A DNA stretch of 45,926 bases from an uncultured Candidatus Saccharibacteria bacterium (lineage in GTDB: Bacteria > Patescibacteriota > Minisyncoccia > Phycocordibacterales > XYD1-FULL-46-19): positions 1-45,926 of the forward strand of contig CAZVBR010000001.1 of assembly GCA_964625755.1 (NCBI GenBank). The letters run 5' to 3'. The notes beneath the pieces are model-generated. The model was given only the letters and a program-made list of their open reading frames with translations, was not told where the DNA came from and ran no database searches. A program made the translations under genes and the position numbers. Positions within the stretch are counted from its first letter, which is position 1; each line of letters opens with the position of its first letter. Below, piece by piece: positions 1 through 45,926 of this stretch.

Positions 1-31
1 GTTGAGTTGTTTATGTTATCGATTCTGTTTG

Positions 32-40
32 TGATATAGT
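32..40 (+). promoter_or_regulatory. extended -10 promoter-like element TGaTATAGT, 8 nt upstream of the uvrB ATG
   Basis: tgtgatatagt read at 30-40. No Shine-Dalgarno fits before ATG 49. The same TGTGATA-A-T motif recurs at other operon starts. Confidence 0.4.
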
Positions 41-48
41 TTTTAGAT

Positions 49-2115
49 ATGAATTTTAGGGTTTCAAGCGAATACTCTCCGGCCGGGGATCAACCGGCAG
101 CCATTGACGCTTTGAGTAAGGGTCTTGAGCTTGATTACCGAGAACAGACTTTACTGGGAGTAACCGGGTCCGGAAAGACTTTTACGGCGGCTAATGTTCT
201 GGCAAATTATGGTAAACCGGTTCTAGTGGTGGCTCATAATAAAACTTTGGCAGCTCAGCTGGCTCAAGAATACCGAAGTTTTTTCCCTGAAGCAGCTGTC
301 TCTTATTTTGTGTCATATTATGACTATTATCAACCGGAGGCGTATTTGCCGAGTACTGATACGTATATAGAAAAAGATGCCGCAATAAACGAAAAGATCG
401 ACCGCCTGCGCCATGCTGCCACTCAGTCTCTTCTAACCAGGAAAGATGTCATTGTGGTCGCTTCGGTGTCGTGCCTTTACGGATTGGGCAGTCCGGAGGA
501 ATATACCAAACAAAATTTATATTTAAATCTGAGGTCAAAAATGAACCGGCAAGATCTCTTGTCTTATTTGGTAAATGTTCATTATGACAGAACTTCAGCC
601 GATCTTACACCGGGTACTTTTAGGTTGATCGGGAATGTTTTTGAGATCATGCCAGCTTCTGAGCAGGTGATCGTGGAAATAGAATTGGCCGACGGAGTGG
701 TTTGGAGTTTAAGGAGGATAGATGCCGTATCTCGGGAAATACTGTCTGAACCCGGAGAAGTTTTTATCTTTCCGGCAAAGCATTTTGTGGTGGAGTCTTC
801 TCAAAGGGTTCAAGCGGTGGAAGCGATCAGAGAGGAATTGGAGGAACAAGTTAAGCGGTTGCAGGCAGAGGGAAAAAATTTAGAGGCAGAAAGATTAAGA
901 CGAAGGACCAATTATGACCTGGCCTACATCAAAGAAGTCGGTTACTGTTCCGGAATCGAGAATTATTCCCGTCATTTATCCGGGCGGGCTCCGGGGGAGG
1001 CTCCGGACACTTTACTGTCTTATTTCCCGAAAACTGCCGAGGGGTATCCTGACTGGCTGACAATTATTGATGAATCCCATGTGACTCTGCCTCAAATTGC
1101 CGGAATGCAGGCCGGAGACGCCAGTCGGAAGAAGACTTTGGTGGAACATGGATTTCGCCTGCCGAGTGCTCTGGACAACAGACCACTTACATTCACCGAA
1201 TTTATGGATAGGGTCGGGCCGATAATCTATACCAGCGCCACTCCCGGGGATCATGAAAAGAATAATTCTCGACAAGTGGTTGAACAGATAATTAGGCCGA
1301 CCGGTTTAATTGACCCCAAGCTTGAAGTTCGGCCGGTGGTGGAGAATAAAAAAAGCGGTTTTCCCGGTCAAGTAAAAGATTTTATCGCGGAAGCTAAGTC
1401 GGAAATAGAGTCCGGTAAACGTGTTTTGGCTACCACTTTGACCAAATCTATGGCTGAAGACTTAAGTGTTTTCTTAAAAGAAAGCGGAGTAAAGTCGGAG
1501 TATATGCACAGTGAAGTTAAGACCCTGGACAGAATAAATATCCTGTCTAATTTTCGAAAGGGGGAGTTTGATTGTTTGGTCGGGGTTAATTTGCTGAGGG
1601 AAGGCTTGGATCTCCCGGAAGTATCTTTTATCGGGATCTTGGATGCCGACAAAGAGGGTTTTTTGCGCTCAGAAACATCTCTGATCCAGACTATTGGCCG
1701 GGCGGCCAGGAATGTCGATGGCCGGGTTATCTTGTATGCGGATAATATGACCGGGTCAATGACTCGCGCCATAGAAGAAACTGATCGAAGAAGAAAGATC
1801 CAGTTAGAATATAACCAAAAACACGGCATCACACCTAAGACCATTTCTAAATCAATTAATGATATCACCGAAAGCATTGAGTCTGAACGAGAAAACACCG
1901 TTAATCGTTTAATGGATATGGATCTTCAGGCCGCCGGGGTGTGGTCAAAAGAAGGAAAGATCAAATCAAAAGAGATCAAAAAATTGATCAAGGAGAAAAA
2001 TAGGCAAATGACCGAAGCGGTTGAGAAGCTGGACTTTGAAACGGCAGCTATTTTGCGGGATGAGATCAAGGAGCTGGAAAAATTGGAGATCAATTCAAAC
2101 GGGGCCGGGAAATAA
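49..2115 (+). CDS. uvrB: excinuclease ABC subunit B (UvrB)
   Basis: 688 aa. Walker A GVTGSGKT, helicase motifs (DESH, TSATPG), C-terminal UVR motif DFETAAILRDEIKEL. Full-length UvrB architecture. Confidence 0.97.
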   Translation: MNFRVSSEYSPAGDQPAAIDALSKGLELDYREQTLLGVTGSGKTFTAANVLANYGKPVLVVAHNKTLAAQLAQEYRSFFPEAAVSYFVSYYDYYQPEAYLPSTDTYIEKDAAINEKIDRLRHAATQSLLTRKDVIVVASVSCLYGLGSPEEYTKQNLYLNLRSKMNRQDLLSYLVNVHYDRTSADLTPGTFRLIGNVFEIMPASEQVIVEIELADGVVWSLRRIDAVSREILSEPGEVFIFPAKHFVVESSQRVQAVEAIREELEEQVKRLQAEGKNLEAERLRRRTNYDLAYIKEVGYCSGIENYSRHLSGRAPGEAPDTLLSYFPKTAEGYPDWLTIIDESHVTLPQIAGMQAGDASRKKTLVEHGFRLPSALDNRPLTFTEFMDRVGPIIYTSATPGDHEKNNSRQVVEQIIRPTGLIDPKLEVRPVVENKKSGFPGQVKDFIAEAKSEIESGKRVLATTLTKSMAEDLSVFLKESGVKSEYMHSEVKTLDRINILSNFRKGEFDCLVGVNLLREGLDLPEVSFIGILDADKEGFLRSETSLIQTIGRAARNVDGRVILYADNMTGSMTRAIEETDRRRKIQLEYNQKHGITPKTISKSINDITESIESERENTVNRLMDMDLQAAGVWSKEGKIKSKEIKKLIKEKNRQMTEAVEKLDFETAAILRDEIKELEKLEINSNGAGK

Positions 2116-2259
2116 AGGTATTTTGAATTGATCCAGTGACCGAAGAACAGAATATATCTTGATAGTCAAGTTCGTTTTTTTATGGTATAGTCACAATAAA
2201 TTGTCCGGTAATTGATGGCGAACATCAAGGTTTTTTATTTGACGTTAAGTGATCGACGA

Positions 2260-4908
2260 ATGAATGAGAAATATATAAATATCAAAGGAGCTCGGACTCA
2301 TAATTTATCAATAGAAAAATTGAGTATTCCGCGAGATAAGCTGGTGGTGTTAACTGGTATTTCCGGTTCCGGCAAATCAAGCCTGGCTTTCGATACGATC
2401 TTTGCGGAGGGTCAGAGACGTTACATTGAGTCATTATCGGCCTACGCCCGTCAGTTTTTAAAGCAGATGCCGAAGCCGGATGTTGATGAGATAAGCGGTT
2501 TGTCGCCGGCTATTTCGATCGATCAAAAAACTCGCTCGGGCAATCCTCGTTCTACTGTGGCCACGATCACTGAGATCTATGACCATCTCCGGGTTTTATT
2601 TTCCCGGATCGGTAAGCCTCATTGTTTGGTGTGTGGCAAGTTGATCAAGAAAATGAGTCATCAAGAAATAATTGATCTGATCTTGGGGCAGATCGAGAAA
2701 GCGATAAACGATTCAAAGATCGAGTCGATGTCGATTCAGATCTATGCTCCGTTGGTGCGTGGCCGGAAGGGGGAGTACTATCAATTGCTCTATGATCTCT
2801 TGGATAAGGGGTACCGGGAGGTGTTGATCAATGGTCGACGGCATAAATTACGGGAAAGAATTTTTCTCTCCCGCCAAAAGCGTCATGATATTGATGTTCT
2901 GGTTGATGAAATTGATATAAATGAACTGTTATCGATCGGATCCGGTCAGGCGACCGTCAAAGGGTCGGTAGCCAAATTAATTCAAGAAGGGGCAAGAGAA
3001 CGGCTGGCGGAAGGCGTAGAGAGGTCGCTTAATGAATCGGATGATCTGGTTCGGCTGGTGGTCGGGGAATCCGGCAGATCAGAGAAAGTGCTTGATCAGG
3101 CTTACTCGCAACACTTGATCTCGGCTAAATTCTCTTGCCCGGAAGATGGTTTTTCCTATCCGGAAATAGAGCCCAGATTATTCTCTTTTAATTCTCCTTA
3201 CGGAGCTTGTCCGAGTTGTCATGGGTTGGGGACTGAGCATTTGTTTGGCGAAAAACTGTGCTCGGCCTGTCAAGGTACTCGCCTAAGACCGGAAGCTCTG
3301 GCGGTTCGAATCGGGGGGAGCGAAGATCAGCCCGGGAAAAATATTGTTGAAATTACCGAATTATCTATTCGGGATGCTTATGATTTTTTTGGTTCCTTGA
3401 ATTTGACTCAAGCCGAGCAGACCATCGCCGAGATGCTCCTAAAAGAGATCACTGATCGTTTGGGTTTTTTGTTGTCGGTCGGTTTGGATTACATTACTTT
3501 GAATCGGAAAGCCGGAACTTTATCCGGCGGGGAAGCGCAGAGGATCAGATTGGCTTCTCAGTTAGGTTCTCGCTTGGTCGGCACTCTGTATGTTCTGGAT
3601 GAGCCGACGATCGGGTTACATCCTCGGGATAACGATCGTTTGATAAAAACTCTCCAAGAGTTAAAGAACTTGGGTAATACCATCATTGTTGTTGAGCATG
3701 ATCCGGAAACTATCTACTCTTCGGATTGGTTGGTTGATATCGGGCCGGGGGCCGGGCGACACGGTGGAAAGGTGGTTGTTTCGGAAAAGACCGAGAAGCT
3801 GTTAACTGAGAAAGAAAATAATTTTGGGTCCTTAACGGTAGATTATTTGCGGGAAGAAAGGGTGGTACCGGTTCCGGAGAAAAGGCGTACCGCCAAAAAG
3901 GGCAGTTTAAAGATCAGAGGAGGTCGAGTGTTTAATTTGAAGAATATAAATCTAGATCTTCCTTTGGGGAAATTAGTGACCGTAACAGGGCTGTCCGGTT
4001 CCGGTAAGTCGAGTTTGGTTTATGAAATAATATACAAGAATCTTCAGGCCAGATTTGATCGTCGGTATCGAAGTAATGAAGTATTTAATTGTAAGAGTTT
4101 TTCCGGGGTTGAGTATCTAAGCCGGGCTATATTGATCAATCAATCTCCAATTGGTAGGACCCCCCGGTCGAATCCGGTAACTTATGTCGGAGCTTGGGGT
4201 TACATCCGGGAATTGTTGGCCTCAACCGAGTTAGCCCGGGCTCGGGGTTGGAAGCCGGGAAGGTTCTCATTTAATGTCAAAGGAGGAAGATGTGAAGCCT
4301 GTCAGGGTAAAGGGTCGGTGGCGGTAGAGATGCATTTTTTGCCGACAATCTATGTAACATGCGATGTTTGCGGCGGTCGGCGGTTTCGTCAAGACACTTT
4401 GGAAGTAAGATACAATAAAAAAAATGTTGATGACATTCTTCAGTTGACAGTCGAAGAGGCTTTGGAGTTTTTTGCGGATATTCCGGCTATTCATGATCGG
4501 TTAGCTACTTTGGCCGAAGTCGGACTTGGTTATCTGTGTTTGGGGCAATCGGCGACTACTTTATCCGGCGGGGAAGCTCAAAGGGTCAAGATCTCCTCGG
4601 AGCTGTATCGCCCTCTGACCCGGAAAACCATTTATATTTTAGACGAGCCGACCGTGGGGCTGCATTATGAGGATGTGAACAATCTGGTTGCGGTTTTGCA
4701 GAAGTTGGTGGAACGAGGTAATACTGTGATCGTTATAGAACACAACTTGGACGTGATCAAAAATTCTGATCATATAGTTGATCTGGGGCCGGAGGGCGGA
4801 GACAAGGGGGGCAAGATAGTGGCGGTAGGGACTCCGGAGAATATCTCTCAGGATCACAGATCGATCACCGGAAAATACCTAAAAAAGGTCTTACCCAAGA
4901 GAAAATGA
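2260..4908 (+). CDS. uvrA: excinuclease ABC subunit A (UvrA)
   Basis: ORF opens at TTG 2212 / ATG 2215. ATG 2260 gives the canonical N-terminus MNEKYINIKGARTHNL. Two ABC modules (GISGSGKSS, GLSGSGKSS; two LSGGEAQR signatures) and Cys-rich zinc modules. The start codon is uncertain (2212, 2215 or 2260). Confidence 0.95.
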   Translation: MNEKYINIKGARTHNLSIEKLSIPRDKLVVLTGISGSGKSSLAFDTIFAEGQRRYIESLSAYARQFLKQMPKPDVDEISGLSPAISIDQKTRSGNPRSTVATITEIYDHLRVLFSRIGKPHCLVCGKLIKKMSHQEIIDLILGQIEKAINDSKIESMSIQIYAPLVRGRKGEYYQLLYDLLDKGYREVLINGRRHKLRERIFLSRQKRHDIDVLVDEIDINELLSIGSGQATVKGSVAKLIQEGARERLAEGVERSLNESDDLVRLVVGESGRSEKVLDQAYSQHLISAKFSCPEDGFSYPEIEPRLFSFNSPYGACPSCHGLGTEHLFGEKLCSACQGTRLRPEALAVRIGGSEDQPGKNIVEITELSIRDAYDFFGSLNLTQAEQTIAEMLLKEITDRLGFLLSVGLDYITLNRKAGTLSGGEAQRIRLASQLGSRLVGTLYVLDEPTIGLHPRDNDRLIKTLQELKNLGNTIIVVEHDPETIYSSDWLVDIGPGAGRHGGKVVVSEKTEKLLTEKENNFGSLTVDYLREERVVPVPEKRRTAKKGSLKIRGGRVFNLKNINLDLPLGKLVTVTGLSGSGKSSLVYEIIYKNLQARFDRRYRSNEVFNCKSFSGVEYLSRAILINQSPIGRTPRSNPVTYVGAWGYIRELLASTELARARGWKPGRFSFNVKGGRCEACQGKGSVAVEMHFLPTIYVTCDVCGGRRFRQDTLEVRYNKKNVDDILQLTVEEALEFFADIPAIHDRLATLAEVGLGYLCLGQSATTLSGGEAQRVKISSELYRPLTRKTIYILDEPTVGLHYEDVNNLVAVLQKLVERGNTVIVIEHNLDVIKNSDHIVDLGPEGGDKGGKIVAVGTPENISQDHRSITGKYLKKVLPKRK

Positions 4909-4960
4909 TGAGTCAAGCAAGTTAAAATTCGATCCTCGGGTCAAAATAAAATAGGAGTTT

Positions 4961-6193
4961 ATGAACCTTGAAGATATTAAAGAAAAAAATCTCCCTGATA
5001 GACCGGGGGTGTATATGTTCTGTCGGGGTCGAGAGGTTCTGTATGTCGGCAAAGCGGCTTCTCTGGTCGATCGGGTTAGGAGCTACTTTAGTTCCCATGC
5101 GATCAATAGCCGGGGTGTGAAGATACAACATCTAATGGAGACGGCCAACCGGGTTGATTGGCAAGAAACCGATTCGGTTTTGGAGGCTTTGATGCTTGAG
5201 AGTGTTTTGATCAAGCAATATCAACCTCGATATAATACCAGGGAAAAAGATGATAAGAGTTTTTGGCAAGTAATTATTACTAAAGAATTGTATCCTCGAG
5301 TTTTGCCGGTCCGGAGTAAGCAGCTGGCCGGCGACTGGGACCCGGATGATATTCAGGAAGTTTTCGGCCCTTTTCCTAATGCTAAAGAATTAAAGGTGGC
5401 CCTGAAACTTATTCGTCGGATCTTTCCTTTTAGGGATAAATGCACACCGGATCAAGGTCGACCCTGTTTTGATCATCAGTTGGGTTTATGTCCCGGGGTG
5501 TGTGTCGGGGGTGTTGATGTTCGGGTATACAATCGGACCATTGGTCAATTAAAGTTGTTTTTTCGAGGGAAGAGACAGGCCCTGAAGAAGACCCTTGACC
5601 GACAGATGAAGCAGGCTGCTAAATCAGGTCGTTTTGAGGAAGCGGCGGTCATTCGAGATAGGGTTTGGGCGTTACAACATGTGCAAGATGTGGCTTTGTT
5701 GACACGGGATGAATTAAAGACCGGGGAGAGAATCGAGGCTTACGACGTGGCTCATTTATCCGGATCAAATACTGTGGGAGCTATGGCGGTAGTGATCGGG
5801 GGTCAGCCGACTAAAGAAGAGTACCGCCGATTCAATATTAAAGAAATTAAAGCTGGAGAAATAAACGATCCGCGTAGTGTGGCCGAGATATTGTTTCGCC
5901 GATCAAAACATTCTGAATGGCAAGCTCCGGACCTGGTCGTGGTAGATGGGGGAGTAGCTCAAATCCGAGCCGCCGAAAGGGTGTTAAAGGGAAAGGATCT
6001 GTCCTGGCCGGTAGTGGGGGTGGTAAAAGATGACCGTCATAAACCCAAGGATATTATTAATAGCCAGGGCACTTCGTTGGCGGCCACAGGAAAAATGGAG
6101 CCGGCAAAACAGACCTCGGTGTTGTTGGCGGCCAGTGAGGTCCATCGGTTCGCATTGTCTTTTCACAGAAAAAAACGAAAAAACATGCTATAA
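4961..6193 (+). CDS. uvrC: excinuclease ABC subunit C (UvrC), compact form lacking the C-terminal (HhH)2 domain
   Basis: 410 aa. GIY-YIG (GVYMFCRGREVLYVGKA...YNTREKDD), UVR motif (RFEEAAVIRDRVWALQ), RNase-H-like endonuclease motifs (IEAYDVAH, VVDGGVAQ, EVHRFALSFHRKKR). The ORF stops 12 aa after the HRFA motif. AGGAG at 4953-4957 precedes the ATG. Confidence 0.9.
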   Translation: MNLEDIKEKNLPDRPGVYMFCRGREVLYVGKAASLVDRVRSYFSSHAINSRGVKIQHLMETANRVDWQETDSVLEALMLESVLIKQYQPRYNTREKDDKSFWQVIITKELYPRVLPVRSKQLAGDWDPDDIQEVFGPFPNAKELKVALKLIRRIFPFRDKCTPDQGRPCFDHQLGLCPGVCVGGVDVRVYNRTIGQLKLFFRGKRQALKKTLDRQMKQAAKSGRFEEAAVIRDRVWALQHVQDVALLTRDELKTGERIEAYDVAHLSGSNTVGAMAVVIGGQPTKEEYRRFNIKEIKAGEINDPRSVAEILFRRSKHSEWQAPDLVVVDGGVAQIRAAERVLKGKDLSWPVVGVVKDDRHKPKDIINSQGTSLAATGKMEPAKQTSVLLAASEVHRFALSFHRKKRKNML

Positions 6194-6194
6194 T
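6186..6194 (+). promoter_or_regulatory. extended -10 promoter-like element TGcTATAAT overlapping the uvrC stop, 8 nt upstream of the kinase ATG
   Basis: tgctataat read at 6186-6194; the next ORF starts at 6203 with no SD. Confidence 0.4.
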
Positions 6195-6202
6195 ATGTTT
6201 AT

Positions 6203-7699
6203 ATGACGGAGCTGGAAAGATACAAATTAAGTCTTAGTTATCGATTAATAGCCTGGCGTTGGTTTTACCTTTTTGTTGGCCTTTTTTTGGTTTTTGGTCT
6301 TGGGGGGGTGGGTTTGAGTTTTTTTGATACCTCGTTGCCGGTATCCGTTGAGTGGCTGGCGGTCTTTTTTCTGTTTGGTTTTCTCTTCAATGGTTTGCTG
6401 TGGTTTGTAAGTAAATATGTTGAAATTCGGAAGAACGGGGGACTGTTTCAGGCTTTGGCCTGGCTAAATGTTCTCGGGGATCTGTTCTGGGTCACTATTT
6501 TGTTTTATCTTCTTCAGGGTGATATTTTCCTGTTGGCCCCTTTCTATTTTTGGCCGATAATTTCAGGGATCGTGCTGTTTAGTTTCCCGGTGGCCTTGGC
6601 AAATGTTCTTTTGGTGATCGGGGTTTTCAATTTTATGATCTGGGGGGTTTTCGGAGGGGAGATGTCCTCACTCATTCTTTCCTCATCGGCGATGGCTAAT
6701 TTTTCTGATACTTATATTTGGTTCTTGTCGATCTTTTGGACGGTATTTTACTTAATATTTGGAAGTCTTTTGGCCTATCAGTACCGGTTGGTGAGGTCGT
6801 TGAATGTATTTGCTTGGCAATTGGCAAGTTCAGATCCGGAATTTGGCCCTAAAGAAGCCTCTCTTGGGGAGAAAGAGAAACGGGCGTATGAAAAAAAGAT
6901 CTCTCAGCTTAAAAGACTGTTGACGTCTAAAGACCTGGAAATAAAAATGATCAATCAACAACTTAATGAACTGGAAAAAGCAAAATCAAAATTCATCTCA
7001 GTTTCGACCCATCAGATGCGTACTCCGCTCTCGGCGATCAAGTGGACTTTAAATATGATGTTGTCCCGGCAGTTGGGAGATATCAATGAAGAGCAAGAGG
7101 AATTTTTACAGAAAGGTTTCGATAGTACTCAGCGTTTGATAGGGATCGTTAATAATTTAATGCACGTGGGAGATGTTCAAAATAACCCGGAGGAATTTAA
7201 TTGGCACTCGGTGGATCTGGTGGAGTTAATAAAAAAAGTGATGACAGAGTTTGAGAATCAAACCTCGGGTAAGGACATTGATCTGAAATTCATTCAACCA
7301 AAAAACAAGGTCCCTCCGGTTGAAGCTGACATTGATAAATTGAAAATCGTGCTCGAGAATTTGTTGGATAATGCTATAAAATACAGCCCTTCGGGAAAGA
7401 GGGTGACAATCAGACTTTCAGATGATAGAATGAACACGGCTCATGGTAGCTTGGAGGTGTCGGTGGAGGATGAAGGAATCGGGATACCGGAAAAGGAGCA
7501 GAAAAAGATAGCTCATAAATTCTTTCGAGCTTCCAATGCTGTTAATGCCGAGCCGGATGGTAGCGGAATCGGGCTTTATATCTGTAAAGATCTGATCGAA
7601 AAACATGGCGGAACAATGTGGTTTAAGAGTGCAGAAGGGGAAGGAACGACTTTTTATTTCACCATACCATTACAAAAACCTGATAAGGGAAAAAAGTGA
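6203..7699 (+). CDS. membrane sensor histidine kinase
   Basis: 498 aa. About 6 N-terminal TM helices, a coiled linker, HisKA H-box STHQMRTPLSAIKW, and HATPase N/G boxes (LLDNAIKYS, DEGIGIP, GSGIGLYI). Confidence 0.9.
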   Translation: MTELERYKLSLSYRLIAWRWFYLFVGLFLVFGLGGVGLSFFDTSLPVSVEWLAVFFLFGFLFNGLLWFVSKYVEIRKNGGLFQALAWLNVLGDLFWVTILFYLLQGDIFLLAPFYFWPIISGIVLFSFPVALANVLLVIGVFNFMIWGVFGGEMSSLILSSSAMANFSDTYIWFLSIFWTVFYLIFGSLLAYQYRLVRSLNVFAWQLASSDPEFGPKEASLGEKEKRAYEKKISQLKRLLTSKDLEIKMINQQLNELEKAKSKFISVSTHQMRTPLSAIKWTLNMMLSRQLGDINEEQEEFLQKGFDSTQRLIGIVNNLMHVGDVQNNPEEFNWHSVDLVELIKKVMTEFENQTSGKDIDLKFIQPKNKVPPVEADIDKLKIVLENLLDNAIKYSPSGKRVTIRLSDDRMNTAHGSLEVSVEDEGIGIPEKEQKKIAHKFFRASNAVNAEPDGSGIGLYICKDLIEKHGGTMWFKSAEGEGTTFYFTIPLQKPDKGKK

Positions 7700-7735
7700 G
7701 ATGATTTATTAATAATTGTTAATCAATGTCTAGTT

Positions 7736-8119
7736 ATGTCCAATGAAGATAATAGTACTATTTTAATTGTAGAAGATGATGAGTTTCTGCGCTCTCTAGC
7801 GGCCAAACGATTGGAGAAGGAAAATTACACCGTTGAAGTGGCTATAGATGGTGAAAGTGCCGTGGCGGCGGTAGAAAAATTTAAGCCGGATCTGATCCTT
7901 CTTGATCTTTTGCTTCCCGGTATGAACGGGTTTGAGGTGTTAGAGAAATTGAAAGCAGACGAGACCTTAAAAGAGATCCCGGTTATTGTTTTCTCTAACT
8001 TGGGTCAACAAGAAGACCTAGAAAAGGCTAAAAATCTGGGGGCTAATGATTTTTTGATCAAGGCGAATTTCACCTTGGATGATGTAATTGAAAAAGTTAG
8101 AAATTATTTGACAGGCTAA
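7736..8119 (+). CDS. single-domain (receiver-only, CheY-like) response regulator
   Basis: 127 aa. ILIVEDDE, phospho-acceptor context LILLDLLLPGMNG, FSNLG, and K in FLIKA. No output domain. Confidence 0.9.
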   Translation: MSNEDNSTILIVEDDEFLRSLAAKRLEKENYTVEVAIDGESAVAAVEKFKPDLILLDLLLPGMNGFEVLEKLKADETLKEIPVIVFSNLGQQEDLEKAKNLGANDFLIKANFTLDDVIEKVRNYLTG

Positions 8120-8128
8120 ATAATATAA

Positions 8129-9094
8129 ATGTCAAAAGTCAGGGTCGGAGTATTAAGAGGCGGGCCGAGCTCTGAATATGAAGTATCTCTTAAAACCGGG
8201 GCTTCGGTTTTGGAGAGTTTAGGTGTGAATTATCGTCCGGTTGATCTGTTGGTCACCAGAGAGGGTTCTTGGTTTTGTGGCGGGTTACCGACCGACTTGG
8301 TTAGTTTGAGTCGCCAGGTTGAGGTGGTGATAAATGCTTTACACGGCCGATTTGGAGAAGATGGCCAAGTCCAGAAGATGTTGGATCGGGTTATGATCCC
8401 GTATTCCGGTTCCGGTCCGTTGAGTTCGGCGATCGGGATAAACAAGATCTTAACTAAAAGATCCCTGTCCGGTTTGCCGGTCAGAATGCCGTACGGACTT
8501 CACTTAAATTTGAGTTCTGATAAACAGGAGTTAGCCGAACAGGTGTTTCGGCGTCTGTCACCGCCTTGGGTGTTAAAGCCGATCGATCAGGGTTCTTCTT
8601 GCGGAGTGGCCGTGGTGGATAATTTTTCCGATCTGGTCGCGACCCTCGAGGAAGGTGCAAGGGTGTTTGATGAGTTGTTAGTCGAGGAATATATTTTTGG
8701 GCGCGAGGCAACGGTCGGGGTGGTCGAAAAATTTCGAGGCCATCATCATTACACCCTCCCGGTGGTAGAAGTTAAATTGCCGCTCAATAGTCGTTTTTTT
8801 GATTATAATACCAAGTACGCTATTTCTAATGACAACGTATGTCCCGGGCGATTTACTGAAGAAGAAAAAACATTCTTGCAAACGATGGCCGTAGCGGTTC
8901 ATCAAAAATTGGGTCTGCGTCATTATTCCCGGAGTGATTTTGTGGTTACTTCTCGGGGGGTGTATTTTTTGGAGGTCAATACTTTACCCGGTTTAATGCC
9001 TCACTCTTTATTCTCTCAGTCTCTTGAGGCTGTCGGTTGCTCCCGGACTCAATTTTTAGATCATTTAGTGAAATTGATCAAAAATAAGGTCTAA
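8129..9094 (+). CDS. ddl: D-alanine--D-alanine ligase
   Basis: 321 aa. N-terminus VGVLRGGPSSEYEVSLKTG, ATP-grasp core, C-terminal YFLEVNTLPGL motif. Confidence 0.9.
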   Translation: MSKVRVGVLRGGPSSEYEVSLKTGASVLESLGVNYRPVDLLVTREGSWFCGGLPTDLVSLSRQVEVVINALHGRFGEDGQVQKMLDRVMIPYSGSGPLSSAIGINKILTKRSLSGLPVRMPYGLHLNLSSDKQELAEQVFRRLSPPWVLKPIDQGSSCGVAVVDNFSDLVATLEEGARVFDELLVEEYIFGREATVGVVEKFRGHHHYTLPVVEVKLPLNSRFFDYNTKYAISNDNVCPGRFTEEEKTFLQTMAVAVHQKLGLRHYSRSDFVVTSRGVYFLEVNTLPGLMPHSLFSQSLEAVGCSRTQFLDHLVKLIKNKV

Positions 9095-9099
9095 CTTGG

Positions 9100-9744
9100 T
9101 TAATTAATGCGACTTGTTTCGATCAGTTGCATTAAGTCTCTTTGAGTTTGCTGGTTTTCCGGTTCATAGACGGCCAAAAAAAGATGCATTTTTCTGTATT
9201 CTTGACCGGGAATAACAAAAACATCGTACTCATTTTGACGAGAACCTCTCTCTGAAGACAGCCAGGCCATTTTGCGGCCGTCGTATAGCGCCCATCTGGT
9301 TCGGTGATCTAAGTCTAGGATGTCTTGAGAATGATCATTCAGCCAGATCTCAGTCCGAAGTTGTCCCGGATTATCAATGGAGTGAATTAAGATGGTTTCA
9401 GGGGGAATGTTTGATAAGCTCTCAGGATATCTGCTTTTAGTGCTTGGAGAGAAATTGGGATTAAAGATAATGGAATTGATGGTATTTTGGTTTTCCGGTG
9501 AGATATCTTCGTAATGGTACCGGCTCATATCGGGGGTGGTGGAAAATGATATATCAGTTAATTTTTCATCCCATGAAGATGAAGACCTGTCGGAATCGAG
9601 TTCTTGGTATTCTTCAAGGCGGGGGATGGTTCTTATTATTTCTTCCGGTTCGGTGAGGCCGAATATGGTTAAGTAGAAAATACCCCCTGTTGCCACTAAG
9701 GCAATTACTACCGCTAGGCCAATATGTAATTCTTTCTCGGACAT
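9100..9744 (-). CDS. hypothetical membrane-anchored protein
   Basis: 214 aa. One N-terminal TM helix (IGLAVVIALVATGGIFYLTIF), then a Ser/Asp/Glu-rich linker and a globular C-terminal part. No motif recognised. Convergent with ddl across a 5-nt gap. Confidence 0.6.
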   Translation of the reverse strand: MSEKELHIGLAVVIALVATGGIFYLTIFGLTEPEEIIRTIPRLEEYQELDSDRSSSSWDEKLTDISFSTTPDMSRYHYEDISPENQNTINSIIFNPNFSPSTKSRYPESLSNIPPETILIHSIDNPGQLRTEIWLNDHSQDILDLDHRTRWALYDGRKMAWLSSERGSRQNEYDVFVIPGQEYRKMHLFLAVYEPENQQTQRDLMQLIETSRIN

Positions 9745-9794
9745 AATTAGAAAATCATTAATTATTAAACGAATGACTGATTACAATTTTTAAA

Positions 9795-9869
9795 TGGTCG
9801 GGCTGCCGGGATTCGAACCCGGAGTCTCACGAACCCGAATCGTGTATGTTGCCGTTACACCACAGCCCG
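9795..9869 (-). tRNA. tRNA-Pro (anticodon CGG), CCA encoded
   Basis: Hand-folded cloverleaf: acceptor CGGGCTG/CAGCCCG, anticodon stem CACGA/TCGTG with loop TTCGGGT, T-arm CCGGG-TTCGAAT-CCCGG, discriminator A plus CCA. Confidence 0.9.
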
Positions 9870-9966
9870 AATATTATTTCCTGGTTGGAAATAAACTTTC
9901 TTTCTTAATTAAAGCATATTAAGATGTTATTTCCAAGATTTTGGTGTTTTAGGGGGATTGGTTTTT

Positions 9967-10043
9967 TGGTGGACCCGACCGGATTCGAACCGGTGGCCTC
10001 CTGCGTGCAAAGCAGGCGCTCTAGCCAACTGAGCTACGGGCCC
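9967..10043 (-). tRNA. tRNA-Ala (anticodon UGC), CCA encoded
   Basis: Acceptor GGGCCCG/CGGGTCC with G3:U70, anticodon loop TTTGCAC, T-arm ACCGG-TTCGAAT-CCGGT, ACCA end. Confidence 0.92.
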
Positions 10044-10085
10044 TTTGGTTTCCTGATTCATGAATAATTTTTGAATCTGCATTTA

Positions 10086-10094
10086 TTTATAACA
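10086..10094 (-). promoter_or_regulatory. extended -10-like element (TGtTATAAA on the minus strand) about 43 nt upstream of tRNA-Ala(UGC)
   Basis: The plus strand reads tttataaca at 10086-10094. It is positioned to drive the tRNA-Ala/tRNA-Pro pair, divergent from the mgtE-like promoter. Confidence 0.3.
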
Positions 10095-10183
10095 TAGTTT
10101 TTGTTTCTGATAAAGTGTTTTGGAATAAGCGTGTTCCTGTGTAATGTTAATTGAGTTGGTGACTTAGGGGGTAAATGATTTTG

Positions 10184-10192
10184 TGATACAAT
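10184..10192 (+). promoter_or_regulatory. extended -10 promoter-like element TGaTACAAT, 6 nt upstream of ATG 10199
   Basis: tgtgatacaat read at 10182-10192; no SD. Confidence 0.4.
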
Positions 10193-10198
10193 TAAGTC

Positions 10199-11224
10199 AT
10201 GACAGGTATAAAGATCGATCAGCCTTCATCTGAAAGATATCCTCGGGAAACAGTGGGTCAGTCAATGATAAGAAAAGTACCAATAGTCTCGATGGATCTA
10301 ATGGTGGAGGAAGTTCAGAAAGAGTTGTTTAAAAAGGCTGCGGATTTTGAAAGTGTTAATTATATTTATATTACCGATCAAGAAGAAAAATTGATCGGAG
10401 TCGTGTCAATAAAAGAGCTGATCCGTCACGACAGAGATGTGCCGATCGGGGAAATGTTGTCCGGCCAAAAATTGATAAAAGTCTGGGCTCAGGCCGACCA
10501 GGAAGAGGCCGTTAAGTTGGCGGTCCGTCATAGCTTAAAGGCCATCCCGGTGGTTAATGGTTCCGGTTATTTTCAAGGAGTGGTGTCGTCTGATGATATT
10601 TTGCGTATTTTACATGAAGAGCATGTTGAGGATTGGCTCCATTCGGTGGGAATACGAAGATCTTCGCCAGGGACCCCTGATCCGATCGGAGATCATTCCG
10701 TGATAGAGTATTTTTTAAATCGTCTCCCGTGGCTTTCGGTCGGTTTGCTTGGCGGATTATTAGCGGCTATAATAATAGCCGGTTATGAGCAAGCGGTTTT
10801 GGCTCAGATGATGGTCTTGGCGGCGTTTTTGCCGGCTGTGGTGTATATGGCCGATGCGGTGGCCAATCAGACACAAGTGGTTTTTGTCAGATATTTGGCT
10901 ATGGATTGTAATTCGGGTAGGTTGGGCCAACTCTGGAAAAAGGACATTTTTGCCAGTGTTTTACTGGCGATCACGTTTGGGTTGATCATGACCCTGATCG
11001 GGTGGGTGTGGCAGACACCGGCGGTGGGAATTATTCTAGGGCTAACATTTTTGGTGGCAATTGTTGCGGCGGCTGGAATCGGCTTTTTTATGCCCTGGGC
11101 TTTTGATCGTCTGGGTTTTGATCCGGCGATCGCTGCCGGCCCTTTGTCGACGGCCGTGGTTGATGTTTTAAGTATTGCCATTTATCTGTCTATAGCCGGA
11201 TTGATTATTAGTTATTTAATTTAA
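10199..11224 (+). CDS. mgtE: MgtE-family magnesium/divalent-cation transporter (CBS pair + TM domain, no N-domain)
   Basis: 341 aa. CBS-pair region (VGVVSIKELI..., FQGVVSSDDILRIL) followed by a 5-TM MgtE-like domain (PAVVYMADAVANQTQ, GPLSTAVVDVLS). About 110 aa shorter than typical MgtE. Confidence 0.8.
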   Translation: MTGIKIDQPSSERYPRETVGQSMIRKVPIVSMDLMVEEVQKELFKKAADFESVNYIYITDQEEKLIGVVSIKELIRHDRDVPIGEMLSGQKLIKVWAQADQEEAVKLAVRHSLKAIPVVNGSGYFQGVVSSDDILRILHEEHVEDWLHSVGIRRSSPGTPDPIGDHSVIEYFLNRLPWLSVGLLGGLLAAIIIAGYEQAVLAQMMVLAAFLPAVVYMADAVANQTQVVFVRYLAMDCNSGRLGQLWKKDIFASVLLAITFGLIMTLIGWVWQTPAVGIILGLTFLVAIVAAAGIGFFMPWAFDRLGFDPAIAAGPLSTAVVDVLSIAIYLSIAGLIISYLI

Positions 11225-11235
11225 CGATATAAATA

Positions 11236-12525
11236 ATGGGTAGGAGAACACTTTGGACTTCCGAAAAAGGTTTTGTTTTGGCTACGGCTGCGGCCGCTGT
11301 CGGGTTGGGTAATATTTGGCGTTTCCCTTATATTGCGGGGGAAAACGGGGGCGGGGCTTTTGTTTTGGCCTATATAGTGTCGGTTATTTTTTTGGGGATC
11401 CCGTTGATGTTAATGGAGATAAGTGCTGGTCGTTCAGAAGTCGGTAGTCCGGTTCGAACTTTTCGGTCGGTTAACCGTCGAGCCGGGGTTTTTGGGTGGC
11501 TTGTCGTCGGTTTGACCGTGATCATTATGAGCTATTACCTGGCTATTACCGGTTGGACTTTGGGGTACGCTCTGGATAGTTATACCGGTTCGATCAGAAC
11601 ATTTGAAGAGTTTACCAATAATAACTGGTCCTTATTGTTTTTCTTACTGGTTTCCGGGGTTACGGCTTTTGTGGTGGCTAAGGGAGTGCGTGTTATTGAG
11701 TGGCTGGCAAAGATCTTGATGCCGGTGTTGATAGTGATAATTATCGGCTTGGCCGGGTACAGTTTAACTTTAGATGGCGCCGGCGAAGCTTTACGGTTTT
11801 TGTTTTACCCTGATTGGTCGGCTTTCGGCAGTTTGAGTTTATGGATGCTTGCGTTCGGTCAAGCCTTTTATTCTTTGGCGGTTGGTCAGGGGTATTTGAT
11901 AACTTACGGCAGTTTCTTGCCTAAAGAAGTTAATCTGCCTCGGGCTACCGGGTCAATAGCCGGTGTTGAAACTCTGGTAGCCTTGATCGCCGGAGTAATG
12001 TTCTTTCCGATAATTTTTACATTTGGCTTAGATCCGGCTGAAGGCACGGAACTGGCTTTCACTACGTTACCCCGGTTGTTTGTTGATATTCCTTTTGGTG
12101 GTGTTCTGGCGGTGTTGTTCTTCACCTTGTTCTTTGTGGCCGCTATTAGTTCTTGTATTGCCGGTATGGAGGTGGTCAAGACGGCTATTCGAGAAGAGTT
12201 TAACTTGACTCAGTATCAGGCCACCGGATTGGCCTTTCTGCCGGTTCTGCCCCTGGGATTCTTTTCGGCTTTAAGTTTTACGCCGATCGGTTTTGAATTT
12301 TTGGGAAGACCGTTTCTTGAGGTTTTGGATCTGTTTGCCGCCAACCAGATAGTTATTGCTTCCGGGATAATCGGGGGTGCTATAATTAGTTGGTCAATTT
12401 CCAAGAAACATCTGATCGAGGGCTTCGGGACTGATTGGAAGAAGTTGGCCGGAATTGTGGTTAATATCGTTCGGATCATACCGATCGTGGCCGCTTTGAT
12501 CTTGATCTTAAGTTGGTTAGTGTAG
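11236..12525 (+). CDS. sodium-dependent transporter, SNF (neurotransmitter:sodium symporter) family
   Basis: 429 aa. Hallmark TM1 motif AAAVGLGNIWRFPY and a polytopic membrane profile throughout. Confidence 0.88.
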   Translation: MGRRTLWTSEKGFVLATAAAAVGLGNIWRFPYIAGENGGGAFVLAYIVSVIFLGIPLMLMEISAGRSEVGSPVRTFRSVNRRAGVFGWLVVGLTVIIMSYYLAITGWTLGYALDSYTGSIRTFEEFTNNNWSLLFFLLVSGVTAFVVAKGVRVIEWLAKILMPVLIVIIIGLAGYSLTLDGAGEALRFLFYPDWSAFGSLSLWMLAFGQAFYSLAVGQGYLITYGSFLPKEVNLPRATGSIAGVETLVALIAGVMFFPIIFTFGLDPAEGTELAFTTLPRLFVDIPFGGVLAVLFFTLFFVAAISSCIAGMEVVKTAIREEFNLTQYQATGLAFLPVLPLGFFSALSFTPIGFEFLGRPFLEVLDLFAANQIVIASGIIGGAIISWSISKKHLIEGFGTDWKKLAGIVVNIVRIIPIVAALILILSWLV

Positions 12526-12651
12526 TGACTCCTTGTCTGTAATTAGCGTATTCTCTGAGGTATTTTATGCGGCTCTACTTGAGTTTGCGCTTACTTTGAG
12601 GAGTTGTTTTAAGTCAGACGAGATCTGGCTTAAGAACTTTGAAAATCCGAT

Positions 12652-12727
12652 TGGTGGACTCGAGGGGAGTTGAACCCCTGACCTCCGCAATGCGAATGCG
12701 GCGCTCTACCAACTGAGCTACGAGCCC
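12652..12727 (-). tRNA. tRNA-Ala (anticodon CGC), CCA encoded
   Basis: Acceptor GGGCTCG/CGAGTCC with G3:U70, anticodon loop TTCGCAT, T-arm AGGGG-TTCAACT-CCCCT, ACCA end. The 61-aa ORF 12614-12799 overlapping it is spurious. Confidence 0.92.
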
Positions 12728-12818
12728 AAAATATTTCATTTTGTTTATGTACCGGTCTTTTGATCGGGGAACAGCTTTAGACACTTTAAACCATAACATA
12801 AAAAATCATTCTTTGTAA

Positions 12819-13868
12819 TTATATATGAATTGCCTTTTTGTCGATTAGGGGTTGGGTCGAAGTCGGGTCATCAATGAGTGTTTCGTCGGGTTTAAGGTCA
12901 CGAGATATATACGGCACGGTTATCATGGTTAAAACAAAAATTATATATATCGTAAGCAACACCCAGGCTTCTTTGTTGGTGATCTGGTGTTTGGTGCGCA
13001 TAAAAAGCAAAAAGGCCAGAGATCCCAAGATCAAGAAGAATCGACCGATGGCAAAAGGGGAGATATCGTCTATGATTATCGGGTTGATCAGGGCGACTAT
13101 TCCTAAAACCAGAGTGGATGAGATCGTGATACTTCCCATTAATCCGCCGAGGATCATCCAGGAATGGCCTTTTTGAGCCAGTTTGACTGAGAAGTAAGTT
13201 TCGGGAAATCCGGTTCCGGCTGCCACTATCAACACACCGATACTGGCGATAGCTATTCCCAGATGATCGGCAAAATTGAGGGCTGATTTAATAATACCTT
13301 CAGCACTTAAAATTATCAGAGAAAAACCCAGAGCGGCAATGCCTATATCTTTCAGGAAACCTTTGATACTGCGTTTGGGGAGTTCGTAGTCTTCTCCTTC
13401 AAATAATTTTGTGAACCGATCTTCTCTTTTAAAAAGCCAGGACAAGAACAGCAAAAAACATAATATCAAAACCAGACCGTCTATTCGGGAGAGTTCTCCG
13501 TTTAGTATCAGAAGAAGCGGGAGCATGGCAGCCAGAGTGGCGTAGGTGGCGCTGGTTTTAACTGTCCGGCTGGCAATACCCAGGTTGCCTTTGAGGGCCA
13601 ATACACTGAGACCGACGGTTAAGGTCATCAAAATTATATTCTGTCCGACAATATTTCCGAACGATAATTCTGGAACACCCCGAAATGCCGATAGGACGCC
13701 TATAAAGAACTCCGGGGCAACGGCTGCCAGAGAAATGGTAAAGAAAGCTACCACGAATTCTCGCCAGTAAGAAAAATAAGCAATACGAGTCAGAGCGTCT
13801 ACGGTCCATTTTCCCGAGATTGCCAAAGTTAAAGACGAAGCGAGAAACAAAAAAATATATCCTAGCAT
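12819..13868 (-). CDS. Ca2+/Na+ (cation) antiporter, CaCA/YrbG family
   Basis: 349 aa, about 10 TM helices. Two alpha-repeat-like motifs (GNIVGQNI and GTGFPE) in the N- and C-terminal halves. Confidence 0.8.
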   Translation of the reverse strand: MLGYIFLFLASSLTLAISGKWTVDALTRIAYFSYWREFVVAFFTISLAAVAPEFFIGVLSAFRGVPELSFGNIVGQNIILMTLTVGLSVLALKGNLGIASRTVKTSATYATLAAMLPLLLILNGELSRIDGLVLILCFLLFLSWLFKREDRFTKLFEGEDYELPKRSIKGFLKDIGIAALGFSLIILSAEGIIKSALNFADHLGIAIASIGVLIVAAGTGFPETYFSVKLAQKGHSWMILGGLMGSITISSTLVLGIVALINPIIIDDISPFAIGRFFLILGSLAFLLFMRTKHQITNKEAWVLLTIYIIFVLTMITVPYISRDLKPDETLIDDPTSTQPLIDKKAIHI

Positions 13869-13958
13869 AACGTATACAGATAATGGTTCGATTGTCTAAA
13901 ACGAATCTTCCAGTTTGGTTTTAATAAGGAGCTTTTAATTATGAAATCAATGTCAAAT

Positions 13959-14666
13959 TTAAATATGATCAGCTTTTTCTAATTCAGATTCAATATATTG
14001 CTCAAATACTTCCCAGGGTTGAGCTCCGGATATTTGTTCATTATTGATAAAGAAGTGTGGGACTCCGGTTACGTTTTGAGATGTCGCTTCTTGGGAGGAT
14101 CGAGTCACTTTATCGGCAAATTTATTTGATTGAAAACATTCCGTTAGTTTTTCCGAGTCTAAATTAAGTTCCTCGGCGTAATCTTGATGAATGGCCGGGT
14201 CTGACCATTTACCTCGGTCTTGGTTTGAATTTTCAAATAGAAGGTCGTGGTATTGCCAGTAAGCATCTTGTTCGCCGGCACAGTGGGCGGCCTCAGCGGC
14301 TTTATTGCCTCCGACCGTCGGGTGGTCCTTGTAAACAAAATAAACCAGACCTTGATCGATGTACTCTTCTTTTATTCGGGGCAAGGTGGTTTCTTGGAAT
14401 TGGGTACAGAACGGGCAGGCATAATCAGAGTACTCCACTAAGGTCACCGGAGCATCCGGGTCCCCGAGGGTGGGCCAGCCTTCTATTTCGATATTCAGAT
14501 CTTGAGAATCAAGTTGCTCCGGTTCGATATCAGTTAAAGCCAATTGTTGGTCTTGGGAGCCTTGGTTTAACAAAACAGCCCCGGCCACCAAGGCCCCGGC
14601 TAATATTATCGCCAAGGCGATCGCGTAAGAGCCTTTGTTCGAGTCTTGATATTTTTTCATTTCCAT
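13959..14666 (-). CDS. membrane-anchored DsbA-family thiol:disulfide oxidoreductase
   Basis: 235 aa. N-terminal TM anchor, thioredoxin-fold CxxC site (YACPFCTQF), GVPHFFIN cis-Pro region. An alternative start lies at 14660. Confidence 0.85.
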   Translation of the reverse strand: MEMKKYQDSNKGSYAIALAIILAGALVAGAVLLNQGSQDQQLALTDIEPEQLDSQDLNIEIEGWPTLGDPDAPVTLVEYSDYACPFCTQFQETTLPRIKEEYIDQGLVYFVYKDHPTVGGNKAAEAAHCAGEQDAYWQYHDLLFENSNQDRGKWSDPAIHQDYAEELNLDSEKLTECFQSNKFADKVTRSSQEATSQNVTGVPHFFINNEQISGAQPWEVFEQYIESELEKADHI

Positions 14667-14809
14667 ACGATAAATAAAGATTTTATTTAATACTTATGAC
14701 TTAAAGATATCATATCCGATGAAGAAAAAAAAGCTCCTTTAAAGTTCATATTTATATTAACTTTGTCCGAGTGGTCGATCAGTTCGTTCGATCTTTTAGG
14801 GGTGGTTTT

Positions 14810-14838
14810 TTGATATGATCAGAGTTGTTTGCTAAGAT
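14810..14838 (+). promoter_or_regulatory. sigma70-like promoter TTGATA-N17-TAAGAT upstream of the MazG-like gene
   Basis: Hexamers read at 14810-14815 and 14833-14838 with a 17-nt spacer, 56 nt before ATG 14895. Confidence 0.3.
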
Positions 14839-14894
14839 GCTCAAATCGGGTTTTTGTTTTGGATTTTTGGGGTAGCTATTATTTAAATTGATTT

Positions 14895-15227
14895 ATGGAT
14901 ACAAGAGAGCTGTTGGAATTCGTTTCGATGGAAAATAAAAGGTTGAGGGAGCTATATTATAATTACTCAGACCAAGAAAAAATAATTTTAGCTCATACGG
15001 TAAAATTGTCCGAAGAGCTGGGTGAGTTATGTGACGAGGTGTTGTGTTTTAATAAAAATCAAAGAAAAGCCAAGATCAAAGACGGTGACAGGTTTGAAAA
15101 TCTGGCTGAAGAATTTGCCGATGTTTTGATCGCCACTTTAATTTTGGCCGATGAAATGAATGTTGAAGTTGAAGAGGGTTTAAGAAAGAAAATCGCAAAG
15201 ATCAATAAACGTTACGAGAATGAGTAA
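14895..15227 (+). CDS. MazG-like nucleoside triphosphate pyrophosphohydrolase (small all-alpha NTP-PPase)
   Basis: 110 aa. EELGELCDEV and EEFADVLIATLILA metal-binding helices typical of the MazG/YpjD superfamily. Confidence 0.75.
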   Translation: MDTRELLEFVSMENKRLRELYYNYSDQEKIILAHTVKLSEELGELCDEVLCFNKNQRKAKIKDGDRFENLAEEFADVLIATLILADEMNVEVEEGLRKKIAKINKRYENE

Positions 15228-15374
15228 CACATAAAGCGCCTTTAGTGTAAGGAATTATTTTAGGGGATGTTTCGAGAAAAGCCAGAAGTGTATTCTAAGT
15301 GAGGTCGTGACTCGGCAGTTTGCCTTGCTTGTTGTAATTTTTCAGGCCAATTCAGTAGATGGGCTGTCAAATTT

Positions 15375-16340
15375 TTAATACCATATTGTCTTTGTTCTGT
15401 GATAAGGTTTATCATTCGGAGATTTAACTTGACCCTTAAACCAGAATATTCCGTCAACTTTCGCGGCGTTGGCTTGCGGAAATCTTTCTTTTATAATTTC
15501 AGTAGCAAGTTCTATTGCCCAAATAGTGTTTGCCCGGATCTCTATTTCTTCATCACTGCCGGCCGGGATCTCTATTTGGTTATCGATTTTATTGGCAAGC
15601 TCATCTGTGTATTCCAGGATCCCAAATTTTCGAAGTAATTGAGGGACTTTGTAATCGGCAAAGGCGGTTATTTTGCTGTGGCCACTAAGCGGAACAGAGA
15701 TCAACTTAAATTTTGAGAGATCGAATAAATGAGCCGGCACGAGTTGCGCGCGTTTGTAAAATTTCACTTCCTGGCCTTGATAATCGGCAACATCGTTGAA
15801 AATCTCAGGAAGATCTTTTGCTAAGAGTTCGACTATATTTTCCGCCTTGCCGCTTGCTTCTTCAATGATATTTTTAAAGATGCCGTCATATTTTTCTAGC
15901 AGATCTTTTCCCAGTTGGCGCAGTAAGTTCAGCCGTTCTCGGAAAAGTGGAATTTCCGTATTGCCTTTTAGGATTTTTGTTAGATCTTTTTCCGGCAGAT
16001 TCGCTAAGTATTGTGGATCAAGCAAGTTAAAGCCGTTTTCAATCGCATTTTTAACGGCACGCAACATCCCTGAGCTTCCGTCATAAAGATCTCCATTTAT
16101 TGTAATGGTCCATTTTGGTTTGCCCCAATAGCAGAAATTTATAGAGTTGTAAACAAAAACTAAAGCTATTTGCTCTTCTTCTGTTGCGGTTTTCGGTAAT
16201 ACTGTTTCCGGGCTAAATTCTGAATTATCGAGTTCTTTACCGGTGAGACCTTTTGAGAAGTCCGAGATCGCTCGATCGTTTATCCGGACGAATTTCGATC
16301 TTTCCATGACCGGTTTTACTGAATTTAAAACAGAGATCAT
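15375..16340 (-). CDS. queuosine salvage protein, QNG1/DUF2419 family (queuosine 5'-phosphate N-glycosylase-like)
   Basis: 321 aa. Blocks shared with human QNG1/C9orf64 as I recall it: NSINFCYWG (vs LNFSFW), VKFYKRAQL (vs VSFYKRAQI), ITAFADYKVPQLL (vs ITMFADYRLPQVL), EEIEIRA (vs EVEIRG), C-terminal HRTKTIWY (vs HRIRCIYY). Confidence 0.85.
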   Translation of the reverse strand: MISVLNSVKPVMERSKFVRINDRAISDFSKGLTGKELDNSEFSPETVLPKTATEEEQIALVFVYNSINFCYWGKPKWTITINGDLYDGSSGMLRAVKNAIENGFNLLDPQYLANLPEKDLTKILKGNTEIPLFRERLNLLRQLGKDLLEKYDGIFKNIIEEASGKAENIVELLAKDLPEIFNDVADYQGQEVKFYKRAQLVPAHLFDLSKFKLISVPLSGHSKITAFADYKVPQLLRKFGILEYTDELANKIDNQIEIPAGSDEEIEIRANTIWAIELATEIIKERFPQANAAKVDGIFWFKGQVKSPNDKPYHRTKTIWY

Positions 16341-16343
16341 AAA

Positions 16344-16811
16344 TTAAATGATTTTCAATTCTTTTAACCATTCAAGCCAAACTGGTTCTAATCCGGGATC
16401 TTTTATCCAGTCGTCTTCCGGGGTGTCGCCGGTTAGATATTTTTGGGTCTTTTGGGCGAGGATCCTTAGCTGACCGTTGTCGAACCAATCGGCTTGTTTT
16501 GTTTCTTCAGTGCTTCTTTTTATTTTACCAACAGCGTTAATTTTGTAGATTTTCCAATAATGCCAGTTTCCACCTACTCGCCGGCAAGGATTATCTTTCC
16601 GGCCTTCGGTTAGAAGTTCTATGTTTTCCGTTGTCAGGCCAACTTCCTCTTGTAACTCTCGTTCGGTCGCCGCCTCAAAAGAGTAGTCTCTGTCTACGTG
16701 TCCAGCCGGAGGCGCAAAACCAAACGGCGGCCTCTTTCTCTCGATCAGTAAAAGTTTATTGTCCCGCCATACGATCATTCCAACACTCTTATTGTCGCAT
16801 AGCTTTGACAT
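16344..16811 (-). CDS. Nudix hydrolase
   Basis: 155 aa. Nudix box GHVDRDYSFEAATERELQEEVGL (REUxEExGU intact; the first Glu position is shifted or replaced). Its stop lies 3 nt before the QNG1-like start, so the two are probably co-transcribed. Confidence 0.85.
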   Translation of the reverse strand: MSKLCDNKSVGMIVWRDNKLLLIERKRPPFGFAPPAGHVDRDYSFEAATERELQEEVGLTTENIELLTEGRKDNPCRRVGGNWHYWKIYKINAVGKIKRSTEETKQADWFDNGQLRILAQKTQKYLTGDTPEDDWIKDPGLEPVWLEWLKELKII

Positions 16812-16930
16812 GATTTTAATTCAACTTCCTGATCGATTCTTTTAGTGGGAAAATTATTTCTTTAATATAGAGTCGAGCTTCGTCACCGTGGAAAATGAAA
16901 ACGGATTTCCTCGAAGGAATTAATCACTTT

Positions 16931-17006
16931 TGGTGGACCTGAGGAGACTTGAACTCCTGACCCCTCGCATGCCATGCGAGTGCTCTACCAGCTGAGCTAC
17001 AGGCCC
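16931..17006 (-). tRNA. tRNA-Ala (anticodon GGC), CCA encoded
   Basis: Acceptor GGGCCTG/CAGGTCC with G3:U70, anticodon loop ATGGCAT, T-arm AGGAG-TTCAAGT-CTCCT, ACCA end. Confidence 0.92.
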
Positions 17007-17127
17007 GTATCTGATCTTTTATGTTTTGATCAAAATCCTTGCGGGAAAAAGTCAAAAATTTATCTTTTCCCAGATTGTAAATTTAACATATATTTGCTAT
17101 CTTGAAAAGTGCTTATTAATAATTTAG

Positions 17128-17367
17128 ATGATTAAAATTATGTTTCAAAAATTTTTATTGCGGAGGATGTTAAAACAGCAAGGGGTACCGGAAGAGCAGG
17201 GGGAGAAGATAATTAAATTGGCAGAAAACAATCCCGAGTTATTTAAAAAGATGGCTGAAGAAATAAAAGTTAAAACAAAGGAGGGCAAAAGCCAACAAGC
17301 GGCGGCCATGGAAGTTATGCAGAAGTATCAAGCGGAACTCAAAACAGCCTGGGAGGACGGGCAGTAA
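17128..17367 (+). CDS. small hypothetical protein (helical, Lys/Glu-rich)
   Basis: 79-aa ORF with no recognised motif. A TTGCTA-N17/18-(T)AATAAT promoter-like sequence sits just upstream, and a terminator-like hairpin follows. A second ATG lies at 17140. Confidence 0.45.
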   Translation: MIKIMFQKFLLRRMLKQQGVPEEQGEKIIKLAENNPELFKKMAEEIKVKTKEGKSQQAAAMEVMQKYQAELKTAWEDGQ

Positions 17368-17390
17368 AATCTTTTAGAGTTCTCGAGATA

Positions 17391-17450
17391 AGATCGATGA
17401 CTAAGTTGGCGGAATGCTGTTACTGGTCATCGATCTGTCTTTGTATTTGT
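17391..17450 (+). terminator. long hairpin plus T-rich tail downstream of the 79-aa ORF
   Basis: 11 perfect bp (agatcgatgac 17391-17401 pairs with gtcatcgatct 17426-17436), extendable by G.U and A-T pairs, followed by gtctttgtatttgt. Confidence 0.4.
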
Positions 17451-17624
17451 AAATGTCCTGTGAAGGTGGTCGGAGTAAAAATTTAGAGGTTCGAGGAGTC
17501 GGTCTTATTTGATCGTTTTTTCCGACAAGGGCCAGGTGTGGATCGGAGATCGTTTTGATTTAAGTTTTGAGTAGTCGGAATTTTGTTGCTTTAATGATCA
17601 AGTTTATTTTAGATATCTAGCTTA

Positions 17625-18518
17625 ATGATGAAGAGAGGTGCTAATGTAAAATATCTTTTTATTGGACTAGTAATTGTTGCCGGTCTTTTTGGGAGTGTTT
17701 TTTTGTGGGAACGGCAGTTTTGGTTCATTCAGGAAGTACAGCAACAAAGAGCTCAAAGGGAAATGGCCGAAAATATCTCGAAGTTCTTTCAGCAAAGAAT
17801 AGAGATGTCAGAAAAACTAGAAGAAGATAAAGAAGACATTGATCTGTTTAAATATTTGGAGGTGATGGATAGTTGCGGGCCGTATTTTGAGGAAGAGTGC
17901 CTTTATGTTCGGGCCGGCCCAGAAATGGATGAGTCGGTTGTTGTAAGATTGCGGAACGGTCAGGTCCTTAAGATCGGCAAGAGGCTGGAGCGTGATGATG
18001 AGGTTTGGTATAAAGTGGAATTTGATGAATGGTTGCTTTACCCGGAACGCCTGCGGGGGGATTGGTATGTCTCGGGTGATGGGGTTCGAACTTTCTGGGA
18101 CAGGGGTCCAAAAGTGGAGCATGAAAATTTCTCAAAAGAGAATAACAAGCGGATCGAAGTGAATTTAAGCGAGCAAAGATTATATGCCTATGAAGGTGAT
18201 GAGTTATTCATGAGCGGGAAAATTTCCGGCGGTCTGGCTTCAACTCCGACTCCGAGGGGGGAGTTTAGAGTGTTTAAAAAAACCCCGACTCGTTATATGC
18301 AAGGACCGATCCCGGGAGTAACCAGTAGGTATTGGGATTTCCCCGGAGTGCCCTGGAATTTGTATTTTACCTATCAGGGTGCGATCATCCATGGCACTTA
18401 CTGGCATGATAATTTCGGTATTCCTCAATCGGCTGGTTGCGTTAATATGTCCACCGATCAGGCTAAAGAGTTGTACCACTGGGCTCCGTTGGGAACGAAA
18501 GTGACGGTTTTTTATTGA
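17625..18518 (+). CDS. L,D-transpeptidase (YkuD domain) with N-terminal TM anchor and SH3-like middle domain
   Basis: 297 aa. Catalytic motif HGTYWHDNFGIPQSAGCVNM (His...Ser-x-Gly-Cys) in the C-terminal YkuD domain. Confidence 0.88.
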   Translation: MMKRGANVKYLFIGLVIVAGLFGSVFLWERQFWFIQEVQQQRAQREMAENISKFFQQRIEMSEKLEEDKEDIDLFKYLEVMDSCGPYFEEECLYVRAGPEMDESVVVRLRNGQVLKIGKRLERDDEVWYKVEFDEWLLYPERLRGDWYVSGDGVRTFWDRGPKVEHENFSKENNKRIEVNLSEQRLYAYEGDELFMSGKISGGLASTPTPRGEFRVFKKTPTRYMQGPIPGVTSRYWDFPGVPWNLYFTYQGAIIHGTYWHDNFGIPQSAGCVNMSTDQAKELYHWAPLGTKVTVFY

Positions 18519-18653
18519 GTCAGAAGATCTTTAAAACCGGCTTAGTTTTGGGTCTTTTGACGAAAGAGAAAGTAATAGGTAGTATTTTGTGTGCATTTGA
18601 ATAGTTTTATTGGACGCAGCTTGATAGTTAAAATTGCAATATTAAAAAAAAGT

Positions 18654-19736
18654 ATGTCTTCTCTTAAAATAGGAATAGTCGGGTTGCCGAATGTTGGCAA
18701 GTCAACATTGTTTAATTCTCTGACGCTCAAACAAGTGCCGGCCGAGAATTATCCTTTTTGCACGATTGACCCGGCGGTCGGTATCGTAGCGGTACCGGAT
18801 GAGCGTCTGAATAAATTAGCCGAACTTTCTCGGTCAAAAAAGATCATACCGGCGGCGATCGAATTTGTTGATATTGCCGGCTTGGTTCAAGGGGCTTCGA
18901 GCGGTGAAGGTCTGGGGAATCAGTTCTTATCTCACATTCGAGAGGTTGATGCCATCGCACAGGTGATCCGAGTTTTTGAGGATAAAAATATCACTCATGT
19001 TTCGGGGCGAATTGAACCCAAAAGTGATGCGGAGGTAATTAATTTGGAATTAATTTTGGCGGACTTGCAAACCGTGACCAAACGTTTGGGGAATATTGTC
19101 CGGGAAGTTAAAAGAGGTGATAAGGAGGCGGTTTTCGAGAAGACTGTTCTGGATAAATTTATCCAACAGCTGGAGTCCGGCGGGCCGATATCTCAATTGC
19201 AGTTAACGGAAGATGAGAGGAGAGTAACCAAAGGATTGAATTTATTGTCGGCCAAACCGATCTTATATGTTTTAAATAAAAAAGCCGGCGAATCAGTGGC
19301 GGAGATAAATTCTTTGTTGTCGATGATCAAAGAACACGGTTCGAATTATGTTTATGTTGATGCCGGGATCGAACATGAGTTGTCGCAGTTGACCAAAGAA
19401 GACCGGGATAATTTCAGGTCGGAGTTGGGGGTGGAAGATAACGGGGTCAACGATCTGATCAAGACCGCATACGATCTTTTGGGTTTGATAACATACTTTA
19501 CCACCGGGGAAGAGGAGTCGCGGGCTTGGACAGTCAAAGCCGGCTCCACCGCACCACAGGCGGGCCGGGCAATCCACGGGGATTTTTGCGAAAAGTTCAT
19601 TAAGGCTGATGTGATCGCTTACGATCAATTGTTAAATGTCGGTTCCTTGGCGGCGGTTAGGGAAAAGGGGTTGCTCAGAACCGAAGGAAAGGAGTATGTC
19701 GTTCGGGATGGAGATGTGATCGAATTTAAGATCTAG
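18654..19736 (+). CDS. ychF: ribosome-binding ATPase YchF (Obg-like GTPase family)
   Basis: ATG 18654 gives MSSLKIGIVGLPNVGKSTLFN. DIAGLV G3 motif, C-terminal TGS-like YVVRDGDVIEFK. The ORF extends upstream to 18591 but the conserved N-terminus starts at 18654. Confidence 0.93.
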   Translation: MSSLKIGIVGLPNVGKSTLFNSLTLKQVPAENYPFCTIDPAVGIVAVPDERLNKLAELSRSKKIIPAAIEFVDIAGLVQGASSGEGLGNQFLSHIREVDAIAQVIRVFEDKNITHVSGRIEPKSDAEVINLELILADLQTVTKRLGNIVREVKRGDKEAVFEKTVLDKFIQQLESGGPISQLQLTEDERRVTKGLNLLSAKPILYVLNKKAGESVAEINSLLSMIKEHGSNYVYVDAGIEHELSQLTKEDRDNFRSELGVEDNGVNDLIKTAYDLLGLITYFTTGEEESRAWTVKAGSTAPQAGRAIHGDFCEKFIKADVIAYDQLLNVGSLAAVREKGLLRTEGKEYVVRDGDVIEFKI

Positions 19737-19849
19737 ATCTGTTCTTCGGAGTTGATCGAGCGGGGGAATATCATACTAGGCAGATTGATCTTTTTATGTT
19801 TTAATTAATAGTATAACAGTAGTTGCATTTTGATAAATCTAAGCTGAGT

Positions 19850-22800
19850 ATGAAACCTTACGATCATCAACGAATAGAAAAGAAGTGGCAGCGTCAGTGG
19901 GCCGCGGATAAGATCTATCAGACAAAGGAAAGATCACAAAAACCAAAATTTTATTGTTTAGATATGTTCCCGTACCCTTCGGGTGAAGGTTTGCATGTTG
20001 GTCATCCCCGGGGGTACATTGCCACTGACATTATCTCTCGTTATCAGAGAATGAAAGGCAAAAACGTGCTTCATCCGATGGGCTGGGATGCTTTTGGTTT
20101 GCCGGCAGAAAATTATGCTCTTAAGAATAAGGTCCATCCTTCCCAGGCGGTAAAAAAGAATGTTAAAAATTACAAACGACAGTTGTCGATGCTCGGTTTT
20201 GATTATGACTGGTCAAGAGAAATAAATACCACCGATCCGGAGTATTATAAATGGACTCAATGGATATTTTTGCAATTATATAAAGCCGGGCTGGCCTATG
20301 AATCTTATGAGCCCATAAATTGGTGTCCGTCGTGTCAAACCGGATTAGCTAATGAGGACCTTGAAGACGGCCGGTGTGAAAGATGTAACTCGGAGATAGA
20401 AAAAAAACCAATGCGCCAGTGGGTACTGAAGATCACTGATTACGCGGAAAGATTACTGAATGATCTTGATGGATTGGATTGGCCGGAATCGATCAAAGAA
20501 GCTCAAAGAAATTGGATCGGAAAAAGCGAAGGGGCGGAGATAGATTTTCCGTTAACCGGGGAAAAGCGGCATTATGTTTTATTACATGGTTACAAAAGCT
20601 CTCCCGAGAAAAATTTTTTTCCTTGGTTGGCTGAGGAGCTAAAAAGGCAAGGTCATACGGTTGAGGTACCGACTTTACCGGATCCGGATGAACCTGATGT
20701 CCATACCCAGAGAGATCATGTTCTGGAAAGTTGTCATTTTGACGAAAAAACCGTATTGCTGGGACATAGTTTGGGCAGTGTGGTGGCATTAAAAGTCCTT
20801 GAAGAATTAGATCGACCGATCGAAAAATTGATCCTGGTGGCCGGATTTTCTGAGCCGAATTTTAAAGACAAGAAAAGATCTTTTGAAGAGAAATTCGATT
20901 GGCAGTTTGATTTTGAGAAAATAAAAAGTTCAGTCCGGGAAGTTTCCATTTTAAGGGATGAAAAAGATACGGCGGTGCCGGCTGAAAGAGCCGAGACCTT
21001 AAAAAAACACCTAGCCGGAGAGATTTTTGATTTCAAGGCGGAAAAGCCGCATGTAATCGGATCAGTCGAACCGATGGTTTTGGAGGCCTGTCGGGATAAG
21101 ATCAAGGTGTTTACCACCCGGCCTGACACTTTGGGCGGGGTTACTTATATGGTCCTAGCCCCTGAGCATCAGTTGTTGAAGAACAAAAGGGCCGATATCG
21201 AAAATTGGTCCGAAGTTGAAAAATATATTTTGGAAGCTCAAAAGCGTTCAGAGATCGAGCGGGTGGCCGAGGGTCGGGTTAAGACCGGGGTCAGGTTGAA
21301 GGGCTTGAAGGCCGTAAATCCGTTCAGTGGTGAGGAGTTGCCGGTGTTTGTGGCAGATTTTGTTCTGTCTCATTACGGCACCGGAGCTATAATGTCGGTC
21401 CCGGCTCATGACCAAAGGGACCTTGAATTTGCCCGGAAGTATCAGTTGCCGATAAAGCCGGTCATTTTAAAACCGGAAGAATTTAGTCGCAGTTATGTGA
21501 TGGGGGTTGAGAAGGAGGAGCTTGAAAAGCTGGGGGTAGAGATCACAAGGGAATCAAAAGACGGAGAGTATGAAGTTTTCATTCCCAAGAATCGGTTGGT
21601 TGATTATCAAAAAATGATCCGAACAAAAATTAAACCGGGTTACTGGAATGAATTTAGTACTGATCGAGGATTTTATTTTATTTTTAAGCATAAAAACGGG
21701 CAAATAGAAGAACAACTTCTAACTGATGAAAGTAATGGCCGTATCGATCAGCTGACAAAAGATCTAAACGGACAAGGGTCGGAAATTGATCCGAGAAATA
21801 TTTATTCCTGGTTGGCAGAAAATGAGTTTTACCGGGATCTGTTGATCCACGAAGAGCCGGGGGTGTTAGTTAATTCTGGAGATCTCTCAGGCCTTGGGAG
21901 CGAGGAGGCTAAAAAACAGATCATTGCTCGGTTTGGAAATAAACTGGTTACTTATAAATTACGGGACTGGGTTTTCTCTCGGCAAAGATATTGGGGGGAA
22001 CCGATCCCGGTTATTCATTGTCGTGAGTGCGGAGTGGTGCCGGTGCCGGAAAAAGATCTTCCGGTGAAGTTGCCAAAAGTGAAAAGTTACGAACCGACCG
22101 GTACCGGTGAATCACCTTTGGCCAATATTGCTTCATGGGTCAATACCGCCTGTCCGAAATGCGGGCGAAAATCAAAACGGGAAACGAATACCATGCCTCA
22201 GTGGGCCGGTTCATCTTGGTACTACTTGCGATTTATCGATCCGGATAACGACCGGTCCTTGGTGAAAAAAACCAAAGCTCAAAAGTGGTTGCCGGTAGAT
22301 ATGTATATAGGCGGTACTGAGCATGCCACTCGCCATTTGATATATGCTCGTTTTTGGCATAAGTTCTTGTATGATCAAGGGTTTGTGTCTACACCGGAAC
22401 CTTTTGCCAGGATCGGAAAGAATCTTGGTTTGATCCTGGGAGAAGATGGTCGAAAGATGAGTAAGCGTTGGGGGAATGTGATCAATCCGGATGAGGTGGT
22501 AAGTAATTACGGGGCAGATACCTTGCGAGTGTATGAAATGTTCATGGGTCCTTTTGAGTCTGAGATAGCTTGGAGTACTAAAAATATGATCGGCTCTCGG
22601 AGGTTCTTGGAGAAGGTGTGGCGTCTGAGTGAGAAAGTCGGTCTCAAAGGGGAATTGTCGCCCGATGCTAGAAGAGTATTACATCAAAGTATGAAAAAAG
22701 TTGAAGCGGATATTAATTCTTTTTCATTCAATACAGCTGTGTCAACCTTAATGTCTTTGGTTAATGTTTGGGATAAAGAGGAGAAGATACCGGTAAACGA

Positions 22801-23125
22801 TTACCTTCGCTTTTTACAGATACTGTCCCCGATCGCACCTCATATCACGGAAGAATTGTGGCAACAATTCAAGCCGAGCACCTCCGTCCACACTTCGAAG
22901 TGGCCTGAATTTGATCCGGATCAATTACAAGCCGAAGAGGTTAACGTGGTCGTGCAAGTTAATGGTCGGGTCAGAGGTCAGTTGGTCTGTGATCGGGGGT
23001 TAGACAAGGAAGCGGTTGTAAATCGGGTATATGAAAAAGAAGAGCTATTGTCTTGGGTAAAAGGAAAAACAATAAACAAGATCATTTATGTTCCGGATCG
23101 TTTAATTAATTTTGTGATCAAGTAA
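19850..23125 (+). CDS. leuS: leucine--tRNA ligase (LeuRS) with two large in-frame insertions
   Basis: 1091 aa from ATG 19850 (MKPYDHQRIEKKWQ). HIGH motif HVGHPRGY, Zn module CPSC...CERC, CP1 editing motifs VFTTRPDTL and GTGAIMSVPAHDQRD, RDWVFSRQRYWGEPIP, KMSKR. About 230-290 aa longer than typical bacterial LeuRS. Confidence 0.95.
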   Translation: MKPYDHQRIEKKWQRQWAADKIYQTKERSQKPKFYCLDMFPYPSGEGLHVGHPRGYIATDIISRYQRMKGKNVLHPMGWDAFGLPAENYALKNKVHPSQAVKKNVKNYKRQLSMLGFDYDWSREINTTDPEYYKWTQWIFLQLYKAGLAYESYEPINWCPSCQTGLANEDLEDGRCERCNSEIEKKPMRQWVLKITDYAERLLNDLDGLDWPESIKEAQRNWIGKSEGAEIDFPLTGEKRHYVLLHGYKSSPEKNFFPWLAEELKRQGHTVEVPTLPDPDEPDVHTQRDHVLESCHFDEKTVLLGHSLGSVVALKVLEELDRPIEKLILVAGFSEPNFKDKKRSFEEKFDWQFDFEKIKSSVREVSILRDEKDTAVPAERAETLKKHLAGEIFDFKAEKPHVIGSVEPMVLEACRDKIKVFTTRPDTLGGVTYMVLAPEHQLLKNKRADIENWSEVEKYILEAQKRSEIERVAEGRVKTGVRLKGLKAVNPFSGEELPVFVADFVLSHYGTGAIMSVPAHDQRDLEFARKYQLPIKPVILKPEEFSRSYVMGVEKEELEKLGVEITRESKDGEYEVFIPKNRLVDYQKMIRTKIKPGYWNEFSTDRGFYFIFKHKNGQIEEQLLTDESNGRIDQLTKDLNGQGSEIDPRNIYSWLAENEFYRDLLIHEEPGVLVNSGDLSGLGSEEAKKQIIARFGNKLVTYKLRDWVFSRQRYWGEPIPVIHCRECGVVPVPEKDLPVKLPKVKSYEPTGTGESPLANIASWVNTACPKCGRKSKRETNTMPQWAGSSWYYLRFIDPDNDRSLVKKTKAQKWLPVDMYIGGTEHATRHLIYARFWHKFLYDQGFVSTPEPFARIGKNLGLILGEDGRKMSKRWGNVINPDEVVSNYGADTLRVYEMFMGPFESEIAWSTKNMIGSRRFLEKVWRLSEKVGLKGELSPDARRVLHQSMKKVEADINSFSFNTAVSTLMSLVNVWDKEEKIPVNDYLRFLQILSPIAPHITEELWQQFKPSTSVHTSKWPEFDPDQLQAEEVNVVVQVNGRVRGQLVCDRGLDKEAVVNRVYEKEELLSWVKGKTINKIIYVPDRLINFVIK
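20549..21100 (+). other. alpha/beta serine-hydrolase-like domain inserted in-frame within leuS
   Basis: HYVLLHGYKSSPEKNFFPWL..., GHSLG elbow (Ser codon 20768-20770), RDEKDTAVP (Asp codons 20957-20959 and 20966-20968), EKPHVIG (His codon 21050-21052). It lies between the EGAEIDF and KVFTTRPDT blocks, which are about 10 aa apart in E. coli and T. thermophilus LeuRS. Confidence 0.7.
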
Positions 23126-23182
23126 TTATCCTTGACCTTTTAGAGATAAAGTGTTAAAAAAGAGTAACTTTGTGAAATTATC

Positions 23183-24235
23183 ATGTCTAAACAATCACCA
23201 ATAATCTTATCTTTTAAACCGAAGGAAGCAACCAGTTTACTTTTGGATGTTTTGTCGGATCGGGCTCGAGATATAGTAGTTAAAAGATATGGTTTAGGTG
23301 GCAAGGCTTCGCGGGAAACTTTAGAGACCATCGGAAAAGAGTATAATATTACTCGCGAAAGAGTGCGGCAGATAGAAAATTTTGCCTTGCGAACTATAAA
23401 AAAATCGCCGGTTTATGGAGAGTTTGGTCATTATTTTGATGAATTGAAGACCTTAATGGAAAGTTATGGCGGGATAGTTCATGAGAGGTCTTTTTTGGAA
23501 TCGGTTGTCAAGGATAAAAGTGGACAGAATCACATACATTTTTTGTTGGTGGTAGCCGAAGCTTTTATAAAAATTAAAGAGGATAACGATTTTCACCATC
23601 GCTGGACCGTTAATCCCGATATGGCCGAAAGAGTTCAGCAGTCAATACGAAACTTATGTTCTGATTTTAGTCGTGATGATCTGGTGGCCGAGGATGTAGT
23701 AGTTGAAAAGCTTATCGGTGAATTGAGGGATGTCTTGGAAACCGCCGGCAATCGTCAGATGGACTTGGCAAGGAATTTGTTGGCTATTTCAAAGCAGTTA
23801 ACCAGGAATCCTTTGGGGGAGTGGGGGTTGGCTGATTCTCCAAATGTTAAAATGCGCGGGATCAGGGATTATGCCTATCTGGTGTTAAGGCACCACGGGT
23901 CGCCTATGCATTTCCGGGAGGTGGCCAAGAGAATTAACGAGTTGTTCGGGCGGAAGGCTCACTCAGCCACTTGCCACAATGAATTGATAAAAGATGAACG
24001 TTTTGTTTTGGTCGGACGCGGTTTGTATGCTCTGACTGAGTGGGGTTATTCGCAGGGTGTTGTGTTGGATGTTGTAAAAAATATACTGCTCAGACACGGA
24101 CCTTTAACCAAAGAAGAGATCATCAAACAGGTTCTTAAAGAACGTTACGTAAAAGAGAATACTATTTTGGTTAATTTACAGAATGACCAAATTTTTGGCC
24201 GAAATGAATTTGGTCAATATTTTGTGGTTAAATAA
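23183..24235 (+). CDS. DNA-binding protein with a sigma-70 region-4-like HTH and a C-terminal HARE-HTH-like winged helix
   Basis: 350 aa. TLETIGKEYNITRERVRQIENFALRTIKK resembles sigma70 region 4.2. C-terminal GSPMHFREVAKRINELF...FVLVGRGLYALTEWGY resembles the HARE-HTH of RNAP delta. No sigma region 2. Confidence 0.65.
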   Translation: MSKQSPIILSFKPKEATSLLLDVLSDRARDIVVKRYGLGGKASRETLETIGKEYNITRERVRQIENFALRTIKKSPVYGEFGHYFDELKTLMESYGGIVHERSFLESVVKDKSGQNHIHFLLVVAEAFIKIKEDNDFHHRWTVNPDMAERVQQSIRNLCSDFSRDDLVAEDVVVEKLIGELRDVLETAGNRQMDLARNLLAISKQLTRNPLGEWGLADSPNVKMRGIRDYAYLVLRHHGSPMHFREVAKRINELFGRKAHSATCHNELIKDERFVLVGRGLYALTEWGYSQGVVLDVVKNILLRHGPLTKEEIIKQVLKERYVKENTILVNLQNDQIFGRNEFGQYFVVK

Positions 24236-24332
24236 TTTGGTGATACAAATTACCTCGAAATTTTTATTGTTTGGATGGTTTGAGGAGTGGTTTTTGTTTT
24301 GAAATATTGAATTTGATCATTTCGGTCAGTTG

Positions 24333-24361
24333 CTGACAATTAGTTAGTTTTTCGGTATGAT
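24333..24361 (+). promoter_or_regulatory. sigma70-like promoter CTGACA-N17-TATGAT
   Basis: Hexamers at 24333-24338 and 24356-24361. An ATG at 24369, 7 nt after the -10, opens a 7-codon mini-ORF whose TGA overlaps ATG 24389. Confidence 0.35.
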
Positions 24362-24388
24362 GGTCTTTATGTTAAGTAATCTAATTAT

Positions 24389-25600
24389 ATGATTTTTTTT
24401 GGGGATTTTGCTCAAGCTGTCGGAGTATGGGTATTTGGCTTGGTTTATTTGGTGGCGCCGTTTTTTTTGTTCATTATTGCCTGGCATTTATGGGTTAAGT
24501 ATGTTCAACTGTGTAATATAAAAAAGCAGGAATGGGTTTTGTTGGATATTAAAATACCAAAAAACCTATCCAGATCGCCGGAGGCTATGGAGGTGGTCTT
24601 GAGTACGTTCCATCAGCCGGGCGATGGTACTTTTTTTAAGCGTTATTGGCACGGTGCGGTTCAAACTTGGTTTTCTTTGGAGATAGCTTCTTTAGCCGGG
24701 GAGGTCCATTTTTATATTTATACTCAAAAATTCTTTAAAAATCTCATCGAGTCTCGGATCTATTCCGAGTACCCCATGGTTGAGATATACGAAGTGGATG
24801 ATTATGCCTGGAGCTTTCCTTATGGCCAGTCTGATTCTGATTGGGATCTCTGGGGGTGTCATTTTAAATTAGAGAAACCCGATCCATACCCGATAAAAAC
24901 CTATGTTGATTATAATCTAGGTTCCCGGGACGGAGTAAAAGAAGAAGAGAAGATCGACCCGATCGCTCCTATGCTGGAAACCATGGGTTCCATTGGTCCC
25001 GGCGAGCAGTTATGGTTTCAGATGATTATTCGGGCGGCTAAAAAGCGTTTCAAGAAAAAAAATAAGTGGTTTGAAAAGGCTGACTGGAAAGAGGAGGGTC
25101 AGAATTTATTAAAAAGCCTGTTAAAACGTGATCTGGGTAAAGATGCTTCTCCATCAGAGACGAATCTGTCTTCCGGGGAAAAGCTGGTGGCCGAAGCGGT
25201 GGAGCGAAATATATCCAAATTAGGTTTTGATTGTGGTATTCGTGGTATGTATTTGGCCAAAAAAGACAATTTTGATCAATCAAATGTCGTGGCTCTGATC
25301 AGTATGTTAAAACAATTTAACTCTCTTAATCTTAATGGTTTTAAGCCGGCCAATACCACCTCTCTTAAATACTCTTGGCAGGATTGGAAAAATTGGCGGC
25401 TGAATAAGATAAAGTGGGGAATGTATGATGCCTATCGTCGAAGAGAGTATTTCAATCCTCCTTACCAGTATACACCGATCACTTTAAATACCGAGGAATT
25501 GGCTACCATATATCATTTTCCCGGGGAAGTGATACAGACTCCCACTTTAAGCCGGATCGCATCCAAGCGAGGAGAGCCACCGGTTAATTTACCAATTTAG
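24389..25600 (+). CDS. hypothetical membrane protein (lineage-specific, unknown function)
   Basis: 403 aa. N-terminal TM hairpin, then a soluble region containing WVLLDIKIPKNLSRSPEAMEVVL, WFSLEIASLAGEVHFYIY and C-terminal LNTEELATIYHFPG. From memory this resembles the N-terminal module of some large CPR/Firmicute DUF87/VirD4-like ATPases, but no ATPase domain is present here. Confidence 0.6.
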   Translation: MIFFGDFAQAVGVWVFGLVYLVAPFFLFIIAWHLWVKYVQLCNIKKQEWVLLDIKIPKNLSRSPEAMEVVLSTFHQPGDGTFFKRYWHGAVQTWFSLEIASLAGEVHFYIYTQKFFKNLIESRIYSEYPMVEIYEVDDYAWSFPYGQSDSDWDLWGCHFKLEKPDPYPIKTYVDYNLGSRDGVKEEEKIDPIAPMLETMGSIGPGEQLWFQMIIRAAKKRFKKKNKWFEKADWKEEGQNLLKSLLKRDLGKDASPSETNLSSGEKLVAEAVERNISKLGFDCGIRGMYLAKKDNFDQSNVVALISMLKQFNSLNLNGFKPANTTSLKYSWQDWKNWRLNKIKWGMYDAYRRREYFNPPYQYTPITLNTEELATIYHFPGEVIQTPTLSRIASKRGEPPVNLPI

Positions 25601-25612
25601 TTAAATTTATTT

Positions 25613-26602
25613 ATGTTCAAAAATGAAGCAAGTGAAAGATATGATGCTCGAAAAAAGAAAGTTTTGAATTCCGTTTTAGTTTTGATCGGGGTTGGGTTTT
25701 TATTGTTACTTGCGGGGTATCAATTGTACTTGGCTTCACCGGGGGAAGAAAAAGCTAAGATGGTTCGGATCCGGTCAGGTATGAATTTAGAAGAGATCAC
25801 CGAACTGTTAGCCGAAGAAGGGGTGGTTAGATCAGCTCGAGTCACCGAGGTTCTGGCTCGATTGCGGGGAGTTGGAACTCAGATAGAAGCCGGGGATTAC
25901 TTTTTCTCGGAACCGATCTCGGCTTGGGAAGTGACTTCCCGTTTATTGGAGAGTGAAAAGGGTATTGATTTGGTAAGGGTAACTTTACCGGAAGGGCTGA
26001 CCGCCAACCAAAAAGCCCATTTGATCAGTTCTCGATTGCCGGAAGTCGATCGGTCGCTTTTGGCCCAAAAGGGGCAAAAATATGAAGGCTATCTGTTTCC
26101 GGATACCTATTATTTCTCGCCGTTTAGTGATGAAGCGGAAATTTTGGAAATAATGCTTGATAATTTTAAAAATCGGATCGAGCCCTTAGAAGAGGAAATA
26201 GAAAGATCAGAGCGCACCTTAGAAGAGATCGTAATTATGGCCTCTATGCTGGAATTAGAAGCTCGGACCACTGAGTCCCGAAGAATGATCTCCGGGCTTC
26301 TTTGGAAGCGACTGGATGACGGAATGTTGTTGCAGGTAGATGCCGTATTTCCTTATATTATCGGGAAGAATACGTTCGAGGTAACTCTGGAAGATCTTCG
26401 GTATGACTCTCCGTATAACACTTACCGCTATCCGGGCTTACCGGCCGGGGCGATTGCCAATCCCGGCTTGGATTCGATTAAGGCTGCCCTTCGACCGATC
26501 GAGTCCCCTTACTGGTATTATTTATCGGATATGGAAGGCAATATGCATTACACGATCACTCACGAAGATCACGTTCGGAATAAGCACAAATATCTTCGTT
26601 AG
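25613..26602 (+). CDS. mltG: endolytic murein transglycosylase MltG (YceG-like)
   Basis: 329 aa. N-terminal TM anchor, ASMLELEA catalytic-Glu region, YNTYRYPGLPAGAIANPG signature. Confidence 0.92.
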   Translation: MFKNEASERYDARKKKVLNSVLVLIGVGFLLLLAGYQLYLASPGEEKAKMVRIRSGMNLEEITELLAEEGVVRSARVTEVLARLRGVGTQIEAGDYFFSEPISAWEVTSRLLESEKGIDLVRVTLPEGLTANQKAHLISSRLPEVDRSLLAQKGQKYEGYLFPDTYYFSPFSDEAEILEIMLDNFKNRIEPLEEEIERSERTLEEIVIMASMLELEARTTESRRMISGLLWKRLDDGMLLQVDAVFPYIIGKNTFEVTLEDLRYDSPYNTYRYPGLPAGAIANPGLDSIKAALRPIESPYWYYLSDMEGNMHYTITHEDHVRNKHKYLR

Positions 26603-26628
26603 CTGAATTTGGTTCCGAGGAGATTTTT

Positions 26629-26637
26629 TGTTAATAT
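26629..26637 (+). promoter_or_regulatory. extended -10 promoter-like element TGtTAATAT, 8 nt upstream of ATG 26646
   Basis: tgttaatat read at 26629-26637; no SD. Confidence 0.35.
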
Positions 26638-26645
26638 GTTAGCTT

Positions 26646-27197
26646 ATGAAAAAGAATCCTTTGGTGTTTATAGATGTTGAAACTACCGGGTTTGACCCCG
26701 GGCAACACGAGATCATTGAGATCGGGGGAGTGTTGGTAAAACAGGAATTTTCTCCCGGTCAGGGTATGGTTTTTTCGGAGTTGGGTGAATTTGAGTACAA
26801 GATAAAGCCGGAAAAAATCGAGACGGCTGAACCGCAAGCTCTTCAGGTCAATGGTTATAATGAGGTTGAATGGATGTTTGCTCCGGAATTGAAACAGGTA
26901 ATGACGGAAGTGGCGAATAAAACGGCCGGGGCCACTTTGGTTGCTCATAATTTGTGTTTCGATCAGGCTTTTATTTCGGCGGCTTTTTCAAGGTCCGGGG
27001 TAGAGAGTAGGATGCATTACGCAAAGTTGGATACCATCTCTATTGCTTATGCTAAATTGTTGAATGATCAATCAGTTGAAAAGTTTTCCCTTAGAGCTTT
27101 AGCTGACCATTTCGGGATAGAGAATGAAAAAGCTCACACTGCTTTGGCAGATGCCCGAGTAACTTTTGAGGTGTTTAAAAAATTAACAGCGATTTAG
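26646..27197 (+). CDS. DEDDh 3'-5' exonuclease (DnaQ/epsilon-like)
   Basis: 183 aa. ExoI FIDVETTG, ExoII LVAHNLCFDQAFI, ExoIII HTALADARVTFEVF. Confidence 0.88.
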   Translation: MKKNPLVFIDVETTGFDPGQHEIIEIGGVLVKQEFSPGQGMVFSELGEFEYKIKPEKIETAEPQALQVNGYNEVEWMFAPELKQVMTEVANKTAGATLVAHNLCFDQAFISAAFSRSGVESRMHYAKLDTISIAYAKLLNDQSVEKFSLRALADHFGIENEKAHTALADARVTFEVFKKLTAI

Positions 27198-27355
27198 GAA
27201 GTTAAAAGTGATGGTCATTAAATCACTTCAACGATCTTTGTGTTTCTTGAAGGTCTCTCTTTGAGCGAGTATTGATTGTTAGGGTGGCGCTTGGCGGATT
27301 TAAGGTTGAATAATTTTTTTGGTAAGTAATGATCTAAAAGGGAAGGCGATTGACT

Positions 27356-28429
27356 ATGATCAAGGGAAGCAAAATGGCAAAAAAAAGAAAGAGAGTATGT
27401 GTCGGTTTGTCCGGAGGCGTTGATTCTTCGGTAACTGCCGCTTTGTTGATCCAGGCCGGGTATGATGTGATCGGTGTTTTTATTCGTGGTTGGGAGCCAC
27501 CGGAGGAAGTCGTGGGCCGGGTGTGTACCTGGCGTGAAGATCGACGAGAGGCTATGAGAGTGGCTTCTTTACTGGGAATCCCTTTTTTTACCTTAGACCT
27601 GTCTTGCCAGTATAAACAAGAAGTGGTTGACAATATGATCGCAGAATATCGATCCGGTCGTACTCCTAATCCGGATGTCTTGTGTAATCAGAAGATCAAA
27701 TTCGGTCATTTTTTGAATTGGTCCAGAGAGGTTGAGGCTGACCTTTTGGCCACCGGGCATTATGCCGAAATAAAGGACGGTAAACTATATCGCGGAGTTG
27801 ACTTCGGCAAAGATCAAAGTTATTGGCTTTGGGCTATCGATCAAAGTGTTTTAAATAATTTAATTTTTCCATTGGGTGAATTAACGAAAGGTCAGGTGAG
27901 AGATTTGGCTCGAAAGTATAACTTGCCGACCGCCGGTAAGCCGGATAGTCAGGGTTTGTGTTTTCTGGGTAAGATAAATGTTCGGGATTTCCTGGCTCAT
28001 TATATTGATATCGAACCCGGGCAGGTAAAGGATGAGTCCGGCCAAGTTATCGGTCATCATCAAGGGGTTTCTTTTTACACTATCGGGCAAAGGCACGGAT
28101 TTCGGTTGAATAGAGCAGATGGTCCTTGGTACGTGATAAAAAAAGATATCTCAAATAATGTTTTGATCGTAAGTCAAAATTTTAAAGACCATAAGGAGGG
28201 TTGTGGCCAGGTGTATTTAAAAGATCTTAACTGGTTTGAAGTACCTGATCCGGAAAAGATCTACGGCGCTCAGGTCAGATATCGTTCCGTTCCGCGTTTG
28301 GGTAAATGGGATCCTTTGTCCGGTAGTTTTATTTTTAATTTCAAGCAACCTGATGTAACTTACGGTCAATCTTTGGTGGTTTACGATGGAGACCGGGTAA
28401 TCGGCGGGGGGATCATGGATGAAAAATAA
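27356..28429 (+). CDS. mnmA: tRNA 2-thiouridine(34) synthase MnmA
   Basis: PP-loop VCVGLSGGVDSSV, GRTPNPDVLCN, LATGHYA, KDQSYWL. Candidate starts are TTG 27350, ATG 27356 and ATG 27374. GGGAAGG at about 27340-27346 favours 27356. Confidence 0.92.
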   Translation: MIKGSKMAKKRKRVCVGLSGGVDSSVTAALLIQAGYDVIGVFIRGWEPPEEVVGRVCTWREDRREAMRVASLLGIPFFTLDLSCQYKQEVVDNMIAEYRSGRTPNPDVLCNQKIKFGHFLNWSREVEADLLATGHYAEIKDGKLYRGVDFGKDQSYWLWAIDQSVLNNLIFPLGELTKGQVRDLARKYNLPTAGKPDSQGLCFLGKINVRDFLAHYIDIEPGQVKDESGQVIGHHQGVSFYTIGQRHGFRLNRADGPWYVIKKDISNNVLIVSQNFKDHKEGCGQVYLKDLNWFEVPDPEKIYGAQVRYRSVPRLGKWDPLSGSFIFNFKQPDVTYGQSLVVYDGDRVIGGGIMDEK

Positions 28430-28470
28430 GTTAGCTTTTTTTTATTTTTAAAATCAGTTAAGATAAAAAA

Positions 28471-30237
28471 ATGCGATCAAGTGAAATTAAAAAAAGGTTC
28501 TTAAATTTTTTTACAGCTCGAGGTCATGTTGTTTTACCGCCGGTCTCACTGTTGCCTCAGGACGATCCTTCAGTGTTGTTTACCACTGCCGGGATGCAAC
28601 AGTTGACACCGTATTTGATGGGAGAACCTCATCCGGCCGGCCGACGCCTGGTAAATGTGCAAAAATGTTTACGGACGGTTGATATCGATGAAGTGGGTGA
28701 TAAGACCCATAATACTTTTTTTCAGATGCTGGGTAACTGGTCGCTTGGTGACTATTTCAAGAAGGAAGCCATTGCTTGGAGTTATCGGTTTTTGACCTCT
28801 AAGACGGAGGGCTTGGGGTTGGATCCCGATCGTCTTTATGTGACGGTATTTTCCGGCGGGGCTCAGGTTCCGGCCGACACGGAGTCAGCTGGCATTTGGC
28901 AAGATCTCGGGATACCTAATGAACGAATATATTATTTATCCGATAATTGGTGGACTCCGGGTCCGGATGGTCCGGCCGGTCCGGACACGGAAATGTTCTA
29001 CGACCTTACTGATGAGGGTCTGGATCTTAAATCAGTTGAGGAATTTAAAAAGGCGGATGCCAAACAGCAGGTGGTCGAGGTGTGGAACAATGTTTTTATG
29101 GAGTATGAGCAAAAAGGGGGAGTGATAAAAGACAAATTAATCCAACAAAATGTTGATACCGGAGCCGGTTTTGAACGCTTGGTGGCTGTAATGCAGGGCA
29201 AGACAAATGTTTTTGATACCGATCTTTTCCTTCCCTTGCGATCGAAGCTTGGTCAGTTTGTTTCAGTCCGTGATGACCGATCGGAGAGGATAATCGTGGA
29301 TCATATCCGAGCCTCTGTTTTTTTGGTGGCCGACGGAGTCAGGCCTTCCAATACCGAGCAGGGGTATATTTTACGAAGACTTTTACGTCGAGCAATTCGC
29401 TTTGGTTATGGTTTGGGTATTGGGTCTGAGGCGTGGTCTGAATTGATCGAGACAGTAATAAAGCAATACGGTGAGGATTATCCTGAATTACCGGAAGGAA
29501 GAAATGAGATTTTGCGGGTTATTTTAGAAGAGGAAGGTAAATTCCAGGAAACTTTAGCCAAAGGCTTAAAAGAGTTTGAAAAACAAGTTTCCGGAAGTAT
29601 TGATGGGCCGACTGCTTTTAAACTTTTTTCAACCTACGGATTTCCTTGGGAAATGATAAAAGAACTAGCCCATGAGAGAGGGGTGGAAGTGGCACCGGAT
29701 GAAGATTTCCGGGCGGCTTTGGCTGAGCATCAAAAAAAATCCCGAACCGGATCAGAGAAACGTTTTGCCGGGGGGTTGGCGTCCCAGGAGGAGCAGGCCG
29801 TGAAATACCACACCGCCACGCATTTATTGCACCAGGCCTTGATCGATGTTTTGGGAGAGCATGTGACCCAAAAAGGCAGTCATATTACCGGTGAGAGGTT
29901 GAGATTTGATTTTTCTCACTCGGAAAAATTGACCGCGACGGAAAAGGAGGCTCTGGAAAAAAAGGTTAATGAGAAGATCTTGGCTGATCTGCCGGTGAGA
30001 AAAGTAACCCTGTCGCGTCAAGAGGCTGAGGAAACCGGAGCTAAAAGGTTTTTTCAGGAAAAATACGGAGATGAAGTTACAGTTTACTATATAGGCGATT
30101 CTCTGGCTGATGCTTATTCAAAAGAATTTTGTGGCGGTCCGCACGTTGATCGTACCGGGGTGCTGGGTAAGTTCAAGATCGCAAAAGAAGAATCGGTGGC
30201 CGCCGGGATCAGGCGGATCAAGGCAAGGTTGGAATAG
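28471..30237 (+). CDS. alaS: alanine--tRNA ligase, short form (catalytic + helical + minimal editing domain, no C-Ala domain)
   Basis: 588 aa. N-terminus IKKRFLNFFTARGHVVLPPVSLLP, FTTAGMQQ, GAGFERLVAVMQG (motif 3 region), editing zinc motifs HTATHLLH and CGGPH. The ORF ends about 30 aa after CGGPH. Confidence 0.92.
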   Translation: MRSSEIKKRFLNFFTARGHVVLPPVSLLPQDDPSVLFTTAGMQQLTPYLMGEPHPAGRRLVNVQKCLRTVDIDEVGDKTHNTFFQMLGNWSLGDYFKKEAIAWSYRFLTSKTEGLGLDPDRLYVTVFSGGAQVPADTESAGIWQDLGIPNERIYYLSDNWWTPGPDGPAGPDTEMFYDLTDEGLDLKSVEEFKKADAKQQVVEVWNNVFMEYEQKGGVIKDKLIQQNVDTGAGFERLVAVMQGKTNVFDTDLFLPLRSKLGQFVSVRDDRSERIIVDHIRASVFLVADGVRPSNTEQGYILRRLLRRAIRFGYGLGIGSEAWSELIETVIKQYGEDYPELPEGRNEILRVILEEEGKFQETLAKGLKEFEKQVSGSIDGPTAFKLFSTYGFPWEMIKELAHERGVEVAPDEDFRAALAEHQKKSRTGSEKRFAGGLASQEEQAVKYHTATHLLHQALIDVLGEHVTQKGSHITGERLRFDFSHSEKLTATEKEALEKKVNEKILADLPVRKVTLSRQEAEETGAKRFFQEKYGDEVTVYYIGDSLADAYSKEFCGGPHVDRTGVLGKFKIAKEESVAAGIRRIKARLE

Positions 30238-30268
30238 GACTTTTTGAAGTTGAGGCTCGTTTGTGATG

Positions 30269-30277
30269 TGATATAAT
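30269..30277 (+). promoter_or_regulatory. extended -10 promoter-like element TGaTATAAT, 8 nt upstream of ATG 30286
   Basis: gatgtgatataat read at 30265-30277; the identical 13-mer recurs at 31485-31497. Confidence 0.45.
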
Positions 30278-30285
30278 AAAGTTAA

Positions 30286-31491
30286 ATGAAACTTGACTGG
30301 TTAATATCAAAAAATAAACATCGCGGTCCGTTTGTGGTCATTGATATCGGAAGCGCTAGCGTTGGCGGGGCTTTAATTTATCCGAAAAACAGTTCAGATA
30401 AAACCAGTTTAGTAATGACCGATGCTTGCCGATTTCCGGTCAAACTGGTCAAAGAACTTTCTCTCCAGATCTTCATCAAAAGTTTAAGCGAATCTTTAAA
30501 TAAGGTCGTAAATAAAATTCAGGCTTCGGATAATTACTCCCAACCTCAGGCGGTGTTTGTTTTTTTACCTTCGATTTTTGTTGTCAGTCGAACTAGGGTG
30601 ATAAATCATCAAAGTCCTGGTCGTGATTTTTCGGTGAACAGGAAATTGGTTAAAAAATTGGTCGACGGATCAAAAAAGGAATTTCAAGATAAATGGCCCA
30701 AGTTGTTTCCGGCCGTGATCGATGATCAGACTGTCGAGTTAGATGACACCGTATTAGAGGTTAGGCTTAATGGTTATAAAATAAATAATCCCATCAATAA
30801 ACAAGCAAACCAATTATCGCTTACTCATTATTACAGTTTGACCTCGGAAGCCATAAAGAAAAAGTTTAATGATCAGATGTTGCTTTGGCCTGATAATGCG
30901 ATCGAGTATCATTCTTTTGGTCTGGCGTATTATCGCGTCATGCAGTATTTAAATCCCGAGGAGCAGGATGTGATATTGATGGACGTTACCGGTGAGTTGT
31001 CGGATCTATATCTGGTTCGGGGCGGTCTTTTGCTGAATAATTCATCATTTCCAATAGGTAAGAATTGTATTTTAAGGCGGTTGGCTGAGTGTTTGAATAC
31101 CACCGGGGCTGAGGTTTACTCGACTCTTACTCTTTTCAAGCAAGGTAAATTAGAAAAACGCAGTTATGAAAAGATCGAAAAAGCTCTGGAAGGGGTGAGA
31201 AAAGAGTGGCTTGCGGGTTTGGTGGAAACGCTGGAGATACTCCAGGGTCATTATTTATTGCCGGAAAAATTAATGATCATGGGTGATGATATTGTGTGCC
31301 AGATTTTCACCGATTGGCTTAACCGGGAACCATTAGAAAAATTCACCCTGTCTCACCAATCGATAGAAGCTCAGTATGTTAAACCCCGGTTATTCTCTGA
31401 TCATTATCTATCCGGGTCGCATCGTGATGAAATGCCGACAGAAGATCCGTTTCTATTGACGGCCGGGTTGTTTTGTAAATATTGGATGTGA
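30286..31491 (+). CDS. hypothetical protein, divergent actin-fold (FtsA/PilM-like) with degenerate nucleotide-binding motifs
   Basis: 401 aa. Phosphate-1-like FVVIDIGSASVGGALIY. Phosphate-2 position reads VILMDVTGELSDLYLV instead of DxGGGTTD. FPIGKNCILRRLAE resembles FtsA ipvGGnhiT. The adenosine-motif position reads LMIMGDDI instead of LtGGg. Confidence 0.5.
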   Translation: MKLDWLISKNKHRGPFVVIDIGSASVGGALIYPKNSSDKTSLVMTDACRFPVKLVKELSLQIFIKSLSESLNKVVNKIQASDNYSQPQAVFVFLPSIFVVSRTRVINHQSPGRDFSVNRKLVKKLVDGSKKEFQDKWPKLFPAVIDDQTVELDDTVLEVRLNGYKINNPINKQANQLSLTHYYSLTSEAIKKKFNDQMLLWPDNAIEYHSFGLAYYRVMQYLNPEEQDVILMDVTGELSDLYLVRGGLLLNNSSFPIGKNCILRRLAECLNTTGAEVYSTLTLFKQGKLEKRSYEKIEKALEGVRKEWLAGLVETLEILQGHYLLPEKLMIMGDDIVCQIFTDWLNREPLEKFTLSHQSIEAQYVKPRLFSDHYLSGSHRDEMPTEDPFLLTAGLFCKYWM

Positions 31492-31497
31492 TATAAT
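31489..31497 (+). promoter_or_regulatory. extended -10 promoter-like element TGaTATAAT overlapping the stop codon of the preceding gene
   Basis: gatgtgatataat at 31485-31497. A perfect TTGACA at 31521-31526 has no matching -10 hexamer. Confidence 0.35.
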
Positions 31498-31545
31498 TTG
31501 CAAGTGTTTAGATTATTATTTTGACAGAAATTAATCAATTATTTT

Positions 31546-32856
31546 GTGACTAACGATATAAAATCAAGGCGAAAAAGTTTGCGAGAAGTTTTGCCAAAAG
31601 AAAAATTCGATCAGTCGGCCAGCCGATTCAACAATGACCGTAACGGGAGATCGAATGGCGATAATGGTGGATTAGGGCAAGGGGGGAGACTGGCGGCTAA
31701 GCGGCGCTTTGTGCCTAAAGCCCTGCTCTGGTCTCTGGCGGGATTGTTGGTGATCTTTGGGGCCATCGCGGCCTCTACGGCGTTTGCTCGAATAGAAATT
31801 GACCTGGTCCCCAAGCAAGCGGTTATAAATCTTGAAGATGATCAAAATTGGCAGGCTCAGTCTTCACCGTCAACTCGGGAATTGGAGTTCGGCACGATCA
31901 CCGACAGACTAACTGAAACCCGTCAGGTGGAGGCCAGCGGAGTGGAAAGCGTTAGTCGTCAAGCTCGAGGCGAGGTCACTATTTATAACGAATACTCTCA
32001 AGAGGCGATAACCTTGATCAATCAAACTCGATTTGCCGATCAAGAGGGTCGGGAGTATCGGATCCAGGAAGCTATTTCGTTGCCCGGGTATACCATGGAA
32101 GGGGGAGAGAAAGTCCCTGGAGAATTGACGGTGGAAGTCAGGGCGGATCAGCCCGGAGAAGAGTATAACATCGGGCCGTCTGATTTTGTGGTGCCGGGTT
32201 TGGAGGGAACCCAACAGTACGAGGAAATTTACGCAAAGTCCTCTGAACCTATGTCTGGTGGATTTGTGGGAGAGATAAGTCAGGTTGACGAAGAAGATCA
32301 AGAGAGGGTTTCGAAAGAACTGGAGGAGTCTCTGACCGAACAGGCAAGAACGGGAAACCAAATCGATGTTCCTCCGGGTTATGTCCTTTTTGATGACGCG
32401 ATCATCTTTGATTTTGATTCGGAAGTTTTAACTAATCAGGCTGATCCCGGCCAGGCAAATATTAAAGGCGAGTTAGCGATAAAAGCAGTGATCTTTGATG
32501 AGAATAAGTTGGCAGAGTATCTGGCTCGAGAAGTTGTCCGAGACTATGATGATAGAAGTATTACATTAAAGAATGCAAATGAACTTGGTTTTAATTTGGT
32601 TGATTATTCGCCGAGTTTTAGGCAGTTGGAAAATATTGAGTTTAATTTAAGTGGTCAGGCTCATTTGATCTGGTTAATAGATGAGGATGACCTAAGATCG
32701 GATCTGGCGGGCAGACCGAAATCAGAGGCTAATGACATTATAGAAGAGTATTCAATCGAGCAAAGTCGCATTAGATCAACTCCTTTTTGGTTAAAAACCA
32801 TACCGGATAATTCAGACAAAATAAAGGTTAATATCCATCTGTCAGAGTCGGCTTAA
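31546..32856 (+). CDS. hypothetical bitopic membrane protein with a large acidic extracytoplasmic domain
   Basis: 436 aa. GTG 31546 is the only canonical start in the open frame. Basic, Gly-rich cytoplasmic N-terminus, one TM helix (ALLWSLAGLLVIFGAIAASTAFA), then about 350 aa. The segment ARGEVTIYNEY...TRF...GREYRIQEAISLPG...LTVEVRADQPGEEYNIGPSDFVVPGL weakly recalls Baseplate_J-like proteins annotated in CPR genomes (memory only). Confidence 0.55.
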   Translation: MTNDIKSRRKSLREVLPKEKFDQSASRFNNDRNGRSNGDNGGLGQGGRLAAKRRFVPKALLWSLAGLLVIFGAIAASTAFARIEIDLVPKQAVINLEDDQNWQAQSSPSTRELEFGTITDRLTETRQVEASGVESVSRQARGEVTIYNEYSQEAITLINQTRFADQEGREYRIQEAISLPGYTMEGGEKVPGELTVEVRADQPGEEYNIGPSDFVVPGLEGTQQYEEIYAKSSEPMSGGFVGEISQVDEEDQERVSKELEESLTEQARTGNQIDVPPGYVLFDDAIIFDFDSEVLTNQADPGQANIKGELAIKAVIFDENKLAEYLAREVVRDYDDRSITLKNANELGFNLVDYSPSFRQLENIEFNLSGQAHLIWLIDEDDLRSDLAGRPKSEANDIIEEYSIEQSRIRSTPFWLKTIPDNSDKIKVNIHLSESA

Positions 32857-32989
32857 AATCGGCCCAAAGTTTGGTCTGGGCGTATTTTCAAGGTTGGTTT
32901 GACTTCTAGTGAAAATAAGTTTATAGTGTCTATAAGTAAGACTAAATGTTCCTTTTTGTTTTGCTTGGTGTGATTACAATTAAATTGAC

Positions 32990-33019
32990 TTGACTAAGTA
33001 TTAGGTATTTTGTTAAGAT
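32990..33019 (+). promoter_or_regulatory. promoter-like TTGACT-N18-TGtTAAGAT upstream of infA
   Basis: Tandem TTGACT at 32985-32990 and 32990-32995, extended -10 TG at 33011-33012, TAAGAT at 33014-33019, 18 nt before ATG 33038. Confidence 0.45.
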
Positions 33020-33037
33020 TAAAAACAGCGTGTCAAA

Positions 33038-33277
33038 ATGAATAGAGGCGAAAGTGGCGAGAATCCATTAAATGAAAAAGATGGTGGGTTGGTTTCTGGT
33101 GTCGTAATTGAAGCTTTACCGAATACTCTGTTTAGAGTTAAGTTGGATGACACTGAAATACTGGCTTATTTGGCCGGAAAAATGAGATTACACCGAATTA
33201 AAGTTTTGGTGGGTGATAAGGTGAAAGTAAAACTTGACCCATACGGAGGAAAGGGTCGAATTGTTCGAAGACTGTAA
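33038..33277 (+). CDS. infA: translation initiation factor IF-1
   Basis: 79 aa. S1-like core [49 protein letters not shown]. Confidence 0.95.
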
Positions 33278-33290
33278 CAATGAATTTATT

Positions 33291-33407
33291 ATGAAAGTAA
33301 AATCAACGATCAAAAAACGCTGTCCTCAGTGTAAAATGATAAAAAGACAAGGACGATTATATATTATTTGTAAAAGTAAGCCTCGTCATAAACAAAAACA
33401 GGCTTAA
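33291..33407 (+). CDS. rpmJ: 50S ribosomal protein L36
   Basis: Below the ORF-track size cutoff. Hand translation gives [38 protein letters not shown] (38 aa) with a CxxC...C...H zinc-ribbon pattern, in the canonical infA-rpmJ-rpsM position. Confidence 0.93.
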
Positions 33408-33413
33408 AATTTT

Positions 33414-33794
33414 ATGCGTATAGCAGGTATTACAATTCCAGAAAATAAAAAGCTATTTGTAGGTTTAACCATCGTGTATGGTTTGGGCCAGTCAAAATCC
33501 CGAAAAATTTTAGAGCAAGCCGGGATAGAACCAGAGAGTAAGCCGAAAGATCTAACAGAAGAGCAAGAGAATAAATTACGTGAATTAGTTGAAGGAGAGA
33601 GGATCGAAGGAGATCTCAAGCGTTGGGTGGCCGGAAATATTAAGAGACTAAGAGAAATAAAATCTTATCGCGGTTGGCGTCATATTAAGGGTCTGCCGGG
33701 TCGAGGTCAGAGAACAAAGACCAATTCCAGAACTAGAAGAGGTAATGTTCGAAAGACCATGGGTTCGGGTAAGCGAAAAGTTGAAAAGAAATAA
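33414..33794 (+). CDS. rpsM: 30S ribosomal protein S13
   Basis: 126 aa. MRIAGITIPENKKLFVGLTIVYGLG, YRGWRHIKGLPGRGQRTKTN. Confidence 0.97.
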   Translation: MRIAGITIPENKKLFVGLTIVYGLGQSKSRKILEQAGIEPESKPKDLTEEQENKLRELVEGERIEGDLKRWVAGNIKRLREIKSYRGWRHIKGLPGRGQRTKTNSRTRRGNVRKTMGSGKRKVEKK

Positions 33795-33797
33795 TAT

Positions 33798-34229
33798 ATG
33801 GGTAAAAAGAGAATCGTAAAAAAAAGCGGAGATGTAAATGCTGGAGCCAAAGCTCGAATTACAAATCGGGTACCAAAAAAGAAATTGGATCATGGAGTGT
33901 TGCATGTTCGAGCAACTTATAACAATACCATGCTTCATTTGACAGATCCGGAAGGGAAGTCGGTTCTGAGTACTTCATCCGGGGCTCTGGGTTTTAAAGG
34001 GTCAAAAAAAGGAACACCTTTTGCGGCTAGCAAGGCCGGGGAATTAATGGCCGAGAAGGGTCTGCAGATGGGGTTAAGTGAGGTGATGGTGGTGGTTAAA
34101 GGGGTTGGAGCTGGACGGGAGTCAGCGATTCGGGCTTTTGTTAACAAGGGCATAGGTTTAACCTCGATCACTGATCGAACTCCGGTACCGTTTAACGGTC
34201 CTCGTCCACCCAAACCGAGAAGAGTTTAA
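33798..34229 (+). CDS. rpsK: 30S ribosomal protein S11
   Basis: 143 aa. GVLHVRATYNNTMLHLTD, GFKGSKKGTPFAA, ITDRTPVPFNGPRPPKPRR. Confidence 0.97.
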   Translation: MGKKRIVKKSGDVNAGAKARITNRVPKKKLDHGVLHVRATYNNTMLHLTDPEGKSVLSTSSGALGFKGSKKGTPFAASKAGELMAEKGLQMGLSEVMVVVKGVGAGRESAIRAFVNKGIGLTSITDRTPVPFNGPRPPKPRRV

Positions 34230-34252
34230 GGAGTTAATTATTTTTTGAAATC

Positions 34253-34867
34253 ATGAAAATTGGTCCTAAATACAAAATTTGTCGTCGCGTGGGAGATCGG
34301 GTGTTTGCAAAGTGCGAAACCACTAAATTTACAGTGTCCGGTATTCAACCAAAACAAAAAGGGAAAAAACGTCGTAAGCCTTTAAGTGAGTACGGTTCTC
34401 AGCTTTTGGAAAAGCAAAAAGCCCGTTATACATATGGCGTCTCTGAAAAGCAGTTCGTAAATTATGTCAAAAAAGCCAGACAGCAATCGAAAGTGAATCC
34501 GGCTGCAAAAATTTTTCAACAACTGGAAAGTCGTTTAGATAATGCGGTCTATCGTTCAGGCTTAGCGTCGACTCGTGGTTTAGCGAGGCAAATTGTCAGC
34601 CACGGCCATATAATGGTCAACGGGCGAAAGGTAACGATCCCGTCTTATCAGATCAAAGCTGATGATGTATTGAGTGTCCGGCCTCAGAGTCGGGACAAGG
34701 GGGTGTTTACCGGTCTAACCGAAAAATTAAAGGATACGACCTTGCCGGTCTGGTTGAGCTTGGGTGATAAAGAAGAGAAAATCAAGGTGCTGGCTTTACC
34801 GGAACCAAAAATAAAAGAAGATTCGACGATCAATTATCATTCGATCATCGAGTTTTATAGTCGTTAA
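34253..34867 (+). CDS. rpsD: 30S ribosomal protein S4
   Basis: 204 aa. SEYGSQLLEKQKARYTYG, S4 RNA-binding domain RLDNAVYRSGLASTRGLARQIVSHGHIMVNG. Confidence 0.96.
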   Translation: MKIGPKYKICRRVGDRVFAKCETTKFTVSGIQPKQKGKKRRKPLSEYGSQLLEKQKARYTYGVSEKQFVNYVKKARQQSKVNPAAKIFQQLESRLDNAVYRSGLASTRGLARQIVSHGHIMVNGRKVTIPSYQIKADDVLSVRPQSRDKGVFTGLTEKLKDTTLPVWLSLGDKEEKIKVLALPEPKIKEDSTINYHSIIEFYSR

Positions 34868-34907
34868 AATTATTAACTAATGTTATCAGTTAATTTCGAA
34901 ATTTAGC

Positions 34908-35885
34908 ATGCCGGATTTTAATGTTATTTTACCTTCTCAGCCCAGAGTGATATCCGAGGATGAGTTTACTGGTGTTTATGAAGTAGAAGGTCTCTATCCC
35001 GGGTATGGTCATACTTTGGGTAATTCGTTGCGGAGGATCATTCTGTCTTCTTTGCCTGGCTATGCCGTGACGGCCATAAAAATTGAAGGGGTTAACCATG
35101 AGTTCTCGACTATCGAAGGCGTAAAGCAGGATGTTATAACGATCTTACTTAACTTAAAGAAGGTCAGGTTCAGAGTGATCGGGGATGAACCCCAGGTTGC
35201 AACTGTCGATGCGGTCGGACCGGGCGAGGTAACGGCCAAGGACTTAAAGCTCCCCGGAAATGTTGAAGTAGTGGATCCAGATCAGAAGATCGCAGATCTG
35301 GCTGACAAGCAGTCCAAATTAAAGATGGAGTTAAAGCTTGAGAAAGGCCTGGGTTATGTTCCGAAAGAGTTATTACAGCAAGACAAAATGGATGTCGGTA
35401 TTATCGCCACTGATGCCACTTTTACTCCGATCAGGAGAGTGAGTTATGAAGTTGAGCATATGAGAGTCGGCAATCGCACCGATTTTAATCGGTTGAGAAT
35501 CGCCCTTGAGACTAATGGTGAGATCACACCCAAGGAAGCGTTGACCAGATCGATTGATATAATGATCAGTCAATTAAAGGCGATCGTGGGGTTTAAGGAA
35601 AATGAACAAGAAAGCGAAGTAGACCAGGTAATTGAAGACTCGGAAGCTGACAAGGAAAAAGAAAAAAAAGATAAAGAAAGAGCTGAGGAAGCATTGAAGA
35701 CCAGAGTAGAAGATATGGATCTGTCACCTCGAACTCTCAAATCATTACAAGCCGCCAGTATTAGGACCGCCGGAGGATTGGCCCGAAAAAAAGAGACGGA
35801 TCTTTTGGCGCTGTCGGGCTTGGGAGAAAAAGGGGTTCAAGAGATAAAAAGGGCTTTGAGTAATTTGGGAATTGTGTTAAAGTAG
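34908..35885 (+). CDS. rpoA: DNA-directed RNA polymerase subunit alpha
   Basis: 325 aa. NTD GYGHTLGNSLRRILLSSLPG, FTPIRRVSYEVE. An acidic/Lys-rich linker precedes the CTD helix-hairpin-helix LSPRTLKSLQAASIRTAGGL. Confidence 0.96.
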   Translation: MPDFNVILPSQPRVISEDEFTGVYEVEGLYPGYGHTLGNSLRRIILSSLPGYAVTAIKIEGVNHEFSTIEGVKQDVITILLNLKKVRFRVIGDEPQVATVDAVGPGEVTAKDLKLPGNVEVVDPDQKIADLADKQSKLKMELKLEKGLGYVPKELLQQDKMDVGIIATDATFTPIRRVSYEVEHMRVGNRTDFNRLRIALETNGEITPKEALTRSIDIMISQLKAIVGFKENEQESEVDQVIEDSEADKEKEKKDKERAEEALKTRVEDMDLSPRTLKSLQAASIRTAGGLARKKETDLLALSGLGEKGVQEIKRALSNLGIVLK

Positions 35886-35928
35886 TCGGGTGTAATTAGT
35901 ATTAGGGCTATTAAAAGTTACCTTTATC

Positions 35929-36279
35929 ATGAAACATCATAAAGTAAAACCGAAATTAGGAAGGGTCCGAAGTCAAAGAAAGGCTTTGCTTAGAACTTTG
36001 GCAGTGTCCCTGATCAGGCATGAAAGAATAGAGACGACCGAGGCTAAAGCCAAGGCCCTGAGGCCGTTTATTGAGAGACTGGTAACTTTAGCTCGTCGGA
36101 ACGATCTGGCGGCACGACGTTTAGTGATATCACGATTAGGCACTAATGCTGATCTGGGCAAGTTGTTTGACCAGATCGCTCCCCGAATGAAGGATCGACC
36201 GGGGGGTTACACCAGGGTGGTAAAATTACCACCTCGAGCGGGAGATGCAGCTTGTAAGGCTATAATTGAGTTTGTGTAA
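35929..36279 (+). CDS. rplQ: 50S ribosomal protein L17
   Basis: 116 aa. [37 protein letters not shown]. Confidence 0.96.
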
Positions 36280-36280
36280 T

Positions 36281-36628
36281 ATGACTGAACATACATTGGA
36301 TGCAAAAGATATATCGTTAGGAAGGTTGGCCAGTCAGGCGGCTGGGTTGTTGCGTGGCAAGGACCGAGTTGATTTTAAGCGACATCAATTGCCGGAAATC
36401 TCGGTACGGATAATAAATGCTAACCAAGTAAAATTAACCGGGGATAAATGGCGACAGAAGGTCTATCGACACCATTCCGGCTATCCCGGCGGTCTAAAAG
36501 AAGAGCAAGCCCTGCATTTAAAAGACAGGCTCGGGGTTTCAGAATTGATCAGGAAATCGGTCTATGGTATGTTGCCGGACAATAGATTAAGAGATAAGGC
36601 GATAAAACGTCTAAAGATCGAAGAATAA
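36281..36628 (+). CDS. rplM: 50S ribosomal protein L13 (compact, 115 aa)
   Basis: ATG 36281 lies immediately after the rplQ stop. LGRLASQAAGLLRGK, YRHHSGYPGGLK, VYGMLPDNRL. Shorter at both termini than E. coli L13 (142 aa). Confidence 0.93.
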   Translation: MTEHTLDAKDISLGRLASQAAGLLRGKDRVDFKRHQLPEISVRIINANQVKLTGDKWRQKVYRHHSGYPGGLKEEQALHLKDRLGVSELIRKSVYGMLPDNRLRDKAIKRLKIEE

Positions 36629-36636
36629 GAAAATAT

Positions 36637-37050
36637 ATGACTACCACTAATAAAAGTAATGAACGTTATACAGAAGCTGTAGGTCGACGAAAGGAAGCCG
36701 TAGCAAGAGTTAGGATCAAGCCCGCCTCGAAAATGAGTTTTCTGGTAAATGACACAAAACTAGATGATTACTTTCCTTCACAGGAACTGATAGAGATCGC
36801 TCGAAAACCCTTTCTGACCTCCGGTTTAAGTGACGCCTTAGAGATAACTGTACAGGTTAGAGGAGGTGGATTTCGAGGGCAAGCGGATGCTGTCAGTTTG
36901 GGGTTAGCCAGGGCTTTGGTGGCCGATGATTCAGAGATGAAACCCAGATTAAAAGAAGAGAAATTGCTAACTCGGGATGCTCGGGTAAAAGAAAGAAAGA
37001 AATTTGGCTTAAAAAAGGCCAGAAAATCTCCTCAGTGGTCCAAGCGCTAA
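36637..37050 (+). CDS. rpsI: 30S ribosomal protein S9
   Basis: 137 aa. GRRKEAVARVRI, GGGFRGQADAVSLGLARAL, C-terminal RKKFGLKKARKSPQWSKR. Confidence 0.96.
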   Translation: MTTTNKSNERYTEAVGRRKEAVARVRIKPASKMSFLVNDTKLDDYFPSQELIEIARKPFLTSGLSDALEITVQVRGGGFRGQADAVSLGLARALVADDSEMKPRLKEEKLLTRDARVKERKKFGLKKARKSPQWSKR

Positions 37051-37092
37051 AACTCTACAAGAGATTCAACTTTCGGGAAGGTTGCGAATCGA

Positions 37093-37121
37093 TTGTCAAA
37101 ATTTCGGAGTGCGGTTATAAT
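37093..37121 (+). promoter_or_regulatory. near-consensus sigma70-like promoter TTGTCA-N17-TATAAT in the rpsI-grpE spacer
   Basis: Hexamers at 37093-37098 and 37116-37121. It would give a ~160-nt leader before grpE. Confidence 0.35.
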
Positions 37122-37251
37122 GAGGCAGCTAAAAGCGAGGGCTACCTCTCTTGTTTTAAGAAATTTGCTCTGGCCTGAGGTCTTAGTTTGACTAACTGGT
37201 TTAAGCTGGAATTAGTAAATTACGGAACCAAATTAGGCGTGGTTTTTATTG

Positions 37252-37280
37252 TTGTAGAAATTTAATAAATATGGTATAAA
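37252..37280 (+). promoter_or_regulatory. promoter-like TTGTAG-N17-(TGg)TATAAA ending 6 nt upstream of the grpE ATG
   Basis: Hexamers at 37252-37257 and 37275-37280, extended TG at 37272-37273. The AT-rich context raises the false-positive risk. Confidence 0.3.
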
Positions 37281-37286
37281 TATATT

Positions 37287-37901
37287 ATGGTAGATAGTTC
37301 CAATGAAGTAAATAATAAAGATCAAGAAAATAAAGCTGATAGTGATCAAAACTTTTCCGAGCAAGAAGAGTCCGAGCAAGAAGAGGACGGTCGGGAAATG
37401 AAAGTTGATCCGGATGAAGATAAAAAAAATCAAAGTGAGTTATTGACCGAATGTCAAAAAGACCGGGACAAGTTCTTGGCGGGCTGGCAGCGGGCTTTGG
37501 CTGATTATCGAAATTTACAAAAAAGCTTAGAGCAAGAAAAAAAACAAGCCAAAAATTCCGGCCGGGAAGAGGTGTTAGAAGAAGTGATCAGATTAGCTGA
37601 CAGTTTTGATATGGCATTTGCCGACGAGGAAGCATGGCGGGCGGTTGATGAAAATTGGCGTCAAGGGGTAGAGCAAATATATGGTCAGTTGCAAGCTGTA
37701 TTTAATTCTTATAATTTACGGAAAATAGTACCTGAAACCGGCGAAGAGTTTGATCCGTCGTGGCATGAGTCAGTTGATGTTGTGCAAATCGATGACAGTT
37801 CACAGGACGGAAAGGTCATAGCCGTTATAAAAAATGGTTACTGCCTGGAGGACAAAGTGATTCGGCCGGCTCAAGTCAGAGTAGGGGTTTTGAATAATTG
37901 A
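37287..37901 (+). CDS. grpE: nucleotide exchange factor GrpE
   Basis: 204 aa. Acidic low-complexity N-terminus, coiled region RALADYRNLQKSLEQE, C-terminal beta domain FDPSWHESV...GYCLEDKVIRPAQVRV. Confidence 0.93.
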   Translation: MVDSSNEVNNKDQENKADSDQNFSEQEESEQEEDGREMKVDPDEDKKNQSELLTECQKDRDKFLAGWQRALADYRNLQKSLEQEKKQAKNSGREEVLEEVIRLADSFDMAFADEEAWRAVDENWRQGVEQIYGQLQAVFNSYNLRKIVPETGEEFDPSWHESVDVVQIDDSSQDGKVIAVIKNGYCLEDKVIRPAQVRVGVLNN

Positions 37902-37931
37902 TAATTAAAAAAATAAGTAGAGTTAAGAAAT

Positions 37932-39890
37932 ATGAGTAAAATAATAGGAATAGATCTGGGAACAACCAATTCGGCGGTAGCATACATTGAAGGGGGTCAA
38001 CCTAAAATAATAGAGAACTCCGAGGGGGCCAGAACCACCCCTTCCACGGTAGCGATCTCTAAAGGAAATGAAAGATTAGTTGGCTTGTTGGCCAAACGGC
38101 AAGCTATCACTAATCCCCGGAACACCGTGACCGGGATCAAGCGTTTTATGGGTCATAAATATGATGATAAAGCGGTGCAACGGGATAAGAATAATGTGTC
38201 ATTTGAGATCAGTAAAGCTGATGACGATAGCGTAAAGGTGAAAATGGGTGACAAGGATCATCGGCCGGAAGAGATCTCAGCTATGATCTTGCAAAAATTA
38301 AAGGCAGATGCTGAAGCTCAAATAGGTGGCAAGGTAACGGAAGCGGTGATCACTGTTCCGGCTTACTTTGATGATTCTCAAAGAAAAGCGACCAAAGATG
38401 CCGGGGAGATCGCCGGTTTTAATGTTCGCCGGATCATTAATGAGCCAACTGCGGCCGCTTTAGCCTATGGTCTGGGTAAGAACAAGAATGAGCAAGTTGT
38501 GGTTTATGATTTCGGGGGCGGAACATTTGACGTTTCGATCTTGGAGATCGGAAGTGGTGAAGAAGGGGAAAGTATCGAGGTCAAAGCTTCCGACGGAAAC
38601 TCTCATATGGGGGGTGAGGATATCGATCAAAAGATAATTGAATGGATCGGGCAGGAGTATAAGAAGGAATCCGGAATTGATGTGACGAAAGATGAATTAG
38701 CCTTGCAACGATTAAAGGAAGCAGCTGAAAAAGCCAAACACGAGTTGTCGAATGTCTCGGAAAGCGAGATCAATATCCCGTTTATCACTTCAGATGAGTC
38801 AGGTCCCAAGCACTTGTTGCTCAAATTAACCCGAGCCAAGTTAGAGGAATTGGCCGAGGAGTATATTGATCAGTCGATCGAGATAACAAAAAATGCCGTC
38901 AAAGCTTCTGGTTATGATATTTCAGATATCGATGAGGTGATCTTGGTCGGTGGCCAAACCAGGATGCCGATAATTCAAAATCGAGTAAAAGAGCTTTTTG
39001 GCAAGGAGCCGAATCGAACCATTAACCCCGATGAGGTTGTTGCGATCGGAGCGGCAGTTCAAGGCGGGATTTTTGAGGGGGAAATGAAAGATGTGTTGCT
39101 TCTTGACGTTACTCCTTTGTCTTTGGGGATAGAAACCTTAGGCGGTGTGGCAACTAAAGTAATAGAAAAAAATACCACCATTCCGGCCTCTCGGGCTCAG
39201 ACTTTTTCCACCGCGGCCGATAATCAGACCTCGGTTGAGATCCATATTGTCCAAGGGGAAAGGGAGATGGCGGCTGATAATAAGTCCTTGGGCAGATTCA
39301 TTTTAGACGGGATCCCGCCGGCACCTCGGGGTGTGCCTCAGGTTGAGGTCACTTTCGATATTGATGCCAACGGTATTTTGTCGGTGAAAGCCAAAGAAAA
39401 GGCAAGCGGCAAAGAGCAGTCTATCAGAATAGAAGCTCAGTCCAGTTTATCAAAGGAGGATGTCGAGAAGATGAAACAAGAGGCCGAAGCTCATGCTGAA
39501 GAGGATAAAAAGAAACGGGAGTTGATCGATCTTAGAAATACCGCCGATCAAATGATCTACACGGCTCAAAAGTCGATCAAAGACGCCGGAGATAAAGTTA
39601 CCCCGGAGGTCAAGCAAGAGGTTGAGGAAAAGATCAAGGCCCTGGAGGATGTTAAGGATAAAGAAGATCAAGATCAGATCAAAAAAGCCACTGAGGAGCT
39701 TTCCGGGGCCATGCAGAAGATCGGTCAAGCCATGGCTGATTCAGCCGAGTCAACCGAAAGTTCAAGTGAGGAAGATAAAGCTCAGGCCGAACAAACCGAA
39801 GAAAAAGTAAGAGACGCTGATTATCAGGAGGGAAATGACCAAAATCAGGAAGGGACTGGTCAGTCTGATGAGGAGACTGAAGAAAAGTAA
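37932..39890 (+). CDS. dnaK: molecular chaperone DnaK (Hsp70)
   Basis: 652 aa. [31 protein letters not shown], acidic C-terminal tail. Confidence 0.98.
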
Positions 39891-39921
39891 GTATAATTAA
39901 ACAATATAGCTACTACTAATT

Positions 39922-41007
39922 ATGGCTAAAGATTATTATCAGATCCTGGGGGTAGATAAAAAGGCTTCGAAGGATGAGATAAAAAAAGCCTTTCGTAAAT
40001 TGGCCCATAAATATCACCCTGACAAAAAAGGCGGTGACGAGGCTAAGTTCAAGGAAGTGAATGAAGCTTACGGAGTTCTGTCTGATGATCAGAAAAGATC
40101 AGAATATGATATGTATGGCAATGTCTTCTCCGGTCAACAGGGCTCCGGGGGAGGTCAAGGATTCGGGGGATTTGATCCATCCGGCTGGCAATCCGCCGGA
40201 GCGGGGATGGATTTCGATCTCGGGGATCTGTTCAATGAATTTTTTAGCGGTGCCGCCGGTCGGGAGAGAGGGGGGCGCCGAGTGAAAAGGGGTCGTGATA
40301 TTTCGGTTGATATTCAGATCTCTTTTGAGGAATCGGTTTTTGGAGTTGAACGGAAGCTAAGACTCAATAAGGTTAGCGCCTGCGATGAGTGCCAGGGTTC
40401 AGGGGCGGCTCCTGACAGTAAAATGATAAAATGTGAGACTTGTGGCGGCCAAGGGCAGGTTAGGGAAACTAGGCGTTCATTTATCGGTTCTTTTAGTACT
40501 ATTCGAGAGTGTTCAGCTTGCCTGGGTAAGGGTGAGACTCCGGAAAAAAGATGCCAAACTTGTCATGGCAATGGTGTTCGAAAAAAAGATGAAGAGATAA
40601 AAATATCAGTCCCGGCCGGGATTCAGGATGGTGAAATGATCCGAATGTCCGGTCAAGGTGAAGGGGTGCCTGGTGGAGTGGCCGGCGACCTCTACATTAA
40701 AGTACATGTCGAAAAACACCCGGTATTTCGTCGTCAAGGGTCTAATTTGGCCATGGATCTGGATATTAAACTATCCGACGCCCTTTTGGGTGCCGAGTAT
40801 ACTGTTGCTACTTTAGACGGTGATATCAAGGTTAAGATACCGCCACAAATTGATTTTGGGGAAATATTACGGGTTAAGGGTAAAGGAGTTCCGATAGAAG
40901 GAAAAAGTCGCGGCGATCTTCTGATAAAGGTGGTGATTAATATGCCTAAGAAATTATCGAAAAAAGCTAAGAAATTAATAGAAGATCTAAAGCAGGAAGG
41001 GTTGTAG
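39922..41007 (+). CDS. dnaJ: molecular chaperone DnaJ
   Basis: 361 aa. J domain with HPD (YHPDKK), Gly-rich region, four CxxCxGxG-type zinc repeats ([32 protein letters not shown]). Confidence 0.97.
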
Positions 41008-41041
41008 ATTATGACCCTGAAGTAATGTTGCTTTAAAGATG

Positions 41042-41078
41042 AAAAACCCTCTTGATGTGATCAAGAGGGTTTTTCTTT
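41042..41078 (+). terminator. Rho-independent terminator after dnaJ
   Basis: 15-bp perfect stem aaaaaccctcttgat / atcaagagggttttt (41042-41056 pairs with 41060-41074), 3-nt loop gtg, trailing cttt. The A-tract/T-tract symmetry could allow bidirectional function. Confidence 0.8.
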
Positions 41079-41142
41079 GCTTGTTGATTCGGGTCTAACG
41101 TGAGATAATCGAGTTGTTCAAGGTGTTTAATTCCGGCCTGGA

Positions 41143-41151
41143 TGATATAAT
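41143..41151 (+). promoter_or_regulatory. extended -10 promoter-like element TGaTATAAT upstream of the PlsC-like gene
   Basis: gatgatataat at 41141-41151. GTG 41169 is 17 nt downstream and ATG 41214 is 62 nt downstream. Confidence 0.35.
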
Positions 41152-41213
41152 TTTAGAACTCGTTTGAGGTGTTAAAATTTGGACTTGGAGTAAATTATTT
41201 AAATATAATAACA

Positions 41214-41924
41214 ATGAAAGATCGCTTTAATGGTATATGGTTTAAGATTGTAGTTTTTTGGTTTAATATTGTCTGGATTCTGGCTTATGTATTATGTCGG
41301 GCGGTATTTCGGACCTTGGGAAGGGTGGAGGTAGAATTTAAAAATAAATCGAACATTTCTTCTTGGCGGGCTCCCATGATCATAGTGTCTAATCATAAAG
41401 GGGTAATGGATTCCTGGATAATTTTTCAGGCTCTGCCTTTTTGGGTTTTTTATCGCTTATTGCCGGTTTGTCCTTACGCGGCTAAAAAATCCTCTTCCAG
41501 TAATAAAATATGTTGTTGGTTGGATAGAATCGGTTTGATCGACCTGGTTTATTTTATTTTTAACGTAGTAAAGATTGATCATCATTTGGCCTTTGACAAG
41601 AAGATCGCTCCTTTAGTCCGGGCTCTTAAGGACGGGCAGAGTATTTTTATGTTTCCTGAAGGGCGATTGAATTATGATTTTTTTGATATCGGGCTATTTA
41701 AAAAGGGGATGGTGGAATTACACCGCCAAACTACGGTTCCTATTTTACCTTGTGCTATTAAATACTATCGGCGAGGGTCGATCGGTTGGCGGATATCAGT
41801 TAGATTTGGTGAGCCGTTTCGTATCCCTGAGGAGATCATGGCCAAGGATGACCCGAAGATGATATATCTTCAAGGAACGTCTTTAGTCAGGAAAAAAATC
41901 AAACAGTTATATTATGATCATTGA
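41214..41924 (+). CDS. lysophospholipid/1-acylglycerol-3-phosphate O-acyltransferase family protein (PlsC-like)
   Basis: HX4D motif VSNHKGVMD, FMFPEGRLN, VPILPCAIKY, N-terminal TM helix. The start could be GTG 41169 or ATG 41214. Confidence 0.82.
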   Translation: MKDRFNGIWFKIVVFWFNIVWILAYVLCRAVFRTLGRVEVEFKNKSNISSWRAPMIIVSNHKGVMDSWIIFQALPFWVFYRLLPVCPYAAKKSSSSNKICCWLDRIGLIDLVYFIFNVVKIDHHLAFDKKIAPLVRALKDGQSIFMFPEGRLNYDFFDIGLFKKGMVELHRQTTVPILPCAIKYYRRGSIGWRISVRFGEPFRIPEEIMAKDDPKMIYLQGTSLVRKKIKQLYYDH

Positions 41925-42058
41925 TCTTCAGGGAATCGTATTTCGTGATCTGGGACAAATAAAAAAGCAACTTGTGTTTTTCCGAGTTGGGATAATTGGC
42001 CAATGGTGTTATTATGGAGGTCTGTTGGAAGTTAATTTTGCGATGACTTGATCGATTA

Positions 42059-42715
42059 ATGATAAAAAAGACATTTTTAACTTATTATTTTAAATATCTT
42101 TTTAAGTATCAGGGAGATGATCTTAGATTTAAGGTGGTTGAAACACAAAAGGAGAGAAAACCGGCCTTTGATGTAAGGGGTCGGGTTTACGGCCAGGAAG
42201 AAGGTTTTTTTGTTCAGAGCCCAAATAATAATATTTTGTGTGAAGATGAATTTGATAGATATTCTGTTTTGGGGCTGGCTTATCACGGATCGTTACCTAT
42301 TGGTAGCGCTCGTTTGATTCTTGATTCTGGGCTAGGGCCACAAATCGAGAATTATTTTAATATTGATCCGATAGAGCATAGGGTGCGGCCTTTTGCGGGA
42401 GAAATCTCGAGATTCGGTGTTTTAAAAAACTATCGAGGAAAAATTTATAGACGTTTACCGTCGGTGGGTCTGTTGAGGCTTTTGTACTGTGAATCCGAGA
42501 GATTGGGTCTTGAGTATTGGTATATGTCTATGGGTCAAAAATTGCATAACTCTTTCCGTGAAATGGATTGTTTTTTTCGGGAGTTGAGGCAGTATGAATT
42601 AACCGATAAGCAAAAAGAAAAAAGGGCTTTGTTGGGAAATTACTGGAAAAAAGTCGATGCCAAACCTTATTATATTCCCTTGAAAGAAATTAGTTGGATT
42701 AAAAAAATAGTTTAA
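42059..42715 (+). CDS. GNAT-fold N-acyltransferase, N-acyl amino acid synthase / OlsB-like (Acetyltransf_5-type)
   Basis: 218 aa. Pattern FKVVETQKERKPAFDVRGRVYGQEEGF...EDEFDRYSVLGLAYHGSLPIGSARLIL...AGEISRFGVLKNYRG matches the layout I recall for PF13444-type enzymes (R.A.t.eE...LRy.VF..E.g...D.fD....HLlv....vGt.RL...E.sR..V...yR). Confidence 0.55.
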   Translation: MIKKTFLTYYFKYLFKYQGDDLRFKVVETQKERKPAFDVRGRVYGQEEGFFVQSPNNNILCEDEFDRYSVLGLAYHGSLPIGSARLILDSGLGPQIENYFNIDPIEHRVRPFAGEISRFGVLKNYRGKIYRRLPSVGLLRLLYCESERLGLEYWYMSMGQKLHNSFREMDCFFRELRQYELTDKQKEKRALLGNYWKKVDAKPYYIPLKEISWIKKIV

Positions 42716-42722
42716 TTTAAGT

Positions 42723-44312
42723 ATGATGGATCTAGTATCGGCTTTTTTGTTACTGACGTCTTTGGCTTCATTTTTGCTTGGTTTTTTGGTTTTATTTGAA
42801 AACAGAAATTCTTATCTGAATAAATTATTTTTCTTACTTACGGTTTCGGCTGGAATATGGTCTTTAGGCTTATTTATTATTCACGGCCCGGTTATGCTCC
42901 CGGAAAGTGAAATGTTGGGCGCCAGGATGGCTTTTGTAGGGGCATCTTTACTGCCGGTTTGTTTTTTGTTTTTAACGCTGGTTTTCCCGTCGGTCAACAA
43001 AAAGCCTCATCCTTTGGTGAACGGGGTGTTGACGTTACTGGGTTTATTTTTTGTTTATCTGTCCGTTGGGACGGATCTGATAGTTAATGAAATAGTCAAA
43101 ACTTCACTTTTAGGGGTAGAAGTGGTTTACGGGTCATTTTACTATTTTTTCGGGGCATTTTTTCTCGGAGGAATGATCGGCGGTTTTTCTATTTTGTTGA
43201 GGAAGTATTTTGAGGCCTCCGGGGTTGAGAAAAAGCAGTTGAAATGGTTTTTGATAGGATCGGTTTTGGCCTTCACCGGAGGAGTCGTAACTAATTTATT
43301 TATTCCGTTAGTGATCCAAGAAACTCCTTTTTCGGCCTTAGGAGGGTTATTTTTATTGTTTCTAATATTTCCGGTATTTTACTCGATCACGAAATACGGC
43401 TTGTTTAATGTCAAAGTTATAACAACTGAATTGTTGGTTTTTATTCTTTGGTTTGTTTTATTGTTAAGAATGGTGATCTCAGAAGATATTGAAGATATTC
43501 TTTTGTCTGGTTTGTTATTTTTGGCGGTATTTGTGATCGGAGTTTTTCTGATAAAAAGTGTGATCAAAGAGGTTTATCATCGGGAAAAGATAGAAAAACT
43601 AGCTCGTCAATTAGAGGCTTCCAATCAGCAACAAGAAAATCTTATTCGTTTTATTACCCATCAGGTTAAAGGGGCTTTAACTAAGACCAGAAATGTTTTT
43701 TCTATGATCTTAGAGGGTAGTTACGGGGAGATTTCTGATGATATAAAATATGTTGCAAAAGAGAGCTTTCGCGCCGATACGGAAACAGTGTCCATGATCG
43801 AGAATATTCTTCAAGCTGCGAATTTTAAAAACGGCACGATCGAGTTTTTTAAAGAGGAGGTGGATATGAAAGATCTTGTCCAGGGGGTGGTTAATGATTC
43901 CAAGAGAATAGCCGAAGGTAAGGGTTTGGATTTTCATTTTAAAACAGATCCGGGGAAAGATCATACCGTAATCGGAGATAAGGAGAAATTAAAACACGCT
44001 GTAAATAATATAATTGATAATGCCATAAAATATACTTCGGAGGGGTCGGTGGAGATGTCGGTCGGGGTTACGGGAGACGAAGTGGCTTTTACGGTGACCG
44101 ATACCGGAGTAGGAATATCTCAAAGTGACAAAAAAAGATTGTTTACCGTAGGTGGCCACGGAAAAAGATCTCAGAATATAAACGTTGATTCCACCGGTTA
44201 CGGATTATATATTACCAAAGCTATTGTTGAGGGGCATAATGGTCGGATTGAGGTTGATTCGGCCGGGGAGGGTAAGGGGTCGAGGTTTGTTATGTTCATA
44301 CCTAAAAAATGA
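42723..44312 (+). CDS. membrane sensor histidine kinase (multi-TM sensor, no adjacent regulator)
   Basis: 529 aa. About 7-8 TM helices, H-box FITHQVKGAL, HATPase boxes IIDNAIKYT, DTGVGIS, STGYGLYI. Confidence 0.88.
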   Translation: MMDLVSAFLLLTSLASFLLGFLVLFENRNSYLNKLFFLLTVSAGIWSLGLFIIHGPVMLPESEMLGARMAFVGASLLPVCFLFLTLVFPSVNKKPHPLVNGVLTLLGLFFVYLSVGTDLIVNEIVKTSLLGVEVVYGSFYYFFGAFFLGGMIGGFSILLRKYFEASGVEKKQLKWFLIGSVLAFTGGVVTNLFIPLVIQETPFSALGGLFLLFLIFPVFYSITKYGLFNVKVITTELLVFILWFVLLLRMVISEDIEDILLSGLLFLAVFVIGVFLIKSVIKEVYHREKIEKLARQLEASNQQQENLIRFITHQVKGALTKTRNVFSMILEGSYGEISDDIKYVAKESFRADTETVSMIENILQAANFKNGTIEFFKEEVDMKDLVQGVVNDSKRIAEGKGLDFHFKTDPGKDHTVIGDKEKLKHAVNNIIDNAIKYTSEGSVEMSVGVTGDEVAFTVTDTGVGISQSDKKRLFTVGGHGKRSQNINVDSTGYGLYITKAIVEGHNGRIEVDSAGEGKGSRFVMFIPKK

Positions 44313-44357
44313 ATGAAAAAGATTTAAGTCTGAAGGGTAATTAGGTGTGATAATTAA

Positions 44358-45332
44358 ATGTTAAAAAATATGTTTCAGCCCAGATCGATCTTAGTAACCG
44401 GTTGCGCCGGATTTATCGGAGGAAATTTCATAACCAAATTCAAAGAAGATTTTCCGGAGACGGAAATCATCGGAGTAGATGATCTGTCGGGCGATTCCGG
44501 CATGCCGGTTGAACCTGGTTTTAGGTTTTATCAAAAATCGATACTGGACTCGGAGGCGATGGCCGGTATGTTTTTAAAACACAAACCCGAATTTGTATTT
44601 CATTTTGCAGCTTGGCCCAGGGTTTCTTACTCGATCAAAGAGCCGGTTCAGGCGGCTGAAAATAATATTCTCGGGACAATTAATTTATTGGATCTGGCCG
44701 CAAAAAATAAGGTTAGAAGATTTATTTTTTCTTCTTCGGCCGCTGTTTACGGGAACGCTACTAGAATTCCACTCAAAGAAGCGGATAACTGTCCGGAACC
44801 TCTGTCTCCTTATGCTGTTCATAAACTTACCGGGGAACATTCTTGCAAGGTGGCCAGTAATTTGTTCGGGTTAGATACTGTCAGTTTGAGGTATTTTAAT
44901 GTCTTCGGGCCCGGGCAGTATGGTTCTGCTCCGTATTCTACGGTGATATCGGCTTGGCTTGAAGCACTGTACTTTCCGACTCAAAAACAGGCTTTTGTAG
45001 AGGGGGACGGAACTCAAACTCGGGATTTTTGTTTTGTGGAGGATGTGGTCAGGGCGAATATTTTAGCCATGTTGGCAGAGAGTGATTTTGGGGGTCAAGC
45101 GATCAATGTGGCAAGCGGGCAACAGGTCACGATCAAGGAGGTTGGGGAATTGATCGAAACGAAAACTAACAGGAGATTAAAATTGAAAAAATTCCCGGCG
45201 CGCGAAGGGGACGTAAAAAAAAGCCAGGCGGACATTGCCAGAGCAAGAGAAAAGCTCGGTTATGAGCCGGTGTGTGATCTTAGTTTCGGTTTGGATCGCA
45301 CCGTGGAGTGGTTTTCAAAGAGGCCCGAGTAG
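44358..45332 (+). CDS. NAD-dependent epimerase/dehydratase (extended SDR, UDP-sugar 4-epimerase-like)
   Basis: 324 aa. Rossmann motif ILVTGCAGFIGGNF, catalytic SSSAAVYG and YAVHKLTGE (YxxxK). An alternative start lies at ATG 44370. Confidence 0.88.
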   Translation: MLKNMFQPRSILVTGCAGFIGGNFITKFKEDFPETEIIGVDDLSGDSGMPVEPGFRFYQKSILDSEAMAGMFLKHKPEFVFHFAAWPRVSYSIKEPVQAAENNILGTINLLDLAAKNKVRRFIFSSSAAVYGNATRIPLKEADNCPEPLSPYAVHKLTGEHSCKVASNLFGLDTVSLRYFNVFGPGQYGSAPYSTVISAWLEALYFPTQKQAFVEGDGTQTRDFCFVEDVVRANILAMLAESDFGGQAINVASGQQVTIKEVGELIETKTNRRLKLKKFPAREGDVKKSQADIARAREKLGYEPVCDLSFGLDRTVEWFSKRPE

Positions 45333-45337
45333 ATAAA

Positions 45338-45826
45338 TTAACACTCGACACAGATTTTTTTGTCACTGTTGACCCAAGATATGATCCCGTCTTTTAATTC
45401 GAAAATGTTTGAAAAACCCATTTCTGACATAACGGCCATGGCCTCTTGTGATCTTTTTCCGCTTCGGCAATACAGACCGTATATTCCATCTCGGTCCATG
45501 GGGTTTAATTGTTCTTTAAAATTAGGGGAATAAATATCTAAATTTTTGGCTTTTTGTAGGTGGCCGGTGGCGAATTCTTCCGGAGTCCGAACATCGATAA
45601 TTTTGACCGCTTTTTCCCGGTCTATTTTTTCGGCAAATTCCGAAGGCAGGAGTGACGGGGGGCCGTTGTATTTTTCGGGGTTTCGATCTTTAGTTTGATA
45701 TTGAGCGGTTTGAAACTCGGGGCGGGTTTGCTCCGGAGAAAATTCTTGAGTTGCGACCACAGACCCGATTCCGATCAGTAGTAGGACTGCGAAGGTGGTG
45801 GAAATGATTTTTTGGGTCTTTGACAT
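45338..45826 (-). CDS. rhodanese-domain sulfurtransferase with N-terminal signal/anchor
   Basis: 162 aa. TM/signal segment TTFAVLLLIGIGSVVA, active-site loop CRSGKRS, IIDVRTPEEFATGHL. Convergent with the epimerase gene across a 5-nt gap. Confidence 0.85.
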   Translation of the reverse strand: MSKTQKIISTTFAVLLLIGIGSVVATQEFSPEQTRPEFQTAQYQTKDRNPEKYNGPPSLLPSEFAEKIDREKAVKIIDVRTPEEFATGHLQKAKNLDIYSPNFKEQLNPMDRDGIYGLYCRSGKRSQEAMAVMSEMGFSNIFELKDGIISWVNSDKKICVEC

Positions 45827-45858
45827 AAAGGCAGATCTTGACTAAGATCATCAGGGTT

Positions 45859-45887
45859 ATTTTATAAAGTTTGGTTTTTAGCGTCAA
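45859..45887 (-). promoter_or_regulatory. sigma70-like promoter TTGACG-N17-TAAAAT (minus strand) upstream of the rhodanese gene
   Basis: The plus strand reads atttta at 45859-45864 and cgtcaa at 45882-45887, with a 17-nt spacer and a 32-nt leader. Confidence 0.4.
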
Positions 45888-45926
45888 GCTGGAAAAGCGT
45901 TTTTCGTGACGGGATCGCGTTTTTGT

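What the first reader, a model, noticed from the sequence alone, without database searches (positions are those of the whole stretch)
20549..21100. Alpha/beta serine-hydrolase domain inserted in-frame into LeuRS at the entrance to the CP1 editing domain
Seen in sequence: the block NWIGKSEGAEIDF ends near 20548 and the first CP1 strand KVFTTRPDTL starts near 21107. E. coli and T. thermophilus LeuRS, as I recall them, have only about 10-15 residues between these blocks. This gene has about 184 extra in-frame residues there: HYVLLHGYKSSPEKNFFPWLAEELKRQGHTVEVPTLPDPDEP...TVLLGHSLGSVVALKVL...KLILVAGF...VSILRDEKDTAVP...AEKPHVIG. That is the layout of small YdeN/RBBP9-type serine hydrolases (Pfam Ser_hydrolase, PF06821 from memory): an HG oxyanion strand, a GHSLG nucleophile elbow, and Asp and His in the expected order. 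The synthetase motifs HIGH, KMSKS and the Zn module, and the editing motifs TTRPDT and GTGAIMSVPAHDQRD, are all intact. This therefore looks like a functional LeuRS carrying an additional catalytic-looking esterase. Inference: an ester hydrolase beside the hydrolytic editing site could act on mis-acylated or N-blocked aminoacyl-tRNA or aminoacyl-adenylate, or it could be an unrelated moonlighting activity. I do not know of a described LeuRS with this architecture.
Basis: partly seen in the sequence, partly recalled or inferred. Interest (0 to 1): 0.8.

Follow-up and report, generated by a model that had tools for sequence, protein, structure and literature searches.

The report
Serine hydrolase nested inside leucyl-tRNA synthetase
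A complete, apparently active esterase-type enzyme sits inside the proofreading domain of this uncultured bacterium's leucyl-tRNA synthetase; related microbes either share this arrangement or encode the same enzyme right next to the synthetase gene, so it is probably an undescribed partner of that synthetase.

Summary
One uninterrupted ORF (19823/19850-23125, +) encodes a bacterial-type LeuRS. It carries about 176-185 extra residues (nt 20549-21103) exactly between residues 240 and 241 of T. thermophilus LeuRS, inside the CP1 editing domain. The insert is a YdeN/RBBP9-type alpha/beta serine hydrolase: PF06821 at 45.8 bits against a cut-off of 22, AF2 pLDDT 95.6, TM about 0.78 to 1UXO and 7OEX. 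HG, GHSLG, Asp and His are kept in 96-98% of 111 fused homologues (the acid as Asp or Glu). The LeuRS synthetic and editing motifs are essentially invariant across 120 relatives.

It is not an assembly artefact. More than 100 Patescibacteria (CPR) LeuRS clusters share the architecture.

Close free-standing copies lie next to leuS in 6 of 10 cases examined and within 1.4 kb in a seventh. One is a DPANN archaeal operon: hydrolase, hydrolase, YbaK-like editing protein, Ham1, archaeal-type LeuRS. The same subfamily also sits at a second LeuRS site and, rarely, in ValRS, AlaRS, a class II aaRS, TsaD and a formyltransferase, and also in SecA, UvrA and Der.

Best reading, which is an inference: a LeuRS-coupled aminoacyl-ester hydrolase working in quality control. 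The substrate is unproven. I found no literature description. Databases call these proteins LeuRS or "alpha/beta fold hydrolase".

The parts
19850..23125 (+). leuS: bacterial-type leucyl-tRNA synthetase, 1091 aa from ATG 19850 (1100 aa from TTG 19823), with two in-frame inserted domains
   Evidence: uninterrupted ORF; TIGR00396 1003.7 bits, cut-off 548.4; PF00133, PF13603, PF09334, PF08264
19994..20005 (+). HIGH motif (HVGH, aa 49-52)
   Evidence: first, third and fourth positions invariant (second V in 117, I in 3) in 120 relatives
20510..20548 (+). NWIGKSEGAEIDF: first beta-strand of the CP1 hairpin (T. thermophilus LeuRS about 221-233)
20549..21103 (+). Insert 1 (aa 234-418): nested YdeN/RBBP9-type alpha/beta serine-hydrolase domain, core aa 241-414. 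176 residues (20567-21094) have no counterpart in T. thermophilus LeuRS
   Evidence: PF06821 45.8 bits; 1UXO E=2e-14; pLDDT 95.6; TM 0.77-0.78 to 1UXO and RBBP9; position
20585..20590 (+). H246-G247, predicted oxyanion-hole HG dipeptide
   Evidence: H in 107 and G in 110 of 111 fused homologues
20762..20776 (+). GHSLG nucleophile elbow; S307 (20768-20770) is the predicted nucleophile
   Evidence: S in 109 of 111 and in 161 of 162 site-1 copies; aligns to the Ser of AHSLG in YdeN and to S75 of RBBP9
20957..20968 (+). D370...D373: D373 aligns with the acid of YdeN and RBBP9; D370 is a second, subfamily-specific conserved Asp
   Evidence: alignment; D/E373 in 107 of 111 and D370 in 106 of 111; in site-3 copies only D370 is kept
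21050..21052 (+). H401, predicted catalytic histidine
   Evidence: H in 109 of 111 and in 160 of 162
21110..21130 (+). FTTRPDT: threonine-rich editing-site peptide of CP1 (T247-T252 in T. thermophilus and E. coli numbering)
   Evidence: invariant except P/A at one position in 120 relatives
21377..21421 (+). GTGAIMSVPAHDQRD: CP1 editing motif holding the conserved Asp residues
   Evidence: H, D, R and D invariant in 120 relatives
21482..21847 (+). Insert 2 (aa 545-666): second nested domain, alpha+beta, with no family or fold match; replaces a 9-residue loop of T. thermophilus LeuRS (368-376)
   Evidence: position; no Pfam hit; pLDDT 86.8; best PDB match E=0.018, TM below 0.32; relatives hold a Nudix domain or nothing at this site
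22454..22468 (+). KMSKS motif (KMSKR, aa 869-873)

Best explanation
The window encodes a functional bacterial-type LeuRS from a Patescibacteria (CPR, Paceibacteria-like) bacterium. Its CP1 editing domain hosts a complete, catalytically competent serine hydrolase of the YdeN/RBBP9 family at the tip of its first beta-hairpin.

Shown:
- the fold, the family and the conserved Ser-Asp-His/HG catalytic machinery;
- intact synthetic and editing sites in LeuRS;
- wide conservation of the fusion;
- a repeated genomic link between this hydrolase subfamily and leuS, seen as fusion at two different LeuRS sites, as an adjacent gene upstream or downstream of bacterial leuS, and as an archaeal operon with a YbaK-like deacylase.

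Inferred:
- The domain works together with LeuRS as an extra hydrolytic quality-control module. It would attack an alpha-aminoacyl ester or related acyl bond through an acyl-Ser307 intermediate.
- Candidate substrates are aminoacyl-tRNA(Leu) species that escape or are unsuited to the CP1 site, released non-cognate aminoacyl-adenylate, and small alpha-amino (thio)ester by-products of editing.
- The chemistry is that of its characterised relative. [quoted passage not shown]
- Tethering the domain to the hairpin whose other end forms the threonine-rich editing pocket would keep it near the tRNA CCA end during proofreading.
For: Family, fold and triad.

LeuRS intact: (the T-rich FTTR.DT residues, the H, D, R and D of AHDxRD, and the key HIGH and KMSKS residues are invariant in 120 relatives).

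Position inside CP1, six residues before T247.

Conservation with divergence (core 63% against insert 42% median identity to the window, with catalytic residues kept) implies selection on catalysis.

Gene neighbourhood of ten free-standing close homologues:
- directly upstream of leuS on the same strand: P0001, P0137, P0144, P0182;
- directly downstream: P0173;
- in a tight operon Ser_hydrolase, Ser_hydrolase, tRNA_edit (PF04073, 87.7 bits), Ham1, archaeal-type LeuRS (TIGR00395, 784 bits): P0004;
- 1.35 kb away: P0162.
The adjacent LeuRSs lack insert 1. The distribution is therefore complementary: the domain is either fused or next door.

Independent insertion at a second LeuRS site.

Other hosts are mostly tRNA enzymes: ValRS, AlaRS, TsaD and a formyltransferase, and a class II aaRS.

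In a motif scan of metagenomes, 24 of 26 loci were LeuRS-nested and one was leuS-adjacent.

RBBP9 chemistry: PMC8866121; the Shenoy et al. 2020 title as cited in PMC7730578.
Against: - No biochemical data exist for any member of this subfamily, and YdeN itself has no known substrate.
- The residues that anchor the free alpha-amine in RBBP9 (S76, Y99, E108) are not recognisably conserved. The sequence alignment gives L308, F333 and R343, in a loop where the alignment is unreliable.
- The same subfamily is also nested in SecA, UvrA and Der, which have nothing to do with tRNA.
- The same CP1 hairpin holds unrelated domains in other lineages: Nudix, PD-(D/E)XK_3 and an IS200-type Y1 transposase domain. 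The site is therefore simply permissive.
- The CP1 editing site is intact, so no lost function obviously needs replacing.
- Three of the ten free-standing copies showed no leuS link.
- I had no model of the whole protein, so the distance and orientation of the two hydrolytic sites are inferred from known LeuRS structures, not measured.
Confidence: 0.45

Rival explanations
1. Independent guest enzyme. The domain is a self-contained housekeeping esterase or aminopeptidase, for example one that releases hydrophobic N-terminal residues from scavenged peptides as RBBP9 does. In small CPR and DPANN genomes it is simply carried and co-expressed by essential, constitutively expressed genes, and LeuRS offers permissive surface loops. 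Its chemistry has no direct link to tRNA(Leu) charging or proofreading.
For: - The same subfamily is nested in SecA, UvrA, Der, TsaD and a formyltransferase as well as in aaRSs.
- The two LeuRS sites also accept Nudix, PD-(D/E)XK_3, Y1 transposase, HAD and an orphan domain.
- About 79 of the 148 best representative clusters are of free-standing size.
- Three free-standing copies are not next to leuS.
- RBBP9 is an aminopeptidase.
Against: - LeuRS accounts for roughly 50 of about 60 nested representative clusters and for 24 of 26 motif-scan loci.
- Free-standing copies lie next to both bacterial-type and archaeal-type leuS. These two forms are only about 30% identical, so the adjacency cannot be inherited gene order.
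- One such operon contains a bona fide aminoacyl-tRNA editing domain.
- Six of the nine host families act on tRNA or aminoacyl-tRNA.
Confidence: 0.25
2. Self-protection against aminoacyl-nucleotide toxins. The serine hydrolase, together with the nucleotide-directed hydrolases that accompany it in relatives (Nudix, Ham1, histidine phosphatase, HAD), destroys leucyl-adenylate mimics or other LeuRS-targeting antimetabolites at the enzyme they would poison. Known cleavage-based or modification-based resistance to aminoacyl-nucleotide antibiotics would be the analogy; this comparison rests on my own knowledge of microcin C and agrocin 84 systems.
For: - Esterase-type and phosphatase or pyrophosphatase-type domains co-occur on or beside the same aaRS: Nudix in many LeuRS, Ham1 in operons, His_Phos_1 in a class II aaRS fusion and HAD in P0107.
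- NCBIfam already recognises an IleRS carrying an acetyltransferase domain (NF040702, listed).
- LeuRS is a known target of a natural adenylate mimic (abstract of PMC5059758, seen).
Against: Entirely circumstantial. No toxin, transporter or producer genes were seen nearby. The window itself has no Nudix, Ham1 or phosphatase partner, and its second insert is an orphan domain. Conservation across a very broad radiation fits a housekeeping role better than an arms race.
Confidence: 0.1
3. Relic of a mobile or random in-frame insertion that now has only a structural or regulatory role, such as a docking surface or an allosteric or ligand-sensing module, and does not turn over any substrate.
For: The domain turns up at several sites and in several hosts. 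Mobile-element-type domains (Y1 transposase, PD-(D/E)XK_3) occur in frame at the same hairpin in other lineages.
Against: - The nucleophile Ser, His, the acid and the HG oxyanion residues are each kept in 96-98% of 111 fused copies that are only about 42% identical overall, and in every host category.
- No intein, Hint or homing-endonuclease signatures were found.
- There is no compositional anomaly.
- The domain exists as an ordinary free-standing gene.
Confidence: 0.08
4. Assembly or annotation artefact: a chimeric contig or a read-through of two genes.
For: The source is a metagenome-assembled contig. Some database gene calls for relatives are wrong; for example P0129 was called from an internal Met.
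Against: The hydrolase is flanked on both sides by LeuRS sequence in one frame. The same architecture appears in more than 100 independent clusters from many samples and on a second contig for this very protein.
Confidence: 0.01

Closest known systems
Bacterial leucyl-tRNA synthetase with CP1 editing domain (T. thermophilus 1H3N/2BYT, E. coli 4AQ7; TIGR00396)
   Same: Full set of domains and motifs: HIGH, KMSKS, the CP1 T-rich peptide, AHDxRD, and the anticodon-binding and C-terminal regions. It scores far above the family cut-off.
   Different: It carries two extra nested domains inside CP1: 176 residues between T. thermophilus residues 240 and 241, and 122 residues in place of the 9-residue loop 368-376. 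A recent survey of domain insertions found PF13603 only ever as an insert, never as a host, in 213 events (PMC13114784). Here PF13603 is itself a host.
YdeN (B. subtilis, PDB 1UXO) / RBBP9 (human, PDB 2QS9, 7OEX) serine hydrolases, Pfam PF06821
   Same: Minimal cap-less alpha/beta-hydrolase fold of about 180 residues, an HG oxyanion motif, a G-H-S-x-G elbow, and Asp and His in the same order. TM is 0.77-0.85. RBBP9 forms acyl-enzymes with single hydrophobic amino acids and needs a free alpha-amine (PMC8866121).
   Different: - Identity is 17-23% in the structure alignments.
- It is nested in another protein instead of free-standing.
- It forms a distinct subfamily with Q287 (W elsewhere), D370 (S elsewhere), W351 and E407-P408.
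- The alpha-amine-binding residues of RBBP9 are not recognisably kept.
- The substrate is unknown.
Appended or free-standing aminoacyl-tRNA editing modules (YbaK/INS PF04073, AlaX/tRNA_SAD, DTD, CP1)
   Same: If the best explanation holds, the logic is the same: an extra hydrolytic module, fused to or encoded beside an aaRS, that clears wrong aminoacyl products. A YbaK-like gene shares an operon with the free-standing hydrolase and LeuRS.
   Different: There is no homology to any known editing fold. The mechanism would go through a covalent acyl-serine intermediate, which to my knowledge no known aaRS editing domain uses. Function is unproven.
BPHL (valacyclovirase), an alpha/beta hydrolase for amino-acid esters of nucleoside analogues and for homocysteine thiolactone
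   Same: It is a serine alpha/beta-hydrolase acting on alpha-amino acid esters and thioesters (abstracts of PMC10261862 and PMC4198189). This is the kind of chemistry proposed here, and homocysteine thiolactone is a by-product of editing by class I aaRSs (my own knowledge).
   Different: It belongs to a different alpha/beta-hydrolase family with a cap domain, is eukaryotic, and is not associated with an aaRS. The comparison is an analogy only.
aaRSs with extra catalytic domains recognised by annotation pipelines (e.g. NF040702, IleRS with an N-acetyltransferase domain)
   Same: A class Ia synthetase carrying an additional small-molecule-modifying enzyme domain (listed).
   Different: The guest fold, the host and the position all differ. 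Here the guest is nested in the editing domain.

Membership tests
Bacterial-type LeuRS (TIGR00396 leuS_bact) | Whole-protein score above the curated cut-off | tested here: met
   1003.7 bits against a cut-off of 548.4
Bacterial-type LeuRS (TIGR00396 leuS_bact) | Class I signature motifs HIGH and KMSKS | tested here: met
   HVGH at aa 49-52 and KMSKR at aa 869-873; conserved in 120 relatives
Bacterial-type LeuRS (TIGR00396 leuS_bact) | CP1 editing domain with a threonine-rich peptide and the conserved Asp of AHDxRD | tested here: met
   PF13603 at 188.6 bits; FTTRPDT and GTGAIMSVPAHDQRD present and aligned to T. thermophilus 241-367
Bacterial-type LeuRS (TIGR00396 leuS_bact) | Leucylation of tRNA(Leu) and hydrolysis of mischarged tRNA(Leu) | not testable with these tools
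   Needs enzyme assays
Ser_hydrolase PF06821 (YdeN/RBBP9) | Profile score above Pfam's gathering score | tested here: met
   45.8 bits (insert alone) and 41 bits (whole protein) against 22
Ser_hydrolase PF06821 (YdeN/RBBP9) | Cap-less alpha/beta-hydrolase fold superposable on YdeN and RBBP9 | tested here: met
   AF2 pLDDT 95.6; Foldseek top hits 1UXO, 7OEX, 2QS9 and 9FCR, TMq 0.77-0.78, E from 6e-14 to 1e-10
Ser_hydrolase PF06821 (YdeN/RBBP9) | Nucleophile elbow G-x-S-x-G with catalytic Ser, plus catalytic Asp and His in sequence order, plus the HG oxyanion motif | tested here: met
   GHSLG (S307), D373 and H401 align with YdeN and RBBP9. In 111 fused homologues: S 109, D/E 107, H 109, HG 107 and 110
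Ser_hydrolase PF06821 (YdeN/RBBP9) | RBBP9-type free alpha-amine anchor (S76, Y99, E108) and aromatic S1 pocket | tested here: inconclusive
   The sequence alignment puts L308, F333 and R343 at these positions. The loop alignment is unreliable and no superposition of coordinates was possible
Ser_hydrolase PF06821 (YdeN/RBBP9) | Serine-dependent hydrolytic activity | not testable with these tools
   Needs fluorophosphonate labelling or substrate assays
Known aminoacyl-tRNA editing domains (YbaK/INS PF04073, tRNA_SAD/AlaX, DTD, B3/B4) | Homology of the inserted domain to one of these folds | tested here: not met
   Pfam and NCBIfam scans of the insert return only alpha/beta-hydrolase families. 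The fold search returns only alpha/beta hydrolases
Known aminoacyl-tRNA editing domains (YbaK/INS PF04073, tRNA_SAD/AlaX, DTD, B3/B4) | Deacylation of mischarged tRNA | not testable with these tools
   Only genomic association is available
Intein / homing-endonuclease type in-frame mobile insertion | Hint splicing domain with a nucleophile at the N-terminal junction and His-Asn plus a nucleophile at the C-terminal junction; endonuclease domain | tested here: not met
   No Hint, intein or LAGLIDADG/HNH hit. The junctions read ...IDF|PLTGEK... and ...CRDKI|KVFTTR.... The model is a single alpha/beta-hydrolase domain

The most novel reading that the evidence does not exclude
The YdeN/RBBP9-type serine hydrolase would be a previously unrecognised, covalent-catalysis (acyl-serine) class of aminoacyl-tRNA or aminoacyl-adenylate proofreading module. 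CPR bacteria and DPANN archaea would have recruited it repeatedly to LeuRS, by nesting at two sites or by operon linkage, and occasionally to other aaRSs. This would add a new fold to the short list of translational editing domains and would give the orphan YdeN/RBBP9 family an ancestral function.
Probability: 0.3. Interest if true: 0.9.

Novelty: new variant of a known kind. Interest (0 to 1): 0.72.

Why it matters
Editing by aminoacyl-tRNA synthetases relies on a handful of known hydrolytic folds, and LeuRS is the textbook case with one editing site in CP1. This finding differs in several ways:

- A second, catalytically intact hydrolase of an unrelated fold is nested inside that editing domain.
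- The arrangement is conserved across a large part of the Patescibacteria.
- The same hydrolase is genomically tied to LeuRS even where it is not fused, including beside an archaeal-type LeuRS together with a YbaK-like deacylase.

That gives a concrete, testable lead to a new layer of translational quality control, or of LeuRS-linked metabolite clearance, in organisms with minimal genomes.

It would also provide the first functional context for the bacterial YdeN branch of a family whose human member, RBBP9, was only recently shown to act on single hydrophobic amino-acyl groups.

In addition, it shows that the CP1 domain can itself host nested domains (hydrolase, Nudix, orphan fold, nuclease or transposase-like). 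A recent survey of domain insertions did not see this. Annotation pipelines currently mislabel some of these essential synthetases as "alpha/beta fold hydrolase".

Tried and rejected
Searches that gave little or nothing:
- Searching the 5.8-billion-protein index with the insert alone gave only 8 hits, and with insert 2 none. The word index is too coarse for these short, divergent domains. The full-length search and the index-free profile search were what revealed the distribution.
The single-protein scan of GTDB genomes returned only 6 loci, so I could not tabulate the taxonomic spread properly. A degenerate DNA motif scan served instead.

Ideas considered and rejected:
- Split LeuRS with the hydrolase at the N-terminus of the second subunit (many representatives "start" at the hydrolase). 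Rejected for P0129, which is a gene-call artefact; the real ORF is 1175 aa. The other such representatives are truncated at contig ends or were not checked individually.
- Insert 2 as a degenerate Nudix domain, because relatives hold Nudix at the same site. Rejected: there is no Nudix box, no Pfam hit and a different predicted fold.
- Intein or other splicing element. Rejected (and the junction sequences).
- Foreign DNA by composition. Rejected.
- Compensation for a degenerate CP1 site. Rejected, because the editing residues are invariant.

Not achieved:
- I could not decide between D370 and D373 as the catalytic acid without model coordinates.
- Seven literature searches found no description of the architecture. 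The library lacks most subscription journals, so absence is not proof.


Full report
**1. What is in the sequence**

The + strand carries one uninterrupted ORF, 19823 (TTG) / 19850 (ATG) to 23125, of 1100/1091 aa.

It is a bacterial-type leucyl-tRNA synthetase. TIGR00396 scores 1003.7 bits against a curated cut-off of 548.4. Pfam finds the class I catalytic domain, the LeuRS editing domain PF13603 and the anticodon-binding domain.

| Block | Window coordinates |
|---|---|
| HVGH | 19994-20005 |
| NWIGKSEGAEIDF | 20510-20548 |
| FTTRPDT | 21110-21130 |
| GTGAIMSVPAHDQRD | 21377-21421 |
| KMSKR | 22454-22468 |

Window residues 201-239 align with T. thermophilus LeuRS 202-240, and residues 416-544 align with 241-367. 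So 176 residues (nt 20567-21094) lie where T. thermophilus has a tight hairpin turn (...EILFPVEGKE|VRIPVFTTRPDT...).

By Cusack's domain limits for T. thermophilus LeuRS (my own knowledge), and by the split of the PF13603 match into two stretches, this point is inside the CP1 editing domain. It lies six residues before T247 of the threonine-rich editing peptide, not in front of the domain.

**2. What the insert is**

- On its own the insert matches PF06821 (Ser_hydrolase) at E=8.4e-12 and 45.8 bits, against a gathering score of 22.
- By sequence it matches B. subtilis YdeN (1UXO, E=2e-14) and human RBBP9 (E=3e-6).
- An AlphaFold2 model built on 32 homologues has pLDDT 95.6 and pTM 0.91, with the strand-helix alternation of a minimal alpha/beta hydrolase.
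- Its best PDB matches are 1UXO and the RBBP9 entries 7OEX, 2QS9 and 9FCR (TMq 0.77-0.78, E from 6e-14 to 1e-10). Ordinary capped alpha/beta hydrolases follow far behind.

Catalytic residues, counted in 111 fused homologues that are only about 42% identical to the window in this region:

| Residue | Role | Count |
|---|---|---|
| H246 / G247 | oxyanion HG | 107 / 110 |
| S307 (in GHSLG) | nucleophile | 109 |
| Position 373 | acid, D or E | 107 |
| H401 | catalytic His | 109 |

The alignments to YdeN and RBBP9 put D373 at their catalytic Asp.

This subfamily also keeps a second Asp, D370 (Ser in ordinary family members). It further keeps Q287 (Trp elsewhere), W351 and E407-P408.

Composition of the insert is not anomalous. 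There is no intein or endonuclease signature.

**3. It is real and widespread**

- The window protein is in the public collection. An at least 90% identical copy lies on a second contig of 33,881 bp.
- Of the 120 closest LeuRS clusters, labelled Paceibacterota, Parcubacteria, Vogelbacteria, Taylorbacteria and Patescibacteria, about 110 carry a homologous domain of about 185 residues at the same site.
- In all 120, the HIGH, KMSKS, T-rich and AHDxRD motifs are invariant or nearly so. The canonical synthetic and editing sites are therefore predicted intact, and the hydrolase is an addition, not a replacement.
- A degenerate-motif scan of metagenome contigs (GHSLGSVVALK) returned 26 loci. Twenty-four are LeuRS with the nested domain and one is the leuS-adjacent free gene described below.
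- UniProt names such proteins "Leucine--tRNA ligase" (A0A1G2QKE3, A0A0G0RJC7). NCBI names some of them "alpha/beta fold hydrolase".

**4. The link to LeuRS goes beyond this fusion**

An index-free profile search of 1.84 billion representative proteins gave 133 clusters at E<=1e-30.

Among those longer than a single domain, roughly 50 are LeuRS. They fall into two classes:
- the CP1 hairpin site;
- a second site about 60 residues after the RDW..RQRYWG block.

The same hydrolase has therefore entered LeuRS at least twice.

I examined the genomic context of ten free-standing close homologues, 45-55% identical to the window's domain:

| Homologue | Position relative to leuS |
|---|---|
| P0001, P0137, P0144, P0182 | immediately upstream, same strand, gaps of 3-37 nt |
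| P0173 | immediately downstream, followed by Sua5/TsaC |
| P0162 | 1.35 kb away |
| P0004 | first gene of a tight operon that ends in LeuRS (below) |
| P0143, P0157, P0176 | uninformative or negative |

The P0004 operon sits on a contig labelled Pacearchaeota and its reading frames overlap. It runs Ser_hydrolase, a second more generic Ser_hydrolase, a YbaK-like aminoacyl-tRNA editing domain (PF04073, 87.7 bits), a Ham1-like NTP pyrophosphatase, and an archaeal-type LeuRS (TIGR00395, 784 bits).

The neighbouring LeuRSs lack insert 1 (801-809 aa, or 957 aa with only a Nudix insert).

Bacterial-type and archaeal-type LeuRS are only about 30% identical. The adjacency therefore cannot be one inherited gene order. 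It argues for selection to keep the two activities together.

**5. Complications**

The subfamily is not exclusive to LeuRS. Single representative clusters show it nested in or fused to:
- ValRS, AlaRS, TsaD and a formyltransferase, and a class II aaRS that also carries a histidine-phosphatase domain;
- SecA, UvrA and Der.

Six of these nine host families handle tRNA or aminoacyl-tRNA. Three do not.

The two LeuRS sites also accept other guests in other lineages:
- Nudix with an intact Nudix box;
- PD-(D/E)XK_3;
- an IS200-type Y1 transposase domain;
- HAD;
- the orphan domain present in this window.

So these loops are permissive, and a "guest enzyme carried by an essential gene" reading cannot be dismissed.

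In this window the AlaRS (28471-30237) and UvrA (2212-4908) genes carry no such insert.

**6. Mechanism**

Shown: a catalytically equipped YdeN/RBBP9-type hydrolase is tethered to the hairpin whose base forms the CP1 editing pocket, in a LeuRS whose own sites are intact.

Known from the family:
[quoted passage not shown] - It is also reported as a valacyclovir-activating enzyme (title of Shenoy et al. 2020, cited in PMC7730578). Valacyclovir is a valine ester of a nucleoside analogue (my own knowledge). That is chemically close to the aminoacyl-adenosine end of charged tRNA.

Inferred: the nested domain hydrolyses an aminoacyl ester or related acyl compound produced by or bound to LeuRS, through acyl-Ser307. 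Candidates are mischarged tRNA(Leu), released non-cognate adenylate, or small amino (thio)esters. I put this at about 0.45.

Weak points:
- RBBP9's amine-anchoring residues are not recognisably conserved.
- No member of the bacterial branch has a known substrate.
- I could not model the whole protein to measure how the two hydrolytic sites are placed.

Rivals:
- an independent guest esterase or aminopeptidase (0.25);
- detoxification of aminoacyl-nucleotide mimics, together with the phosphatase or pyrophosphatase partners seen in relatives (0.1);
- a non-catalytic relic (0.08);
- an artefact (0.01).

**7. Comparison with what is known, and novelty**

The host is a member of bacterial LeuRS and the guest is a member of PF06821. 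Both memberships were tested and met.

The guest is not homologous to any known editing domain.

Seven literature searches found no description of a LeuRS with this architecture. A 2026 survey of domain insertions reports PF13603 as an insertion-only module with "zero instances of host function" in 213 events (PMC13114784). Here it is a host.

The sequences themselves have long been public, so this is not a new protein. It is an undescribed, widespread variant of a very well-studied enzyme. If the proofreading reading is right, it is a new kind of editing module.

I rate it "new variant of a known kind", with interest 0.72.

Noticed in passing
window 21482-21847 (+), aa 545-666 of the same LeuRS: A second in-frame insertion of about 120 aa inside CP1, between AHDQRD..LPIKPVIL and EPGVLVNSG, where T. 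thermophilus LeuRS has a 9-residue loop. It has no Pfam family. The confident AF2 model (pLDDT 86.8) is an alpha+beta domain with no significant PDB fold match. A conserved motif is PG[FY]WNE[YF]...F[IL]FK.
   Followed up: partly
relatives P0018, P0019, P0037, P0054, P0056 and the leuS in L001 5533-8406: At the same site as insert 2, many related LeuRS carry a canonical Nudix domain with an intact Nudix box (e.g. GGIEKGEDEISAAIREIQEETGY). Others have nothing there. All combinations of insert 1 and insert 2 occur (915-1146 aa), and larger LeuRS of 1300-1490 aa have further inserts.
   Followed up: partly
relatives P0035, P0103, P0190, P0107: The CP1 hairpin (site 1) holds other guests in some lineages: a Nudix domain (P0035), a PD-(D/E)XK_3 nuclease-like domain (P0103), or an IS200-type Y1 transposase domain in frame (P0190). 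P0107 also has a HAD domain. CP1 of CPR LeuRS appears to be a hot spot for nested domains.
   Followed up: partly
L004 6001-10882 (GCA_020049755.1, labelled Pacearchaeota): A tight operon with overlapping stops and starts: Ser_hydrolase (P0004), a second more generic Ser_hydrolase (GHSSG), a YbaK-like tRNA_edit protein, a Ham1-like NTP pyrophosphatase, and an archaeal-type LeuRS.
   Followed up: partly
L041 6816-9662: A 948-aa fusion of the same Ser_hydrolase subfamily (51% identical to the window's domain), a histidine phosphatase (His_Phos_1) and a class II aaRS (tRNA-synt_2b + HGTP_anticodon). It looks GlyRS-like from its motifs; I did not test that assignment.
   Followed up: partly
representatives P0164, P0199, P0210, P0179, P0205, P0180, P0184: The same hydrolase subfamily is nested in SecA, UvrA, Der/EngA, TsaD, a formyltransferase, ValRS and AlaRS in single representative clusters. 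The catalytic residues are kept in all of them.
   Followed up: partly
L006, L007 (GTDB genome contigs): MAGs labelled "archaeon" and "Candidatus Woesearchaeota archaeon" encode a bacterial-type LeuRS with the nested hydrolase (about 49% identical to the window's LeuRS). Either these are mis-binned CPR contigs or the gene was transferred between domains. I did not resolve this.
   Followed up: no
L046 2167-5694 (GCA_030647355.1): The public gene call for this relative (P0129, 897 aa) starts at an internal Met just before the hydrolase. The real ORF is 1175 aa and includes the LeuRS N-terminal half. A free-standing Nudix gene lies immediately upstream. Such miscalls, and names like "alpha/beta fold hydrolase", hide these LeuRSs in databases.
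   Followed up: yes
window 28471-30237 (+) and 2212-4908 (+): The AlaRS here is short (588 aa: catalytic domain plus tRNA_SAD, no C-terminal extension), and the UvrA is 898 aa. Neither carries the hydrolase insert found in these host families elsewhere.
   Followed up: partly
window 23183-24235 (+) and 24389-25600 (+): Immediately downstream of leuS is a 350-aa protein combining Sigma70 region 4 with a HARE-HTH domain. After it comes a 403-aa ORF with no Pfam match.
   Followed up: no
window 9798-10043, 12655-12727, 16934-17006 (- strand): Four tRNA genes detected by Rfam. I did not determine their anticodons, so it is not known whether any is tRNA(Leu).
   Followed up: no
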